A stretch of DNA of 64,000 nucleotides from Vermamoeba vermiformis. Its lineage: Eukaryota. The position numbers were made by a program, and so were the translations under genes. Shown here one piece after another: positions 1-64,000 of the stretch. A model generated the notes under the pieces. It was not told where the DNA came from, did no database searches, and was given only the letters and a program-made list of their open reading frames with translations. How positions within the stretch are numbered: the first letter of the stretch is position 1; each line of letters begins with the position of its first letter. Where the stretch lies: contig JBEWZL010000239.1 of assembly GCA_045837725.1 (NCBI GenBank), forward strand, positions 496,001 through 560,000. The letters are read 5' to 3'.

Positions 1-142
1 GTGCTACAAGAACGATACTCCTCGCGAATACGTGATATATCGTGCTTGACTGCCGTTAGTGTGACGAAGCAACAAGTTACATTGCCGCACGTGTTGTTGT
101 AAATTGATAAAATTATGTACATTTACTTGACCTAGTAATACA

Positions 143-605
143 TTATTTCTTCTTCTTATTCTTCTGGGTGTTAGAAGAAGGTGTTGGTGATTGAGGCGTT
201 TGCTCGGTAGTAGTTTGAATAGGGAGCCAAGGTAAAGGGTTCTTTCTGAACATCGGCCAAGCGGGCACGCAGATCTGAACACGTCACCAAGTAAAATTAA
301 TCAACAGTGCCCCAAAATATTTTTAAAATTAAACATGGTATCTCACCAGTCCTGCCAACAATGTACCAGCACCAATAATCATAACGGTGACTTGGAAGCT
401 CTTCAATACAAATCCAACGATGAAGCCAATGACCTTAGCAGAATATAAGCAACGATCTTCAATCAATAATAATATTGTAAATTATTACCCCAAAGACGGT
501 CACAATGATGTGAAAATACTTCTCAGCGAGCTTTTGTCCTTCAAAATCCTAGATGGAGTTAGATTTTTTCGATCATTTCCATACTTCGATATCTCGACTT
601 ACCAT
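143..605 (-). CDS. SPCS1: Signal peptidase complex subunit 1 (SPC12), 4 exons
   Basis: Manual splicing (ATG at 605 followed directly by a GTAAGT intron) gives MDFEGQKLAEKYFHIIVTVFG-VIGFIVGFVLKSFQVTVMIIGAGTLLAGL-ICVPAWPMFRKNPLPWLP...KKKK*, matching the SPC12 pattern MDxxGQKLAE...PxWPxYRRxPLxW. Confidence 0.9.
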
Positions 606-809
606 GGTATCCAAGACACGAACAAACAGTACTGCCTAAGCCCGGGTAACGCACAGATAATGTTTTTCGCTTCTCCGCAAAAATCCTTCGGAAAATAATC
701 AGGCCAAATTTCCGTAATTTTTTTTAACCCTTAGTTTTGTCGCTTTCCTTTCTCTCGTTCTCTTTGTTTCCATCACCAAACAAGTACTATATAACAAAAG
801 CGTGCCAAA

Positions 810-1684
810 ATGGGTCGTATGCACACTCCTGGGTATGTATTGGTTAGCTCTATGTTAGCCGACCATATCCCATAAAAATCAGCCAATCGAGTTTGATTGC
901 TGATTCCCTCATCTATTATATTTTTTATTGCAACCGTACGGTAAAATTTAAATCAAATCAAATTATTAGATTGCATTTCGACTATTAACAAATAATTTGT
1001 AATAGATATAATTGACTCAAGATTCGAAAAATATTATTGAACAATAATTTTTCTTTTACGACGTCGTTCGATTGCTTACATGTTTTATATCACAGTAAGG
1101 GTATCTCCCAAAGTGCCCTCCCCTACAAGCGAACTCCCCCCAGCTGGTTGAAGATCACCCCTGAGGAGGTTAACGAGCACGTTTGCAAGTTGGCCAAGAA
1201 GGGTTTGACTCCTTCTCAAATTGGTGTTATCTTGAGAGATTCCCACGGTATTGGTCAAGTCAAATACGTCACTGGCTCCAAGATTATGCGTATTTTGAAG
1301 GCCAACAGTAAGTGTTGATCGAATCCTCAAAATTATTATTTTAGAAAATTATTTGTATTATTTTAAATTAATTATCGCGGTGCTAATACGATACCGTAGG
1401 CCTTGCCCCTGAGATCCCCGAAGATCTCTACTGCTTGATCAAGAAGGCCGTCTCTGTCCGAAAGCACTTGGAGAAGTTCCGCAAGGACTCCGATGCCAAG
1501 TTCAGACTCATTTTGATCGAGTCCAGAATCCACCGTCTTGCCAGATACTACAAGAAGGTCAAGGCTCTTCCTCCCACCTGGAAATAGTAAGTTGCTTGAT
1601 CGCGATCCAGATCGTCAAGACATAATGTCTAACTCTTATTTTCTCTTCAGCGAATCTTCCACTGCTTCAACCCTCGTTGCTTAA
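810..1684 (+). CDS. RPS13: 40S ribosomal protein S13 (uS15), 4 exons
   Basis: [27 protein letters not shown]...[52 protein letters not shown]...[10 protein letters not shown]. Confidence 0.98.
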
Positions 1685-1906
1685 AAAAGATGTTGAAACA
1701 AAAAAAACAATTATAAATAAAAAAGGCTACGCTTTTGTCCATGTACATCTACATCCGTTCTGTGTCATGACTCGTTATTTTATATGCAACTTAACGTACT
1801 ACCCACACTACTGTGTTACATTGCCATAGTAGTGATATGATTAGCCAAAACGTTCTGGCTTGCGTTCGACTAACAAATTTTTATTCAAGTGTTATCCGGA
1901 TCTAAA

Positions 1907-2647
1907 TTACAACAAGGCAGCAATGACAGCCGATACAATTACAGCAATACCACTAACAACTGCGTTCGCCGATGAAGCAATGGGTGTTTTGCCGCCGGCG
2001 GAAGGAGCGCCAACTTGGATGGCGACGTCACTGCATCCGTAGTATGGAGTGGCTTCATTGGACTTCCACAACCATTGAAAGACGCACTGTATATGCAAAG
2101 GTCAGTATTGTACCTTTCAACTGCAACAAACGAGATATCCGAGGCAGATCTGACATTTCATGTCATTACTTACAGCGCTGCAGGAGATTGTAGGTACAGT
2201 GAATGTGGTTGATTTAGCACCAGTGCCGGTGACATCAACAGGCTAATAATAAAGCGCAATTAGCACAAATGTGAACGGAAATTTCACCCTCAACTCGTAA
2301 CTTACACCAAACAGTCTTGTTTTGTTGAAATTAGCTTGAGTCTCGGTCACACCTTGTCCAATCTAATATTGTAATGCCATTAGTACCCACTAATTTGCTA
2401 AAATCAAACAACGTACGAGGTATCCGTAAACATTGCCGCCATGATTTGCGTGGATGTTCCAAGTCACGGTAGCTTTGCCGCCAGTAGCCCACGTGACAGT
2501 CGCTGCTGTCTTTGCTCCGCCACCACACACTGCAGTACGAGCGTTGTCGTTGCTGCCTGAGCGAGGCTTAGGTGATGTCAACAGTCCATGGGCATCGATG
2601 TAGACAGCCGCGCAGAGGATAACCAAGATGAAATAAGCCACGCGCAT
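1907..2647 (-). CDS. Secreted, probably GPI-anchored His-brace (LPMO-like) copper-binding protein, copy 1 (4 exons)
   Basis: Signal peptide ending IDA followed by HGLLTSPKPR...CGG...WNIHANHGG...CSACVFQWLW...PYYGCSDVAI, then a small-residue site (SSA) and a hydrophobic C-terminal tail. Confidence 0.75.
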
Positions 2648-3127
2648 TTGATGAATAATAGAGTGTTATATGTGGTGTTGATATGCAGTGATGAAATGTA
2701 AATTGGTTGCAGTGACAATTATGACATCAAGAGTTGTGTACTGACAGACCAGACCTCCGGAGTGTAAATCTACGTGTTGAAGATAGCCGTCAATTGTCAG
2801 AATAATAATCGACCGTGATTGGCCATATTAAAGTGCAACGAGTCTGTCAGTTGATTCGGGTCAAATCTTCCACGACACTGCAAAACTCCATAATATCCGT
2901 GTAGCAATGTAACAGAATTGAAAGCAATTCCAAATTTAATTCGATAAATTAACACTTCTGCTGTCATGCTTTGATCGATCTGCTTCATATTGGTTTGGTT
3001 TGGTTCACCTGCTTGAAATAGCGAGAGCTCGACATTGGAAATTTCATCTGAGCCCTTGGCTCTGAGGCTGGATTTGATTAGAAAATATTAAGGCGGTTCA
3101 TATAAAAGACTGTTTGCACCATTGTTC

Positions 3128-5869
3128 TTAATCATCAACGTTCAGGTCTATGAGATCCATCGTGCGTGGATTCAACTCACGCCACGTGTGAATGATAAGT
3201 CTAAAAGAAATATCCATTAGATTAAATGGCATATAGAAATATTACTATGAACTTACCGATCCAATAATAAGAGTTGCCAGTCCGAGACAGATCCGGAAAC
3301 ATGACTAGTTATTTGTGGCTCGGGAGTGCTGCGAAAATAGTTAATTATGACCAATATTGACCAAATAGATACTTACGCGTGGAATTGCAGATCTATATTA
3401 TGCAGTAAAGTCGTGTAAGCGTTCGAATGTGGATCTGATTCGATTTTTCTAAATTCCAGCCACTCTCTGCAAGCGTCCTTCTTGCGCTCCAAGCGGTATA
3501 ATAAAGCAACTTGATTATATTTCGCTTCGACGTTATCTGTTGAAAGGTCAGATCTGGCGCTGAAATTGAACTTTGAATTAAAAGTTACCTGGTGCCATGA
3601 GTGAGGCCTTAGAAAACATCTTTAGGGCTTCCTCGTATCTTTGAAGACACTGTAGAATGATTCCTTTGTTAATGTAGACGTCGATCTGTATGAGTGTGTT
3701 AGATCTGAGTTATTATACATACGGTCTTTTCTCTGTCAAAGTTACTGTACCTTGAGAGATCTGCGCTTATCAGCATCGAAGAGAGCAGCATTGGAACCAT
3801 TTTGTTCAATACGATGCCCTCCGACCTCAAACCAATTATCCACGCGTTGTCTCTTTGTTGCTCGTTCTTCAACTTCTGCATCCACATCCGCCATTACACC
3901 GTGGTCGTGACGCGCAGAAATGGCGTTTAGGATGTCCAATACACTATCGAGACATTGAAGTGCTTCCGCAGGCCTCTCTTGGTTCAATAAAGCATCAGCT
4001 TTGTACATTAATATAGCTACATCGTGGCGCTCGATCTGCAGCACGTAATTGCACACTTTCAAGGCCTCGCGTATCTGATTCGTTTGTAATAATACGTAGA
4101 TATAGTCTCGGAATATTATAATACTCGATTCTGTTAGTCGTTGTTCCTAAATGAAAGTCAAGTTAGCCAAATTTAACTAGCCAGCTGCGTACTCCACCGG
4201 TCTTGATTAAATTGCTAATGAGCTGTTTGAAGGATAGATTGGCATCCGAACATTTGTCTTGAGCTACAAGCGACAAGCATATCTTGTAACGAATAGTTTC
4301 AGCGCTGAGCAGCTTCTTCAAAGATTGTTGTTCTTTATATAGCACTATACTGCTATTGTTCGTACTGTCTTCATTACTATTGGATTCTATTGCCTATATG
4401 CATTATATTTAATCATTCTATTCAAATTTCGAATTATCCTGAGATCCGCTTCGCTTACCTTCAATAAGAACTCCAGCATTCGATGCTCGGCATCTTTCTT
4501 ATTCAAAATAGCGTATATTACGGAGACATAGTACATCGCCAAGTAGTTATTCGCGTCTATCTTAATCGCCTCTTTAAATCTTTCAATAGCAGTCCAATAT
4601 TTTTTCTATGAACAGGCAATGGGGCTTAATATTCAATTCAATCATTAAATCCAAGTCAATTACCTGTAAAGCCAATATACATCCACAAAATACCAAGCAG
4701 TCAGCTGTTCGATGTTTGGATCTGTCGCGCAAACAAGCCTCAAAGCACGTGTTGCTAATTTCATATTCGCCGCGAGTAAAATGAATAACCCCTAATAAGA
4801 TGTTAATACTAGTATAGTAATACTGCTATGAATACCTTTTAAGAAGTACGCAGGCCAATAATGCTTGTCGAGCTTCAATAGCAGATCCAACGAAGCAGTT
4901 GCATTGGCGTAATCTTTTTTCTTATAGTTGATCAATCCTTCAAAGTAGATCAACACCATGGCACCTTCAATGACACTGCGGCTCTTTTCCTTCTTTTTAG
5001 TCTTCTTCTGCGTGACACTGTTCGCGTCAAATAAGCTCGAATTCAGCTCGTGTGCACGTGTTTCGGGATTAAATACAAATACACCTTGTGAGAGTTGCTT
5101 CAAAAATGTATCGTGAGCAGTGTCTACTTGTGTGCTATTATCGACTGCGTGATCTATAAGTCTGCGCACATGTTTTTGTTGAGAGATAAAGCTGATCAGT
5201 TTCAAGCATGACGAGTGGTCATTTTGCAAGATCCAAGCACACACGAGCACGTGCATTAGTTTCAATACGATAATGAGGTATCTACTTTCGGCTTCGATAT
5301 TCTCTTGTGTAAATACTAAGCTAATCAGCTGATTGTACACAGCTAGTGGATCTAATCCGTCTGCGCCGTGCAAGTCCACTAACATTTGTTCATAATCTCC
5401 ATCATCTTCGATATGATTCGCCAATGATTGGAGTTTTTTGAATAGGAATGCTCTTTTGAGCGCTGTATCAATTGCAGGAATGCTTTGAGCAGGCTGGTAA
5501 TTGAGTTGGATCAAACCGAGTGCGTGTCCAAGTACTAATTGCAACTCTACTGTCTCATTACTAACATCTTCTTCTATACGGAAGTTAATATACCACTCGT
5601 AATTCTTGGAAATGTACCTTCAACCGTGCGCAACAGCGTCTCAACACGAGTTCCGAGAGATCGAGCGTCTCTTGGGCCACTACATTCCTTTAAAAAATTA
5701 TTAAAATATTTTCTAATGTATATTTATACATCTTGGTTCATATAGTTACCTTAAAACGTTGAAATATTTCATTAAGGGCTGGCGCGAATTTTTCTAAAAT
5801 TATTTGAAAAGATAATAAATTCAACTATACAACATCAACTGCGTATATTAAAAATCTACCTAGTGACAT
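3128..5869 (-). CDS. Multi-exon TPR-repeat protein
   Basis: Repeated TPR-like helices (e.g. YFEGLINYKKKDYANATASLDLLLKLD; YINKGIILQCLQRYEEALKMFSKA; MYKADALLNQERPAEALQCLD). Start MSLEKFAPALNEIF and end inferred from splice phases. Confidence 0.65.
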
Positions 5870-6367
5870 ATCAGCTTTTGACTTGTCAATCCGGAGCAGA
5901 TCTCTTTTGTTTTCTCGCCGCCTGACAGAGGAACCTATCGTACCTCTTAGATAAAACAACAACTTATAAGCTCTGTTAACGCTTTGAGAACGAAAATACG
6001 ACAACTCTGGTCACGCACAATCAAACTTTTGAGCGCGAAATATACCAAAGAAATTGACACTCAAAATTACAATTGGTGACGCAAATGTTTATATGGTTAC
6101 CTTGTACTCTTCCGCTTCGACCAGGATGGATCCGTGCAAAGCAGCAATATTTTTCTCCAAAATTCGCAATCTAAGTAGTCCATACATCAGTACGCGAGTT
6201 AGAAGTCGCAGGTACAATGAATGACTTACTCCTTTTGGTACTTGGCTATTGCTCTGATCAATCGCGAAAAAAATGGATCAGCTTGTAGCACTGAAATTCC
6301 ACTAAGAGCCAAAAAGTGGCGCAGCTTAAACCTTAAGGTGGTATACTAACAATATGTTTTATCTAAT

Positions 6368-7234
6368 CTACAACAAAACTGCAATCAAAGCAAGTGAGAG
6401 CAAACCAACGTGGACGAAGCTCGTATAAGCAGATGAGCAACGGACCAAACCACCAAAGCAAGTGCCTGATGAATAAAGGTTAAATTTCGATGTCAAGATA
6501 ACAACGGAGGTGCATCATATTATTACCACTTGGAGTTTGAACAATGTTGCTTCCACCAGTGATCTTGACGTCGCTGCATCCATAGTAAGGTGTGGTTTCA
6601 CCACTTTGCCAGAACCATTGAATAGTGCACTAGAAAGTACATCATATTAGTACACTATTTACGGTAGTCATACAAGTTGACCGGGTTAAACCCCAGAATA
6701 GCATCAAATCCGGAAATTTTTTGAGTTAATTATGCTTACTGAGTCGCAGCTAACATCAGGGACGGTAAAAGTAGCACTTTGATCACCATCTTGGGCAGCA
6801 ACGGGCTGTTAATAAAGAAATCGAGCGTAAGTTTTTTGAAACAGAATTACACTCGAAATAACAAAGCTTTACTTACGCCGAAAAGCTTGTTCTTGTTGAA
6901 GTTGGCTTGGGTTTCGGTCGAATTGTCCATGATCTAATATAATAAAGCGGGTTACAAATGATTCGGTTCGTAAAAAGATTTGGATTTAACCAAAATTGCA
7001 ACTTACGATATAACCGTAGATATTGCCACCGTGATTAGCTGCAATATTCCATTTAATAGTTTGTTGAGACTTTGCTTCCCAGGTAGCAGTCAAAGTGGTC
7101 TTGGCGATACCACCACAAGCAGCGGTATGCACAGCGGCATCCGCACCAGTGCGTGCAGCAGGGCTTGTCAAGTGGCCGTGGGCTGCAACATATACAACCA
7201 AAGCGATAAAGCAAATTGCAGTTAATGAGCGCAT
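6368..7234 (-). CDS. Secreted, probably GPI-anchored His-brace (LPMO-like) protein, copy 2 (5 exons)
   Basis: MRSLTAICFIALVVYVAA|HGHLTSPAAR...CGG...WNIAANHGGNIYGY...CDSCTIQWFW...PYYGCSDVKI plus a hydrophobic tail. First three introns lie at the same positions as in copy 1. Confidence 0.75.
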
Positions 7235-7820
7235 TGTGTTCTTGTTCACCGGGTAATAATAAATGGTAAATTAATTGCGAACCGTAGAATCTCCAAGACG
7301 AATGACACGAGGGTGACGTGAGACTTGTGCAAACCGTAAGGTACTATATAGCGTCGATTTAATATGATATTATGGATGCTCACCTGTAACAGATTCGGCC
7401 GAATAATTATTTAGTTGAAAACCACATAATTTCGAAGCTCAGCTATTTGCCTTGCAATAATTACCTTAATTAATATTATGCAATGGATCTTCATTCTTTT
7501 AATGCGAAACAAACAAAATTTGAAATGAAGCAAATCCACCTTTTTTTGTGCATGTTCTAGTGCACCCTTGCTAGAGCTCATAAGGCTATGAGTGAGCTCA
7601 AATATATGTCTTTCAGCTGGATTGTGCTCCTCAAAACTGATTTTTTTAGCTGAATAGTTCGGCGCGCTTTTAGTTACCGTTACAAACAAAAAAAATTTGA
7701 ATTTGATCCAAACAAACTACAATCTAAACACTCGTACACACCTCATTAATGTAAATATTGTTTATACTACTTATTATATCACTGTAATTACTGTAAAAAC
7801 GAAAGCAACGCAGCACTGAA

Positions 7821-10800
7821 ATGGATTCCGAAGCAATTTATATCGGTGTTGTTGGCAGCTCATCTGTCGACAAGAAATCACTTATTATAATGGTACGTAC
7901 ATAACAATGAATTATACATGCTATAAAGTCGATTAGTATCATATAAGTCCTCATATAAAGACAAAAATATTGATCGGCAGAATTTTTAATTTATTCTTTG
8001 TTATAGTTCTACAATTCGATCTGTCAAATTAAACACTTAAAGAGCAAGAACGATATGACTATTATCGATTATACGAAGAAAGTGGAAGTAAAGAACACTG
8101 AGATCGACTTCCATTTGCTTGAAATAGACGAAGGATTAGTCTCCCATTTGGATCAGCATGGTAAGTTTAAAGTGTTATGAATATAGCCGTTATGCCAAAG
8201 TCGAAAATCCGAAAATCTGTTTGATTCTGTTGATCCGCTGTAGATCTCATTTTGTTTCATTTTAGAGGTCTGGAGTGAGCTCGAGGCTTTTCTTTTCGTG
8301 TTCTCTGATCAGAAGTCACTTGACGAAGTTCTTAAGATGCGCGACATTATTGTCAAGAAACGTCAAGCCTCTTACACACCCGTCATTGGCTTAGCACATC
8401 TGGCTCGTGCATCCATCGGCCACAACAGTCCGACACCACGCAAACGACGCAGCAAGAACAAACCTGCCATTGGAACATGGAGCGTCGCTCAGGGCGATGA
8501 TTTTGCCGCGGCTTTGCGAGGCTCAGATTGCGCAGGTGAATGGGGCTGTCCGTTCTGGTTGCTCGGTCCCGGTGGGGCTGGCAACACTGGCCCTGATGAC
8601 CCTCGACCATTAGTCGCAGATCTATTCACCACACTCTCATCAGAAGTCCAGGCTCGTGAGGCCAAGAGACTTCAACGAGTAGTGACGCGTAGATCTATTG
8701 ACACTTCAGATGACGAACTGTTACTGCACTCGGATGATCCTCCAGCACCTGTCTCACAGACACTTGTCACTCTTCGTACACATAAGCGACTCAACTCCGC
8801 TCCTAACTCGCCGAAGAAGCTTTCCAATGCTGGTCCTGGCAGTCAGAACAGACGTCGCAGTCGCAGCACAACACAACTGAATATTGCACCCGAAGAACTC
8901 TATACAACTCGCTCTTCTGAATCACTGTTGCGCATGTTGAACGAGTGCGTGGACTACTCTGAGAACTGTGCAGCTCGCTCAATATCAGACTCCGATGACA
9001 CCGTGTCGTGCGAGGCTAACATTCGCAGCTCAGCACCACACGTCATCCGTGACCTGACCTCACCTCCAGTTCACCTCAGCGCCGACGACAAGCGCAGCAG
9101 ACACATGAGCTTGCGCATTGAGCCGAGCCCTGGAACATCTGCCAGGCCTAAGAAGCCTTTGCCACCCATTCCCAGCAGACCATCGATCAGCCCGATGTCC
9201 CTGCCCACCACACCGAACACTTCACAGAGTCAGCTTAATGTGCCCTCACATGGCAGTGTACCGAGCTCTCCTAAAGCTTTATCACCATCTCTATCCAAGC
9301 GCGAAGAGCCGTCAATGGAAGAGAACAGTGCCAGCGGCAAGAAGGTAAAGGCTTAATTATAATTGTAGTCCTAGTTGTCAGTATTAACGACGTACATCAG
9401 TCACCCGAAAAGAAGAAGAGCTCTGCGAGCAAGTTCTTCCGTAGTTTGAAAGAATCACCGTCCAAAGAGGCAGTACGTGAACATATTTAACATTTAGTTG
9501 TGCACGATATTAACCTGGTTGTGTAGTTCTTGAAGGTCGCCAAGAAGCTCAGTTTCGATACACTTCGCAAGAAGAAGGCTAAGGGCGAGGAGTCTAGCAG
9601 CAGTAGCAGCAAGGACAAGGAGTCCAAGAGCCCTCGTATTTCACCGCGCGACAGATCTGACTCCATCAGCGACTTGTCTGACGAGTCATTGAGCATCTCT
9701 TCCAACACTTCATCGTCTTCTGAGCGCATGAAGAATCGCAAAGGCAATCTCGTGTACAGCCCGCGAGCTACGTACGAGATTATGAGCAAGTTGAGCGCTA
9801 AGGGAGGCCAAGGCGCTACTTACTTGGTGCGTAAGGTAGATGATTTGACTACTGCTTCATCGACCGATGATTCTACGGATATTGAGAAGAGTTCGGAAAG
9901 CAAATCCGCTCCACTTTTGGTTTTGAAGAAGATCTGCTTTATGTACAACCCTCGTCAAGCGCTGTTGGCCGAACAAGAGGCTCGCTTCTTACTGTCATGC
10001 TCGCACGAGAATATTGTCAAGGCTTATGATGCTTGGACCGAGACTACGAGCACTGTGGATGGAAAACTCACTAAGGTCAATATTGTTATGGAGTTTTGTG
10101 ACGGAGGTGATCTTTCCAAGCGCAAACAAGTTAGGGAGGCTGTAAGTATAATCGATTGGATGCTTGGTTGTCGTACATTTGGTCCTTACAAAATATTTCT
10201 AAATTAGGAAATGAAGAGGCTGATGTATGAAGTCGTTAGCGGATTGAGATTTTTGCACGAAGAGAAGCGCAAAGTACATAGAGATAGTAAGTACACAATT
10301 TTGCAACGTTCTGGTGAATAAACTAACCACATCCGCAGTCAAAACCGACAACATCTTCATGACTAAATCTGGCACGTTCAAACTCGGCGATTTTGGTGTG
10401 ATGGCCAATCTCATTGGCTCACCGCATGTGACTCGAGTTGGTACTGAAGGTTACAAAGCTCCTGAAGTGCACGCTGGGTAAGCTAACAAGGATCCAGTTG
10501 AATTGCAGGATCTAATATTTAATGGCAGAGGATATAATGAAAAGGTGGATATTTGGTCACTCGGTATTGTCTTGGCCCAGCTCGCATCGACTGAAGACAT
10601 TTTCGTAAGTAGTCTTGCTCGCGTACTGGCCAAGATCTGCTTTACTAATATTCATTTTTCATTAGTATATCTACGGAGATATTGGTTTGAAGCTTTTAAT
10701 CAACAAGGTCACGAAGGAAGAAGTACTGGAGTACATTCCAAGAGTAAGTTACAACTCGTCTACGTCCGGTCTGCAGTTTCTCTAATGACTTTTTATCAAT

Positions 10801-10949
10801 AGAGCGATTATGATCCCAAGTTTATCGAGCTCGTTAGTGCCATGCTTGACGTTAAACCGGAATCAAGACCAAGCTGTGCGCAGATCTTGAAGCACCCGTA
10901 CTTGTCGAGCATCAGAAGGAGTTCAAAGCAGAACTTGCATGTAAAATAG
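7821..10949 (+). CDS. Ser/Thr protein kinase (NEK-like) with an N-terminal degenerate Ras-like domain and a long Ser/Pro-rich linker
   Basis: Kinase motifs KGGQGATY, LVLKKI, IVMEFCDGGDL, HRDIKTDN (across an intron), DFG, GTEGYKAPE, DIWSLG. N-terminal exons give IGVVGSSSVDKKSL...TIIDYTKKVEV...AFLFVFSDQKSLDEV. Confidence 0.85.
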
Positions 10950-11036
10950 TCTTATTTATATTTATTTTGTTAGCGTTGGAGTATTTAAGAGACTCCAACT
11001 CATTGCGGTATTAAAAACAATTTTTTTGAACCAAAC

Positions 11037-13065
11037 TTAACATCGAATCGACTGATCAATTAATATGACATTGACAACGCTATTAGCGGGTACAGGTACT
11101 GTAAAACTAACGGCAGTGTCGGACTCTCGTGTGAGAGGCAGCGATTGAGGCACTAGCTCTGAGGCTTGTTTGAGCTGGTCGACTTGTTTGGGCCGCAAGT
11201 ACGTAGGTTTGCCCATTGATACCCACAATGGATAAGCATTGGCGTGAGTATCGTCGATCAAGTACATCACTGCTTGTGTGCTACTACTAACTCCTATAAA
11301 AGTTACGTATATTAGTGTGGGTGTTGTATCAGTTGACTGATTGCAACATAAAGGTTGTCAAATATGTGACGTGCCTTCAACGTAGACTTGAGCGACTTGA
11401 TCAGTAGGAGGCTTCTTTTTGATGTTCCAATTCGTAAAGAATATCGACGTATTGTTGCCAGTCACTGCAAATGCGCTCAAAGTGTCGTAAGCTAAGAAAT
11501 CAGGATTGACTTGCACGAGGGTGTCACCAGCCCAGTGCATCAGTTGGAAGGCTCTGTAACTTGGCTTGGGAATGCCGTACACATTTTGAAGTCCGGCTAC
11601 CGGCAGGAAACCATTGGCAAATGGATCTGGGTACAGACCTGACAAAACAATCGAATCAAAATAAGAATGCATTATATAAGAAGGATGAATCTCGTACCTT
11701 GTTCTTCAAACAGGTCGTTAAAAGGCCACCAAGACAGCGCATCCACAACGTTGTTTCCGCGAAAGGCTTGGAAGACAGCAAAAGCAGCAGCGTAGCTAGT
11801 ATCGTCATTGTAGCCGTCATCATATTCAGTATAATACAACGGAGTTTTAGGGCCTACAGTCTGACGAGTCTTGCGCAACACATCGCCGAAGAAACTTCTT
11901 GTTTCAGGACCTGGCGGATCTGTTGGGTACTCGTGCGTTGAAACAAAGTCGTATGAGACGTTATTTGTTCTACAGTATTCCAAGAACTCAGGGATCCACG
12001 CAGACATGGCTAAGTAACAAAATAAGGGGTCTGAAGGACAAGTTTTAAATCGCGTGCGTGGATCGTACCTGTTACTGGGCCTCCAATACGTATTCTTGGG
12101 TCTACAGATTTAGCAGCGCGAGAGGTTACTTCAAAGAGCTTAAAGTAATCGGTCTGGCCCAGAGTTAGTTGCATTTGGATTCCAATCCAAAAGTCGTTAC
12201 AAAAAAAGAGATTACTTTACCTGACTTCCAGTCCAAAAGTCATGCGGACAGCAATTAGGTTCATTCCATACTTCAAAGTTCCATGTCAGAATTTCTTCTA
12301 GGCCGTAGCGATCAATCAAATGTTGCATGAACGCGACAATCAGATCTGTCCAATCACTCCATTTCTTGGGTGGAGTAACATTGGCTCGATAGTGGCTCCA
12401 TGTTTGGGTGCCTGATGCCATTAAACTCGGCATAAAACCGATTTCAACGAACGGGCGCATCCCGATCCGCAGCAGAAAATCAAAAATACGATCGATATTG
12501 AAGAACGAGAACAAATATCCGTCATTTCCTATAGTATGTATTATATTAATGACATTTCAGCCATTATTTACGCTTACCATTCTCGGCGGGCAATACGACG
12601 GACATGTCATCCACAAATAGGCCATGAAATCTTACTTGTTTGAATCCAATGTCTTTGTGCGTTTGTAGCATTTGTTCCTGCCAATCAGCGCGCAGGGCTA
12701 GAGCTGCGTGACCACTGCCAACACACTCTTCAAAATAATGCGTCCAAGATCCAGTCACATTGTTAGCGTTGATCGTAAATTTTTTTGTTGACTGAGAATA
12801 GGTGCAATTGAATATCGTGAACAACAACAGAACATTGGTGAGTATATAGAGTCCTACAGAAATTAAAAAATTAAATAAATCACCGAAGATCTGTCTCAAA
12901 ATGACACTTCAACACAACTAATCAAATCTCTGATGTCATAATTTTATAAATGCGATTACCACATCCAAAAGAAAGCTAATTCTTAAATTTGTTTTAAGCA
13001 CGTCTTTCTGTTTTCGCTCTAGACTTATTATTAGGGGGTGTTACAGCTAAATACTTACCTTTCAT
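11037..13065 (-). CDS. Secreted glycoside hydrolase family 39 (beta-xylosidase/alpha-L-iduronidase-like)
   Basis: Signal peptide MKGLYILTNVLLLF...; VRFHGLF; WNFEVWNEPN (acid/base Glu); DFVSTHEY; LYYTEY (nucleophile Glu); GIPKPSYRAF. Confidence 0.88.
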
Positions 13066-13237
13066 AGTGCACGTTAATTCCAATGCCTAGGCAAAGCAAA
13101 AGATCTCTGGAGCCAAGTTTGTTATTGAATTCGCATTGACGGACGTGAAAGAATATCTTTTATTTAAACTCCGAAGCAATTTGCAGCCGAGAGCATATAA
13201 ACGACTTTTATTTCAACACTAAAGCAGCATGGCCGTA

Positions 13238-13642
13238 TTATTGTTCAGTTGAACGCGCAATGTAAAATAACAAACTGTTGATGAGCTGCTCTTTGGTTAA
13301 TGTATTTTTTCCAATACTGTCCCGGTTCTCAACTAACCAGTTACTGAATGCTCCTGTTGGATGTAATAACTTGTGGATGGTAGTAACTTGGTGAAGAGCT
13401 TTTTCTGCGGCATGGACTAACTCGTTTGCTTCGTTCAAATCCGTTTTTTTGATTTGCGCGTGCTGAACCTTTCCTAGCATATGGAAGCAAATGGCATCTA
13501 CATCCTCATTTAAGGGCAATTTTTTAAGCCGTCTAGTAATTGAGGCCCATGACACTTGCTCAGCGGGAGTTAGTTGTTTGACTGTATCCACTAGCCCAGT
13601 GATTTGGCCGCAGATCTGGTCGTACTCGCTCAATTCCGTCAT
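13238..13642 (-). CDS. Hypothetical 134-aa helical protein, intronless
   Basis: ATG-initiated ORF filling the gap between the heme oxygenase and GH39 genes; no recognisable motif. Confidence 0.45.
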   Translation of the reverse strand: MTELSEYDQICGQITGLVDTVKQLTPAEQVSWASITRRLKKLPLNEDVDAICFHMLGKVQHAQIKKTDLNEANELVHAAEKALHQVTTIHKLLHPTGAFSNWLVENRDSIGKNTLTKEQLINSLLFYIARSTEQ

Positions 13643-13815
13643 GAACGATCCTAATAATTAGATGTGCTACTTGCTTGTCTGATTTAAAAACAACAACAGT
13701 TGCAGATTTCTCTTTTTTTGCTTGCGGTTTTATGCAGGTCAAAAAAAAATTGATCAGATCAATATGGTTTCAAAAAAGAAGTTTAATACACCACTTGTAT
13801 TAGTATAGCTAGCAA

Positions 13816-15786
13816 TTACATGAATCTGCTCAACAACATGGAAATCAACAGCACGACTGCACAGCCCAGCAACAGACCGTACGTCGCTTTCAATTCGTCT
13901 TGCGGCTTCACTGCGCCAGGCTTGCCACTCGCTTGTGCCATGAACGGGCATTGTCCGCCTATAATACGACATTAGCGTTATTTATAAAGTCAAATTGTCG
14001 CTTAGTAAGATGGATCCGATCCAGTACAAAAATTCTCAACGAAAATTTGAATGTTATTTTGCTTAAAAATAGTGTTTAGTATAAATTGCTTACCTTTGGC
14101 ATCAGCCTGGTTATGGATCTTATTTAAAATTGTTTTGTCTTTCTTAGTGTATTCTTCAAGCAGTTCTCGATCGAACTGTTCAAGTTGAGCTGGATCTAAC
14201 TCGTTCATGACTTCTTGCATCAAGAACATATTGATCTTGAATACTCTATTCGCCTCACGCACTACTCGATCAGCTGTCGCCAGATCCATTCGTAGCGAAT
14301 CCAATTTGGCTCGGTACGCGTTCTTAAACTCCCTTGAAATTGATTATGTTAGCTCAAATTCTATAAAATACATACTATAATATACTAATATAGACTTACT
14401 TTCCATTAGAAATGTTTTTAAAGGTATAAAATTTCGTTCCTAGATCCGGATCGGATGCGTCTTCTTTATCTAACTTCATTGAGCGACGAGCAAGCTTTCT
14501 TAAGATCTAAATATATTATTAGAGCCTGTTGTATCATATATAACAATGAATTGAGCTTACTTGACCACCGCTAAGATCTCCCAAGTACCGCGTGTAAGCA
14601 TGGCTGATCAAAAGTTCCGGTGAAGTGGCGCAAATATCGAGTCTAGGGCGTATATGAGTACATATATATGATTAGGAGTATTATGCGTACAATTGAAGGT
14701 ATTTTTTGGTGACTGGTGAAGGCGAGATCTTCTCATTCCAATTTGCGCCATAAAAAAATTCTAGATCTTTCTTCAAAGACTCTGTTCGGTTCAATTCTAA
14801 GAAAATATTGTTAATGTATATGTTGAAGATACATGGTCAATATTCAGCCTTAAAAGGCCAATTTAGTTTCGAAATTGAATTAACGAATTATAAGATCCGT
14901 TCAAGAAATTTGCTTAATATAGCGTTTACGGCTCAGAGGTACTATAGAAGGTACACTTACCATTAGGGAAGTGAATAGGAGCGACGAATTGATGATCTTT
15001 GTGCTGATCGAGCAGTTGTTCCATGCGGCTGTAGATGTGGTACAAACCAACCAAGAACTTGGCGTACGTTGGTCTATCTACTTCACCTGCAATACAATCG
15101 TAAATATAATGTTTATAATAGGCTATTATAGTGATTACTAACCGTTTTTAAGCTTGGGTACAAAGCTGACAGATTCGGCCAACGAATGCGCTTCTTTGGT
15201 GCCTTGTTTGAGCTCTGCGGCCAAGTGAATACTATTGTATGGTCAATATAGATGTCGTTTACAATATTAAGCGATCGTTTCTTACGGCTCTTCGAGATCT
15301 TCGTTGCCTTCTTTCTCGACGATGGTTTCGTAGTCGGATGCACTGAAAATCATGTCCCAACGACGCGCTTGCAAAGCAGTAATAAGAAGACTGCCATCAG
15401 AGCATACTGTCTTGAAAGGACATCCTATTAAGACAATTAAAAATAAAGTCGATTTTCAGATCCGATGAAAAAATTTACCTTGGGAGAATTGTGGGCACGA
15501 TTTCATATGTTCTATAAAGCCAGTAGGTAATTGCTTAAATGGACATCCTTCCTATGAATATAAAGAGGTATTTTTAGCGCTTGATCTGAAATTTTGAGTT
15601 GTTACGCAAAATCGGGATCTGGCTTACTTGAAAAGCAGGACATTTCGCCCTGAGATCTCTGTGCTCATCGTGTTCAGCAGGGTCATTATTAGACTCACGA
15701 TGATTATGACTGCGGAGGAAATTTCAGTTAATTTTTCAGATCTGCTATTGAAATTACTCTGTAACTTACATTTTTGCGTGGCTCAT
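13816..15786 (-). CDS. HMOX: Heme oxygenase with multiple CP motifs and a C-terminal membrane anchor
   Basis: [14 protein letters not shown] (proximal His), [14 protein letters not shown] signature, [22 protein letters not shown]-terminal GQCPF followed by the TM segment [16 protein letters not shown]. Confidence 0.92.
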
Positions 15787-16401
15787 AGTTTTAAAATTCT
15801 CCATTAATTTTATCGCATCTTCGGATTTAAACGGACACTCTAATAAAAAAAATAATCGAAAATTATTATTTGTTATTCCGAAATCCGCTACGGGTTAATA
15901 ATTCTTACCAGATTGGAATACTGGACACTTATTTACATCGGATGATAATTTTTCGGATGCACCTGCGTAAGGACAACCATCCTGCAAATAGATCGAGTTT
16001 AATTTTGACAGGTCAATGCGGATGTATTTCACATTGTTATGCACACCTTGAATGCGGGACAATTGTCTTTAATGGTTTGCAAGAACTCTGTATTATTGTG
16101 TTGATGTACTTCCATATTGATTTGTGGTGTTCAATCTCGAGCCAAAAAATAATTACCCAAATCAACCGAATGACAACTATTTATGCTCAGAATTAGTACA
16201 CAAGATAATGATCTATATGTGATCATGATTAGAATATTATAGATCATGGTTCTACTGAGCTAAGAGCAGCTGAATTCGTTAAAACGAATCATAATGCTCA
16301 GATCCGGATTTCAGTTCGAATGCTCGATTATTTGAATTCAAGTAACGCGATATTAATATCTTTCAAAACTACCAGTTTTTAGACTTTTAAAATAACACTT
16401 T

Positions 16402-19400
16402 TTACAAGATTCTAAACTCAGCGCGGCCCAAGACTTCATTGACTTTGGTCTTGTTGTCCATAACTTTCTTGCGCAGTTTGTCTTTCTTATTGGCCATGCG
16501 CGCCAAGTACTTGACCATCACCGACACGGTGCTCTTGCTGTTCATCTGGTCTTCAATGCAGCGCAAGTAGATCAGCAGACCCGTGTCAATGCGCGCTGTT
16601 TGTTGACTGTCTTCAATGTCCATCATCTTCGAGAAGAGCTTCAAGAACGGATCAAACTGCATGTAACTCAAGCGCGAGATGCCTTCAGTAAACACGGAGA
16701 AGAACAGCTTGGTCATCGCTTTGTCCTCCCAACACGCGTGCTGGGCAATGCGAACGATGGCACGAGGGTCAATGTCATCGCGGAGGAGTTTGTAGAGCAT
16801 CGTCTGATAGGAAAAGGTGTTAGAATATTGCGTGTGATAAATTACGAGTTTGACACGTGTCACAAAAAAAAAAAGTGTCAAATCGGATCCGTACCTTATT
16901 GAACAACTGTTCGGACTCCTCAGTGGACAAAGTGAGTGGCTTTTCAACGCCAACCAGACTAGGTGGCGGGGTGGTGCTGACCTTCTCTCCAGGCGCGCGA
17001 CACGAGCACACAATGGTCGCAATGATCTCGCCCATGTTGCCGAATCGCGTGGGTCCAGACATGCCTGAAATGATCGTGCGAGGTGCAAAGACCGATTCTT
17101 TAGCCTGTTCTGGCTTTTGAGAGGATGGCGGGCTCGGTGAAAATTCGCCACGTTGCAAGTACAAATCGAACAACTTCGAGATGACCTTTCGGCGCAACAA
17201 GAACTTGCGCTCAGGCATGCCGAGCTTGGCAAACTCGGCAATAACTTGCAAGAATTGATCGGCTGGCTTGCGGTAAGTGAGCTTGAACGAGGTCAACATG
17301 TACTCGATGAACCAGATCACGTAAGAAGCTGGTGGCTTTGACGGGAACTTCTCGCTGATCTGTTTGCGAGTCTGTTTGTAGAGCTTGCGCTCAGAGGGCG
17401 CGAGACTCAACAGCGCATTGACGATGAGTTCGGCATTGGCTGATCGAATGAGCACTGAAGGCAAGTTGACGAGCAGTTCTTGCAACTCATCGGGGTTAGC
17501 CATCAACTTGGTCAAGAGCCACTTGCAAGCCTATTAAGAAGATTCACGATTAGACTTGACACTGTGACAGGTGTCATTAGGCGTGTGGTACTTACATCGT
17601 GATTGAGTTGGTAGAACTTCTTGAGACGATTGATCCACAACGGGAACATGGTCTTCTCGCGTGCTCGTGCGTAAACATCAGTGACAAATCGTGTGGCGAA
17701 TTGAATCATCGCAAATTCAGCGTCGTATTCGCTCTTCGTGAACGGCTTGATCTTCCTCTTGCTCTTTTGCAGCGATTCTTCACGTGACTTTTCAGAACTT
17801 GAGCCCTTGTCCTTCTCGCCCGAGTTATTGTTGTTAGTGTTGTTATTGCTCTCTGGCTTCTTTTCGTCTTTCTCGTCCTTTTTAACATCGTCTTTTTTAA
17901 CGTCGTCCTTCTTGTCATCCTTCTTATCGTCTTTTTTGTCATCCTTTTTGTCGTCTTTCTTTTCATCTTCCTTCCTTGGCGACACGACGTCAGGAGCACC
18001 AGGCTTAGGACCGTCATCTTTCTTATCGTCCTTCTTGTCGTCTTTTTTCTTGTTCTTATCGTCCTTTTTCTTGTCATCTTTTTCTTCCTTCTTGATGACC
18101 TTGACCTTGTCTTCAATCTTCTTGGCTGCGCTCTTGTTGTGAGAGTTGCGGGCTCGGTCAGCGTCGAGGAGATGTTCCGCTTGTGTGATCTCTAGCGGCA
18201 ACTCGTGAGGCTTGGGACTGTACAAATTGACCAAGTTCCAAATGAAGTTGAAGTAGTCTGCATTGAACACGTGTTTCTCCATAATAAACGATCGGTTCTC
18301 GCTCCAAATGTCATTCAAAATTGGCTCAGGGACTTCAGCCTTTTGACCATTCTTCGCGTACTGCAGCAACATCTCGTAAAATCTCGATCGGGACTCGTCA
18401 TTGGCATTGTTGCTATTCACATTGTTGTTGTTCAAAGCCAACTCTTTATCGCCTTCCTTCTCCTCCTTGATGGCCGTCAAATGTTCTTCGTTCTTTGACG
18501 CCACATTGGTATTGTTCTCAGTTGAAACACCTTCATTCTTCATGGCCTCAACGAGTGTGCCGTGAGAGCTAGACTTGCGCAGCTTGGCTTTGCTGGCCTT
18601 GGTCACGGGCACGTTCTCAACAGACTGACTTCGCTTCATGCCTCCTTCGCCCAACAGCAATTCCTTGGGTTGCTTACGCTCGTAAATCAAAATGTAAGCG
18701 TTATTGCTGCGTGTTCTGATTCGCTTTTCACCAGTGGGCTTGTTGTCAGGACCAAGGATCGGGATCTGATCTTCACCTCCGAAACATTCTTCAGGGATCT
18801 GGTTCACGTCGAACGGCAAGACAGTCGTGTCGTTGAACTCGAACCATCGAACTTCTTGTCTGCCTTGGATGGGCATGCGTTCTTTGATGAACGAATAGTA
18901 GTGACCAAAGTCCGTGCTGCCAGTGTGCACGACAACACCTGAGAGTTCGTACTCGTAGTACTCAGTCGGGTGCAACAGATTCACTTCGAGGCTGTCTTGG
19001 GATGTAGCGCCCTTGAGCAGCTCTTTCTTCTCGAGGCCTTCTTTGGTGTAGGGCTCAAGATTGATCGTCATCGGGAAGACGAAGCTCGTGTTCAATTTCT
19101 CGTATCTCATCTTCTCGTAGTCGAATTCGAAGCGCTTCAAGTGCAAGGTCAAGATAGGTGGCAAGTTCTTGACGACACATCGCTTCAACGTGTCAACCGG
19201 CTTTTGACATGTCTCGCAGAAGTACTTGTTGTCACCGGTCAACATTTCTCCTTCGACGAACAGTTCAAAGGACTCTTGCAAGTTCTTCTTGTCCTTCACT
19301 TCAACTCCGATTGTGTAGAACGGCTCGTCAGTCTCTCTTCGGTGACCACATTCAGGGATCAGTTGGTTGCAAAGAGCACCGCCGAAGACGTCCTTGAGAG

Positions 19401-22400
19401 TCTTTTCTTGAGGCAAACCCTTCAACTGGTTCTCGAGCTTGTCGAACAACATGTTGAAGAACTCGTTGGCGTCCATCTGTTGTGAAGTGTTCACGGGCTT
19501 GCCGTTCATGTCCTTGTAGGAGTGACAGAAGTCAATTGTGTCAAAGAACCTCTTCTCGCTTTCTTGGAGATAAGCGAACATGCGTTGCATCTGATACAAC
19601 AGGTTGTCGTTCTTGTTGAGTTCTTTGCCCTTGTCTTCAGCCGATAGAATAGCCTGACGGAATGGAGGGATCAAATACAGCTGTTGAATCAACGAGTTCA
19701 TGTAGCACGTGGCACCTTGGTTCTGAAGACCAACGTAGCCGTGCTTGCTCTTCTCTTTGCGAGCAGGAGCGAAACCAAATTCGTTGCCCAAAGTCACTAA
19801 GAGGGGTTAATACCACAGCATTTACGATCGAGTAAAAATCGACTTACGTGAGCGAAGTTGAAGGTTCAACAAGTCAATGATGTCCTTGAAGTTTTCAGGG
19901 CAATCACGAGCCAATTCGGTGAGCAATCTGAAACAAGCTTGACGGCTGTTCTTTGTCTTGCACTTGGCACCGTAAGGACCGCTCTTGACAGGTGATACGG
20001 GCACTGCAAAGAGGCAGTTGTTCAGCACTTCTTCGAGCAACTTCAACTCAGCACATTGTTGCTTGAAGCTAGAGTCCTTGCGCACAATTGCGTAGATCAA
20101 ATTGATGACACCGATCAACACCTTGTCCTCGTCAGAAACAGATGAAACTTCTACGATCGGGTGATGAATGACTTTGTTGGCAAAGTCAGAGAGCAACTCG
20201 GGTAAATCTTTGCCTTCGTAGTCCTTCATCAAATGCTCCAGTAATTGGAAGTACTGGTCGCAGCCGTCAGCGTACTTCTCAACTTCCTTGAGCACGGACA
20301 ACAACAGCTTGAACAAAAAGGCAGCAGGAGGTTCAGGAACCGCTTGCAACAAGGCCCTATTTGCCTGATTAGCACCCATTTGAAGATCGTGCATTGTTAC
20401 TTACTCTTCCTTCAAGAGTTGCGTGCTGAAGGCTGTAATGCCCTTGGTACCCTCTTCGCGGATCTTAGGCTGAGGTGACTTCAACACGAGGCACGTGAGC
20501 CAAGTCTTCAAGTCAGCGTAGTTGTAGAATGATAACAACAACTCTTTGTCAGACAAGATGCTTGGAACGAGCAATGCCATGGCTTGTTGAACAACGGCAG
20601 CATCATCTTCATTCGAGTTGACGTTGGCAGGTTCTAATAGCGAATTAGTTTGAAGTTAAAAGTCAGGAACAATGCCGTACCAGTTGCCTTGAAAATAATT
20701 CCCATCAATTTCTTGACCAAGTCAGTCATTGAAATGTCGCCCAAAAGGTTCTTGTTCAACACCATGAAGCGTGTCTTGGGATGTTTCTCTAACACTAAGT
20801 GGTTGATGACTTTGAGCAGGTGAGCAAAAGCCTTCTTGACACCAATGTTCCAATCGGCGTCATTGACAGAGAAGAGAAGAGGCAAGACAGGTGTCAGCAC
20901 GCTCTTTTGAATGGCTCCCATATCAGCCTCTTTGTTTCTGATGTTCTTTTCGATCATCGTCTCTGTGATCTGCAAGTTATACACGAGCTTGAACAAGTGC
21001 TTGTCACTGAAGTCAGCGAATGATTGGTCGTCAGCAGAGACTTCAGTCTTGGGAATCAAGTTGAGCAATTGCCACACTTGATAAGCGATATTGTCGTCGG
21101 CATCTAACAACTGATACAAGTTCTTGAAGTACTGTGATTGCGACAAAATTCTGCTCGGGTGGTTGGGGCTGTCCTTCTTAGTCTCCCCGCGGATTTGTGC
21201 CAAGTTGGAGAAGAAAGCAGCAGCGCTCTTGGACTTGCCCTTCTTGTCGTCATCACGCTTCAGGAATGATTTGTACGTTTCACTGACGACACCAATACCA
21301 CTCAGCGAGTGTTGAATGACATCGAGAAGCATTGGCATGAGCGGTGTTCCCTCCTAAAAACGAGTTAGATTTTGTTACAACATGTCAATTATGGCCGTAC
21401 CTCGTAGATGAACTCCTCTCGCTCGACTTTGCGAATAGTAATCTGAGCCTCGTCGGACAATTTGTAGTCAATCAAAGTCTTGTCATCATCACGAAGTTCG
21501 CGGTCGTTAGGACCAACAGTGACGCGCAAGTCATCGCTTTGATCGAACTTGAACAACTCGACGGCCTTCTCTTTGAGGGCTTGCAGGGTGGTGGTCGTGT
21601 TGAAGATGACCAATTGTGGCTGTTTGTTCGGTGCCTTCAATTGAACCTTCAACTGCATGCCGGGCCGTTCACCCTTATTTTGAGCTTTGTTCTTTGATTT
21701 TTGATTATTGTCAGGCTTCTTATCAAAGTTCTCGACGTAGTTCTTGAGAAGTCTCAAAGTACGCTCTAATCGCTGTTTGTTGCCCTCGTTGTCAGGTTGG
21801 CTAGCAGCCTTGTGCAATCGATCCATCGAATCGGCAATGTAGTCCTCGCGCATCTTCGTGGACTTGGACTTTGAGCCCAAGATCTCAAAGTTCTGGTGCA
21901 AACTGTTGAGCGAGTTGATGGCCATCTCAGCGACAGCGTTGTCTTTGTTATCGAGCGCAATGTCCCAAAGAGTTGACATGCCGATAGCATCTGACGCGAC
22001 CAAACACGGAACTTTGTCTTCAAAGCGCTTGATTCTGTTGTTCCTCTCGTTGATGAACACGAAGAATCGCTCAAACACGGTGAAGCCTGCCTTGGTCAAT
22101 ACTGAACAGTCCATCTTGAGCATCTTCTCGAACAAGTGTTGCACGACTGTTTCAGGCAATGTGCCGCCTGAGATAAAGTCCTCGAGCCACTTGAAAGTAA
22201 TCTCCATTTCTTCAGAGCTCAGCGCTTGCGTGATGAACGCATTCCAAAGAGTGTCAATCTAACACGTGTCAGTACGATGGTTAATTATTAAGTAGTAAGT
22301 GGCTTACTTGTTCAGTGTTCATTTGGTCGACAACACTCGAGTTGGCACGCAAATAAGACAAGAAATTCAAGCGGAGTTGGACTTGATCCAAGTGCGTCAA

Positions 22401-25013
22401 GTGCGAGTACTTGGACTTGTCGACGAGGATCTTGTTGACATCGACATGCTTGTTCTTCGCTTGCTCTTTTTGAGCCTTCTCGGTCATAGCCTGCTTGTAT
22501 CGCACAACGTCTTGGAAGAATACCTTCAAGATTTTGTATTTCTGGTCCAACGCTTCGATTGTTGTCGCTCTCTTGCGCTTCTTGGCAGGAAATTCGTCCA
22601 AAATCTTTTGCAACAGTTCAATCGACTGTGGCACCGACTTGCCTTGGTTGATGTTGTTCATGCAGTGGTCCATATAGATTTGTCTACAGAGGAATGGTTA
22701 GCAATGTTATCGATTTTCAAGTGTTCGTACCTTTGAGTGAGACTGTCTTGCAACGCTAACAAAGCGATCAAATTTTCAAATGATTTCTTGGTGACGGTAA
22801 CAGGCACGTCAGTCTCGTCTTGAATCAACTTCCACAACAGCTCCAAACCCAACCACTTCTTGTTAGACTAAAAAGGCGTTAGCGCCATTCAGTATTTCAA
22901 CGTGCGATGACATTACTTACGTTTGCTTTGATCGAAATCTTCGTAAGATTCAAAATCAAGTCGAGTGTTTGCAAATCAAACTGTTCAATAGGTGTGGCTG
23001 AGACACGTTCAAACAAGTAATCGACCTTCTCGACCGACAAGTGTTGCACTAGTTGCGCCAATGACGCGTAAATGATACGCTTGTCGTATTCGTGAATACC
23101 CTAAGGCACATTAATATTTGCTTCGATCGTATTATCAAATGAATGGCGTACCACAGAGATGTCCCAAAGCAATCCAAGCTGTTCTTTAGTCAAGTCGTGA
23201 TGTTGCGACAAGAAAATCAACATGTCAACTCCTTGACGCAGAATTTCAACGTGCGATTTGACCAACTTGAAATAAATATCGATGATTTCGTGCTCTAGCA
23301 GCCAATTCACCACAAATCTAATACGAGACGTTAGATATGAATATAAAATGGTAAAATACTCGTGACCGACGTACTTTGGTTCGACGTGCTTCACGTTCTC
23401 TTCAGCAGCCTTTTCCTTGCCACGCAAAAAGTCGGTGAAAGCAGCACCAAACTTCTTTTCTTCGGGCTTCTTGGTGCGTTCAATGACTTTCTTAATCAAT
23501 TTCAAGGCCTTAAGTCTCTTCTCGAGCATGTCAGTCTTAATCAAAATCAGCGCCATTGACAAATTGAACTGTTCTAGAACTTCAACGACTTGTTCTTCGG
23601 GCATAATGCTCGCCAATAGACCTTTAATCATGCCAATAATTTCAGTGAATAGCGTCTTTTGTTCAACCTGAAAAAATTCAAATTAATTATTGTAACATCA
23701 CTCGGTAGTTAGTCAAAGAATGGACTTACTGAAAGCTCTTGGCCAGTGTACTTCAACATTTGATCGAAAATTGATTTTTGAATTTTTGGAACGATCACTT
23801 TTAAGTAGCTAGGCAAGAAATAGTCTTTCACCTAAAAATTTAAATTTGTTATACGTGTGATTAGCTTGAGACCTATTATCTATTGTAACTTACTGTAGCG
23901 ATAGGCTTCAAAAACATTTTCATATAGAACATGGTGATATTAGGCTCGTTCAATTTTTCAATCAACGCGTCCCACCCACCATTTTGTCCGAAGAAATTAA
24001 TATTCGCCACGTAATACAGCGATGTCAAGTGCTCTCCTTTCTATAATACGACATTAGCAATGCATATTTATGGATTCATATCTTCATACCGGTAATTTAG
24101 CGAATACTTTGTCTTCTTCGCTCTCAGACAAATATAATTTCTTGACAACCTCAGGAATGTCCTCCTTTGAGGGCTTATTGTACCAAGGAAATTTGTGGAA
24201 ATATCTGTTGAGAATATGAACCAAGGCAGCACGATGCTCGCCATCGATATGCTTCATAACAAACATCAACGACTTTTGCAAAAAATCATTAGCCAAGGCG
24301 CGTTCAGGACCATTCATTTCCCTAAAATAAATAATTCGGTGAGTACGATAAAAAATAAACGGATTAATCGAATTCTGTTTGTGATTTTCCGGATGGAATT
24401 TTAGAAGTCGATCCAAAAATAAATTGAACGAGAATATCGATCATAATTCAATTTTCCTTACTTGTTCTGCAAGATGCTTGAGATGCACCCGCCAATCGCT
24501 GTTTTCACAACAAAAGTTTCGTAATCTCCTTGGTAAGTGCCATTGACAGCGTCCTCGAGGTAAGTCAATGCTGATTTAATGTGCTTCAAGCTATTTTCCT
24601 CTGTGAAGAAGGTTAGTATTAGCAAAGGGATTGTAAATTTTGAGTTGATCACGCAAATTATCAATTAAAAAAGAACTTTACTCACCTAATTTTAAGCCGC
24701 TTTCAATCCGTCCCCACTGTCGTTCAAAATCCAGATATCGCTGCTTTTCGAAGTACTCTTTAGTCTTATCGTCAGCCCCGTTTTCCTTTTTTTCGGGCGG
24801 CGAATCTTCTTTTTTCTGCTTATCGTCATCATTATTCTTCTCGTCATTTTTCTTATCATCCCCTTCCTTCTTCTTATCTTCTTCTTGGCTAGATTTTTTC
24901 TTATGTTTTTTGGGTGATTTTGGTTCAACGGACGGGGATGCTGCTGGCTTCAAAGACGCATCCGTTCCATTTTCGTTAGGACGATCTTTATTTTCTGTAT
25001 TTTGATCCGCCAT
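16402..25013 (-). CDS. Large ubiquitin-specific protease of the USP9/USP24/USP34 group
   Basis: Cys box GLQNQGATCYMNS, QQMDANEF, His box HTGSTDFGHYYS, WFEFND; long helical N-terminus and an internal ubiquitin-like segment (LRVTVGPNDRELRDDDKTLIDYKL). Confidence 0.9.
17830..18120 (-). repeat. Coding low-complexity Lys/Asp (KKDD)n repeat inside the USP gene
   Basis: Translation KKDDKKDDKKDD... downstream of the catalytic domain. Confidence 0.85.
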
Positions 25014-25262
25014 GAAGTAGGGAGACACTACTTCAAGGTTTGTTGCTTACAGTCCAAATTTAAAAACTAAAAAGCTATTTTCAGCGAACGAGCGAAAAGA
25101 TATGACCGCCTAAAATTCAACATAACATTTATTCTTTGAAAGCTTTCATTGGTATTCTAGTCACATATAATCTTGTGATTAGAGCGACTCAATGAGCTTA
25201 ACGTTCAATTCAAGTCGTTGATACCTTGCATCTGATTGGCTGGCTAAAAATAGATCCACACG

Positions 25263-26666
25263 TCAAATGAACAACCCGTTTTCAATCTTGTACGGCAAGT
25301 ACGACGCTGAAAAGTACGTGAATGATTCGGCAGTGAGGGCTTGAAGCTCTGCTTTCGTGCCTCGTTCTAGCATGCTTCGAAGTTCTTGGCCCCAGCGAGG
25401 TTTGACGATTTCAAAGAAAGATTTGTACTGCGTGAGTAATTGCTGACACTTCTTGAGCTCGTCTGGCGATGTCTTCATGAGCACTTTAGGGTCTAGATTG
25501 AACTGGAACAGATCTGACGGCAACAGACCTAACCAATTAATGTCTTCACAGGCGTACTTCTCGTTGGTGTAGTTCATCGCCTATACAAATACATGAGATT
25601 ATGGTTAATTTAAATAGCCTTACATTTGATCCAATCGTGTAGGTCAACAGAATTTCAATGCCATGAGGATCTGCATCCATTCTTTCAGTAAGTTAGCAAC
25701 AATTGCTACAAACGAGCATCGCTTACAGCGCTAGTATTGGTACTCTCATATCGCTGAGTTTACGGATGAGCGTGCGCGTTGCGAGGTCTGGGTAGCCCTT
25801 GCCAGTGACCAGAAGGCAGTTGTAACGGATGTGGTACTGCGCGTTGATCACTGAGCCTCATTAGCCATATATATGACATAACTATCTCCTTACACTTCTC
25901 GAATATGCAGTCCTTTTCGATGAGCAGCACGTACTGCACATCCGTCTTGAAGTCACCCGCGCTCTCAATCTCGACTGGAATTGATATAGGTCCCTATCGA
26001 CATTAATACAATTGTAATATATATATATATACTATCCGTACCGCATCTTTAGACCGCTGACAGTCGATTTCGGTGCCATCTTTCGTACGAAAGGACAAAT
26101 TTCCTATCACCAGTCCTTTGGCCGCAGCGAGCTAAATTTATTAGATAGGGAGTTAAGCGATAGTACTACTTACTATATTCAACTCATTGCGTGGCACGCC
26201 AAACATAGCAGCTATATTCTCCAATATAGCGTCAGATTTCTGTTGCTTCTTGAACAAATTGACATCCGTATAATAGATGTCCCTTAGAAGTATCGTTGGT
26301 TACGATCAATATTGTATATCGATTGTACCTTTTTGATATATGTCTATCGTTATTCTTAAGTTGATAAATCATGCTCATGAGCTTCATGTAACGGCCTGCA
26401 ATTTGGTAAGTAAATTCAAAATATTAATTATGCGCATACAATACTCCATAGGGTTCTGTTTGAATGATATCCTCCTCTTCTTTGAACTATTCTTCGCTAC
26501 AATAATTTTTTTGGCCTCATCGTACTGACTACTTTGCGTTTTCCGATCGGTAAACTCGAGATCCCGAACATTCTTTGAAGTTAAAAGCTCCTCGATTATT
26601 TTCTCGATGTCTCCTAGAACGCTTCTTTACGTTAGTTGGATTTGGCGTTTATTCTGCCTACCTCAT
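25263..26666 (-). CDS. SPO11: Meiotic recombination protein Spo11 (TopoVIA family)
   Basis: Spliced: ISKRDIYYTDVNLF (catalytic Tyr), AAAKGLVIG, VLLIEKDCIF, LVTGKGYPDLATR, MDADPHGIEI (Toprim DxD), KAELQAL. Confidence 0.93.
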
Positions 26667-27194
26667 GAAGTGTTCGCAAGAAAATTTTAATTAAATGAAC
26701 AAAAAATACTTATGTGAACAATAAGACAACAAAAATATTGCAAATACAGCAATTAATATCGCCAACATCTCAGTAAATTATCAAGATGTGTTGCAGAATA
26801 AAGCCAGTCAAAATAATATTCGGCACTTTACCGTGCACCAAGAGGTACTGCCCTCGCGCAACAATTGCAACGATTAAACTCCGATTTGCTGACAAAGATT
26901 GGTGTGGAATTTAATTTTGCCACGTGTGCTGCGAAGTTGGCCTGATTGCAACTGAAAAAGCTGGGAGAATTATTTCTCTTTTATTTCCCTTGAAACTCCA
27001 ACACCTTAACACTTGCAGCAATTATTAATCATTCCTGCTTCTGTAGAGAGGTTTGCATCTATCTTAGCAATTCTGCAGTGGATTCACAGGTTAAACTAAT
27101 TTGACATTTTATTATATCGAGGTAAGTCTTCAGATCCACAAACCAACAAATATTTGCAAATCTTAAATTTATAACTAATTAATGCAGTAGAACG

Positions 27195-28752
27195 ATGGCG
27201 GATTTGTCCTTGATCGAGGATTTACTTCACGACGCTGCTGACTCCCAGTATAAGAGGCTTAAAGACGGGAAAATACTCTCTTTGGCACTTGCAAGTCAAT
27301 TTTTTAAGGATGGCGTCATTACGCTGTCCGGAGTTTCTTATCTGTTCGAGAAACACGTGTTGCGATCCATTCCAGATGGTAAGCAGCGCTTAAAATATAT
27401 ATAATTTATATACTGACACGGACGCAGGTAAGCTCATTAACCTACTCCAAACTCCAGAACTTGAACGAGTCTGTAAGCTTTGTACTCGGGCTGGATCTCG
27501 CGCGGTTGTTCCTTCTGAAGCACTTGCTGCAATTATTGCTGCTAAAGTCACGCACAAAGAGCTTCCTCGAGTCACAAATGGCACGGACATTGAAAGCTAC
27601 AGCAACAAATACAACAATGCCAATTTGAACGAGTCAGATCGGATCGCACGCGTGTTCAACGACGAATTGACGTGCGTAGTATGCATGGACACATTAGAAG
27701 ATGCTGTGGAGAGCAGCTGCTGCAAAACAATGTGCTGTTTGAAGTGCTCAGACAAATGTCCTAGCTGTCCTATTTGTCGCAAACAAAGCATCAAGTGGAC
27801 GGCAAACGAGCCTATTCGCCGCATTGTCGGCAAGAAACCAGCAAAGTGCCCGCACAAAGATTGCTCGCAGTGGTCAACAGCAGCTGAAATCAACGTTCAC
27901 AAAGAGAAGTGCGAGCATAGAATTGTGAGCTGTACGAACAGAGGATGCAACGAGAGGATGAAATATTTAGACCTCAAGACACATACTACAATGAAGTGCA
28001 AGTTCAGATTCGAGACGTGCGATGTGTGCAAGATTCAGATGCCGCATGGTGTTAATCACAATCCACGCAGATGCATCTGGAACTGTGGCCAAATACTGTG
28101 TAACACTACAGCCAAAGATCACAATGACACGTGCACTTACCGCCCTGTGCGATGTAAGAACCGTGATTGCCGCGAAGAAGTGCAAAAACGATTGCTTCAA
28201 GATCACTTGCAGAACACCTGTCCGTACCGGGTAGTTCAGTGCCCCAACAACAAGTGCACAGTTCGAATGTTCGCGTGCACAATCTCAAAACACACTGACA
28301 TTTGTCCTGAAGCACGAGTGAACTGCAGATATTGCAATATACCGTGCTACAGAAAGAACTTAGACAGGCACGAGGGCAGTTGCAGAAAAAGGCCAGTGTA
28401 CCAATGCGATCACTGTTCAGAATGGTATTGGGAAGGCGACAACCATCCCAATGTTTGCCCCGAGCGCTACGTCAATTGCTCACACTTCAAATGCCCGCAG
28501 ACAGTGAAAGCTAAAAACCTCGCCCACCATGAGGAGCTGTGTCACTTCCGCAAGGTCAGCTGCACAAACCGAGGATGTGACAAAGTTGTCTTCTTACACC
28601 AACTTCATGTCCACGAAACCCAACAATGTCCGCACCGTTACATTGAATGCGACAACTGTGGCAAAGAGATGCGTGCGTGGAAAATGAAGGGTCATCGTTG
28701 TTACGACAGTTCGTCCGATAGTAGCTCCAATAGCTCTAACAGCTACTACTAA
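27195..28752 (+). CDS. LOTUS/OST-HTH-like + RING + tandem TRAF-type zinc-finger protein (paralog 1)
   Basis: ELTCVVCMDTLEDAVESSCCKTMCCLKC...CPICR RING, then many C-x4-C...H-x3-C TRAF fingers; one intron in the N-terminal domain. Confidence 0.8.
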
Positions 28753-29099
28753 GGATATAGCGACCAACTCGGAGTTGACAACCGTTTGTGAAACCGTGTA
28801 AAATAAACTTCTTACTTCAAAGAAATTCCTTTGACTTTTAAGTGAAACAACACAGAGCAAGCAATAACGTTGAGGTCCTTTCGTATTTTTTTCAACAATT
28901 TATTGATACACACTCGAGCAAAGTAAGTGAAGGACTAATGAGCCCTCTTAAATAAATTAATTGTTCCGATCCAACAAGATCCAAATTATTTGCCCTTCTT
29001 TCAGGTTAAAAATTCGGCTGTCAAGAATTTTAGTATATATTGATTACCCTGATGTTATTTCTATATTGATATAAATTAATAAAATACTGCAAACAGGAA

Positions 29100-31539
29100 A
29101 TGGATTTTATGGACAAGTTTAATAGCCTATCTAGAGATATGGCGAAAAAAATGTACATCGTGCATAGCTCTGGTAAGCCAGACGACGAAGCGCAATTGTT
29201 TGAATTACTCCAGCACTGCTTCATGACCCAAAATATGGTTAAGATCAGACTCAGCGAGATCCCGTCACTGTTTGAAAGAATGTATTCCAGACCTCTTTCT
29301 GCCAAACGTAAGTGCACGAATGATTTTAAGTTTTTCTAATCCATGCAGTAAATCTCGTTGACTTGCTTCGATCCCCGAACCTTAGCATTATTTGTGTCGT
29401 CAAACAAATGAATCAGCTCATATGGATTGAACCTACACCAGAATTTGCAGAGATGAATAAGAAGGTTCAAGAAATGCGTCGATTGTACGTCGAACCTGTC
29501 TTAAGAAAAGAAGCCGAAGAGCAGCGCCGTCAATTTGAAGCCCAAACTGCTCAGTTCAATGATTCGGAGTCAGATGAAGAAACAGACGGCTATTTACAGG
29601 ACGCGCCGTTAGAACACACGCCGCACTACAAGATGTTTGTGGTTGAGTTCAGCGAGACCTTACAACGGATCTTCCAAGACATTGACTTTGGCATTGAGGA
29701 CCACACGGACTTGTTGTGGCTCTACCTCATTCACTTGTTCACTATTTCCAAGAAGAAGTACAGAGTTTCAGTGAGCGAACTGCCCGAGCTGTTCCGCGAG
29801 TATTACGGCCACACTCTCGAATTGTCAAGTAAGTCCTCGGCAAAAATATCGAACTCTCGCTAATAACGCGGCTAGAAAAATTGATCGCGACGTTGCAAGA
29901 AGACTGCTACCTCGTGTGTCAAACTGAAAAATTCAAAAATGATTGGCACGTCAAACCGTCGGAAGAATTGGTTCATTTTCTAAATTCGTACACCGGAGAA
30001 GAGTTGCAGGAAATTATTTCATATAATCTCGAGGCACTGCAGGAACGATACCAGGACTGTAGACCCGATGACGATTTTCCAGCCTATGAAGTCGAGCCAC
30101 CTGTGCAGAAGCCAGTCACGCAACAAACCAAACAAAACACAAATGATAAGACCAAAGCACAGTCAAACAATGCTAATTCATCACGAAGTGGACAGAAATC
30201 CAACGAGCCAATCTTAAGAAGTGGTTTCTTATTGGCACAACCTTCGAATAACAATACGAGCAAATCTAGCAGCACTCAAAAACACCAAAATAACAATGCT
30301 AAATCGACTTCACAATCCAATCAACGACAAACACCTCCAACGCAACCCAATGTTAACACAGTACCAGCCTCTCCGCTCGTCTTGAATGGCACGGATATTG
30401 GCACTTATGGCGCCAAAGGACGTGAGCTAGCAATGAAAGAACATCTCGAGAAGGAACAAAAGAAAGCTGAACAGGCTGCTGCCAACAACAAACAAGCGAG
30501 TCAAGCACAGTCAAAGCCAGCTCAACAGACACCGCCTCGCAGTCAACAAAACAATCGTAGTCCCTCGAGTGAGAGAAGTAATAAGGCCTCATCAAAAGCG
30601 CGCAACAATAAGAGCCCTGGTCAATATGTCAAGAAGACAGAAGTAGCGAACAATACCAACACCAATTCAACACCAAGTCCTGAACCTAGTGCTCAGCCCA
30701 CAACTATAACCTCTACTAGCACTAGTTCTTTGATCCCGAAAAACGACGTTCAAAAGCCCGCACCCGTTAAGCCTTTATCTGAAGCGGAACAATTAGCCGA
30801 CACAGTAAAGAACGAGTTCAGTTGCAATATGTGCAATCAGATCCTCCGCCGTCCAGTAGAAAGCACGTGTTGCCACAAGCTCGTCTGTTACGTCTGCTCG
30901 TTGTTCAATGGTCTGTGCCCGCTGTGCAAAAAGCCCGGACAACGTGTCACGTGGGTCGAGAATCACGTGGTCAATCATTTGATGAATCGACTGACAATGC
31001 CATGTCCGTACAAGCAATGTGACGAGTGGGTCCCTCTCAACGACATATTCTTGCACAAAGACCACTGCGAACACAAGCCGCAGCCTTGTCCTAACAAAGC
31101 ATGTGGTGCCAGCAAACACTACTCGGAACTTGACGCGCACATTGACACGTGTCCCTTCACTGTCATTACCTGCGCGTGCAAACAACAAATCAAGCGACGA
31201 GATTTGGAGAAGCATTTAGCCACGTGCAAGAAGAAACAAGGCACCGGTCAACAGAATTCTGCACCTGCTCAACAGAAGCAACAAGAGAAGCGCTCTAATC
31301 AAGTCAAATGTCCTTATGGCTGCGACGCACAAATAGAACAAAGTGCACTCGAGGCACATGGCAATCAGCTCGTTAATTGCACCAATTACGGCTGTCCCGC
31401 AGTGCTCAAACATAGTGACCTGAATGTGCATCGAAACGCGTGTGCGTACAGACGAGTGCCATGTACTAATGGCTGTGGATGGCAAGATGCAGTAAAGGAC
31501 CTGAATAAGCACCAAGCTAACTGCAAAAATAGAAAATAA
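29100..31539 (+). CDS. Two LOTUS/OST-HTH-like domains + Q/N/S-rich linker + RING + TRAF zinc fingers (paralog 2)
   Basis: IRLSEIPSLFERMYSRPL and VSVSELPELFREYYGHTLEL repeats; EFSCNMCNQILRRPVESTCCHKLVCYVC...CPLCK; TRAF fingers. Confidence 0.8.
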
Positions 31540-31640
31540 ATTCTCAGAATTCGTTCTGCAGAACGAGTTCTCCTTTTTTTAGAACATTAGTACTTGCATG
31601 TCAACCACATTAGGTGACAAACTATTGATCTAGAATTTTA

Positions 31641-33418
31641 ATGTCTTGGCCAAGAAACGGTAAGCCAAAGGACAGCACGCTGATGCAGCTGCGCAGCCTT
31701 TAAAATTTTCTCTATAATATATTGATTTAATGATTTATTAAATAAATAAGTTATAATATCAAAATCTATTTGTCCAAGGTTCGATTAATGGAAATTAAAG
31801 AAAATTAAATTTGGATCTGATCCCTGAATTTCATTTTTAGAAACCAACGAAGAAAAAGAGCTCAGGTTCGTTCCGTACACGATAATCGATGGAGCTGCGG
31901 AACTAGCCATTGATATGCAAAGAGATTGCAACAGAATGGATCATTTCTTGCCACTGTACTTTGTCGTTCTTGAGGAGCTATGTAGCAGACAAGGAAGCGA
32001 TATAGACTTGTCCGAGATCCCCAAACTATTTGAAGAAAAATATGGCTACAAGCTGCAGTTAGATTGTGAGTTAGAAAATTTCGTTCTTTTTCCGAATCCA
32101 ACTAATTTTCCGTTTAGCCAAACTCTGCCATGTTCTGCGGCAAGGTGCATTCCACAAAATATGCAGTCTAAACTCTCACGGTCCTCCTCGCAAGATCTCT
32201 CCATCGCCAACGTTCTTCCGTATCGTTCGTCTTCAGTACCAACAGGAGGACGTTATTATCAAGAGACTAAATGAAGCCGAACAAAGAGTCAAAGCTGCCG
32301 ATGAAAAGGTAGTATTGTTAACAAAGTCGTTAGAAGCACGACCTGAAGACAAACTGACCAAAATGTTGAGCGACGAGTTGACGTGTGTCGTTTGTTTGGA
32401 CACGCTGAACGAGGCCGTGGAAAGTGAGTGCTGCAAAACATTGTGCTGCCAAACCTGCTCGACAAGCCTACCCGTGTGCCCTATTTGTCGACAAAAAGAC
32501 GCGCACTGGCGCGGGAATGAAGCCATCCGAAGGTTGGTCGGCAAAATACCTGTCAAATGTGACACCAAAGAGTGCACCGCGTGGTCTACCAGAGCAGAGA
32601 TCAAACTACACAAAGACCACTGTGAATACGTCGAGATTAAATGCTCCAACAAAGAGTGCACGTTCACTGCCAAACGCAAGGACTTCAAACCACACATTGA
32701 CACGTGTCAACACGCCATGGTCAACTGCACGCACTGCCACCAACAGATAATGAAGAAGAACGTCGCGCCTCACGAGTCCATGTGTGCAGAGCGAACCATA
32801 CGGTGCACAGTGTTTGGCTGCAGTGTCACGGTGAAGGCGAAAGACATGCCACAACATCACGAGGTCTGTGACTTTGTTGCACTCAGATGCACGAACGACG
32901 GCTGCACCTTCACGGTACAACGTCAGAACATGAAGGATCATCTGTCCAAGTGCCCAGAAGGCGTACTCAAGTGTACCTATTGCACTTACAAGTTCAAGCG
33001 CAAAACCGTCCATTCCCACGAGCGCGGCTGTTCGGTGAACTACGTCCAGTGTTGGTGCGGCGATTACATCAGAAAGCGCGATATTAGAGCCCACAGAGAT
33101 CACTGTCCTCAGGCTCCTATTGCGTGCAGAAACGATAGATGTCCAGAACGCATCATACCTCGTCATATGGACACTCACGTGAACAATCAATGTGACTGGA
33201 CTTACATGCCGTGTCGTTGGAACGATTGCCCAGATCAGTTCACGCGCAAGTTCATTCAACAACACGAAAGTAACTGTTGGTACCGCGATGTCTCGTGTCG
33301 TCATTGTGGCTTGGAGACCTCGCGCAATGCACTCGACGACCACTTGAGAGCGTGCAAACGACGACGAAGATACTCACCTTATTTACCTCAATGTGCTCCA
33401 TGCGCATCCATGTATTAA
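31641..33418 (+). CDS. LOTUS/OST-HTH-like + RING + TRAF zinc fingers (paralog 3)
   Basis: MSWPRN first exon; IDLSEIPKLFEEKYGYKLQLD; ELTCVVCLDTLNEAVESECCKTLCCQTC...CPICR; long TRAF-finger array. Confidence 0.8.
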
Positions 33419-33475
33419 TTGTAAATACACTAGTCGAGTAGTTCTACGTACCGCTTACTTTATTACATGGTGAAA

Positions 33476-34202
33476 TTAGACTTCAAATGCTTTGAGGCCT
33501 TGTTTGGGGTCGTATTTGTACGGGCTCTTCAATGGGCTGTTGCGCACTAACACTTCATTCAACTGCCGCTTGCGATCAATAATTCTTTCTACGAGTGCAT
33601 CGAGCTGGTTGATTTGTTCTTGAATACGGACTATAATCTGTTTTTTCTTCACGCGTAGTTCTGAAGACACTATCAAGCCATCCAACTTCAACATCTGTTG
33701 CATAAACTCTTCGTCGATTGATTTGACGATGTTGTCGTACTTAACAAGTTCTTCTTTGTCTGTTCGTTCTAATATGCTCGAATCTGCGATAATTCTGGCA
33801 CTGCGGCGTTCCATATCGGCAATATCTTCTTCTATGTACATTAATCGCTCATCCGCTGAGGCGTATTTTCGATGACATTTTCCGCAAACTTTTACTGGCT
33901 CGTTGTATCCGAAATCTGATATGGTTGTTTGTAAATGACAGCAGCTATTGCAAAAGCAGAAACCGCATCCGCGACAAACGTTCTTGAAATGACCAAATTA
34001 GTTTTTAAAAATCAAATAGACATTGAAAGAAAGTATTTGATGATATGTCATGTATTGTGTATAAGTATTTGAATTATTTTAAAATATTGAAATTGGATCC
34101 CGAATTTCTCCTTACTTTTGTTGACCAGAAGCGGAATGTTTGTTGACAGCCCGAGCAATTATCTGATGGTGTTATCTTAGGCCTTCGTTTGATGTGCGAC
34201 AT
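33476..34202 (-). CDS. FYVE-type zinc finger + BAG domain protein (2 exons)
   Basis: Spliced: MSHIKRRPKITPSDNCSGCQQTFRFWSTK-NVCRGCGFCFCNSCC...PVKVCGKCH, then IDEEFMQQMLKLDGLIVSSELRVKKKQIIVRIQEQINQLD (BAG consensus E...LLKLD...R..RK..V..IQ..L..LD). Confidence 0.75.
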
Positions 34203-34331
34203 ACTCTTGTGTTCGACTGTTGTAAAGTGATGGACATAAAATCAGATCGTGAATTCAGTCACCTTTTGCCGCGATCCAATAAACACCTCTTCAATAAATA
34301 GTTGGTTTTATTTACATTCGAATTATTTGTC

Positions 34332-37300
34332 TTAGACCTGTACACTTTGTTGCAGCGGGATGTCGAGTGGCTGCGGTGTACCAGTGCCCGTGTTGCTGCT
34401 CTTGGTCCACTCAGTCTGCGTGCTCGTGTTCTCTTGCGCTGCTTCTTTCCACTTCTTCTCATGCTGCTTGCGCTTCTTGTATTTCTTCAATGCTATCGGG
34501 AAGATAATTGCAAAGCCAATGATCAGCACACCAGCCACAATGACAATGTAGATGTACTGTTGCAGGAGACTAGGGGACGTGTCAACGCTGTTGTCGAGGC
34601 TGTGATCGATGACTGTAATGTCAGGGTCATAGTCGAGGGAGTTGCGATAATTGGGCAGTGTGAATTTGATGCGCCCAGAGCTCACAATGTAATTGAAATC
34701 GACAGGCTGGATGGTGCCATCAGCCACGCAGAACAGGGCCATGGAAGCACGCACTTCTGAGTACTGCGTGGAGATTTGATAGCGCGAGACCTGCTCACTC
34801 GAAACCTTGCCGTCTTGTACCAGTTTGGAAGTCAAGGCTGGTGCGTCCTCAAGGACTAAGGACGTAGTCAACACCAGTTTGTTGGTGAGCGAAGAGAAGG
34901 GCCAAGCACCCAACTTGATCGAGAACTTGATCGTGTTGGCGTCAATTCTGAACGAAGCTTGGCCGCCGTTGATTTGCAGCTGTTGGGCGTTGAGCAAATG
35001 TGCGAAGGTAATATCCATCGGCACGCCAGCAAGATCAGTTGAATAGACCTTGTGATAGAAGCCATTCAAGTCTGTGTAGTTCCATCGTCCACGACTCAGA
35101 TCGAACACCAGCACCTCTGTCACAAAGTTAAATTAAGCCTCGTCGATGAATCAATGTCCAGCATACCTTGCCCCTCGTCATCAACTTCAGCAATCTTGTC
35201 GAAGGTCATGCCCGCACCCACTGCCACGTATGACTTTTCCACAGGAGCAATCATAAAGTTGGGCAGCGAGTCGTTGGGGTATCTGATGTAGATGGGCTGT
35301 GCATCTTCTCCGAACACTGTCGCTTCGGATGTTTGAGGCGTGTTAGGCACAGGCACGAACACTGCTCCTGGTGGCGCTGTGGGAGCATTGGGGTCCATGC
35401 CGTCGTGCTCTTGTCCATTCACTCGCAGTGCGACAAATGAAGGGGGCATGAAACTCAGCAGTGTGCCGTCGCCATAACTAGTGCACAAATGTTAGTGGCT
35501 ATCCATGAGATAACTTGTTAAGGTACGTACTTAGTGCGATCAAATGTCGCTAACAAAAGAGCACCTTGCGTGCTGTTGATTGACACCAATGAGCCTGCAA
35601 ATCGACTCTCAGGCAGCAGGGTGTCGGTGAGTGAGTTAGTCGTAGCAAGTGTGTATTGGAGATCGTTGTCGCCATCATTTGGATCACCGATACTAACGAT
35701 GTAAATGCAGCCGGTAGGTCCACTTGTTGTGGGACAACGAGGTGCACCAATAGCAATGTCAGGCCTCTCATCGCCATTCACATCACCGACTGCACCAATC
35801 GAGGCACCCCAAAGACTCGTGCCATTGCCAGGTGCTATGATCTCCGCCGGCTCGGGTAAGTACATCACTTGGGACACAGAGCCGTCCAAATTGAGGTAGA
35901 TAAGAATGACGAGCGTGCGTTGAGGCAACAAGGTCAATGATTCCCAGAAGCCAGGACGGTTTTCCCAAATGTACAATGTGACCGCTATTTCAGACACACC
36001 ATTGTCGTTCAAATCACCAATGGGAATAGCTTGCACACCAAATGTGGTACGACCAACCTCGTCCTTGAGGCCCGTTAGTTCGATATTCTAAGCAGTCCTA
36101 GTCTAAGTAATTAAACTTACCGCTGTGATGTTGATGCCAGCGGTCTGGCTGTTGAGATACAACTCCGCATTTGACACTTCTTTGACACCCAGAATTCGAT
36201 TGTCGTAGCCAAGAACGATGAGGTAGACTGTTCCTTCAATGCTGTTTGAAGTCTGCATATTTGACATGAGATAAGGACCAGTCGCGGATGCAATCAACAC
36301 AATCGTCTCTTGCAAGTGTGTCACGCTCAACGAATAGCCAAAATAGCCTCGGTTGATCTTGTCTTGATTGTACGTGTTGACGAGGCTGTAAAATGTGATG
36401 TTGGCAGTCTTGTCCAAGCACAGCACGTGCACTGCGCCCACCGTGTTGTTAGTGCCCGGGGCACCGACGCCAAAGCACGAGCCACCATTGACAGTTTGAG
36501 TTTTGAGAGATGTCAGCGAAGTGCCAAACAGATCACCAGGCTGCAATGTGCAGTTGAAGCCACGTGATCGTGAATCAATAATCACGTGCTGCAAGATAGT
36601 CACGCCTTCACCGAGCAACAGCAAGTGCAATCGGCCTCGCATGTCTGCATCCCACGGCAAACCAATCACAATGTCTTCGTAACCATCGCCGTTAACATCG
36701 CCTGCTGACTCGATGTTATAGGGACCAGTGGCGTTGATTCCAAACTGACTGAGGTCCACCATTCGGAACGAGTCGATCACGCCATTGCAAGTTTGATTGA
36801 CTGCAAGAACCCGCTATATTAGGCATCATATCATTATTGTAAAGTCATGCTACGTACCATCGCCAAAGCAAATGCCACATCTATTCATCGCTTCGTTGTT
36901 TCCAAAGCAGATGCCACAACGATCTTTGTTTCGATTGTTGCCGCCACAAACACCGCAACTGTCAATCATGGAAGCATTAGGACAAGCAAAGCTGACTTGA
37001 ATGCCACGCATTTTCGATTGGTTTATAATAATTGTACCGCTGGGCTCCGTTCCTATTGTATTTTGCCGATAATTAATACCAAATTTAATTATTGGCGTAA
37101 AGATAAGAAATCAATGTATAACCGTCTACGTAGTTATGTTTACGAGCGTAGAAAAATTTTCCGATCGTTACTAATTATGATTCAATAGTTTTCCAAAATT
37201 TTAATAAATTACCTGTGGATGGAACCAATTCCGGCACATAATCCGCCCAAATTTCGCCGTCTTGAGCAGAACCAGCGAATGCGCTGAATGAGAACGATAT

Positions 37301-38005
37301 AACACCATTAACAGGCCGAATTCCAGGGAGGTTCGAGAATCCAACAATTGAAAACTCTACTGCATTTTGTCTATCCATCGGGTCTCTATAATCTGCTAAT
37401 ATTGGTCCTATAATTTTTGGTCCAGCTGAAATAAATGAGCGCTTTCCAACAGCATCAATAGTTCCATTTGTAAAGTTATAGATTCCAAAATCGAATATTG
37501 TAGGGTCCACTAATCGTGAGGGTTTGCCAATTAATATCGTTGGAATAAATTGTGATGATCCATTATTGATTGGATCTATTAATAATGCTATGGCTTCGGA
37601 TTGACCAAGTCTTGGAAAATCAATCCCACCGTTTAATTGAAGAGCATATGACGAGGAGCCAGCATCGCCATCGCCGTCAGCGTCTCCGCATATGCCATAG
37701 CAGCGAATGCCGACTTGCAGAACGTCGTCCTCGGGCAAGTAATTGAAGTAAATGGATCGTATGTCCCACCCACTCCTCGTGCCGATCGCGGCTAATATGT
37801 ACACGTCCGTCACTTCCGTCCATATATCTTGATTGTTGTGATCGATAATGAAGTTGCCAGGGTCATCAAAGTATTGGCAATCTTGAAAGTCCTTCTCAGC
37901 TAGACCAGTAAATGAGATTCGTTCTCCCGTGCTGCACGCTGAAGATCCTTCCGCTTCCAGCGGTGTCACGAGGAGGATGCATAATAATATAATTATGCTC
38001 CGCAT
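34332..38005 (-). CDS. Type I membrane protein with FG-GAP/integrin-alpha-like propeller repeats, DxCGxC Cys repeats and a ComC-type supersandwich-like domain
   Basis: Signal peptide; AGDVNGDGYEDIVIGLP, GDLNDNGVSEIAV, GASIGAVGDVNGDERPDIAIGAP; DSCGVCGG/DRCGICFG repeats; IKFSIKLGAWPFSS...YDPDITVI; TM segment followed by KKYKKRK. Confidence 0.75.
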
Positions 38006-38200
38006 CAAATTTTGCTAGGTAGTGAGAATGGGTTCATATAAAAGCCTTGTGTCGCTTGTAAAATAAAGAATAAAAATAGCTTTCAATTTCCGTTCCAGTT
38101 TTGACCGAGAAAATTGTCCGAAGGATTTTCAGCCAAAACCCATCATTTAGGTCTATTTTTATTATATTAAGCACACCGGACTAAGATACACATTGTTACG

Positions 38201-39605
38201 ATGTCAGCTAAGAAGAAGCGGTTATCGGTCGGTTCGCAAGGTGGGTGAAGGATTTGGCGCTCGATCATGTCACGATCGAGAAGCTGTTTGTTGTTTATAA
38301 ACTAATATTAATATTTATTACTTAGGCGAGTCGAATGGAGCACCAAAAACGCCGAGCAAAATGGATGTAGAAAAAACAGATGCTTCAACAAATAATAACA
38401 ACGCTAAAACACCCTCAAAAAATACACCAAAGGCAAAAAATAATGCGAATAATACTGAGTCAAATAATCAACAAAGTAAAACACCTGAGAAAAAACAACG
38501 CCCAAATCCCGAATCTCAAACACCAGTGACCACTCCTACAAGCAATAAAAAGGAAAATAAGAAAAGAAAGCGAGATGAGATGGAAGAAGAAACAAATGGT
38601 CACACTGACGACAACAATCACAATGGTAATGGAGATGAGGTGAGCGATCAGGATGGATCCGCCACCACGCCAAACGAAGGAAAAAAGAAACGACGAAGAA
38701 GACCACGAAAGAATAAATCAAAGGCGGATGGCGATCAATCAGTTTCTGAAGATAAGCCAGAGGAACGTATGCAAGTCGAACAAGCCGAAGAGAAAAATAA
38801 CGAATCAGATTCGGACGATGCTCCCGAAGAAGTGACATTCACTACTGGTAAAGAAAGCGCACTCCAGAAAAAGAAAGAGGAAGTTGCTGCTAAAAAGAGG
38901 TAAGTGAATTTTACGCGATTATTTTGGATGCGATCTGATCACCATTCAATTAGATTGGAAGAAGAACAAAAGGCTAAGCGAAGAAAAATTACTCAAACAT
39001 TACAAGAGACCAGTAAGGTTAAGAAAGAGAAGGAACAGGCGAAGCCTAAGCAAGAGTCAGAGGACGAAAGCGAGGAAGATGATTTATTGTCGCCGGAAGT
39101 ATTGCAGAACTTTGTAGCTGCTGAAAAGAAGTAAGAATACTGGTCCTAGAGTCTTATTATCCATATTAATGACTTATATTTCATCAGGAAGCAAAAGGAA
39201 AACAAACACGCTCAAGCTCGTAAGTTGATTATCGCGCGTAATTTCCAAGGCAGTTAATAACAATATCTCGTTATAGGCGCAGAGAAGAGGAAGAGAAGGA
39301 AATTGTTGAGAAAGGTGCAGCAAGATGAGGCTAAGAAGAAACAAAAGTAAGTGTCACAAAGTGACGCGCGTAACACGAGTTGTACTAACCCGTTTTCATT
39401 CTGAAGGGAAATGTTTAAAGTCGTAGCACTTTCTTCGCTCGAAGACCGAACGGATGTAGCACCACAAGTAACCACATTCTTACAAGAACATTTCTGGGGT
39501 CCCAGGATCGTTCGTGTCAAGCCAGATGCGGAGGTTAAAGGTCCTTCAAACGAGTCGCGCGTAGGTCCGGCTAAGCCATTTTTGATCCCTGCGCGATCAA
39601 ACTAA
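38201..39605 (+). CDS. Charged low-complexity nuclear/nucleolar protein (possibly NOL7/Bud21-like)
   Basis: Multi-exon, NLS-rich; SDDAPEEVTFTTGKESAL resembles the DEAPEE motif of small-subunit processome accessory proteins. Confidence 0.5.
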
Positions 39606-40102
39606 TACTGCTTGTTAATTTGACTGTTGTTTTATACTGCCGAAACTAAATACGATTGATACACATATTTCGATTTTTTTGGATCCTTGCTACATACGAT
39701 TGATCTAGCGGTATAGTAGCAAAAACGATTGACTGCAGAGCATTTCCTATTGATTAATTCAATTAGATACTGAGCATCTATTGACATTATGACAGGCCCG
39801 CTCGGGAAGTGTTGTCCGCTTCATTATTACTCTCAAAGCAATTTAATGCTTGCATTTATCGTGATCACTTATCAATGTGTAATTTCTTAGCGAGGGTTAT
39901 TTAGGCAGTTTTGTTCCGAACAGCCGTAACAAATTTCTGCAATCGTTCTTGCGGTTTGCTATTAATTTCATTTCAGTTACAGTTTTAGTGGACGCACTCA
40001 CTTCTCTTATTATACACACAACCAATGAGAAAGACGCGCGATAAATTCTCAGCGGTGTATTAATAGAACCCCGATTGTAAATAGGCCAGATTTTGGAGTT
40101 AG

Positions 40103-43100
40103 ATGTCGATCTTTCAAGAGTTCTTTTCCGGCTTCGCGAAGTCTAAGAAGACTCCGAAAGCGCAGAATTTAGAATGGATGCAGACGTTGGAAAAGAAGAC
40201 CAACACAATGCTACTGGTCATCTCCTCCATCTTAGACAAGAATGACCGAAACCACCAAATTCAACAATTAAAGCGATTATACACATTAATCACAGATTTT
40301 TCTCCTATGTTACAGCAAGAATTGCAAGTGGTAAGACACTCCCCATTTTTTTTTCTCTGGATTAAATTATTTAATTCAATTTTTCCGATCAATATCGTTG
40401 GATCGCGATTGTTTATGAGCCCGACGATTCGATTTTATATCTCACACTCAATTGATTTTGTAGAACGGCTTGGATAGTGCGGAATGCGAAGGAGAAATGA
40501 ATATAGTTCGAAATACACTTCTGGAATTGTGGATGAAGCTAAGCATGATTATAGAAAAGATTGAAAATCCACAAGATACCGTGCAATTTCTTAATGTTTT
40601 ATTTCGGTAAGCCCAAGACCTTATTAAGTTCCATTTATTTGAAAAAAAATCGTCTTTTCGCTTTATTACAAAAACCGTTAATTTTCAATTGAAAATATTA
40701 ATGCAAATAATTAATCAAATTAATAACTACATTAAGCAAATCGGAAAAACGAATAATTCTAATTACGAGATCGAGTTTCTCCTTGTTACGGGAGCTACAT
40801 TCCTAAAAAGGAAATTAAAATCTAATTGCTTTAATTCAGCATTATGATACGCAACGAGTTTGATCCACGGTACTTAAACTTCGATTTGAATGGAAATATA
40901 CGCTGCACAAATGACGTACTGGACTACTACAAAAGATACCAGTATTTAATGCACAAATTGTATGACTATATAACCGCCAAGTTAGCGGACGTAATTCCTA
41001 CCAGTGTAGAGGGCCTAGCACCGCGTAATACGGTAATTATTAACAACGTTAAATTTCGCTCGACATTTCGAATTTTAATTTATTGCGCCCATTAATGCAT
41101 TGACACTAATTTTTAACTATAATAGGGCTTGTTCACGACTTACGCGAGGATATTAGTGGCATTTTATTTTAGAATGCCCAGTGTACAGACTGACATTTTG
41201 AGGGCCACAGCGGTGCCACCAAACATTGACCTGTGGGACTTTACTAAGATCAGACAAGAGCTCGCAGACGAAGAAAACAAACCAGCGCCACCACCGCCCC
41301 CCGTGCCCAAGAAGAAGGGTGGACTCGTGCCTTCAGTCAATCAGGTGCGTGCCACTAGTCCTAAACCACCACCGCGCAGCACGACTGCACGCCCTTCACC
41401 ACCCCCGCCTCCGATCAAACAGTCAACAGTTGTCAGCAACACCAATGTTAGCCCGACTGTGCCGCTGCAAGTCAATGGCACTAGTCCCACCAAACCACCT
41501 GTCAGAGCAGCTACGGACGCAGATTCACCAACCGCAGCACGATCAAAATCAGCAGCGAACATAATGACGCACGCACGGTCACATTCAGTCAGTGGCACGT
41601 CATCAACGAGCGGCAGTCCATCGAAGACTGTTGTACCGTTGTTAAATCTTCCGCGAGCTCAGCTCACGACAGTGCCTGAAGGTAACGATGAATCAAAGGA
41701 AATTCCATTGACACCAACGACAGCGCAACGACAACCTGATTTGGGTAATGGTCCCATGCCCAAATTAAATGTCAACGGCAGTGCATACAACGGCAAGAAT
41801 AACAACAACAACAATAATAACAATAACAACGGCATTCGACATTCGATTGAAGTTGAGCGCGGCAGTTACAAATCACCGCCCATTGATGTCGAGTCACTGC
41901 GGATCAGTGCGGAGATGCCACTCAGTCCACGAACAGCTGAAAAGTTGATGCGCGAAAAAGAAGACAAAATGAAAGAAGAACGCGCTGAAAAGTCACGAGC
42001 ACAAATGGGCATGTTGTTCCCTGGATTTGTTCAATGGCCGCTCGTTCATCGTCTGCTCTTTGATTCTGACCCCAAAATGCAGAAGATATTTTAGTACGTC
42101 ACTGTGAATTAAAATGGTCTAAGTGCCTATCTAACCACTTCGAACAGTACTAAAGAACCAAACACCGGTTGGCTCGGATGGTTCCGCAACGGCGAGTCAG
42201 CGCTGTTCGTGATATTTATTCGCGAGTTTGTGCGCTACGTGTACGTCAAGATCGTGAAGCACTTGCACATGAAGGTGCGTGATCCGGAACACCCGCCTGT
42301 CACTGGTCGACGGAACTCGCTGTCTGCACATCACGGCTCCGGTCACGTGCGAAGTAAATCGACGGGCGACATTGACAGCGACAAAGCGAAGAACGACGCA
42401 GACAACGACGAGTTGATGCCTAATGCCTCGGACTTTGACTGGTCTGTCGTCACTGGATTCAACGCACTCGGAGGCGCGTACATGTATCACATGAGGCGAC
42501 GAAGGCGCTATCCCAAATCAGTTGTTGACTGCAGCTGTGCTTTGATAAGGTCAGTATAAGCACGAAGACATCGAGGTTATATTGATAATGATATGTGGGC
42601 GTTGATTTCATACTTGCAAACGATCTGCCAGTCTCAAAATTAACCGTTAATTAACGGTTTCATTTTTTATTATAGGTGCAATCCTAGTCTTATCAACTAC
42701 TTTATTAAATGTGTATATGAAAAAACAAGCATGTTCAGTCAACAAGCTGTAATCGGTACGTGCACTCAAGATCCGGATCTGGCTCGCATGAACTAACAAT
42801 TAAAATATTATAGACACTCTAAATAGAATAGAAGAGTGGTTTAGCGCTTTCGATAAGTCTCATTTGACATTGCCAAAGTAAGATCTGCTCGATTCAATTT
42901 AAGCGCGCAATTACTAAATTCGATTGTATTAGTGACTTTGACCTTGATTATTACATCATGGGTCTAGATTTGATATTGTCGACCGATCACCATCAATTGA
43001 CTGCTAAAGTGCTCTCATTAACATACCACTACGCTCATCTGTTTACTGGACAGCAGAGAAAGGTGATATTCGGCGACTTCTTCATTAAGAAACACTTCTT

Positions 43101-43702
43101 CTCGCTGTTCTTGCACTGGGATGATATAGTACGCAATTATTTCCAACAACTGTTAATATTTAAGGTAAGCACAAAACTATTTGTCGATCTGAATTCAAAT
43201 TTCTAAATTATTCTTAGACGGTGCGCGTAAAGAGATCTGAGCTGCATAAAGAAGGTTTTAAGACCCCTGAACTAGCCAAAACCTCCATGACCCCACCTGA
43301 ACGACGAGTCAAGTCGTATTTGTTCGACGGAAAGTCATCAGATCTGTGGATCGATTTGTACGTTACATGAATGCTCCTTCAAACATATATCTAACAATAT
43401 GATTAGGGAGCTCTATGGCAACATTACAGCGTACATTAAAGTGATTGAAGATCAGTTCAGAGATCACACCGTGACTGGCTACGAGCCACGTCTCGAAGTC
43501 TACGTGCCCAAAGCAATGACTGAATATCGCTTCTATTTGAGCAGATATCATCAATGGGAGTCACAAGGCTCCACTCAAGCTCCTGGTATGTGCCTAACAG
43601 TAGTAGTTTAATATATTGTTTGATTTACTAATCAATTTAATTCTATTAGGATTAATACCAATGTCCGCTCTAAGTGAGCGAAGGACAGTAATTGACGCGT
43701 AA
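40103..43702 (+). CDS. Conserved hypothetical protein, DUF1765-like, with a Pro/Ser-rich insert
   Basis: Multi-exon; C-terminal block FFSLFLHWDDIVRNYFQQLLIFK resembles the DUF1765 motif (HWxxxVRxYFxxLL). Confidence 0.55.
41798..41830 (+). repeat. AAC/AAT trinucleotide repeat encoding poly-Asn
   Basis: aat aac aac aac aac aat aat aac aat aac aac, in frame. Confidence 0.9.
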
Positions 43703-44166
43703 CAAGGAAGATAGCCCTGACCAACTAGGCAGTATATGACGTGTAAATAGGTCTTCGGTTACTTGCTTGTAACGCGCATGTAAGATAGGCTAAACGAATA
43801 TTTGACACCAGACTTGCAAAAATGGGTCGTAGAGTTCTAATTACTTCTATTTTCGTCATTTTATCATTACGCGGCAGCAGGTTTGAACGAAATTCAAACT
43901 CAAATATTTTTATTTTCAACCTTTACATAGCAACAACAAACTTCCTATTTCTTTCAGTATCAAGTACGATTTGACTTCGATTGCTAAAGCCGTCGTCAGA
44001 TACCAATTGGAGCAAAATAGAAAAGCTGATTCCGGAGTCGGATTCGTTGAACTGAGTGGATCTACGGAAACTGGTACGCTAAAATTATGAAAAACTGTTA
44101 TTATTCAATTTATTCTTCGTATTTTCCAACATCAAGTTGAAAATCCTGACTTGAATTTGCAGAATT

Positions 44167-47100
44167 ATGGAGGAGCTGATTGATCCGACTTGGAATAAAG
44201 AAGAAGTCAAGAAGTGGGCGGCCAAGTATTTTGGTACTAGCGTTGCCGAGAAGTTATATGCTCAAGATGCCACAGGCTCTTACTTATTGATAAAAGATCG
44301 GATCGGATTTGTAACGGCGCCTTACTGGTTTACTGACGAAGTAGCCACGAGATTAACGAAGTGCATCCAACATTCGCAATGTAGGTATATCACCACAATA
44401 AATACGCGCTAACTACCAGTAATAGTGACAAAGAGAACGCCACAGCAAGCGATCGACTTTTTGGCCAGCGCACAACTTACACGCGAAGAACTGCAACTCG
44501 TGCACTCGTGGCTATCGGAGTATATGATTGACCATCGCATTGTCAAACATCAAGACTCGCGATTTGACTTCGCAATCCCTGTTGGAGTGACGGACCCAGT
44601 TGGCTGGACTTCATTGCCCGAGGCTCCCTTCTTGAACCGCGAAGAAACATTACTGACTCTCCTCAACGACTGTTACGCTAACTTCCGTCTGAGAGGCGAC
44701 GAAGCAAAGCCAATGGCGGCTTTCATCGCAACGTCACCTGGATACGGCAAGACGAGGCTGTTGTTAGAGTGGGCAATCAGAGTATTTCACGACACACGTG
44801 TGCTGCACGCATTTTGGAACAACGTGCCAGTGTCTCCAAACCATCCTGCGCCACCTTTCAAATCTTTGATCGATGAAATTGAGGAGTACAGCAGATTACA
44901 CGCAGACACTAACAACGACAAATTCAACCGAGCCCTGTTCATCAGCAGATTGCACCAAACACTGAAACAATCAAGCGTCATCTCCGTGTCAGCAGATCTT
45001 CTAGGTGCTGTGGCAATTGCTGCTCCGGACGAGGACCTGCAGGTGGAAAACGTTGTCGACGTCATTTGCAGAAAGATCATGTGTCACGCACTGTGCTCAC
45101 GGTTCCGCGGCAGGGTTATTGAATACGCAAACACGTCAGTGATGATACCAAGTGCATTCGATCCAAGTCTGGGCACCGACAAAGAGTGGTTAGCTGAGTC
45201 AGGACTGCTATTGCCCGAAGGCTCTTTCTTCTCGCTCTTCTGTTTGTTGATGGGCGCGATTGATTACGAGCACAAATCATTCTCTTACTTTGGCCAACCA
45301 CAGTCATCACCGCGCATAGTACTTGTCAACATCGATGAGTGTCAGGTACGGCCATTCAAAAGCTAACTGTTCAATACTGATGGAGTACAGAGCTTGGTTA
45401 AGGCACCTGCAAAGGATAAAACTGTTGCTTGTTACGTGCTGGAGAAGTTTTACGCGCTGCAAAACATGTTCGTGAAATACCCCCTGCGAATACACGTGTT
45501 GATGGTACGAGGGTCAATGTTGATCAATACTAACATATAATAGGTCGGGCTCGTGTCTACGGAACTTGAGAAACTAGAGGACAGAACTAAGTTCTGCACG
45601 AGAATAGCACTGCCGTTAGACCCGTTGTTGTCACAGAGTTACTGCAACACTCTTTGTAGCCGTATCACTGAACAACCTCTCAATGAACAGGCACAGAATA
45701 TTATTCGCGTATTATGGAAGAGAAGTCTTGGCATTCCTCGCGCCGTTCAGATTCTTCATCACGTGCTCGCCGCGAACAAATCAAAGCTCAGTGGAGAGCC
45801 TGGCGCTAAGAAAGACATACTGGCACGATTTACAGAGACAGCGAAACAATACTTCTCGGCCAAAGGGTTAACAGAGTCAGCTGCTGCACAAGTATATTCC
45901 ATGACACATTCAGAATGGGAACGATTGGTTGTTGAAGCTAGTTTGTGCGTACAAAAGAAACAGACTGACATCATTGGGTACGTATATAAATAATCACTAT
46001 AATAGTAGCTGACGGGCTCTCAGAAATACAACGTACGCTTGTCTCGAATCAGAAGGCACGCTATTGCCATTCAAGTTCGGTACTAACACCAACAACGATG
46101 CTCTGCGCCAGTACACAATGCCGTTTCACTTTTATGGAGAGACGTTAGGCGTAAGTCGATCTTATTGTTACGCTTCTTGGTGCTAATCGGACTAGGGTCT
46201 CAATTTGCTGAAATCTGAACCCAAAGCGAAATTTACGATAGATTTGCTTGATCAGTACATTCCTTCTATTGGAGACATAATCGGCCCCGATGGCTCACAA
46301 GACGAGTTACAACAGGAAAAGGCATGTGCAGTCTCGTTGTGGGCTCGATACAAATTGAGTCAATCGACGTCTGGCTGGTGCAAATTTGCTGATTTAATTG
46401 AAACATGGCCTTCAGAACATCATTACGTAAGCGAACTAAGTAGCCAAATTAATGACACCTATACCAAGCGTTTTTAGTGCAAGTTCGATTCCATAACCAA
46501 TGCCAAATCACCAATGACAGCTGAATTATTCAAAGAAAAGTTTGAGTTGTTGAAAGAATCACGATCTATCATCATTAACGAAAACAACTCTGCCTTCGCT
46601 GACGTGTTGATTCCAATTTTAAAGCTGTCTTCGGAACTACTTCAACAGCATAATCAACTTCTGCAAGAGGTCCAAATCGTAAGTCCCCGTAAGTTTGTGA
46701 AACCTGCTCACCAGAACAATAGACTAGCCCAGAGAGTAAAGGCAATGCGAAAAAGAAACTGCGACAGTTCGAGCAAGACAACACTTGCTATTTGTTGGTT
46801 CAGTGTCGCTCGCACTTGTCGTCAGGTTCCTTATTTAATGAATGGCAAGAACATCAACTTCCAGACTTAATGGAACAAGGTCACATTCATGTGTTACTCG
46901 CACCAAATCTATCGCAGCAGACTCTTGACGAGCAATCTCTCAGCAACACCAAGTGGATCCAATCTTCAGGCCGTGGATGGCCGAGCGAATTGTTTTTGTT
47001 CCCCTACAGCGACTCAGACTACAGTAGTAGTGAGTCTGAAGAAGTGTCAGAAGACGAGAAGGAAAACTTGGGTGAGGACGTGCAAACCCAGATGTCTCCT

Positions 47101-47184
47101 GACAATGTGCCAGTCCAGCCCACTCTCAAAAGGAAGATGGTGGTACAAGGAGGAGGCGAGCTAAAGAAGCCTAAAGTCAACTGA
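44167..47184 (+). CDS. SAM-like header + P-loop NTPase + restriction-endonuclease-like domain (Crinkler/CR-effector-like)
   Basis: WNKEEVKKWAAKYFGTSVAEKLYAQDATGSYLL (SAM-like); TSPGYGKTRLL (Walker A); VLVNIDECQ (Walker B); SLGIPRAV; INENNSAFADVLI...LLVQCR. Confidence 0.65.
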
Positions 47185-47234
47185 AAATAACACGGATAGT
47201 TTCGAAAAAATTATTTACATGCAAGTTATCTTTG

Positions 47235-49200
47235 TTACTTTTTGTGATAGATCTTAAAGTTCTCGCGGTCTTTGTATTTGTCTTTTGTTCTGCGCCACTC
47301 TTCAAACGGAAAATCAGGCGCAATTTCAATTTCTTCTCGCGGTGAGATCCACTCCAAAAACTGCCAGACAAAAAAGCCTAGCACGACTATCATACAAAAC
47401 AACTTGCCAGCCCACGGTCCACAGCCGTAATGACGTCGCAGCCTTTCGAGCAGCGGCCACGGCTCTTCACGAATAATTCTGTCGTACACTTTTTCAGTCC
47501 GTTCAGCCACGTTGTTCCAATCGTAACAATGTTTCACTTCTTCGTGCATCTTCCACGGATCTACTGTCGGCAGACGCCTGACGGCCTCACGGATTTTATC
47601 GATCAGATCTGATTAAGAGAAGGTGAGATCAAGTCAATGACACGTGTCAAAATCATACCTCCAGCGTCAGGCTCAGCGAGCACAATGTAAGAAGGCGGCA
47701 GTACTTCAGGCACACCGCCGACACTGGTGCTCACGACCATCAAGCCACAACACGCTGCTTCAACAATGGCGATACAAAATGCCTCGGTCAGCGAACAGTT
47801 CAAAAAGATGTCACCGCGGACCAGCACCTGTTACATGTTAATAACACTGATGCAATAGAGAAATTGACACTTACATTGCGAACTTCGTGGTGTGGCACAT
47901 TGCCGAGCAGTGTCACACGATCGTGCAGCTGATGTTTCTCGCGCATGTCTTCGAGATCAACACGCTTGTTGCCATCACCGCCTGCAGAACCGATCAGTCA
48001 TCTATTGTAATCATATTGTATTCACCCTTGTACGTACCAATCAGAAAGTCAACATTGGGATAGAGTTCACAGATTTCAGGGATGACTTCAACTAACAGGT
48101 CCATGCCTTTACGGTACACTAAGCGACTCACGACCACAATAGTAACTAACGGAAGGTTAATACTAATGGCTGATAAATATCATAGTGCGTACTTCTATTG
48201 GGTGTGCGTTGTGACGGGTCAGGCACAAATCGTGGTCCGTCAAGTGCATTGGGAATGACTGACACATCGAGTGGATCCAATGAGGCACGCAGCACTGTGT
48301 TCTCTTTGCTGTGATTGGTCACGTGTTAATTACCAAATATGGTACCGGACCAATGAATGACACGTACCCCGTGTGCGAGACACAAATCGCGTGACTGACG
48401 TCGGAAAGTGAGAACTTGAGCACTTTGTTCATGTGAATGCTGCTCGCGTCTGCAAAGCCAAACACAGAGTGGTCGGTGAAACACGTGCGGTAGCCCATTG
48501 TGCGCGCGATGAACAGACCTTCCAGCGCAATGCACGAGAAGCCCTAAAGAGATGTCAGTCCCGTTCATTGATGACTTGTGAGGAGGTGCCGGGTAGTACC
48601 TGATGGCAGTGCACGATCTCTATTTGTTCGCGTATTAATATTTTTCTGACGAGTGGAAACAGCATGCTCAACACAATGGTCGGAAATGAACTTTGATTGT
48701 AGAACTCTTTTTGCGGCAAATAATACACTTTGAGGCCGTTCGTTAAATATCGGACACCTTTTCTATTGTTATAGCTGTGCGTAACAATGATGACCTGTAT
48801 TAGTGTTAAATATCAGTTATTGAGCCAAATTAACGATTTGAAATTGAAAAGTTTGCTAATTCGTTATCAAATAAATTTATTTTTATTTTTTAAATAGATT
48901 GTAATTAATTGTTGATGGTCATAACTATTGTAAGGCGATATTAAGCCGTGTAAAATTATTGAATTATTTTTTTCGACAGATCACGAAATTGTCGGTTTTC
49001 GGACTTACCTTGTTACCCCGAGCGAGTAAGCATTGTGATAGTTGATATAAATGTTGCTCTACACCTCCGACATTCGGATAAAAGAAGTCCGAGAGCATAG
49101 CAATGCGATAGCCTTTTTTTTGAGCGGCATCCGTCAAGTTACTCTGTTGTCGTATAATCTCCGAAATATCAACACTGGCATGACGAGAGTGTGTTAGCAT
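47235..49200 (-). CDS. PIGA: Phosphatidylinositol N-acetylglucosaminyltransferase subunit A
   Basis: [84 protein letters not shown]. Confidence 0.97.
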
Positions 49201-49348
49201 TTCATTTCAATTCAATAATTAATGCTAAATTCTGCTGCACACGTTGACAAAAAAATCGAATAAAATTGATAACAAAATTTGACCTTTTAGTTCCACTTTG
49301 AATCGAGTGTAAGAGCACAATAGAGGCATTGATATATATTAGCACAAT

Positions 49349-49994
49349 ATGGCATCAGAATTATTGAACCCAAACCCGACCGTTTACAAGGTCGCTGAAA
49401 TTAAGCGCAACGAAAACACCGAAATGGACGAGAATATTGTGGACGGTTTTGATACGTTAGAAATATACGGTAATTAATTATAATATTATAATATTCAGTA
49501 TTTCATGTCATATTAATAATTTCGCAGATCTCATTAGAAAAATTAATGATCCCGAACACCCGTTGACTTTAGAGCAGCTCAATGTCACCAAGCACGAGCT
49601 AATTTCATTAGACAATGACCGAAGTTATATTAGAGTGTTTTTCACACCGACAATCCCTCACTGCTCGATGGCGACTTTGATCGGACTGTGCATCCGCGTC
49701 AAGCTGCTCAGATCATTGCCTGAACGATTCAAAGTCGATATTATGGTCACTCCTGGCACACACGCCTCTGAAGAAGCAGGTAGGACTCTTTGGAAGTTTT
49801 CCACGTGGAACTTGACTGATCTGATCCTGTTTAGTTAATAAGCAATTAAACGATAAAGAACGTGTTGCTGCTGCTTTAGAAAATGGCCATTTAATCCGTA
49901 AGTATAATTGCAATGCCAATCTACGGATCCAACCTAATTTCTAATATTTTGATATTCAGAGGTTGTTAACAACTGCATTGCCCACACTGATTAA
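49349..49994 (+). CDS. CIAO2B: Cytosolic Fe-S assembly factor MIP18/FAM96B
   Basis: [73 protein letters not shown]. Confidence 0.95.
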
Positions 49995-50177
49995 TGCTCC
50001 ACTGTATAAATAACAATAGTCACATCAATCGAGTGAAGAACAGCACTCATGTAAATAAAAGCAACTTGTAACGACATCCGCGAACAAAAAAAACTAAGAG
50101 GTTTTACTATATTACAAGTGCGTCAAGGATTTGTACAAAAATATTTAAAGCGTGATATATGCCACTACAATCACGCT

Positions 50178-52451
50178 CTAAATCGCGTCGTTGTCCTGCT
50201 GAATGGTCCAGACGACGAGTGCCTTGAGGTTGGTGAGCGTGTATTTGAGGGCCTTGGTCCAATTCTCTTCTGAACTGTACTGCAGCTTGATCGACACATT
50301 CTCCAGCTTGTCGCCCTCGACCCTAATAATACATCGTTAGTCAACTACGGAGCAATACAACGCGTGTAATGTGTCGTACTTGTAGGGCAGTCGAAAGTTC
50401 TTGTCGCGTGTTTGAATGTGCGCAGCGAGTTCCGTGAGACATTCTAAGAACGCCACCATGCCATTGTCAAAGCGGCGGTACCAGAACAGCCGTACCAGAC
50501 TCAGATCCCGTTCACCAAACCTGTGCTCGAGGTTAGTCATGAGATTTTGGACCAATCAGGCACGAGCAACAAGTATTTAAACTTGCCCTGGTAATTTGAC
50601 CGTTTTTTTTTCAAATATAAATAAGTGAACAACACTCGCTGTTCATTTTAATCAATTTCAACGTGGTCTTTCAATCGACTTACAATTCATAGCTCGTGTC
50701 ACTGCCTGGCTTCTCGAATTTAGTTTGACTTCCAAACGGCAAAATTTTGTATCTGTAAGCACTGTTAGCATCACACAACCACCGCTTTCTTGCACATACC
50801 CTTTGAATTCGTAATTGAGAAATTCAGCGATTGACACGAGTGCTTGTGCTGCAAATCCCCAGCCAGCATTGATTTCGGACCACTCAACTGGGTGACATTG
50901 TTAGTGTCAGTGTGCAACCGCGTGCGTGTCATGTACGTACCAGGTGTGGAAGGCAATCGACCCATGCGCAGGCCATTGATTGTGCCGAAGTGGCCCTCGT
51001 ACCAAATATGAAACGCGTCCGTTAATATGTGCTCACGACGTCGCTGCTCGAGCTGTAGCAGTGCTGATTTTGTGCTGTTCGATGCATCGTTAGTACGCGC
51101 GTGTCAAATGTCACAACATGACACGTTGACACTTACACTTGTCGCACGCTGTGTCGCTCTTCAACAAACAGTTCTTGATCTAGTCGCAGCTTGCCGTGCT
51201 CGCACCAATATTTTTCTTCGAGTTCTTGGTACGTGGAATGTTCTCGCCTCAATTTGTTCAATTTCTTTTTCGTCTTTTCTCGTTGTTTCAAAATCTCCTC
51301 GAGCTCTTTCTTCAGCTCTTTTTCTTGATGTTTCAGCTGTGCCACTTCTTCGCTAAAGTCACAATCAGCTGCTTGCTTCTCTTCTGCCTCTAATTTCAAC
51401 AAAAACTCTTGGTACGCTGCAACTTCTTGCTTGGCGTCAACAATGGATTTGTTAATGTCGTCCAGTCTGAATCGTGCGCACTCGACACACAACGGAAAAT
51501 CAACAGCAATCTCAGCCGTAGCGAGATCTAACAGCTTGGATACCTGGTCAAAGGTGAGTCAACAGATATTCTCAAGTCTCATTTTACCAATGGTTCAATT
51601 GATACCGCATCACTGTCAGGCACCAGCACGTCGTGGCCATTAGCATTAGACTCCATTGCTTGCACGTCAATGCTCGCATTCACTTTCTTGCTGCGACCAG
51701 GCAGACCAATCCTCCGCTCTGTGCACACGTTAGTTTGACGGATTTGATGCTCGTTACATTGACGTCAACTTACTTGTCTTCGTCTTCACTGTGCTATAAC
51801 CTGCAGCGGCAATATCGAGTGTTAATTTTACCTTGCAATGAAAGTCGCTAGTGCTACACGTACCTTTGTCACTTTTGGTCTTAGAAGTGTCGTTGATAAT
51901 CACAAAATCATTCGAAGGACTACCCCCACGTGTCGCAGGCAGCAGTCTCGGCGAGGTCATGGCTGGACTGTGCGAACCTGGTGTAGGGGTTGGCGAGGAC
52001 AGCACGCTCTTGGAGAACACTTGCTTCTGTAGCGAGTGTCAAAGTCAATCAAGGAATAATCTTAATTTAGAGCAGAATGATGCTTTTATATTGCCCGTAC
52101 CTGTGCATCGTCCTTATAAACAGCGTCTGATGGAACCACCTCAAAATTGTTGCTAACTTTTTGTAAAGCAACCTCCAGATCAATATCTAAATAAATATAT
52201 TATTAATGCGATTGTTTAATAATTAAGCATTTAATGTTGCAATGACGAATATAATCATTCACTAATATGTTCCTAATAATTACTTCGATTTTTCCAAATT
52301 TTCTGACACAATGCAATAATCAAATTACACTTAATAATGAGCATTAGTTAGTACCTTTATCTTTTTCTAACTCTTCAAAATTAATTTCTGTCAACGACGG
52401 ATGCAGGTCGAGTTTCTTTCCACACCGTTGACAAACGAATATTCTATCCAT
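50178..52451 (-). CDS. ATG6: Beclin-1/Atg6/Vps30
   Basis: [20 protein letters not shown]; coiled coil; [60 protein letters not shown]. Confidence 0.95.
50544..50662 (+). repeat. 119-bp dispersed duplicate (copy A) inside an ATG6 intron
   Basis: 116 of 119 nt identical to 58611-58729 by direct comparison. Confidence 0.95.
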
Positions 52452-52609
52452 TTAGTCTCTATTTGACGATGCTACTAATATCTATAATATATACATGAAT
52501 AAATACAAAGATGTCGTGCAGTCAACAATAAACAAGGTGGAATGAAACCAGCCCTGATTTTGCAAGAGACATTCGCTGTCAATCAAACAAAACTTCTAGA
52601 AGCATGTAA

Positions 52610-53120
52610 ATGGAGCTGAATACCACAGAAGAGGAGTTTATAAGGTCCAACGGACATTCAGGACGATTGGCTCATCAGGTTTACTTGGATCTAAAGCTAA
52701 ATAAGAAATGGAAAGCGACAACGCTTAAAAAAATTGGAGAAATTTGTTTCGTTGAAGGAAATACTGCCGAGGACTTGGTACGTTAAGCAATCAGCCTTAT
52801 ATTGCTGTTGATTTATTTTTAAATCTTCACGAATTATCAGATCCCAAAACTAACTTAGCTACTTAATCTCCAGGAGCTCACAAAACACATAATTCCCGTA
52901 GATAATAGTACGCCTATATCTCCTAAAATGTAATTATCAATAAGTGTCGTTTCATAATTCTGACAAGTTAATTTAAAGTATCAGCGATCTGTTCGCGCAA
53001 TTCGCTCCACTCAAGCCTGAACCGCAAAGAGAGCTGCATCTTTCATTAGCATTTATATCAAATGATTCGACTATTGTCTATTATCGGCTACAGCCTCATT
53101 TAGTGCCGCCCAAAGAATGA
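52610..53120 (+). CDS. TSEN15: tRNA-splicing endonuclease subunit Sen15 (3 exons)
   Basis: Spliced: LAHQVYLDLKLNKKW...HIIPV...LSLAFISNDSTIVYYRLQPHLVPPKE*, matching the Sen15 motifs VYLDL..W and DSTIVYY. Confidence 0.8.
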
Positions 53121-53188
53121 GCGATATAATTTTTGTAATTTGTTGTGGATCAACCAAACACAGCTTGTATTATAGTATAAAATTGAAT

Positions 53189-53861
53189 ATGTTGAAGCCT
53201 AAAGTATTGCCTCAATTGTTGCAACAAGCCAACACGAATGGTGTGAAAGCTACAAGGTACGACAAGCAGAGCGGATCGCGACTTAATCAATCAAAATAAT
53301 ATTGAATTTATTATTAATTATAATTATTAGTTTATTGACCACCGATGGTTCTCTTCTCGCAAGCTCTGGCGATAACGGCAAAGTCATATCCGCTATTTTT
53401 GCTAATATTTGGACTTCTTACGAAAAATCGCAAGTCGGAAACTTGGAATATTTATTGAGCGAATGCGAGGTAATTTTATTACCATTTTCTGGCGATTATT
53501 ATCATTTATCCATGATTGTTTTATGTGGTTCCTATTTTGCGTGATATCGATCAACAAGAAGTTGTATCAGTACTGTGTATTTACATAAATGCCTCTAATA
53601 ATTAATTTTGTCTTTAGGAAGGAAAGATCTGCGTAACTAAAGTAACCAATCAATTTTTATTATGTTTATACGGCGATTTGACTTCAGAATTTGGCATGTT
53701 GAAACTAAAGGTATTTACAGTAACACTTATACTTATGTAGCAGTACAATATTATACACACTAGGACACCGCGGTGTCAAGCAAGTACTGATGAAACTTTT
53801 TTGACAGGCCAAGCTATTAAAAGAATACCTTGAAGAGCCATTAAAGCAAATCATGGACTAA
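53189..53861 (+). CDS. LAMTOR2: Ragulator subunit LAMTOR2 (roadblock fold)
   Basis: MLKPKVLPQLLQQANTNGV...LLTTDGSLLASSG...AIFANIWTSYEK...ECEEGKICVT...EFGMLKLK...EYLEEPLKQI. Confidence 0.93.
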
Positions 53862-53939
53862 ACACCTCTATATATTCGTTGTACCTGTTTTATAAACCAA
53901 TTTGTGATAGATCTGTGTTCGATTATTTTGCGCAAAAAT

Positions 53940-54565
53940 CTTTCAGACAATAAGGCCGTCGTCAGTTCCGCTCGCCTCGTTTTCATTCCTCTAACCACTT
54001 CATAACTCTCGACCACAAGAGGCACCCTCATCCGCCACGCCATGACGTAACGGTTGTCGATCTTGTTGTCCTCTCGCACGGCGGCGTTCGCTGCATCCTT
54101 GTGCTTGGTAAGCTCACTTTTCCTTTCAATACCTTTCTATAATTCCGAAATTTTGGTTTGGATGATGTTCAAATGCATAGTTCAACTGAATTACCAAGCG
54201 TGATTATCATTTCTTTCGCTCCTATCTGACCAATCCAAAATTTTAAAAAAATTCTAAAAATCCCTTCTTACATATCAGCAAGCCTCTTACTAATGTATGT
54301 TTATTTCTTGAAGGAATCGTATTTTTACGATGCTACCACATGAGCACCCGAGTCAAATCCCGTGAGGTAAATATCTTCTTATGAAACCCTATTGCACCCA
54401 AGCCTTGTGCCGATAATCCTCACATTTTCGGTCACACCGTTCAAGGTGCATATATTCTCTTATTTATTTCCATTTAATTTTGCAACCGCTGATCGTTCTT
54501 GCAGATCCAGCTTTGCCTGATCAAACGACTCTTGTGCAGTTATCTGAAGCTTTTCCAATAAACAG
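53940..54565 (+). ncRNA. Putative spliced non-coding snoRNA host transcript (5' end approximate)
   Basis: Plus-strand donors near 54107 (GTAAGC) and 54367 (GTAAAT), acceptors near 54313 and 54504, AATAAA at 54557-54562; only tiny ORFs in the exons. Confidence 0.6.
54157..54234 (+). ncRNA. Box C/D snoRNA, snR60/U80(SNORD80)-like, dual guide for LSU rRNA
   Basis: Box C ATGATGT 54162, D' CTGA 54186, C' GTGATTA 54200, D CTGA 54226, terminal stem ttttggtttgg/ccaatccaaaa. Guides GCATAGTTCA and TCTTTCGCTCCTAT are complementary to the conserved LSU rRNA segments UGAACUAUGC and AUAGG(G)GCGAAAGA. Confidence 0.88.
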
Positions 54566-54592
54566 TATTTTACTTCATTATCTGTACATGTC

Positions 54593-57500
54593 TTAGTCTT
54601 CCATCTTCTCTTCGGCGGCCGTTGGCTCTTCATCCCGCTTCTCCTGTTGCGGGGTCGAGCTTTCGACTAGAGACTCGTTAAGCGCATCTTCCTTGTCCTT
54701 AGGCTCCGCATTATTAACATTAACGTTATTGTTATTATTGTTGCCGTCACTCAAGGGTGTTGAAGGAGCAATACGCTTGGTCGGCGAGAGTTGCTTTGGA
54801 TCGCGGATGCGCTGCTCACGATTGAAGGCGCTGTTGAGAGCCGCATCGTCACGACGACCGAATACTGGTGTTTGTGTAGCAGAAGCAGAACCTCCTGTGC
54901 GAACTTGAGATAGTTCAGCTTCCCGCTTGGAGATCTGATCGAGCGCCTCTTTGTACTTGACGACTAATCGTTGAATAGACTTGTTCGTGCTCATAATAGG
55001 GAGCAAGTCTTTCAACAACTTCCTCTTATCGAGACCCTGTTAGAAAACGATTAGCACTGGCTCTAAACTTAAATCCTTAGGGCACGCACCAAAATTGTCG
55101 TGTTCCACTCGCCACTTTGTACTGGACGGGCACTGGTCTGGTGTGCGGGATAGACCCTGTAATGCGTTAGTATCAAGAATAATGTGCACCAGTAGATTGT
55201 CGTACTTGTGAATAGGTCCGCGCAGGTCGTGACACACCTCTTCTAGTCGCAGTGTGTTGCCGTCTTCAGACAACTTGCGCACGTAAGCTTTGAGCCACTC
55301 TTTGAACTCGCTGACCGAGTTGAGTGCAATAGCCGAGGCCATCATATTTTCAAGGTGAGCCAAGGTCTCAGCGGATTGGTCGCGCGAGTCAAGGTGCAAC
55401 ATTTCAGTCGGTAACATGCGCACTTTCTTCTGTGCCGCTACTTGTAATCGACTGAGCAAGCCACGAGGACTAATGCGATTGGCTTCGACAATTGAATTGA
55501 ACAGACTCGTTGTGAAGGACTTGTCGGCAATGCGGACCCAAGTCTTCATGGAGGAGTGGTACGTGAATGACTCGCCGCTGGACATGCTGACAATGCACTG
55601 ACCAGTCTCGCTGACTTGTGTGCTCTCAATGGTCACCGTGCCTGATAATAAAGACGCTACTGAGCCTGTCATTTCCAGTGCTTGCTGTTGAATGTTCCAA
55701 ATAGTCACGCTACAATCTGTGCAGATCGCCATCAAATGTGATGTCTGATTGACTTCCAAATACGCTGCTTGGCTGTTCAACATGATGCACGGTAGCAGCT
55801 GTGGTCAAAGTTAATATACGCACAAAATATACTCCAAGAACGTACCCTTCTGCCCGCAGGTGAAAATACGTAAAGCGAATTATCTCGGCAAGCTACTGCA
55901 GCAAAGTTCTTATTTCCCGCTGCGAGACTGGCCTTGCCCTTGATAACATCACGCCACCGTACGTTACTGACGTCCTTTTCTTCGCTGTTATTGCGACCAA
56001 CGACGTAACTGACAGCTGTCACCATCTCTTTTTCGTGCTCCGATGATGTGGCCTCGATGAAGGCGTCCATTGGTTGACCATTGTCGTTGAATACGAGGAG
56101 TTGTTTGACAATTGCGTCTTGTTCGACAGGAGCAGGAAGTGTCGGGCCAACAATGCGTGTCGCTGCTCGTTTGCCTGGAGGTGACTTCTCGCTCTCCTCG
56201 ACGCGCTTTGACTTGCCCGTCTTCGCTTTCTTCTTTGCTCTGTTCTCTTCCTCTTCTTCCTCAGCTGGACGCTTCCTCTTCTTTTCTTTTTTCTTCTCGG
56301 TTGTTTTGTCTCCCTCCCCTGCTTTGTCTTTATTTTCTTCCTCAGTGGGCTGTGCGGTGATATCAATTGAGCTAATTGTCACTGTCCCAGTCTCTTGTAC
56401 TGTGGTTGTGGTAGCTGCACTTGGTGTTGCTTCGGTTGGCTTTTGAACTGTTTCAGAAACAGATGTAGTGGTAACTTGAGTTGCGGAGGTTTGTGTCGTT
56501 GCATTGGTAGGCGGAGGTGACGACACTGTGGTTGGTTGAGAGAACTGCGCGGGCGCTGCGACCGCTCCTTGACCCAAAAACTGAGGAACGATTCTTCGTT
56601 TGCCGCTCGGTAATCGAGTCTCGGATTGAGGTCTATTTAATGGCGGCAGTGGCTGTGCTGGTTGTGCCGGAATAACAGCTTGCAGAGAATTCGATGAAGT
56701 CTGTAGCAAACCCTGACTGGATTCACGCTCGAGTGCCATTAAACTCGGATCTTCTAACAGAGTCTGCGAACTTGCTGCTTTCACTGAGTCGCCGTACTGT
56801 TTTCGCAACATCTCGTCTACTTCCATTTGGGACAAGGTTTCGCCCAATTCGTCTTTGTTGAACTGAATCATAGCTATCGTGCCGTCGGAGGAACAGGCCA
56901 ATAAGACGTAACCATCGGCAGTCCTAAATCGGATTAGACCGTGTAACAAGGTTGTATATATCTAATGCTTACCAGGCCAAGTCCAATACACTTTGAGTAA
57001 ATAAGTTTTTGAAAACAACGACAGGTCTGTACGCCTTCGTCAGCCAAATTGAAATTAAATAATCTTGACTGGCAACGGCACAGCAAAAGAATTGACCTTC
57101 ATCGTGCCTTCTAAATACTCGAGGGCTGAATTTCTAGTGCACAATAGTTAGCGAGATTGCAACGTCAATTGGTTACATACCGTGCAAGTAACGCTCAATG
57201 AGTGGCCAACAAAATCTTTATCTCCCTGCCATTTACCGCCTCTAGGAATAATAGGCGCGACAAATCTTCCTTTCTTGACACCACCCGCTGCAACAACGAA
57301 TTGTCCATCAGGTGACCAACTAAATAAAAGATAAGTAAAATATCGATAATTAATATAATAGAGCGCGTACGCAGGACGTTTGTAAAATGTGTTGTGTGGG
57401 GCTTTTCTGAACGGCTTTGTAATTCTGAAATCTTCTTTGTAATCGCTCATTCGCCAAACAATTGCCGATCGATCATCAGACTGCAGCATGATTAATTTTC

Positions 57501-58343
57501 GGTTATTTCGAGCGTTATATACATACTTGAGAGAACAAATATCGTCCGATAGGATCCCATGCAATTCCTTTAACAATACCATCGTGACCAGAAAGTTTCG
57601 CAAGAATGGCTGTAAATAGGTTAGTGCCTGTGCTTGATGTAACCGATCTATTTACGACTTACTACTCGTCATCACATTCCAAATAATTACTTTGTTATCT
57701 ACACCGCATGACGCTACTCGAGTGCCATCAGGAGACCAACAAAGGTCTGTTACGTCTGTTGTACTGGTTATAATCGATCCTTTCGTATATTTATGTTGTA
57801 AACTCACCAGCTTCATGACCGCGCATTACACATTTGACTCCCCAGTTCTCTACGTTCCTCTCCTTCACTCCGAATATCTGTCCTCCTCCTTGCGACTTCA
57901 TTTCCCAAATTATGATACTTTTGTCATCTGAAGCGCTTGCTAAATACATGCCAGATGGTGACCATCTCACGCAATTAACGGCTGCTATATGATTGGTCAT
58001 GGTGCATAGAAGTTGTGGCGAGGTATCAGAACGATCTATGACGCACGCCAAACTCCATATTTTAACTTTATTATCTATAAAATAATAAAATAATATTAGA
58101 ACTGATTTTCTTATTGAACAGCATTTTTAAAAAATTAATCTGCATTATTTTTAAAAATTATTTTGTGTTTTCTGAGCTACCAAACGTTACCTCCACCACC
58201 AGTGGCAAATCTCTTTCCAGAAGGGTGCGCATCTATACTCCAAATTGGATATCCTGCAAAGAATCAGTGTCACTGAAGTTGTCACATTTGGGCTTGATCT
58301 TACCATCGTGAGACACCCAGTCAGGTTTATCTGCCTTAACCAT
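54593..58343 (-). CDS. HIRA: Histone chaperone HIRA (WD40 + B motif + Hira domain)
   Basis: MVKADKPDWVSHD; HPSGKRFATGGGDNKVKIW; MTNHIAAVNCVRWSPSG; B-motif ETRLPSGKRRIVPQFL; C-terminal TLAHLENMMASA...WLKAYVRKLSEDG..RLEEVCHDLRGP. Confidence 0.95.
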
Positions 58344-58489
58344 TGTAAAGCGGAACTTATAGGAACGGTATGTTAGCCAACCGAAATCGAACTTCGAGAG
58401 CCACAAACAAAATAAAGATGCCAAAAATAAAAGCGCGGGCAGAAATAGGTGACCCCTGAAATTTCGCATGTCAGTACGAAACCGGAGTC

Positions 58490-58730
58490 ACTCCAATGAG
58501 CAGAGATCAATCAGCGACTTTAGTCTAATACTACCCGTATGCCTAAGGTACCGTTTCCCAGCCGTTTGTTCGATTCGTAAGGTTGTGTATCTTAAAATCC
58601 AGAAGACGAAATTTTGGACCAATCAGGAGCGAGCAATAAGTATTTAAACTTGCCCTGGTAATTTGACCGTTTTTTTTTCAAATATAAATAAGTGAACAAC
58701 ACTCGCTGTTCATTTTAATCAATTTCAACT
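58490..58730 (+). promoter_or_regulatory. Divergent HIRA / H2A.Z promoter region with CCAAT boxes and TATA-like elements
   Basis: CCAAT at 58493 and 58619; TATTTAAA at 58641 and TATAAATA at 58683; lies between the divergent start codons. Confidence 0.6.
58611..58729 (+). repeat. 119-bp dispersed duplicate (copy B) in the H2A.Z upstream region
   Basis: 116 of 119 nt identical to 50544-50662. Confidence 0.95.
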
Positions 58731-58946
58731 GTTGTTTTAACAACTACCCGTTACACTAAACTCTTTTAATCGTAAGTACATCTAGCTTCTGAACTTGGTT
58801 TGAGAGGGTCACGTACCTCCTACTTTGCTAAAACTACTGGTTGGCAAAGTAGCAGTGCGCTATTCTTCAACCAAGCTCCAAGCTCGCGGTGATCTTCGTC
58901 GCCGATACTCGCCTGACCTCATAGAACTAACTTGCTATGCTTACAG

Positions 58947-59522
58947 ATGTCTGACGAAGGTAAACAAAAGTCATCTAAGGGCAAGAAGGCCCCCGCTTCC
59001 GCTCTCTCTGGCGGTCGTCCTCAATCTCGTTCTCAAAGAGCCGGTCTTCAGGTATGTTGCCTCATCATTAGTAATTGACTTAAAATTTTTCAAAAAACGA
59101 AATAAATTGGTGCTGATATGTTTCTTTCGGGCTATTCTGTTCTCGGGACTTGCCATCCTCGAGTTGTTGCGGCAGATTACTGATTCGACTTTGTTTTACA
59201 GTTCCCTGTCGGTCGTATTCACCGCTTCTTGAAGGACCGCTCTCACGCTGGTGGTCGTGTCGGTGCTACCGCCGCCGTCTACAGCGCAGCTATCTTGGAA
59301 TACTTGACTGCCGAAGTTCTTGAGTTGGCTGGTAATGCCGCCAAGGATCTTAAGGTGCGTCGTATTACTCCTCGTCACTTGTTGTTGGCTATCCGACAAG
59401 ACGAAGAGTTGGATCAATTGGTAAAGGCTACCATCGCTGGAGGTGGTGTCATCCCCCACATCCACAAGTCGTTGGTCACCGGCAAGAAAGGAAAGAACGA
59501 GAAGCCTGGTAGCAACGAATAA
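58947..59522 (+). CDS. H2AZ: Histone variant H2A.Z (one coding intron plus a 5'-UTR intron)
   Basis: [20 protein letters not shown]...[43 protein letters not shown]...[25 protein letters not shown] (H2A.Z-diagnostic residues). Confidence 0.96.
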
Positions 59523-59840
59523 ATCCTTCTTGACCGATGCACCCTCTACCAATTCCCAATCCCCGTTTTGCCTCCCGTTTGTAATTTATCGACGACGCAA
59601 TCTATCGAAAAAGACAAAAACACTTCCCTTCCCTTGTATACCCGCCTAAACTATGTAAAAAGATTGAATAAAGAGTTTATAATATAAACCCTTCTAGTTC
59701 CTCTCTCTCTCTTACCCAACTAGCCGTTGCAAGAATGGCGCGAAGTACTTTTGGTCAGACCCTGACCCTAAATTAACCGTGTTCTTGTGTATTGCACATT
59801 TGATCTCTCTATTAGCTACTATTTGAAGCACAGTTGGTAA

Positions 59841-60411
59841 ATGGAGCCAGATAAACAACAGCAGCTTAAACAACCGCTCCTCCAAGACGAAGATCCAGAT
59901 GAAGCTATCATTCGCCAGAGAAATGAGGAAATGCGACGACTTGGTACGTGCAAGCATTTAATATCTATTTACAATAGTTCAACTAAACGTGCTCGTACTA
60001 TTAACGGTTCGCACAATTTCAAGTAACATTGGTCTTCTAGATCGTTCTCTCAATTTTAAACAAGATAAAAATTAATATTGCATTTTTAGTCGATGATTTG
60101 GGTGATTTAAGAGAGATTGCCGCAGAAATTAGCGTTAGAATTGGCGATCAAGGCCAGGACATTAAACAAATTGATACAACCGTAAGTTCTACCAATGAGC
60201 AAGTTATCAAGGCTGTCGAAGAAACTAAGAAGGTAATTATCAAAATAATATTAGCGTTGTTCCCACCGAAAGTTAAATTTAACCTGATCTGCAGGCTTCA
60301 AAATACCAAGCTGCTGCACGCAAGAAGATTGCTATTATCGTTTCTATCTGCATAGCCATATTAGCTGTAGTAGTTACTTTGATTGTTCTTGGTGCTCTAG
60401 GCAAACTCTAA
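59841..60411 (+). CDS. Short syntaxin-like (Qa-type) SNARE with C-terminal TM anchor
   Basis: IIRQRNEEMRRL-VDDLGDLREIAAEISVRIGDQGQDIKQIDTTV...ETKK-ASKYQAAARKK, then a TM segment; resembles the syntaxin-7/12 SNARE motif. Confidence 0.8.
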
Positions 60412-60602
60412 GTGCTGGCATCTGTATTGACAAGTTCCGCTTGAGCGTTATTACGTAATAGTAATGCGCTAATGTTTTATATAGCCCTTATGTCTATGTT
60501 AATAAATTTGTACAAATACTTATGACGGAGGTTGTGCTAGCAGCTGCTCTGTGTTCAATTTCGTTAAACAATTCTAAATTGCTTGTGAGAAGCACGCACC
60601 AA

Positions 60603-61445
60603 ATGATGAAATATGTTTGGCTTATCATATTACTTTTCTCTCTCTTTAGTAGAGTGCGTAACGATTTAGAGAGCAGAGATCAAAAACCATCTGTAGATGC
60701 AATTGCTGAGACGACGGAAAATGGTGAGAGATATTTTATTATGATCAACATAATTAATCATGAGATACGGCCGAGCCAAGACGTATTTTATGCCCATACA
60801 GAATTTTAAATTATTTTTTCGCGTTGACACTGACTTCCCTTCAAGCCACAGCCAGCAGAATAGTTGAAATCAATGACAAACAAGTAAAACCATTGCTATT
60901 GAGTTCTAAAGGCATAGTAGTACTATTGGTAAGTGTAGTGCAATGTCCGTGACCTCCGTGCTGACTCAGAGGCAGGTGTATGCTCCGGATTGTCCGTTCA
61001 GCAATTCGATGACAAGCATTATGGAGACTATATCGCGAGCATATCCATCAGTAGTCATGTACAAGATGGATTGCTTCGCTCAGCCTGCATCTAACTTCCG
61101 GTTTGGCGTGTTTGGTGTGCCCACAGTGATCGTGTTGAACAACGGCAAAGAGGTCTCGCGATTCAAAGGCGAGCACAGCGAATCAGCAGTGGCGAGATTC
61201 ATTCGCGAGCACACTCGTAAGTAGCTGTTAAGGTGTGTAAACACAGCTAATACCGACCTGCAGAAATCGAGCCCGTTGAAGGCAGCACATTCAGCCACGA
61301 AGTGAATGTGATTGGTCCGCGCAAATTGAAGCTGTTTGAGCGCATGTTCATTGGCGTGTCAGGACTGTTCTGCGGCTACTTGTTGTTCAGTGCCCTGAAA
61401 CAAGTCATTGTCAATCGTCATCAGGCGGAGCATCAGCAGCGTTGA
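60603..61445 (+). CDS. Thioredoxin-domain membrane protein with CxxS (TXNDC15-like)
   Basis: Signal peptide; VYAPDCPFS; RFGVFGVPTVIVLNNGKEVSRFKG; C-terminal hydrophobic segment. Confidence 0.7.
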
Positions 61446-61593
61446 ACGAATGTCTTTTGGCACGAGAAAGTACTTTCGGATGAGGGGCAGTTACAACGAG
61501 AGTTTGCAGTCGCAGTGCGATGTCACAAGAGGAGCAGATCTGCTCGGTGCTTATGTGAGGACTATAGAACAAGTTTATTTTCAGAATAAATCA

Positions 61594-63537
61594 CTAAGGT
61601 GACTTTGGCACATTCTTCTTCGTCTTCCAAATGATGACTAAGCCTGTAGCATCGGCTGTAGCCAACAGACTCTCATCGTAGTCCCAGTCCACGGCTGTAA
61701 CAGTGCCACCGTGACCTTGCAACTGATTGACTAGTGTCATCGATTCACCTGCTTCACTGGCAGGCAATGTGGCTTCAACTTTGTTGTTCTTATCGCGCGG
61801 TGTCGTCGGAGGGTTTCCAGTCAAGAGAGCAGGGTAAGCAACAATGAGCACACTGCCTGGCTCGCTGCCTGACACAATGCAGCCCACTGTGCGGTTTGAA
61901 ATCGCTGGACAGAAGCAGCTGCGTACGTTGGCTGTTTGATTTTTGACTACAAAGTGCGAACGTGGTTCCAATGTGAGCGAGGTCTTGTTGAGGTTGTCAG
62001 TGGCTTGCACATTATTCGTGTCTATCAGACGGAACAGACGCATTGAATTGTCGTTGGCACTGATGAGCACTGCAGGCCATTCAGCACTCGACATGGCTGT
62101 GTGGAACTCTCTGAAGGCAATCGAGTTGATCGACTTGCCTTTTGTTTCAATAATCTTCTTTTGTCCTCGCCAATGGAACTCGACGAGGTCGTATTCGTAC
62201 CAGCGAACAAAGCCTTCAGAGTCACCCAAGAACATGAGATCGCCGTGTGTGTTGAATGTAATGCACTTGACTACTGCGCCAATGGAGATTGTTTGCAGTA
62301 ATTTGCCTGTGCTCGAGTTGTACACTTTCACCACTCCACGTCCATTGCCAGTGACAATGGCATTATTGTTTTCAGGGTGAAATCTGCAACAGTGAATCGG
62401 TGCGTCATCAGTTATCGTGCGAATTAATTTGCCGGTCTTTGTGTCCCAAATGCGCAGTGTTTTGTCGGTCGAGACTGACGCGATCGAGTCATTCAATTGC
62501 GACCAGTCAATGTCTGAGAGGTGTTAGTACTCGGTATTAACCCTGCACATTAAGTGCGTACCTAGCACTGCTTCAGAGTGACCAAACAAGGTCAACAGGA
62601 CGCGTGGCGGGTCTGACATGAGTGACGCAATTGAGACTGTGTGGTCTTGTGAGGCCATGGCAAACAGATCTTTGCTCTTGTTGGCGAATTTGACAGTGGT
62701 GACTGATTGACACGTGTCAGTGTGATTGGTGCGGTCGAATGGACAGTTACTCACCTGCATTGGTGTGGTGCGCGAAGATGTGGTGCATGCCCGCAAAAGC
62801 ATATGCCTCGTTGACTTTTTGCGTGCCAGTGACCGGATCTAACTTCATCGGAGACTTGGGTGTGTCTGACTTCTTTTCTTTCTGTTATATAACACCAATT
62901 CAGTTTACGGTTTTACAGGCGAATTTCTGTGCGGTACACATCCGAGGTTTATTTCACTTACCTTCAATTTGTCTGCGTTCCTGCAATTAAAAAATTAGAA
63001 TATTGCATAAAGGTGAACGATGGTCATATTTAACATCAAATATTAGCTTCGTTCATTAATTTTGTGTGGATTAACTTACTCCAGGTTCAGTGTTTTGTTT
63101 CGTTGCGGGTAATATGCATTTAATATTTTTTCTCTCAGTAATAGATAATCTCCTCGGCGGTCATTTGGTTTCTAATGCGTATAATACGTTAATAATATTT
63201 AAAATGGAATTGAATTAATTTCACGAGTGGATCTTATAGCACCCCAATTTAATATTGCAAAAGTAAGCGTGATAATTACCCGAGCAATTAATTCTTTGGC
63301 CTTCACTTTGTTGGTTAATAATAATTTGCGACACTTGACGTAGTGACTTTCACCGCCTGGCTTATCTTCCGCTTTAATAGGTGGTCTGTAAATAGCAAAT
63401 GAATCGTCCATAGTAACAATTTCTCGATATAATTCTGGCGCCACTTCAGCAGTGACCCTTGTACTCGAATCCGACGCCTGCACGTTAGTCGTTAATTAGC
63501 TTTGTACCGAGTAAACCGCTCAATGTGTACATACCAT
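61594..63537 (-). CDS. WDR13: WD-repeat protein 13
   Basis: EAYAFAGMHHIF; VKFAN; CCRFHPENNN; VRSCFCP; CIVSGSE; VNQLQGHGGTVTAVDWDYDESLLATADATGLVIIWK. ATG is followed directly by an intron. Confidence 0.85.
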
Positions 63538-63647
63538 TGTGTTGTTTGTATAATAGGTGATATTCAATGTCAGCCAAAATGCTGTCGAAATTTATTTGAA
63601 AAACTTCACCAGAACAATTCGGGATCAGTAGACGATTTATTGAGGAC

Positions 63648-64000
63648 CTAGTCAAACAATGAGGCACTCTCTTGACTACGTGAAGCTACACCTAACAAGA
63701 AGTGGTAGAACATGAAAGTGACTAATTTGGCAGTGCGATAACCTTCAATTTGTGGGTTGAATTCGCTCATATCGAACAGTTTAACCTAATAAGCAAATAA
63801 TATTAATATTTACGCCGCTCTATGTTTGGGGTATATAGTGGTACATACTTGTGGTGTCTTGCCGGCAATGTAACAGATGTCAAAGGCTTCTTGTGCTGTC
63901 AGTCCCACATTGGCTGGTGCGCTAACTCCCTACATGTGACACGTGTCAAACAAGGACCTGTACAAAGCGAGCCGGTGATTAGATTCAAGTACTTACCGGG
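63648..64000 (-). CDS. 3' end of an arginase/ureohydrolase-family enzyme (formimidoylglutamase-like), partial
   Basis: Spliced: P-GVSAPANVGLTAQEAFDICYIAGKTPQ-VKLFDMSEFNPQIEGYRTAKLVTFMFYHFLLGVASR...*; PGVS.P and D..E.NP are ureohydrolase motifs. Confidence 0.8.

What the first reader, a model, noticed from the sequence alone, without database searches (positions are those of the whole stretch)
1907..7234. Pair of miniature, surface-anchored His-brace (LPMO-like) proteins
Seen: two paralogs (1907-2647 and 6368-7234) with shared intron positions. Each has His as the first residue after a signal peptide (HGxLTSPxxR), a second His in ANHGG (residue ~50), a CxxC-xxQW strand, YYGCSDV, and a GPI-like tail. 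Established: His1, a second His and a (F/Y)xxCxD motif are the copper-site layout of lytic polysaccharide monooxygenases (AA10/AA11/AA15/AA16). Inference: the mature domain is only ~123 aa by my count, well below typical LPMOs. It may be an unclassified minimal LPMO family or a copper chaperone analogous to X325/Bim1, acting on prey cell walls or the organism's own cyst wall.
Basis: partly seen in the sequence, partly recalled or inferred. Interest (0 to 1): 0.8.

Follow-up and report, generated by a model that had tools for sequence, protein, structure and literature searches.

The report
Two small anchored LPMO-like copper proteins
Two nearby genes of an unidentified eukaryote encode very small, probably membrane-tethered copper-binding proteins of the polysaccharide-monooxygenase (LPMO) superfamily, from a widespread branch for which I found no biochemical study.

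Summary
Two minus-strand genes (CDS 2647-1907, 178 aa; 7234-6368, 183 aa) are 51% identical paralogs. They share three phase-0 intron positions, and full-length database proteins 81% and 79% identical confirm the splicing.

Each protein has a signal peptide that should leave His as residue 1, followed by a ~123-aa domain and a hydrophobic C-terminal end. A family profile aligns His1, the ANHGG His and the first Tyr of YYGCSD with His1, His91 and Tyr184 of the active AA15 LPMO of Thermobia (E 2e-19). The AlphaFold2 model (pLDDT 89) matches LPMO structures. Its highest TM-score is to the GPI-anchored copper protein LaX325.

The family is not unclassified. The orthologs pass Pfam LPMO_10. One also passes BIM1-like. 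Bacterial relatives are NCBIfam's "SCE4755 family polysaccharide monooxygenase-like protein". Small size is a family trait (median domain 127 aa). Ten literature searches found no experimental study of this branch.

Sequence alone cannot tell whether the proteins cleave polysaccharide (my lean, about 0.4) or handle copper as Bim1 does (about 0.33). I rate it a new member of a known kind, of moderate interest.

The parts
1907..2647 (-). Gene A: CDS with stop, 4 exons (2647-2417, 2362-2306, 2242-2174, 2086-1907), 178 aa
   Evidence: Splice model. P0001 is 81% identical over the full length with no gap at the junctions. A profile built from 34 bacterial relatives scores the spliced protein 91.4 bits.
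2591..2647 (-). Gene A signal peptide, codons 1-19, ending ...IDA
   Evidence: Hydrophobic N-terminus. The -1/-3 pattern is conserved across the family. No predictor was run.
2588..2590 (-). Gene A His20, which becomes His1 of the mature protein (proposed copper ligand)
   Evidence: CAT codon read. This column aligns with His1 of 5msz. His occupies it in 125 of 127 sequences.
2441..2443 (-). Gene A His69, mature His50, in ANHGG (proposed second copper ligand). Ala67 lies two residues before it.
   Evidence: Aligns with His91 of 5msz, and the Ala with Ala89. His occupies this column in 125 of 134 sequences.
2042..2044 (-). Gene A Tyr134, the first Tyr of YYGCSDV (proposed axial residue)
   Evidence: Aligns with Tyr184 of 5msz. 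This column is Y in 121, W in 9 and F in 5 of 136 sequences.
1910..1969 (-). Gene A C-terminal hydrophobic end (residues 159-178), preceded by small residues ASSAN: a GPI-signal-like tail
   Evidence: Hydropathy. The protein ends inside the hydrophobic stretch with no charged tail. No GPI predictor was run.
6368..7234 (-). Gene B: CDS with stop, 5 exons (7234-7007, 6933-6877, 6805-6740, 6629-6527, 6465-6368), 183 aa
   Evidence: Splice model. P0002 is 79% identical over 183 columns. The bacterial profile scores it 90.6 bits.
7178..7180 (-). Gene B His19, which becomes His1 of the mature protein after ...VAA
   Evidence: CAC codon read, at the same alignment column as gene A's His.
7031..7033 (-). 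Gene B His68, mature His50, in ANHGG
   Evidence: Read and aligned.
6585..6587 (-). Gene B Tyr132, the first Tyr of YYGCSDV
6371..6465 (-). Gene B last exon: a Cys-x-GGL-x-x-Cys-SSA motif followed by the hydrophobic end (GPI-signal-like)
   Evidence: The same motif occurs in P0002, P0005, P0130 and P0139.

Best explanation
Both genes encode single-domain proteins of the LPMO superfamily that enter the secretory pathway. They belong to a compact branch: about 123 aa, a beta-sandwich with the long L2 surface loop cut down to about 25 residues, and two disulfide-type Cys pairs.

Shown: the gene models, the paralogy, homology to LPMO_10, BIM1-like and the SCE4755 family, the LPMO-type fold of a confident model, and the positional match of His1, His50 and Tyr115 (mature numbering) with the copper site of TdAA15A.

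Inferred: signal peptidase cuts before the His, so its free amino group and side chain, together with His50, hold one copper ion (a histidine brace) over the axial Tyr. The C-terminal hydrophobic end is exchanged for a GPI anchor. The copper site would then sit on the outer face of the plasma membrane and, after endocytosis, on the luminal face of endocytic or phagocytic membranes.

My commitment for the last step, which is the weakest: the reduced copper activates O2 or H2O2 and oxidises a beta-1,4-type polysaccharide that touches the membrane. That could be a wall of ingested or contacted cells, or the cell's own wall material. This would be a tethered minimal LPMO.

I put about 0.85 on 'surface-tethered His-brace copper protein' and about 0.4 on the LPMO-type catalytic step.
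For: Gene models and paralogy.

Pfam on the orthologs: LPMO_10 scores 32.9 bits for P0001 and 34 bits for P0002, against a cut-off of 23.

Family profile against PDB sequences: A1 holds 136 of the 151 proteins I had. The 15 shorter than 130 aa or longer than 450 aa were left out. Its best hits are 5msz AA15 at 2e-19, 7p3u AA11 at 2.2e-16, 9exj AA11 at 6.7e-13 and 7ze9 at 6.1e-12.

Copper site: in the 5msz alignment the family's His, A-x-H and Y-x-x-C-x-D fall on His1, Ala89/His91 and Tyr184. Passages of PMC5823890 that I read describe these as the copper site of an active enzyme. The TdAA15A strand C-T-N-C-V-L-Q-W matches the CxxC-xxQW strand here.

Conservation: the H/H/Y triad is present in 114 of 136 sequences. 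C41 and C137 occur together in 132 of 136. C117 and C120 are both present in 118, both absent in 15 and split in 3. Gln123 is present in 100 of 136.

Structure: the AF2 model of P0001 has pLDDT 89, with blocks over residues 21-140 at 95-98. Foldseek gave 20 matches at E<=1e-3, and those listed are all LPMO-family entries: AA15, AA10, AA13, AA11, an 'AA16 LPMO-like protein' and AA9.

Anchoring recurs in relatives. Of 136 sequences, 23 end in a hydrophobic stretch and 59 more have a hydrophobic segment after the domain. MYXO-CTERM models hit 6 of 136.

Bacterial relatives found in genomes are mostly from predatory lineages (69 loci). That scan was seeded with Bdellovibrio-like sequences, so the taxon spread is biased.
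Against: Nothing here tests copper binding or catalysis.

The LPMO_10 match covers only profile positions 82-183 of 183. The N-terminal half, which builds most of the substrate-binding face in known LPMOs, is largely missing.

No carbohydrate-binding module appears among the 20 Pfam families seen on the 136 relatives.

The most similar solved proteins in size and TM-score are LaX325 (150-153 aa; TMq 0.58-0.59, TMt 0.67). Their family is GPI-anchored and has shown no polysaccharide cleavage (passages of PMC7924993, PMC10952591 and PMC9695133).

BIM1-like matches 82 of 136 relatives at E<=1e-3, and P0002 scores above its cut-off.

The AA15 hallmark of ten conserved Cys is absent: the domain has four.

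Cleavage before His and the GPI anchor are inferred, not predicted by a dedicated tool. The His-His distance in the model could not be measured.
Confidence: 0.4

Rival explanations
1. Bim1/X325-like copper handling. The tethered His-brace domain captures copper at the cell surface and passes it to a membrane importer, or buffers it, without cleaving any polysaccharide.
For: PF20238 BIM1-like covers nearly the whole domain: P0001 residues 19-148 against profile 2-127 of 140, 24.5 bits; P0002 at 32 bits, cut-off 27. It matches 82 of 136 relatives.

The best TM-scores are to LaX325. Domain size and a GPI-type tail match the X325 description. No CBM is seen in the family.

Bim1 works with the importer Ctr1 under copper limitation (passage of PMC7924993).
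Against: Sequence and Foldseek E-values favour true LPMOs over X325. 6ibh and 6ibi appear only at E 1e-3, and no X325 chain is among the 37 PDB sequence hits of the family profile at E<=1.

In the review table I read, X325/Bim1 is listed for fungi only.

The X325 hallmark is an Asp as fourth copper ligand. I could not map it onto these proteins.

No copper-transporter domain was found in the window ORFs I scanned, although only ORFs of 75 aa or more were scanned.
Confidence: 0.33
2. A redox protein that is not an LPMO. It could be a surface copper oxidase that makes or senses H2O2, as reported for AA16 'oxidoreductases', or an electron-transfer protein.
For: 7ze9, deposited as 'an AA16 LPMO-like protein', is a sequence hit at 6.1e-12 and a Foldseek hit at 8.2e-4. 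The listing abstract of PMC10088020 calls AA16 members oxidoreductases that boost AA9 LPMOs (listing only, paper not read). The review PMC10952591 lists electron transfer as an open possible role for X325.
Against: No partner or substrate is indicated by anything in the window. This option is a fall-back and has no positive evidence of its own.
Confidence: 0.15
3. A non-copper role: an adhesion or wall-binding protein that only keeps the fold.
For: Six of 136 relatives have Asp and Trp in place of the second His and the Tyr. The fold therefore tolerates loss of the brace.
Against: Both window proteins and both orthologs keep all three copper-site residues, and the triad is kept in 114 of 136 relatives.
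Confidence: 0.07

Closest known systems
AA15 LPMOs (TdAA15A of Thermobia domestica, PDB 5msz)
   Same: It is the best sequence hit (2e-19) and the best Foldseek hit by E-value (4.8e-6). His1, Ala-x-His and the axial Tyr in Y-x-x-C-x-D are shared. So is the CxxC-x-L-Q-W strand, and the H-G-x-L-x-x-P-x-x-R start.
   Different: TdAA15A spans 193 residues over the stretch that this family covers with 120 profile positions. It has five disulfides and ten conserved Cys, against four Cys here. It is a secreted digestive enzyme with measured activity on cellulose and chitin, while these proteins are tethered and untested.
X325 / Bim1 LPMO-like copper proteins (LaX325, PDB 6ibh/6ibi; Pfam PF20238)
   Same: A small LPMO-fold domain (150-153-aa chains), the highest TM-scores (0.58-0.59 / 0.67), and a GPI-type C-terminus. 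The Pfam BIM1-like match runs over the whole domain and is above cut-off for the gene-B ortholog.
   Different: The gene-A ortholog is below the cut-off (24.5 against 27). X325 is described from fungi and has an Asp as fourth copper ligand; I could not establish that residue here. The family profile finds no X325 chain in the PDB at E<=1.
NCBIfam NF043005, 'SCE4755 family polysaccharide monooxygenase-like protein' (bacteria)
   Same: Same domain from end to end. It is matched by 123 of 136 relatives. My profile of 34 bacterial members scores the spliced window proteins 91.4 and 90.6 bits. The Atlas cluster of that name shares 209 of 256 features. Cell-surface sorting tails are common there too.
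   Different: P0001 scores 36 bits against the model's cut-off of 75. The eukaryotic proteins are therefore relatives rather than members of that equivalog. They read ANHGG and QW-x-W where the bacterial proteins read NHPG and Q-L/M-I-Q, and they lack the bacterial partner gene.
AA10 LPMOs, including the smallest chain among my PDB hits, 5aa7 (142 aa)
   Same: Pfam LPMO_10 membership, fold hits (5wsz, 4a02, 2bem and others) and the F/Y-x-x-C-x-D-V end.
   Different: Only the C-terminal half of the LPMO_10 profile is matched. The domain is about 19 residues shorter than 5aa7. The axial residue is Tyr. In the one AA10 chain I saw aligned (7zjb) it is Phe, and PMC5823890 says most chitin-active AA10s have Phe.

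Membership tests
LPMO superfamily (Pfam PF03067 LPMO_10, covering AA10/AA15-type proteins) | Profile match above the curated cut-off | tested here: met
   P0001 (81% identical to gene A) scores 32.9 bits and P0002 (79% identical to gene B) 34 bits, cut-off 23, on profile positions 82-183 of 183 only. The window's spliced proteins could not be given to the Pfam tool. Exon 1 alone gives no LPMO_10 hit.
LPMO superfamily | His as the first residue of the mature protein | tested here: inconclusive
   A hydrophobic N-terminus is followed by A-x-A-like -3/-1 residues and then His. That column is His in 125 of 127 relatives. No signal-peptide predictor and no protein data were available.
LPMO superfamily | Second His and an axial Tyr/Phe at the copper site | tested here: met
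   Alignment to 5msz puts them on His91 and Tyr184 (residues confirmed in PMC5823890).
LPMO superfamily | LPMO-type beta-sandwich fold | tested here: met
   AF2 pLDDT is 89. There are 20 Foldseek PDB hits at E<=1e-3, and those listed are all LPMO-family entries.
LPMO superfamily | Copper-dependent oxidative cleavage of a polysaccharide | not testable with these tools
   Needs recombinant protein and product analysis.
CAZy AA15 | Ten conserved Cys forming five disulfides | tested here: not met
   The domain has four Cys: C41, C117, C120 and C137 in P0001 numbering. PMC5823890 reports ten Cys and five disulfides.
CAZy AA families (any) | Assignment by the CAZy/dbCAN family models | not tested
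   No dbCAN or CAZy library is among the tools.
X325 / BIM1-like (Pfam PF20238) | Profile match above the curated cut-off (27 bits) | tested here: inconclusive
   P0002 scores 32.0 bits (met) and P0001 24.5 bits (not met). Window exon 1 alone scores 17.3 bits for A and 15.1 bits for B.
X325 / BIM1-like | Protein Asp as the fourth equatorial copper ligand | not testable with these tools
   The feature is taken from PMC10952591. Attempts to align an X325 chain failed, and the primary papers are not held.
X325 / BIM1-like | GPI anchor | tested here: inconclusive
   The C-terminus ends in a 16-20-residue hydrophobic stretch preceded by small residues (SSA). No GPI predictor was available.
NCBIfam NF043005 (SCE4755 family) | Score above the model cut-off (75 bits) | tested here: not met
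   P0001 scores 36 bits, E 6.2e-9, over residues 14-140 against profile 3-145 of 146. Homology is clear but equivalog membership is not.

The most novel reading that the evidence does not exclude
The compact SCE4755-like branch is a minimal, membrane-tethered LPMO. Cells that live by attacking other cells, both predatory bacteria and phagotrophic protists, would use it to oxidise the wall glycans of their prey at the contact site or inside the phagosome, where copper and H2O2 are at hand. The window's two GPI-type paralogs would be the eukaryotic version of that tool.
Probability: 0.15. Interest if true: 0.85.

Novelty: new member of a known kind. Interest (0 to 1): 0.5.

Why it matters
LPMO research is moving from biomass enzymes to biological roles such as development, virulence and copper supply. 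This branch sits between the true enzymes (AA15, AA10) and the non-enzymatic copper proteins (X325/Bim1).

The branch has about the smallest domain of the fold, is usually tethered to the cell surface, and is widespread: 197 cluster representatives at E<=1e-3. My ten literature searches found no experimental paper on it.

A 123-residue His-brace domain would be a convenient minimal model for copper-oxygen chemistry. Its activity, or lack of it, would show which parts of the LPMO scaffold are needed for catalysis. For the organism itself, these proteins are candidates for feeding, wall remodelling or copper uptake.

Tried and rejected
Pfam on single exons gave only weak BIM1-like hits (17.3 and 15.1 bits). 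This shows that the spliced protein, or an ortholog, is needed.

phmmer of P0001 alone against PDB sequences gave nothing below E 0.26. The family profile was needed.

The search for homologous proteins with P0001 returned only P0001 itself. With the 21-sequence alignment A2 it gave 20 proteins, almost all unnamed. Taxon and source names of the close relatives therefore stayed unknown.

I tried to place the X325 Asp ligand through P0113, which turned out to be AA11-type (7p3u at 2.8e-22). I also tried P0109, a true BIM1-like protein at 57 bits, which had no X325 hit. Both attempts failed. The Labourel 2020 and Garcia-Santamarina 2020 papers are not held.

I repeated it with the 8-sequence A4.

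For the bacterial partner gene there was no Pfam or NCBIfam family, no Atlas lead and no Foldseek PDB match at E<=1e-3. A complex-prediction job on the L007 pair returned 'no answer'. I draw nothing from it.

Literature searches that found nothing on this family: SCE4755 (0 papers); LPMO with Amoebozoa (13 papers); a five-term new-family search (0); LPMO with Dictyostelium (14); BIM1-like (13); a mis-set myxobacteria search; LPMO with Myxococc (34); and histidine brace with AlphaFold and LPMO-like (10). These were judged from titles and abstracts only.

I rejected the idea of a functional gene cluster in the window. The neighbours are ordinary housekeeping genes.

I did not build a tree, because almost none of the relatives carries a taxon label.

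Full report
**1. What is in the sequence**

The window is eukaryotic DNA of about 42% G+C with short GT..AG introns. On the minus strand, gene A reads as four exons: 2647-2417, 2362-2306, 2242-2174 and 2086-1907, 178 codons in all. Gene B reads as five exons: 7234-7007, 6933-6877, 6805-6740, 6629-6527 and 6465-6368, 183 codons in all.

The two proteins are 51% identical (87 of 172 columns, E 3e-56), and tblastn finds no third copy in the window. Three introns lie at identical alignment positions in phase 0. Gene B has one more intron in its tail.

The splice models are confirmed by database proteins. P0001 (177 aa, source EukProt, Trinity-style name) is 81% identical to A over the full length, without gaps at the junctions. 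P0002 (182 aa) is 79% identical to B over 183 columns with one gap, and covers B's fourth junction. Because joined sequences may not be typed into tools, these two orthologs stood in for A and B wherever a full-length protein was needed. Scripts worked on the spliced proteins directly.

**2. The motifs**

- a hydrophobic N-terminus ending ...IDA (A) or ...VAA (B), followed by H-G-x-L-T-S-P-x-x-R;
- a second His in ANHGG at mature position 50;
- CSACVFQW (A) or CDSCTIQW (B);
- YYGCSDV;
- a C-terminus that ends inside a 16-20-residue hydrophobic stretch preceded by small residues (hydropathy).

From His1 to the end of the last strand the domain is 123 residues.

**3. The family**

An exhaustive phmmer search with P0001 found 197 cluster representatives at E<=1e-3, of which 20 were at <=1e-10 and 2 at <=1e-30. 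I aligned 136 of the 151 proteins then held, leaving out 15 shorter than 130 aa or longer than 450 aa.

The set is not pure. Its tail contains AA11-type proteins, such as P0113, which hits 7p3u at 2.8e-22. It also contains a true BIM1-like protein, P0109, at 57 bits.

Column conservation, in P0001 numbering:

| Residue | Conserved in |
|---|---|
| His20 | 125 of 127 |
| Arg29 | 121 of 131 |
| Cys41 | 134 of 134 |
| Trp63 | 121 of 136 |
| His69 | 125 of 134 |
| Cys117 | 119 of 135 |
| Cys120 | 120 of 136 |
| Gln123 | 100 of 136 |
| Tyr134 | 121 of 136 |
| Cys137 | 134 of 135 |
| Asp139 | 121 of 134 |

The residue before the His is A, G or S in 124 of 127 sequences. The one at -3 is A, V or S in 115 of 127. 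This is the pattern of a signal-peptidase site.

The His/His/Tyr triad is complete in 114 of 136 sequences. The two Cys pairs co-occur: C41 with C137 in 132 of 136, and C117 with C120 both present in 118, both absent in 15 and split in 3.

Domain length in this set has a median of 127 aa, with a range of 113-209 over 123 sequences. The small size is therefore a trait of the family and is not peculiar to these two genes.

**4. Which known families it touches**

- **Pfam.** P0001 scores 32.9 bits on LPMO_10 (cut-off 23), but only on profile positions 82-183 of 183. It scores 24.5 bits on BIM1-like (cut-off 27) over nearly the whole domain. P0002 scores 34 bits on LPMO_10 and 32 bits on BIM1-like, both above cut-off. 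Across the 136 relatives at E<=1e-3, LPMO_10 matches 98 and BIM1-like 82.
- **NCBIfam.** NF043005, 'SCE4755 family polysaccharide monooxygenase-like protein', matches 123 of 136, with a best E of 1.4e-49. P0001 scores 36 bits against a cut-off of 75.
- **Local profile.** A profile I built from 34 bacterial members scores the window's own spliced proteins 91.4 bits (A) and 90.6 bits (B) over the whole domain.
- **ESM Atlas.** The nearest clusters are an LPMO_10 cluster (Mollusca), the SCE4755 cluster (Bdellovibrionota; 209 of 256 shared features) and a BIM1-like cluster (Ascomycota), at scores of 0.83-0.84. These are leads only.

**5. The copper site**

The family profile hits PDB sequences of true LPMOs: 5msz (TdAA15A) at 2e-19, 7p3u (AA11) at 2.2e-16, 9exj (AA11) at 6.7e-13 and 7ze9 at 6.1e-12.

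In the printed 5msz alignment the family His falls on His1. The A-x-H falls on Ala89 and His91. The first Tyr of Y-Y-x-C-x-D falls on Tyr184. Sabbadin et al. 2018 (PMC5823890, passages read) describe exactly these residues as the histidine brace, the axial Tyr and the AA10-like Ala of an enzyme active on cellulose and chitin. TdAA15A also has the C-T-N-C-V-L-Q-W strand.

The same paper reports ten conserved Cys and five disulfides for AA15. The domain here has four Cys. 5msz also needs 193 residues for what this family does in 120 profile positions.

**6. Structure**

AlphaFold2 on P0001 with the 136-row alignment gave a mean pLDDT of 89 and pTM of 0.79. Ten-residue blocks from residues 21 to 140 score 95-98, and the model is a beta-sandwich of eight strands.

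Foldseek against the PDB gave 20 matches at E<=1e-3. The listed ones are AA15 (4.8e-6), several AA10s, AA13, AA11, an 'AA16 LPMO-like protein' and AA9.

LaX325 follows at E 1e-3 but has the highest TM-scores (TMq 0.58-0.59, TMt 0.67). TMq is depressed because 54 of the 177 query residues are signal peptide and tail.

The tools do not expose coordinates.

**7. Tethering**

Both proteins end in a hydrophobic stretch with no charged tail. That is what a GPI signal looks like (inference; no predictor available).

Relatives are tethered in several ways. Of 136, 23 have a hydrophobic extreme C-terminus and 59 more have a hydrophobic segment after the domain. Some have a transmembrane helix with a cytosolic tail (alignment). 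Bacterial members carry MYXO-CTERM-type sorting signals (6 of 136; one protein is so named by JGI).

Gene-B-type relatives share a Cys-x-GGL-x-x-Cys-SSA motif just before the tail.

**8. Context**

In the window the neighbours are ordinary: ribosomal protein S13/S15, a TPR protein between the two genes, GH39-like exons, heme oxygenase, a USP9X-like gene, Spo11, TRAF-type zinc-finger genes, beclin, HIRA, histone H2A and thioredoxin. No copper-transporter domain was seen, but only ORFs of 75 aa or more were scanned.

In bacteria, a genome scan seeded with eight Bdellovibrio-like sequences gave 69 loci. Most are from Bdellovibrionota or Oligoflexia-type MAGs and a few from Myxococcota. The seeding biases this spread.

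In 43 of the 63 loci with at least 600 nt of upstream DNA, the gene directly upstream on the same strand is one conserved Cys-rich lipoprotein-like protein of no known family or fold. It has no counterpart in the window, so it says nothing direct about the eukaryotic genes.

**9. What the proteins do**

Well supported: a secretory-pathway, single-domain LPMO-superfamily protein that keeps all three copper-site residues.

Inferred: His1 after cleavage, one Cu in a histidine brace, and a GPI anchor placing the site on the cell surface and in endocytic compartments.

Open: whether the copper centre cleaves polysaccharide.

For catalysis:
- the closest sequence relatives with solved structures are active enzymes;
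- the site residues, including the Ala and the Gln-bearing strand, are of the AA15/AA10 type.

Against catalysis:
- the region that forms most of the binding face in known LPMOs is reduced to about 25 residues;
- none of the 136 relatives carries a carbohydrate-binding module among the 20 Pfam families seen;
- the only solved proteins of this size and anchoring, X325/Bim1, bind copper but show no cleavage and act in copper supply (PMC7924993, PMC10952591, PMC9695133 and PMC10166503, passages read).

The feature that would separate the two readings is a protein Asp on the fourth copper position. I could not map it.

I lean slightly to a tethered LPMO-type oxidase (0.4) over Bim1-like copper handling (0.33).

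**10. Novelty**

The fold, the site and even the family are catalogued (Pfam, NCBIfam). The eukaryotic GPI-type members and the branch as a whole appear untested. None of my ten searches found a paper on them. These searches cover only the held open-access library and were judged from listings. Supplements were not consulted.

Verdict: a new member of a known kind, of moderate interest.

Noticed in passing
Loci L001-L069 (e.g. L007:5500-5997 upstream of L007:6001-6699; L027:5330-5992): In Bdellovibrionota-type relatives, a conserved gene sits directly upstream of the LPMO-like gene on the same strand, often abutting it. It is found in 43 of 63 loci with enough upstream DNA. It encodes a lipoprotein-like protein of 155-197 aa with 7 invariant Cys. 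It has no Pfam or NCBIfam family, a confident AF2 model (pLDDT 88.7) and no PDB fold match at E<=1e-3. It could be a redox or copper partner, or an inhibitor. It is absent from the Myxococcota loci and from the window.
   Followed up: partly
window 6371-6465 (-), and relatives P0002, P0005, P0130, P0139: Gene-B-type proteins share a short Cys-x-GGL-x-x-Cys-SSA motif immediately before the C-terminal hydrophobic end. This looks like a small disulfide loop at the presumed GPI attachment site. Gene A lacks it.
   Followed up: no
Relatives P0096, P0101, P0115, P0117, P0131, P0145 (not in the window): Six of the 136 relatives keep His1 but have Asp for the second His and Trp for the axial Tyr (I did not print which six). 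Separately, I noticed by eye in the printed sequences that the six proteins named here read G-D-G at the second-His motif. Four of them (P0101, P0115, P0131, P0145) carry a weak Fz-domain match after the LPMO-like domain. This may be a divergent sub-branch with an altered metal site.
   Followed up: no
window 11040-12908 (-): Four ORF pieces match Pfam Glyco_hydro_39 in order along the profile, the best at 7.9e-38. This is a split GH39-like glycosidase gene about 4 kb from gene B. Nothing links it to the LPMO-like genes.
   Followed up: no
window 27394-33415 (+): Three neighbouring ORFs carry TRAF-type zinc fingers, and two of the three also have a RING finger. They look like a small tandem family.
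   Followed up: no
window 54153-54238 (+): A C/D-box snoRNA of the snR60/Z15 family, 55.1 bits against a gathering score of 41. No tRNA gene is present in the window.
   Followed up: no
window 3100-6250 (-): The gene between the two paralogs is intron-rich with TPR repeats (TPR_19, 6.3e-7, for 3745-4146). Its largest ORF (4795-5619) has no Pfam match. I did not identify it further.
   Followed up: no

Follow-up and report, generated by a model that had tools for sequence, protein, structure and literature searches.

Three adjacent paralogs of Vermamoeba vermiformis join predicted LOTUS-like winged helices to RING-type fingers and rows of TRAF-type zinc fingers

Three adjacent genes on the + strand, G1, G2 and G3 (27195-28752, 29100-31539 and 31641-33418), were found in a stretch of 64,000 nucleotides of Vermamoeba vermiformis DNA, hereafter referred to as the window. 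Each encodes an N-terminal domain of about 85 amino acids, present once in G1, twice in G2 (copies G2a and G2b) and once in G3, followed by a RING-type finger and a row of TRAF-type fingers. The N-terminal domain is predicted to be a winged helix, and there is good reason to regard it as a divergent LOTUS-like domain. We favor, with some reserve, the explanation that the three proteins are paralogs with one or two divergent LOTUS/OST-HTH-like domains, a RING-type finger and a rigid row of TRAF fingers, which would make them ubiquitin ligases or adaptors directed at ribonucleoproteins (RNPs). LOTUS domains are best known as organizers of animal germ granules; to our knowledge, tests of what they do outside animals, and of the link to ubiquitination predicted for them, have been very few. 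The locus is compact, and each of its three paralogs combines a RING and a TRAF-finger array with a LOTUS-like domain that escapes Pfam. It may represent a part of the LOTUS superfamily that is missed by standard domain libraries, and it supplies constructs for asking whether LOTUS-type domains aim ubiquitin ligases at RNPs. The features of the locus are as follows.

27195-27378 and 27428-28752, + strand: exons of G1 (502 aa), from open reading frames and splice sites
27379-27427, + strand: G1 intron, 49 nt, phase 1, GT..AG, from the sequence and intron-less contigs
27252..27555, + strand: predicted LOTUS-like winged-helix domain of G1, residues 20-104, intron-split (alignment, BLASTP)
27673..27777, + strand: RING-type finger of G1, residues 144-178 (zf-C3HC4_3, E 3.4e-5, 24.0 bits; Cys pattern)
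27847..28701, + strand: TRAF-type CCHC finger array of G1, residues 202-486, at least 9 units (zf-TRAF, 3.7e-13, 50.4 bits, 4 stretches)
29100-29307, 29349-29828 and 29876-31539, + strand: exons of G2 (783 aa), from open reading frames and splice sites
29308-29348, + strand: intron 1 of G2, 41 nt; intron 2 has 47 nt and both are in phase 1, from the sequence
29172..29467, + strand: first predicted LOTUS-like domain of G2 (G2a), residues 25-109 (alignment, BLASTP, hmmsearch of the window)
29675..29997, + strand: second predicted LOTUS-like domain of G2 (G2b), residues 179-270 (alignment, BLASTP)
29998..30822, + strand: linker of G2, residues 271-545, largely of low complexity with abundant S, N, Q, P, K and T (composition of residues 301-535)
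30823..30927, + strand: RING finger of G2, residues 546-580, with canonical C3HC4 ligands (zf-C3HC4_3, E 0.0094, 16.2 bits)
31003..31524, + strand: TRAF-type fingers of G2, residues 606-779, at least 5 units (zf-TRAF, 2e-8, 35.2 bits; Sina_ZnF, 4.9e-5)
31641-31659, 31841-32065 and 32118-33418, + strand: exons of G3 (514 aa if the ATG at 31641 is used), from the sequence and contigs
32066-32117, + strand: second intron of G3, 52 nt; the first has 181 nt, from the sequence and contigs
31915..32242, + strand: predicted LOTUS-like domain of G3, residues 32-123, split by the 52-nt intron (alignment, ortholog model)
32384..32488, + strand: RING-type finger of G3, residues 171-205 (zf-C3HC4_3, 1.7e-5, 24.9 bits)
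32558..33355, + strand: TRAF-type finger array of G3, residues 229-494, 10 units (zf-TRAF, 2.2e-24, 86.4 bits, 5 stretches; zf-TRAF_2, 2.3e-6)

A preliminary description of this DNA had reported four N-terminal copies in three adjacent paralogs, interrupted by a phase-1 intron at a common position. All four peptides quoted there were found, and the four introns, of 41-52 nt and bounded by GT..AG, do lie in phase 1 at the same codon, which each of them splits right before the (K/N)-L motif that opens the third helix. The 181-nt intron upstream in G3 was absent from that description. The start of G3 may be placed differently, as its ortholog P0001 begins at the Met equivalent to 31915 and not at 31641. 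The trio has housekeeping neighbors, namely genes for a USP9X-like deubiquitinase, a BAG-FYVE protein and HIRA, and a convergent gene is located directly 3' of G3.

Evidence for splicing comes from contigs of two public runs, X1 and X2, which we took to be RNA as a guess. Three of the four N-domain introns are skipped exactly in these intron-less contigs: the G1 intron in contigs of both runs, and 29308-29348 and 32066-32117, together with the 181-nt intron of G3, in contigs of X1. Intron 2 of G2 is bridged by no contig among the matches listed, and its junction is present only in the spliced relatives P0002, P0003 and P0016. P0001, which also carries the junction of G3, covers 97% of the last G3 exon at 58% identity. 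P0005 is the read-through open reading frame of G2 exon 1. One X1 contig of 861 nt (record 1) consists of 27198-27377 joined to 27427-28107 and extends from the N-domain of G1 across the RING as far as the first fingers; the N-domain exon of G1 is thus joined to the RING exon, as first proposed. The transcript-like contigs of G1 pass through the stop codon with no further joint. In G3, an odd joint of 82 nt was noted at 32905-32988. These intron-less, transcript-like contigs, from runs that are RNA by our guess, indicate that G1-G3 are transcribed. Two raw RNA-seq runs with the same species label, X12 and X14, match positions 32663-32710 only, with flanks unlike the window, and are uninformative on these genes.

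The three proteins are 26-30% identical to one another. G1 and G3 align collinearly, starting within the N-domain and ending at the C-terminus, with an identity of 29.7% over 454 residues (E 6e-59). At this level of identity, G1-G3 appear to be old paralogs, with no recent expansion. When the four N-domain copies were compared by BLASTP, five of the six pairs had E<1e-3 in a four-sequence database. The G3 copy matched G2b at 2.6e-8 and G2a at 2.3e-7, and the G1 copy, which is the most divergent of the four, matched G3 at 2.4e-5, G2a at 6e-4 and G2b at 1.3. By these alignments, the homology of the four copies is above chance. No fifth copy was found by hmmsearch in the rest of the 64-kb window. 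The family is rare: a search of 1.84 billion representative proteins gave 12 credible members. Three candidates, P0007, P0008 and P0009, were rejected as repeat proteins whose match is limited to a short motif or to a stretch of similar composition.

The C-terminal part of each protein agrees with the preliminary description, which had listed a RING and many TRAF fingers with no MATH domain in each gene. The profile zf-TRAF (PF02176) scores above its 27-bit cut-off in G1, G2 and G3, and the units with the CCHC pattern, counted by regular expression, number at least nine, at least five and at least ten, respectively. In the PDB, the finger array of G3 matched chains of TRAF6, TRAF5 and TRAF4, and phmmer against TRAF chains gave 8.2e-5 for TRAF6, 1.1e-4 for TRAF5 (7l3l) and 1.8e-4 for TRAF4 (2yuc). 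No exon translation of G1-G3 matched MATH at E<=1, and no Pfam domain was found in the linker of G2.

The RING fingers differ among the three proteins. G2 and the relative P0003 fit the pattern C-x2-C...C-x-H-x2-3-C-x2-C...C-x2-C and keep the His, while Lys replaces this canonical ligand in G1, G3, P0001 and P0010. The preliminary description had named all three proteins E3 ligases. A RING-type finger is indeed present in each, but the label is uncertain for G1 and G3, where Lys stands in for the canonical His. G1 and G3 could instead be catalytically inert scaffolds or adaptors, in which the RING-like finger only dimerizes or pairs with an active partner such as G2. Some RING proteins are inactive halves of heterodimers, and the RING scores of G1, G2 and G3 in Pfam are all below the 27-bit gathering cut-off. 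However, the RING segments of G1, G3, P0001 and P0010 retain at least eight Cys, and in G1 and G3 a further Cys has been gained three residues after the lost His, so that an all-Cys ligand set is possible. The region also matches active RING ligases of the PDB at about 1e-5 (TRIM21 at 2.5e-5, cIAP1 at 6.4e-5 and TRAF6 at 8.2e-5), with the Lys of G3 aligned opposite the His of TRIM21, and the Lys variant is kept in the ortholog P0001, at 58% identity. We consider inert G1 and G3 proteins a rather unlikely possibility.

The fold of the N-terminal domain was modeled with AlphaFold2 on two family members from outside the window. The model of P0001 1-100 has a pLDDT of 84.2, and that of P0011 has a pLDDT of 73.8 overall and of 70-90 across the domain. 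Both give the order α1-β1-α2-α3-β2-β3, which is followed in P0001 by a helix after β3; the two models are not independent, since most of the alignment is common to both and solved LOTUS structures were in the training data of AlphaFold. According to these models, the N-domain is a winged helix, the fold assigned to it in the preliminary description.

When the P0011 model was compared with 48,161 representative chains of the PDB, only three chains reached Z>=8, and all are LOTUS domains. The top match is the LOTUS domain of Oskar (Z 9.2, rmsd 2.2, 73 of 76 residues aligned), and the next are those of TDRD7 (Z 8.6) and TDRD5 (Z 8.4). Egalitarian ED1 (Z 7.7), the Tejas LOTUS and LOTUS3 of TDRD7 occupy ranks 4-6, and the first unrelated chain appears at Z 7.4. 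With the same model, Foldseek placed the LOTUS of MARF1 at ranks 1-2 and LOTUS chains in six of the top ten rows. The P0001 model is less selective. Its LOTUS matches are level with the winged helices of Stn1, cullin and MCM at Z 6-7.3, the best being Stn1 at 7.3, Oskar at 7.2 and the cullin WHB at 6.8. It could also be aligned over 86 residues to the Oskar-Vasa complex 5nt7 (Z 6.3). Neither model had a Foldseek match at E<=0.001, and a look-up of P0001 1-92 in the ESM Atlas gave no usable match. In structural alignments, the identity of the N-domain to solved LOTUS domains is 11-22%.

At the sequence level, the relation to LOTUS is distant. The Pfam family OST-HTH (PF12872; curated cut-off 23.8 bits) matched none of the 13 sequences or fragments of the family alignment A5 at E<=10, and it matched neither full-length P0001, nor its first 100 residues, nor the exon halves of the window. 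The 33.9 bits that PF12872 gave with the rejected P0008 are a sum over a short repeated motif, of which no single stretch passes. Word-indexed protein searches returned close relatives only, none with PF12872; an exhaustive profile search of the 1.84 billion representatives gave no canonical LOTUS protein at E<=0.001; and phmmer of P0001 1-100 against the PDB gave nothing meaningful. The only Pfam hint in P0001, the winged helix of Rok, matched weakly and did not reach its cut-off (E 0.0087).

In a profile-profile comparison in local mode, hhalign aligned the family profile, built from ten spliced N-domains, with a set of 57 PF12872 domains, all bacterial and drawn from five phyla with a single sequence from a sixth, with a score of 25.0 (P 1.8e-4, probability 48.8%). 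The alignment spans 51 columns and is in register from β1 to β3. None of 393 shuffles reached this score (193 column shuffles gave at most 17.9 and 200 block shuffles at most 23.3), and the reversed profile scored 9.9. PadR and ArsR, the only two other winged-helix families compared, scored 11.6 and 11.3, while the positive control of PadR against ArsR scored 51.2. A profile made only of myxobacterial OST-HTH domains, 19 near-orthologs with a Neff of 2.5, had given 16.8 (P 0.017) and was replaced by the 57-sequence set. Against 177,635 PDB sequences, the family profile had LOTUS2+3 of TDRD7 at the top, with both copies in register, at an E-value of only 0.077.

The N-domain could also be a generic winged helix that has no special tie to LOTUS. 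It may be a protein-protein or DNA-binding module like the winged helices of the cullin WHB, Stn1 and MCM, and the proteins would then be ordinary TRAF-finger RING ligases without an RNA link. The tied Z-scores of the P0001 model, the silence of PF12872, the Foldseek result and the weak Rok match would all fit this reading. It does not account as well for the P0011 model, with which only LOTUS domains reach Z>=8, for an hhalign score against OST-HTH far above those of the shuffles, PadR and ArsR, for TDRD7 at the top of the PDB sequence-profile list, or for a relative, P0010, in which the N-domain is fused to RRM and MLLE domains. A generic winged helix is unlikely in our view, slightly more so than inert RING fingers. 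Among the families compared, LOTUS is the best-supported relative of the N-domain, by structure and by profile-profile comparison with controls. The fit to OST-HTH/LOTUS claimed in the preliminary description finds support in the models, their structural neighbors and hhalign, and none in PF12872 (0 of 13). Since PF12872 does not detect the domain, we infer its OST-HTH/LOTUS membership as remote homology.

On the favored explanation, the LOTUS-like domain would target the protein to RNA or to an RNP, the RING and the first TRAF finger would recruit an E2, by analogy with TRAF6, and the TRAF-finger array may serve as a scaffold or an oligomerization surface. The binding of RNA or a helicase by G1-G3, their activity as E3 ligases and their role in the cell are predictions. 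P0010, in which the N-domain, the RING and the first CCHC finger are accompanied by an RRM (3.5e-7) and an MLLE (2.2e-12), lends indirect support to an RNA link of the family, and hence to that part of the earlier proposal of RNA- or RNP-targeted ligases. A more speculative version, which we think improbable, is that the trio are non-animal ligases of the extended-LOTUS type: the domain and its trailing helix would engage structured RNA or a DEAD-box helicase, and the arm of RING and TRAF fingers would ubiquitinate components of the same RNP granule. If so, the LOTUS-helicase axis of animal germ granules would be older than animals and wired directly to ubiquitination in this lineage, and P0010 would be the counterpart of this machine for poly(A) mRNPs.

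In animals, innate immune signaling involves TRAF-type RING-finger units, and by that analogy alone the trio might be TRAF-like adaptors of cell-autonomous immunity, in which the winged helix senses foreign nucleic acid and the RING and TRAF fingers relay the signal. Viral and host Z-alpha winged helices do occur in the structural list of P0011, low in the ranking (for example, 1sfu at Z 6.4). This reading is very improbable, and it is opposed by the lack of a MATH/TRAF-C domain for receptor docking, the old age of the paralogs with no recent expansion, and the housekeeping neighbors. The preliminary description had suggested a part in cell-autonomous immunity or in germline-like RNA control, and the present results lend support to neither.

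The combination of domains has a partial precedent. Fusions of OST-HTH to B-box, U-box and RING domains were described in several protist lineages and plants by Anantharaman et al. in 2010 (PMC2848206). According to the text of that paper, these fusions resemble the trio in having a LOTUS-type winged helix and a RING-type E3 domain in one polypeptide, with a predicted role in modifying RNA-bound proteins or regulating RNP assemblies. Compared with them, the N-domain of the trio is below PF12872 detection and its RING is followed by 5-10 TRAF-type fingers. The word 'TRAF' has 0 occurrences in the main text; the architecture lists of the paper, in Figure 2 and Additional file 1, may contain a closer form. 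The architecture of LOTUS, RING and TRAF fingers is not described in the titles or abstract starts of the literature searched. The idea of a fusion of LOTUS and E3 domains has therefore been known since 2010, and the TRAF-finger form is a new variant relative to that main text; the preliminary description, which did not recognize the architecture, overstated the novelty of joining OST-HTH to RING (PMC2848206).

The trio resembles the TRAF6-type unit (PDB 5vo0, 3hcs), in which the RING is also directly followed by TRAF-type CCHC fingers. It differs from the TRAF family in having no coiled coil and no MATH/TRAF-C domain, more fingers (up to 10) and an N-terminal winged helix, and from the TRAF6-type RING in carrying Lys at the His-ligand position of G1 and G3. 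With no coiled coil and MATH/TRAF-C domain, G1-G3 are not TRAF-family proteins in the strict sense.

The LOTUS domains of animal germ-granule proteins (Oskar, TDRD5, TDRD7, Tejas and MARF1) are the best structural matches of the N-domain as modeled in P0011 and have the same order α1-β1-α2-α3-β2-β3, and the helix after β3 in the P0001 model is also found in extended LOTUS domains. Unlike these animal proteins, the trio has no Tudor, NYN or OSK partner domains. Known LOTUS domains, as described in the sources consulted, bind either a DEAD-box helicase or RNA that is G-rich or structured (PMC7498356, PMC8331183, bioRxiv 10.64898/2026.03.28.715021). Egalitarian ED1-ED3 (PDB 9rvy) are winged helices that closely resemble LOTUS according to their authors, and they bind RNA localization signals; in contrast to the trio, they belong to a dynein RNA adaptor with exonuclease homology, which, as described there, has no ubiquitin ligase domain (PMC13186709). 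Compared with the bacterial OST-HTH set, the α2-α3 loop of the N-domain is shorter and lacks the usual aromatic-Gly segment.

Three neighbouring genes on the + strand with very short introns, G1, G2 and G3, occupy the region 27195-33418, as read from the sequence and its frames. Each encodes an N-terminal domain of ~85 aa (the N-domain; two copies in G2, G2a and G2b), followed by a RING-type finger and TRAF-type zinc fingers. Elsewhere in the 64-kb window there is no additional N-domain copy and no other RING + TRAF part. The gene models are:

27195-27378 and 27428-28752, + strand: exons of G1, 502 aa
29100-29307, 29349-29828 and 29876-31539, + strand: exons of G2, 783 aa
31641-31659, 31841-32065 and 32118-33418, + strand: exons of G3, 514 aa

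The four N-terminal peptides quoted in the preliminary description are all present in the sequence. As it had also stated, all four N-domain copies are split by a phase-1 intron at one common position. The four introns (49, 41, 47 and 52 nt) are GT..AG and lie within the codon immediately before (K/N)-L, at the start of the third helix. Judged from their sequences, the copies are homologous, for which the common intron position provides independent support. In pairwise BLASTP within a four-sequence database, five of the six pairs gave E values of 2.6e-8 to 6e-4, while the pair of G1 and G2b was not significant (E 1.3). The alignment of G1 and G3 is collinear, starting within the N-domain and reaching the C-terminus (29.7% over 454 aa, E 6e-59), and the three paralogs, with identities of 26-30%, are old by this measure.

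Contigs from two public runs, whose kind was presumed by guess to be RNA, were aligned to the region and have an identity to the window of 95-100%. The G1 intron (27379-27427) is skipped exactly in contigs of both runs. In contigs of one run the introns at 29308-29348 and 32066-32117 are skipped as well, along with one of 181 nt ahead of G3 that is absent from the preliminary description. A contig of 861 nt, made of 27198-27377 and 27427-28107, runs from the G1 N-domain exon through the joint into the RING and the first fingers. Intron 2 of G2 is bridged by none of the listed contigs; its junction is found in the spliced G2 orthologs P0002 (EukProt Trinity transcript), P0003 and P0016 (JGI). 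The N-domain exons are joined to the RING exons, as the proposed architecture supposed. In the representative library, seven of the twelve credible family members (P0004, P0005, P0006 and P0012-P0015) are unspliced ORF calls, P0005 being G2 exon 1 of the window itself. In all seven, homology ends exactly at the intron position and Gly-Lys or Arg-Lys follows, which is the expected product of reading through a phase-1 GTAAG donor, so the relatives share the intron position.

Upstream of G3 (31641-31840), a 19-nt exon piece with an ATG precedes the 181-nt GT..AG intron, the basis of which is one contig of run X1 with a shorter side of just 27 nt. Translation from this ATG adds 31 residues ahead of the Met at which the G3 ortholog P0001 begins, whose codon in G3 is at 31915. 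Within the TRAF-finger exon of G3, a 1023-nt contig of run X2 skips 82 nt at 32905-32988. The gap would shift the G3 frame on the sense strand, and its ends are CT..AC on the + strand, equal to GT..AG on the minus strand; possible causes are an antisense-transcript intron, a variant with a deletion between finger repeats, and an artefact of assembly. Raw RNA-seq reads of another species label (runs X12 and X14) match only 32663-32710, 48 nt within a single TRAF finger, at 90-99% identity. The flanks differ on either side, which points to a transcript with a related finger in the other organism, not to G3.

The N-domain had been proposed to belong to the OST-HTH/LOTUS winged-helix family. By Pfam's operational criterion its sequence does not place it in PF12872: the window exon halves, P0001 and all 13 rows of the N-domain alignment A5 were without a match to this family at E<=10. 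A profile of P0001 and unjoined window exon fragments (alignment A4) retrieved 15 of 1,835,955,588 representative proteins at E<=0.001, with no canonical LOTUS protein among them. Twelve are members of the N-domain family, which is small in the libraries searched; the other three are repeat proteins, excluded because only a short motif or compositional stretch matched. P0007 (1112 aa) and P0008 (939 aa) are long proteins built of ~55-60-aa repeats; in every repeat, a motif resembling L-x-E-V-K-x-L-Y-x-x-K-Y-G-x-D-V-D matches helix 2 in the profile of the N-domain. The repeats of P0008 add up to 33.9 bits for PF12872, and no single stretch passes.

As our own substitute for the HHpred check suggested earlier, a profile of ten spliced N-domains (the four window copies, P0001, both copies of P0002, P0003, P0010 and P0011) was compared with an OST-HTH profile by local hhalign. 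The reference consists of 57 bacterial domains above the PF12872 cut-off, from five phyla plus one sequence of a sixth, with two genomes flagged unpublished excluded. Against this solely bacterial reference the score was 25.0 (P 1.8e-4, probability 48.8%), over 51 columns from b1 to b3 in the expected register. The reversed alignment scored 9.9, and the maxima were 17.9 in 193 column shuffles and 23.3 in 200 block shuffles; PadR and ArsR profiles of 30 sequences each scored 11.6 and 11.3. The positive control, PadR versus ArsR, scored 51.2, so the method can detect winged-helix kinship where it is present. Among 177,635 PDB sequences, the best match of the family profile was TDRD7 LOTUS2+3, with both LOTUS copies in register and an E value of just 0.077.

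For the fold, AlphaFold2 models of two divergent relatives, P0001 (residues 1-100, pLDDT 84.2) and P0011 (70-90 in the domain part), stand in for the spliced copies of the window. Both are winged helices, a1-b1-a2-a3-b2-b3; a shared alignment underlies the two models, and solved LOTUS structures were among those on which AlphaFold was trained. The neighbours of the P0001 model are all winged helices, with LOTUS tied with others (Oskar Z 7.4 and Stn1 7.3 in a re-comparison of the Foldseek top chains; Stn1 7.3, Oskar 7.2 and cullin WHB 6.8 in an unbiased search). With the P0011 model, only LOTUS domains reached Z>=8 in an unbiased search of 48,161 chains, three in number: Oskar (Z 9.2, rmsd 2.2, 73 of 76 aligned), TDRD7 (8.6) and TDRD5 (8.4). 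These are followed by Egalitarian ED1, Tejas LOTUS and TDRD7 LOTUS3, and the highest unrelated chain has Z 7.4. ED1 was termed LOTUS-like by the authors of its structure (PMC13186709). Foldseek placed MARF1 LOTUS first for the P0011 model, with LOTUS chains in six of the top ten rows and none at E<=0.001. The neighbours of the P0011 model and an hhalign score above its controls favour the proposed assignment; Pfam does not recognise the domain, and the P0001 model leaves LOTUS tied with other winged helices. We regard the N-domain as probably a remote LOTUS homolog. An additional helix after b3 in the P0001 model recalls the extended LOTUS class, which binds Vasa; the likeness to the Oskar-Vasa complex 5nt7 is weak (Z 6.3 over 86 residues).

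All three proteins have Pfam zf-TRAF scores above the 27-bit cut-off (G1 50.4, G2 35.2 and G3 86.4 bits). The RING (zf-C3HC4_3) is matched below its 27-bit cut-off, at 24.0, 16.2 and 24.9 bits (E 3.4e-5, 9.4e-3 and 1.7e-5, respectively). No MATH domain matched at E<=1, in agreement with the preliminary description. A regular expression, which under-counts since it misses some units sharing a cysteine with a neighbour, found at least nine CCHC units in G1, five in G2 and ten in G3. The last exon of G3 matched 14 PDB sequences at E<=0.001 by phmmer, namely the RINGs of TRIM21 (2.5e-5), cIAP1, cIAP2, BIRC7 and MYLIP, together with finger units of TRAF6, TRAF5 and TRAF4. The fourth zinc ligand of the C3HC4 pattern, His, is kept in G2 and P0003 and is Lys in G1, G3, P0001 and the relative P0010. 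By their Cys/His pattern, the Lys-variant fingers of the window are:

27673-27777, + strand: RING-type finger of G1
32384-32488, + strand: RING-type finger of G3

An extra Cys three residues downstream of the Lys position is found in both but not in P0010. At least eight Cys remain, and the adjacent Cys pair just ahead of the His/Lys position is kept in all six sequences. The Lys weakens the label of E3 ligase given to the trio, which suits the RING form of G2 and is uncertain for G1 and G3. In G2, the second N-domain and the RING are separated by a linker of ~275 residues, most of it of low complexity, with S, N, Q, P, K and T abundant.

In TRAF6, the RING and the first TRAF finger recruit the E2. 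By analogy, the same unit may recruit an E2 here, a catalytic step for which the form appears secure in G2 and uncertain in G1 and G3. The analysis shows anatomy, fold and similarity; for the binding, activity and role of the G1-G3 proteins we infer, furthermore, that the row of fingers, plus a disordered linker in G2, would supply multivalency as a scaffold, and that targeting would fall to the LOTUS-like domain, in two copies in G2, through RNA that is structured or G-rich, or through a DEAD-box helicase. Binding of these kinds has been reported for LOTUS domains (PMC7498356, PMC8331183, bioRxiv 10.64898/2026.03.28.715021, PMC13186709). The architecture is retained in the orthologs of G3 (P0001, 58% identity) and of G2 (P0002, P0003 and P0016, 49-53%). 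In the transcript-derived P0010 (546 aa; 32.5% identity to G1 over 206 aa), the N-domain, Lys-variant RING and first CCHC finger are followed by an RRM (E 3.5e-7) and a C-terminal MLLE/PABC (E 2.2e-12). This fusion is the best contextual argument for a module acting on mRNPs. P0010 carries an E3-like module alongside two mRNP-binding domains.

OST-HTH domains fused to B-box, U-box and RING domains were described in plants and several protist lineages by Anantharaman et al. in 2010 and proposed to modify RNA-bound proteins (PMC2848206), so the general idea of a LOTUS-E3 fusion was already in print. What we did not find in the literature searched is the combination of a LOTUS-like domain undetected by Pfam with a RING and many TRAF fingers in a row, and its RRM-MLLE variant. 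'TRAF' occurs 0 times in the main text of PMC2848206; the architectures listed there in Figure 2 and Additional file 1 may bear on the point. The trio is testable and would be mildly surprising to a specialist, and makes no new category.

The genes around the trio in the window, which also include a WD40 protein, gave no functional hint:

16402-22258, - strand: large USP9X/UBP24-like deubiquitinase in several ORF pieces (UCH 2.8e-55, DUF3517, ARM_UBP24_USP9X-Y)
33476-33997, - strand: ORF with FYVE (3.7e-6, just below cut-off) and BAG (1.3e-8)
35518-36813: FG-GAP repeat ORFs
55040-56961: HIRA pieces

The deubiquitinase pieces lie ~5 kb upstream of the trio, and the FYVE-BAG ORF is convergent to G3; its end and the stop codon of G3 are at most ~60 nt apart.

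Follow-up and report, generated by a model that had tools for sequence, protein, structure and literature searches.

An apparently old copy of the H2A.Z core promoter in an ATG6 intron, probably evolving in concert with its source

In the available part of one published account, paralogues that are more alike than orthologues serve as a criterion for concerted evolution (PMC2720389). The repeat pair described here resembles concerted evolution by ectopic gene conversion in that the similarity within one genome (118/122 nt) exceeds that between two species (91/127), while the duplication appears to be older than the species split. As opposed to the known cases, which are mostly gene families or long duplicates, it consists of a 122-nt non-coding promoter fragment and its copy in the intron of another gene. 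Templated insertions at repaired double-strand breaks, to judge from the available part of a review devoted to them (PMC7407515), are the second system for comparison. The common features are a short piece taken from the same chromosome and the lack of a target-site duplication (TSD), a terminal inverted repeat (TIR) or element features, but the event here seems to be old, fixed, conserved and common to two diverged lineages, and not private. With intronic antisense promoters the locus shares a complete core promoter and a start site directed against the host gene; here, however, the origin would be traceable to a named housekeeping promoter, that of H2A.Z, and the antisense transcription is putative. 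The intron is also reminiscent of introner-like elements, being lineage-specific and made up for most of its length by the inserted repeat. Introners supply the splice sites themselves, whereas here there are two copies and no family, and neither the splice sites nor the branch site are part of the repeat. Among the literature listings and abstract openings covered, none dealt with an intronic copy of an H2A.Z promoter or with such an antisense promoter in ATG6.

The window, i.e., the whole 64-kb stretch of DNA analysed, contains a single long pair of high identity, recovered by repeat search and alignment (Table 1). The two copies lie 8067 nt apart in the same orientation and are 97% identical (118/122), with mismatches confined to positions 50543, 50561, 50562 and 50570 and the last 92 nt identical. 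An earlier note on this DNA, made from the letters, had matched 50544-50662 to 58611-58729 at 116/119 nt, and the same figure was obtained from the alignment. The motifs that it had listed (CCAATCA, two further short sequences, the T9 run and the hairpin) could all be read in this segment; CCAATCA and TATTTAAA we take to be a CCAAT box and a TATA box, respectively. It had also been right that neither a TSD nor a TIR is visible at the flanks or the ends of either copy. A 19-mer and a 31-mer from the element each occur exactly twice in the window with up to three mismatches allowed, as compared to 0.08 and 0.00 occurrences expected from shuffles. An inverted match of the T-run/TATA part at 40621-40652 (75%) was rejected as an AT-rich chance resemblance and was not recovered with up to three mismatches.

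Table 1. Positions of the two copies, their motifs and the surrounding genes in the window.
Feature	Position	Strand	Basis
Copy in the ATG6 intron (H2A.Z promoter and leader)	50541-50662	+ (antisense to ATG6)	Alignment; unitigs cross both junctions; same site in the relative
CCAATCA	50552-50558	+	Read from sequence; block kept in the relative
TATTTAAA	50574-50581	+	Read from sequence; block kept in the relative
T9 run	50603-50611	+	Read from sequence
TATAAATA	50616-50623	+	Read from sequence
Hairpin/palindrome TGAACA-ACACTCGC-TGTTCA (8-nt loop), intron copy	50626-50645	+	Read from sequence
Conserved block: T-run, TATAAATA, hairpin, leader start	50603-50662	+	57/60 identical between window and relative, no indel
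ATG6/Beclin intron, 163 nt, phase 2	50521-50683	-	Read from sequence; exons on either side hit Pfam APG6 BARA
ATG6 exon downstream of the intron	50385-50520	-	Pfam APG6 BARA, E 1.4e-10; 43/45 aa identical in the relative
ATG6 exon upstream of the intron	50684-50752	-	23/23 aa identical in the relative
HIRA/HIR1 histone chaperone gene	55040-58343	-	Pfam Hira, E 1e-42; divergent neighbour of H2A.Z
Source-type copy, divergent HIRA/H2A.Z intergenic region	58608-58729	+	Alignment, RNA reads
Hairpin at the H2A.Z mRNA 5' end	58693-58712	+	Loose read ends before 58707 of up to 14 letters
H2A.Z 5'-UTR intron, GTAAGT...AG	58763-58946	+	Sequence; directly precedes the ATG at 58947
H2A.Z coding region, one coding intron of ~150 nt	58947-59522	+	Pfam Histone, Histone_H2A_C

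Unitigs from DNA run X2, possibly the window's own assembly sample and hence not independent, cross both intron junctions at a depth of 312-340. The piece shared by the two copies has a depth of 429, or 1.3x the flanks, as compared to 2x for a clean two-copy repeat; depth summed over unitigs does not equal copy number. The unitigs break as a two-copy repeat predicts at k=31: record 1 runs to 50600, record 2 covers 50571-50662 and record 3 starts from 50633, while at the H2A.Z copy record 6 ends at 58667 and record 8 starts at 58700. Run X7 carries another organism label and has a depth of about 2.5, too shallow to bear on whether its intron is filled; of its contigs, one stops at 50680, short of the element, and another runs unbroken through the H2A.Z copy (58581-58761).

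The copy upstream of H2A.Z contains the CCAAT box, two TATA-like boxes, the T9 run and the hairpin, and it extends over the initial 23-37 nt of the H2A.Z mRNA leader. RNA reads place the 5' end of this mRNA inside the repeat, near 58693-58707: the reads fit from 58707 on, with no more than 14 loose letters ahead of it, and since no sharp start is listed among them the start position is approximate. Leader joints, with 14-16 divergent leader letters intervening, were seen from 58746/58748 to 58947, and the coding-intron joint from 59048 to 59199 (GT..AG) was covered by 24 and 174 reads; a joint from 58695 to 58947 appeared on opposite strands, together with a partial A>C at 58712. The previous assignment of the segment to a histone H2A.Z core promoter is borne out, with a leader exon that starts inside the repeat and splices to the ATG exon at 58947. 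The histone is H2A.Z according to its best PDB matches (170 bits, versus about 113 for canonical H2A). The divergent neighbour was confirmed as a member of the HIRA family for its domain by the Protein Atlas and also has a CAF1B/HIR1 beta-propeller match below the curated cut-off; its predicted ATG at 58343 is taken from the open reading frame. Rfam detected a true C/D snoRNA at 54153-54238.

The intron hosting the other copy separates ...TSYEL from FGERDLS... of the Beclin/ATG6 BARA domain (Pfam PF04111, PF17675). Its signals on the minus strand are the donor GTAAGT (50683-50678), the branch site CTAAC (50536-50532) and the acceptor CAG (50523-50521). The repeat stops 21 nt short of the donor and 20 nt short of the acceptor, so the splice sites are not supplied by the element; moreover, since the element sits between the donor and the branch site, ATG6 splicing should be unaffected. 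The antisense position of the copy and the intact splice signals agree with the earlier reading, as does the 44-nt remainder with intact signals after removal of the 119-nt segment. The additional claim that 44 nt is the normal intron size did not stand: the other ATG6 introns read measure about 47-58 nt and, because RNA-supported introns of about 148-184 nt occur nearby as shown by RNA joints, the 163-nt intron is not an outlier. In both organisms compared below, the reading frame is conserved in the two adjoining ATG6 exons, and therefore the intron must be removed. At the YEL/FG site, 11 more distant ATG6 homologues have no intron.

The comparison of conservation across species rests on one close relative, an independent metagenome contig of a related organism (L001), which was the only one among 80 loci; the query was a 60-aa reference whose last 15 residues read past the exon end into the next intron. 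This contig is collinear with positions 47264-52765 of the window at 77% identity. ATG6 codon positions 1 and 2 are 93-95% identical between the two, as compared to 67% (207/309) for position 3, which corresponds to about 0.4 substitutions per synonymous site after Jukes-Cantor correction, and three other introns are 47-62% identical. The orthologous ATG6 intron of the relative (155 nt, GTAAGT...ACAG) contains the element 21 nt after the donor, exactly as in the window. Since the element occupies the same point of the same intron, the insertion predates the split. The earlier note had proposed to look in relatives for an empty intron of about 44 nt; this one is filled with the same element.

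Conservation within the element is uneven. The block from the T-run to the leader start is nearly invariant (Table 1), with a binomial P of about 3e-8 against a third-codon-position identity of 65%, while the rest of the element matches at 34/67 and includes 8-nt and 5-nt indels. The relative keeps the CCAAT, TATTT.AAC, T-run, TATAAATA, hairpin and leader blocks, and the spacers around these motifs differ by indels. The same spacers are identical between the two copies of the window, though different between the species, which is why the paralogues are closer to each other than the orthologues (118/122 versus 91/127 over the whole element).

At a probability of roughly 60%, the preferred reading is that the ATG6 intron contains an ancient duplicate of the H2A.Z core promoter, which evolves in concert with its source through gene conversion. 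Judged by the sequence comparison, the element is old, shared with the relative and near-identical to its source, and not a fresh insertion. The duplicate would have arisen before the organism of the window and that of the relative diverged, most simply by capture of H2A.Z promoter DNA in the ATG6 intron, with the direction of copying presumed. The intron copy and the H2A.Z promoter, 8 kb apart and in the same orientation, would since have been repeatedly homogenised by ectopic gene conversion. As a result of such repeated homogenisation, the copies would remain nearly identical within a genome, spacers included, and between species only the functional promoter blocks would be kept. Selection acting on the H2A.Z promoter and the 5'-terminal hairpin, possibly also on the intron copy, would be passed to the intron copy via conversion. 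The 97% identity within the window is therefore better explained by later homogenisation than by youth. Two marks of concerted evolution were found: the duplication is older than the split according to the common insertion point 21 nt after the donor, and the paralogues exceed the orthologues in similarity even at unconstrained sites, as seen in the paralogue pair of the window's genome only. Against this reading, a homology of just 122 nt should make gene conversion inefficient.

Of the other explanations, the one that survives best does without gene conversion. Both copies would be independently functional, with all 122 nt under strong purifying selection in the lineage of the window and the copy of the relative partly relaxed. 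This would fit the conservation of the core block across species within the intron copy itself and the retention of every promoter motif in the relative. However, it needs 62 nt of spacer frozen in both paralogues of one lineage, although the same spacer gained the 8-nt and 5-nt indels and many substitutions in the other. Promoter spacers are rarely constrained that strongly, and independent constraint on this scale is considered unlikely.

A recent one-off templated insertion by break repair into a pre-existing 44-nt intron, young, neutral and hence 97% identical, was the origin first proposed. It accounts for the high identity of the copies, for the donor sequence being present at 58608-58729, for the lack of TSD and TIR, for the splice signals outside the insert with 44 nt left over, and for a weak similarity past the right end (CAAC followed by GTGGT, TGTTGT or TGTGT in three sequences); seen as the junction flanks of an old event, these are a few matching bases past the right end and none at the left. 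Yet the relative has the element at the identical position despite heavily diverged synonymous sites (ATG6 third positions only 67% identical) and introns, and it is very unlikely that an insertion hit this nucleotide twice independently. Furthermore, neutral decay after an old insertion could not have left the 57/60 block, and therefore identity is no measure of age here. A recent origin is thus quite improbable.

Even less credible is a small dispersed mobile element (a MITE, solo LTR or introner-like element) sitting in both places by chance, an option that the earlier note had kept open. The segment is indeed compact, AT-rich, intronic and promoter-like, as LTRs are, and an element that creates introns would account for the intronless site in the 11 more distant ATG6 homologues. 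On the other hand, there are just two copies in 64 kb, the shared unitig stands at the above 1.3x of the flank depth and not at tens of times, and none of the X2 loose ends listed falls at a repeat border. TSD and TIR are lacking, the splice sites lie outside the repeat, and one of the copies functions as a promoter to which an mRNA start has been mapped. No match to a degenerate 38-letter version of the conserved block was found in two contig collections, which says little given their prokaryotic or viral content.

A small RNA gene of snoRNA type, encoded by the intron in the sense of ATG6 and duplicated upstream of HIRA, has a similarly slight chance. Its place in an intron, in sense orientation when the minus strand is read, the conserved hairpin with a compensatory change and a CTGA near one end would be compatible with it. 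The pairing of the hairpin is indeed kept in the relative via a double change from A-U to G-C, but this compensatory pair rests on three sequences, and an equally good result is obtained in 158 of 500 shuffles. When the two copies were folded as single strands in either orientation, the z-scores were unremarkable (-1.0 to -2.3). An Rfam scan of 49500-59500 with E up to 10 returned nothing on either copy, although it did detect the true C/D snoRNA. Moreover, there is no C box, the CTGA reads TTGA in the relative, the arrangement of motif blocks between indel-rich spacers is promoter-like, and RNA reads identify the second copy, on its plus strand, as the H2A.Z leader.

Although a short-read graph alone cannot tell which of the two entries into the shared 92-nt unitig belongs to which exit, an assembly artefact (a repeat collapsed or misplaced), as the earlier note had alternatively suggested, has a negligible probability: read-derived unitigs run from the ATG6 exon into the element on both sides at full depth, the independent assembly of the relative has the same structure, and the alternative phasing would break both ATG6 and H2A.Z.

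Apart from its origin, the concertedly evolving duplicate raises the question of activity. It is plausible that the intron copy acts as an antisense promoter, probably with some level of firing, because none of the recognisable elements of the H2A.Z core promoter is missing from it, the start site included. In the intron copy, the counterpart of the H2A.Z mRNA 5' end would fall at about 50626-50628; a plus-strand transcript would start near 50626 and run antisense over the upstream ATG6 exons. RNA runs X21 and X23 come from a strain 95-99% alike, comprise 167 and 571 reads in total and appear unstranded, with equal first-mate counts on both strands over H2A.Z. Their depth over 50311-50932 is 0.0-0.5 per direction, and at such depth no joint 50521/50683 is listed. 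The ATG6 exon under the putative antisense RNA had no extra synonymous constraint, with third positions at 15/23 versus 207/309 overall. The further-reaching claim that the intron copy is a working and selectively retained antisense promoter, which would use the same factors as H2A.Z and be kept in step with it by gene conversion, is regarded as doubtful. In a bolder variant, the lineage-specific intron itself would have been created by capture of the promoter fragment, in view of the 11 distant homologues that are intronless at this site.

Overall, a 122-nt promoter fragment appears to have survived in the intron of another gene across ~0.4 substitutions per synonymous site, and the pair would be a small natural case in which regulatory DNA, and not genes, evolves in concert. 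The H2A.Z mRNA begins with the conserved hairpin, in which one compensatory change was seen and which is a candidate regulatory element of H2A.Z. If the intron copy is silent, the locus is an ordinary old micro-duplication. If it fires, it would be a traceable new antisense transcription unit born by promoter duplication, linking a histone-variant promoter to an autophagy gene. Should it also be selectively retained as proposed, antisense RNA would be made over ATG6 whenever H2A.Z is expressed, which would couple the output of the autophagy gene to chromatin or cell-cycle state.

The repeat search of the window returned a single long pair of high identity: 122 nt at 50541-50662 and 58608-58729, in the same orientation and 8067 nt apart. 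Pairwise alignment placed four mismatches, at 50543, 50561, 50562 and 50570 (118/122 identical), and the 92 bases past 50570 were the same in both copies, in agreement with the 116/119 that the earlier note had counted over 50544-50662. All motifs it had named (CCAATCA, TATTTAAA, T9, TATAAATA and a hairpin) were found in the element. Within the 64 kb, two probes taken from it, a 19-mer and a 31-mer, matched at the two copies only, with up to 3 mismatches (chance expectation 0.08 and 0.00, respectively). The first copy lies in an ATG6 intron, 21 nt from the donor and before the branch site, and is antisense to the gene; the peptides on either side read ...TSYEL and FGERDLS.... As in the earlier note, neither a target-site duplication nor a terminal inverted repeat was found there. 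The 44 nt remaining without the insert had been taken as the normal intron size, which holds in part: the other ATG6 introns examined are ~47-58 nt long, but neighbouring genes have RNA-supported introns of ~148-184 nt.

Features of the two repeat-bearing loci and the DNA unitigs covering them
Feature	Position	Strand	Basis or remark
Beclin/ATG6 coding region	50178-51558	minus	Pfam APG6 BARA and APG6_N
Element-bearing ATG6 intron, phase 2	50521-50683	minus	read in sequence
Intron acceptor CAG	50523-50521	minus	read in sequence
Intron branch CTAAC	50536-50532	minus	read in sequence
CCAATCA	50552-50558		read in sequence
TATTTAAA	50574-50581		read in sequence
T9 run	50603-50611		read in sequence
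TATAAATA	50616-50623		read in sequence
Hairpin TGAACA-N8-TGTTCA	50626-50645		read in sequence
Intron donor GTAAGT	50683-50678	minus	read in sequence
Intron, 168 nt	52186-52355	minus, CT..AC	RNA-supported; gene between ATG6 and HIRA
Intron, 148 nt	53467-53616	plus, GT..AG	RNA-supported; gene between ATG6 and HIRA
HIRA/HIR1 histone chaperone gene	55040-58343	minus	start codon read at 58343; Pfam match to Hira (E 1e-42)
H2A.Z 5'-UTR intron	58763-58946	plus	RNA joint to 58947
H2A.Z histone variant gene	58947-59522	plus	ATG 58947; solved-structure matches
X2 unitig record 1	50000-50600
X2 unitig record 2	50571-50662		92 nt, shared piece
X2 unitig record 3	50633-54192
X2 unitig record 6	54170-58667
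X2 unitig record 8	from 58700

The intron copy is not an assembly artefact and, within the 64-kb window, not one of many copies. Both of its junctions lie inside unitigs of X2, a DNA read run possibly from the same sample as the assembly, at depths of 312 and 340. The unitig breaks, judged among the loose ends listed, are exactly those of a two-copy repeat for 31-letter words, with 50570/58637 as the last mismatch and 50662/58729 as the repeat borders. The shared unitig had a depth of 429, ~1.3 times that of its flanks, a depth not equal to copy number.

The second copy is situated in a divergent intergenic region of ~600 nt between HIRA/HIR1 and a histone gene which, judged by its best solved-structure matches (all H2A.Z, ~170 bits, against ~113 bits for canonical H2A), is H2A.Z. 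Reads from two RNA runs under the same species label (X21 and X23) match the window from 58707 on, cross the leader and join 58947, with 14-16 strain-specific leader letters ahead of the joint. Since at most 14 loose letters precede 58707 and a strand-switch joint occurs at 58695, the H2A.Z mRNA starts at ~58693-58707, i.e. at or in the hairpin and about 23-37 nt ahead of the repeat end; no sharp start is listed in the RNA start table. The repeat thus comprises the H2A.Z core promoter and the beginning of the leader, as the earlier note had supposed, and could also have a role toward HIRA.

Among 80 metagenome loci recovered by the exon adjoining the intron, the contig L001 was the sole close one. 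It is collinear with 47264-52765 at 77% identity, and 23/23 and 43/45 amino acids of the exons flanking the intron are identical. These exons being in frame and conserved in both, ATG6 must still splice correctly. Codon positions 1 and 2 of ATG6 are 93-95% identical and position 3 is 67% identical (207/309), identity falls to 47-62% in three other ATG6 introns, which also contain indels, and the divergence is ~0.4 substitutions per site after Jukes-Cantor correction. The L001 intron at the same site was expected to be empty if the insertion were recent; it is 155 nt long and includes the element, beginning 21 nt past GTAAGT as in the window. The insertion therefore predates the split, leaving its supposed recency unsupported: the earlier interpretation stands as to what was copied, but not as to when. 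In 12 of the 80 loci, besides one spurious case, the peptides of both adjoining exons could be located. In the 11 more distant homologues (L002, L005, L015, L048-L051, L054, L055, L057 and L058) the reading frame runs on across the intron site (some carry an additional 27-63 nt of coding sequence there), which makes the intron lineage-specific. The captured fragment may have been added to a short intron already present or may have arrived as the intron arose.

Conservation within the element is uneven. The block 50603-50662 (T-run, TATAAATA, hairpin and leader) is identical to L001 at 57/60 positions with no indel (binomial P ~3e-8 given 65% identity), and the CCAAT and TATTT.AAC blocks are also retained, while the spacers match at 34/67 and contain one deletion (8 nt) and one insertion (5 nt). 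The pattern of conserved blocks is that of a promoter. The spacers, free to differ between species, are identical between the two window copies, and the paralogues (118/122) are much closer than the orthologues (91/127), which is the signature of concerted evolution of the intron copy with the H2A.Z promoter. This signature probably arose by sequence exchange between the two after the split, i.e. gene conversion, or by fresh re-templating of the old intron copy, equivalent in effect. Conversion from the selected H2A.Z promoter would carry promoter-like conservation into the intron whether or not the copy there is useful. The long life of a ~120-nt passenger in a gene with other introns of ~50 nt is a hint that selection may have kept it.

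Strong independent selection on all 122 nt, with no conversion, does not explain the species-specific spacers. A mobile or introner-like element is disfavoured, as is the small dispersed element offered by the earlier note: just two copies exist in the 64-kb window, target-site duplications and terminal inverted repeats are lacking, and the splice sites fall outside the repeat. An intronic snoRNA is likewise disfavoured by unremarkable folds, by the loss of the sole CTGA in L001 and by the absence of an Rfam match to the element in a scan that detected a C/D snoRNA at 54153-54238.

Two of the three substitutions between the window and L001 in the 60-nt block are both partners of the loop-closing pair of the hairpin (A-U to G-C). 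By our own count, the chance of this falling in one of six pairs among 60 sites is ~0.01, or ~0.003 with complementarity; in the shuffle control, weak with three sequences, 158/500 shuffles did as well. At 58712, 5/16 reads of X21 and 19/33 of X23 have C instead of A, and in a similar number the loose letters before 58707 read as this stem again, its loop inverted, with G at the partner of 58712 and the outer pair changed. The variant may derive from a second hairpin allele that has its own compensatory pair, or from cDNA synthesis snapping back at the 5'-terminal hairpin as an artefact.

Elsewhere in the window, the snoRNA on the plus strand belongs to the snR60/Z15 family (55.1 bits, gathering score 41). 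Several X2 unitigs break there (loose ends 54163 and 54229), with a bin depth of 491 against ~300-340, so the genome may hold further copies of all or part of this snoRNA. A direct repeat of 85 nt (75% identity; 27653-27737 and 32364-32448, 4.7 kb apart) appears to lie in the coding regions of two cysteine-rich (RING-like) paralogues. Imperfect 12/24-nt periodic repeats rich in TCGTC/TTTTT at 17864-18088, holding 8 of the nine listed copies of family D1, probably encode, on the opposite strand, a low-complexity stretch rich in lysine and aspartate.

No recognisable part of the H2A.Z core promoter, start site included, is missing from the intron copy; its most likely activity is therefore a predicted plus-strand start near 50626, which would run antisense over the ATG6 exon 50684-50752 and beyond. 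Third positions of this exon are identical to L001 at 15/23, an ordinary synonymous divergence. Over ATG6 the RNA reads reached a depth of 0.0-0.5 per direction, in apparently unstranded libraries of a divergent strain. The RNA strain and the assembled strain are clearly different: most reads are 95-99% alike to the window, and all differ at every site listed in 50000-59300 (e.g., 50211, 50238, 50244, 50271, 58974, 59027 and 59240). In the titles and abstract openings searched, nothing specific was found on an intronic copy of an H2A.Z promoter; the nearest known parallels are interlocus gene conversion with concerted evolution, genomic DNA captured at repaired breaks, and intragenic antisense promoters.
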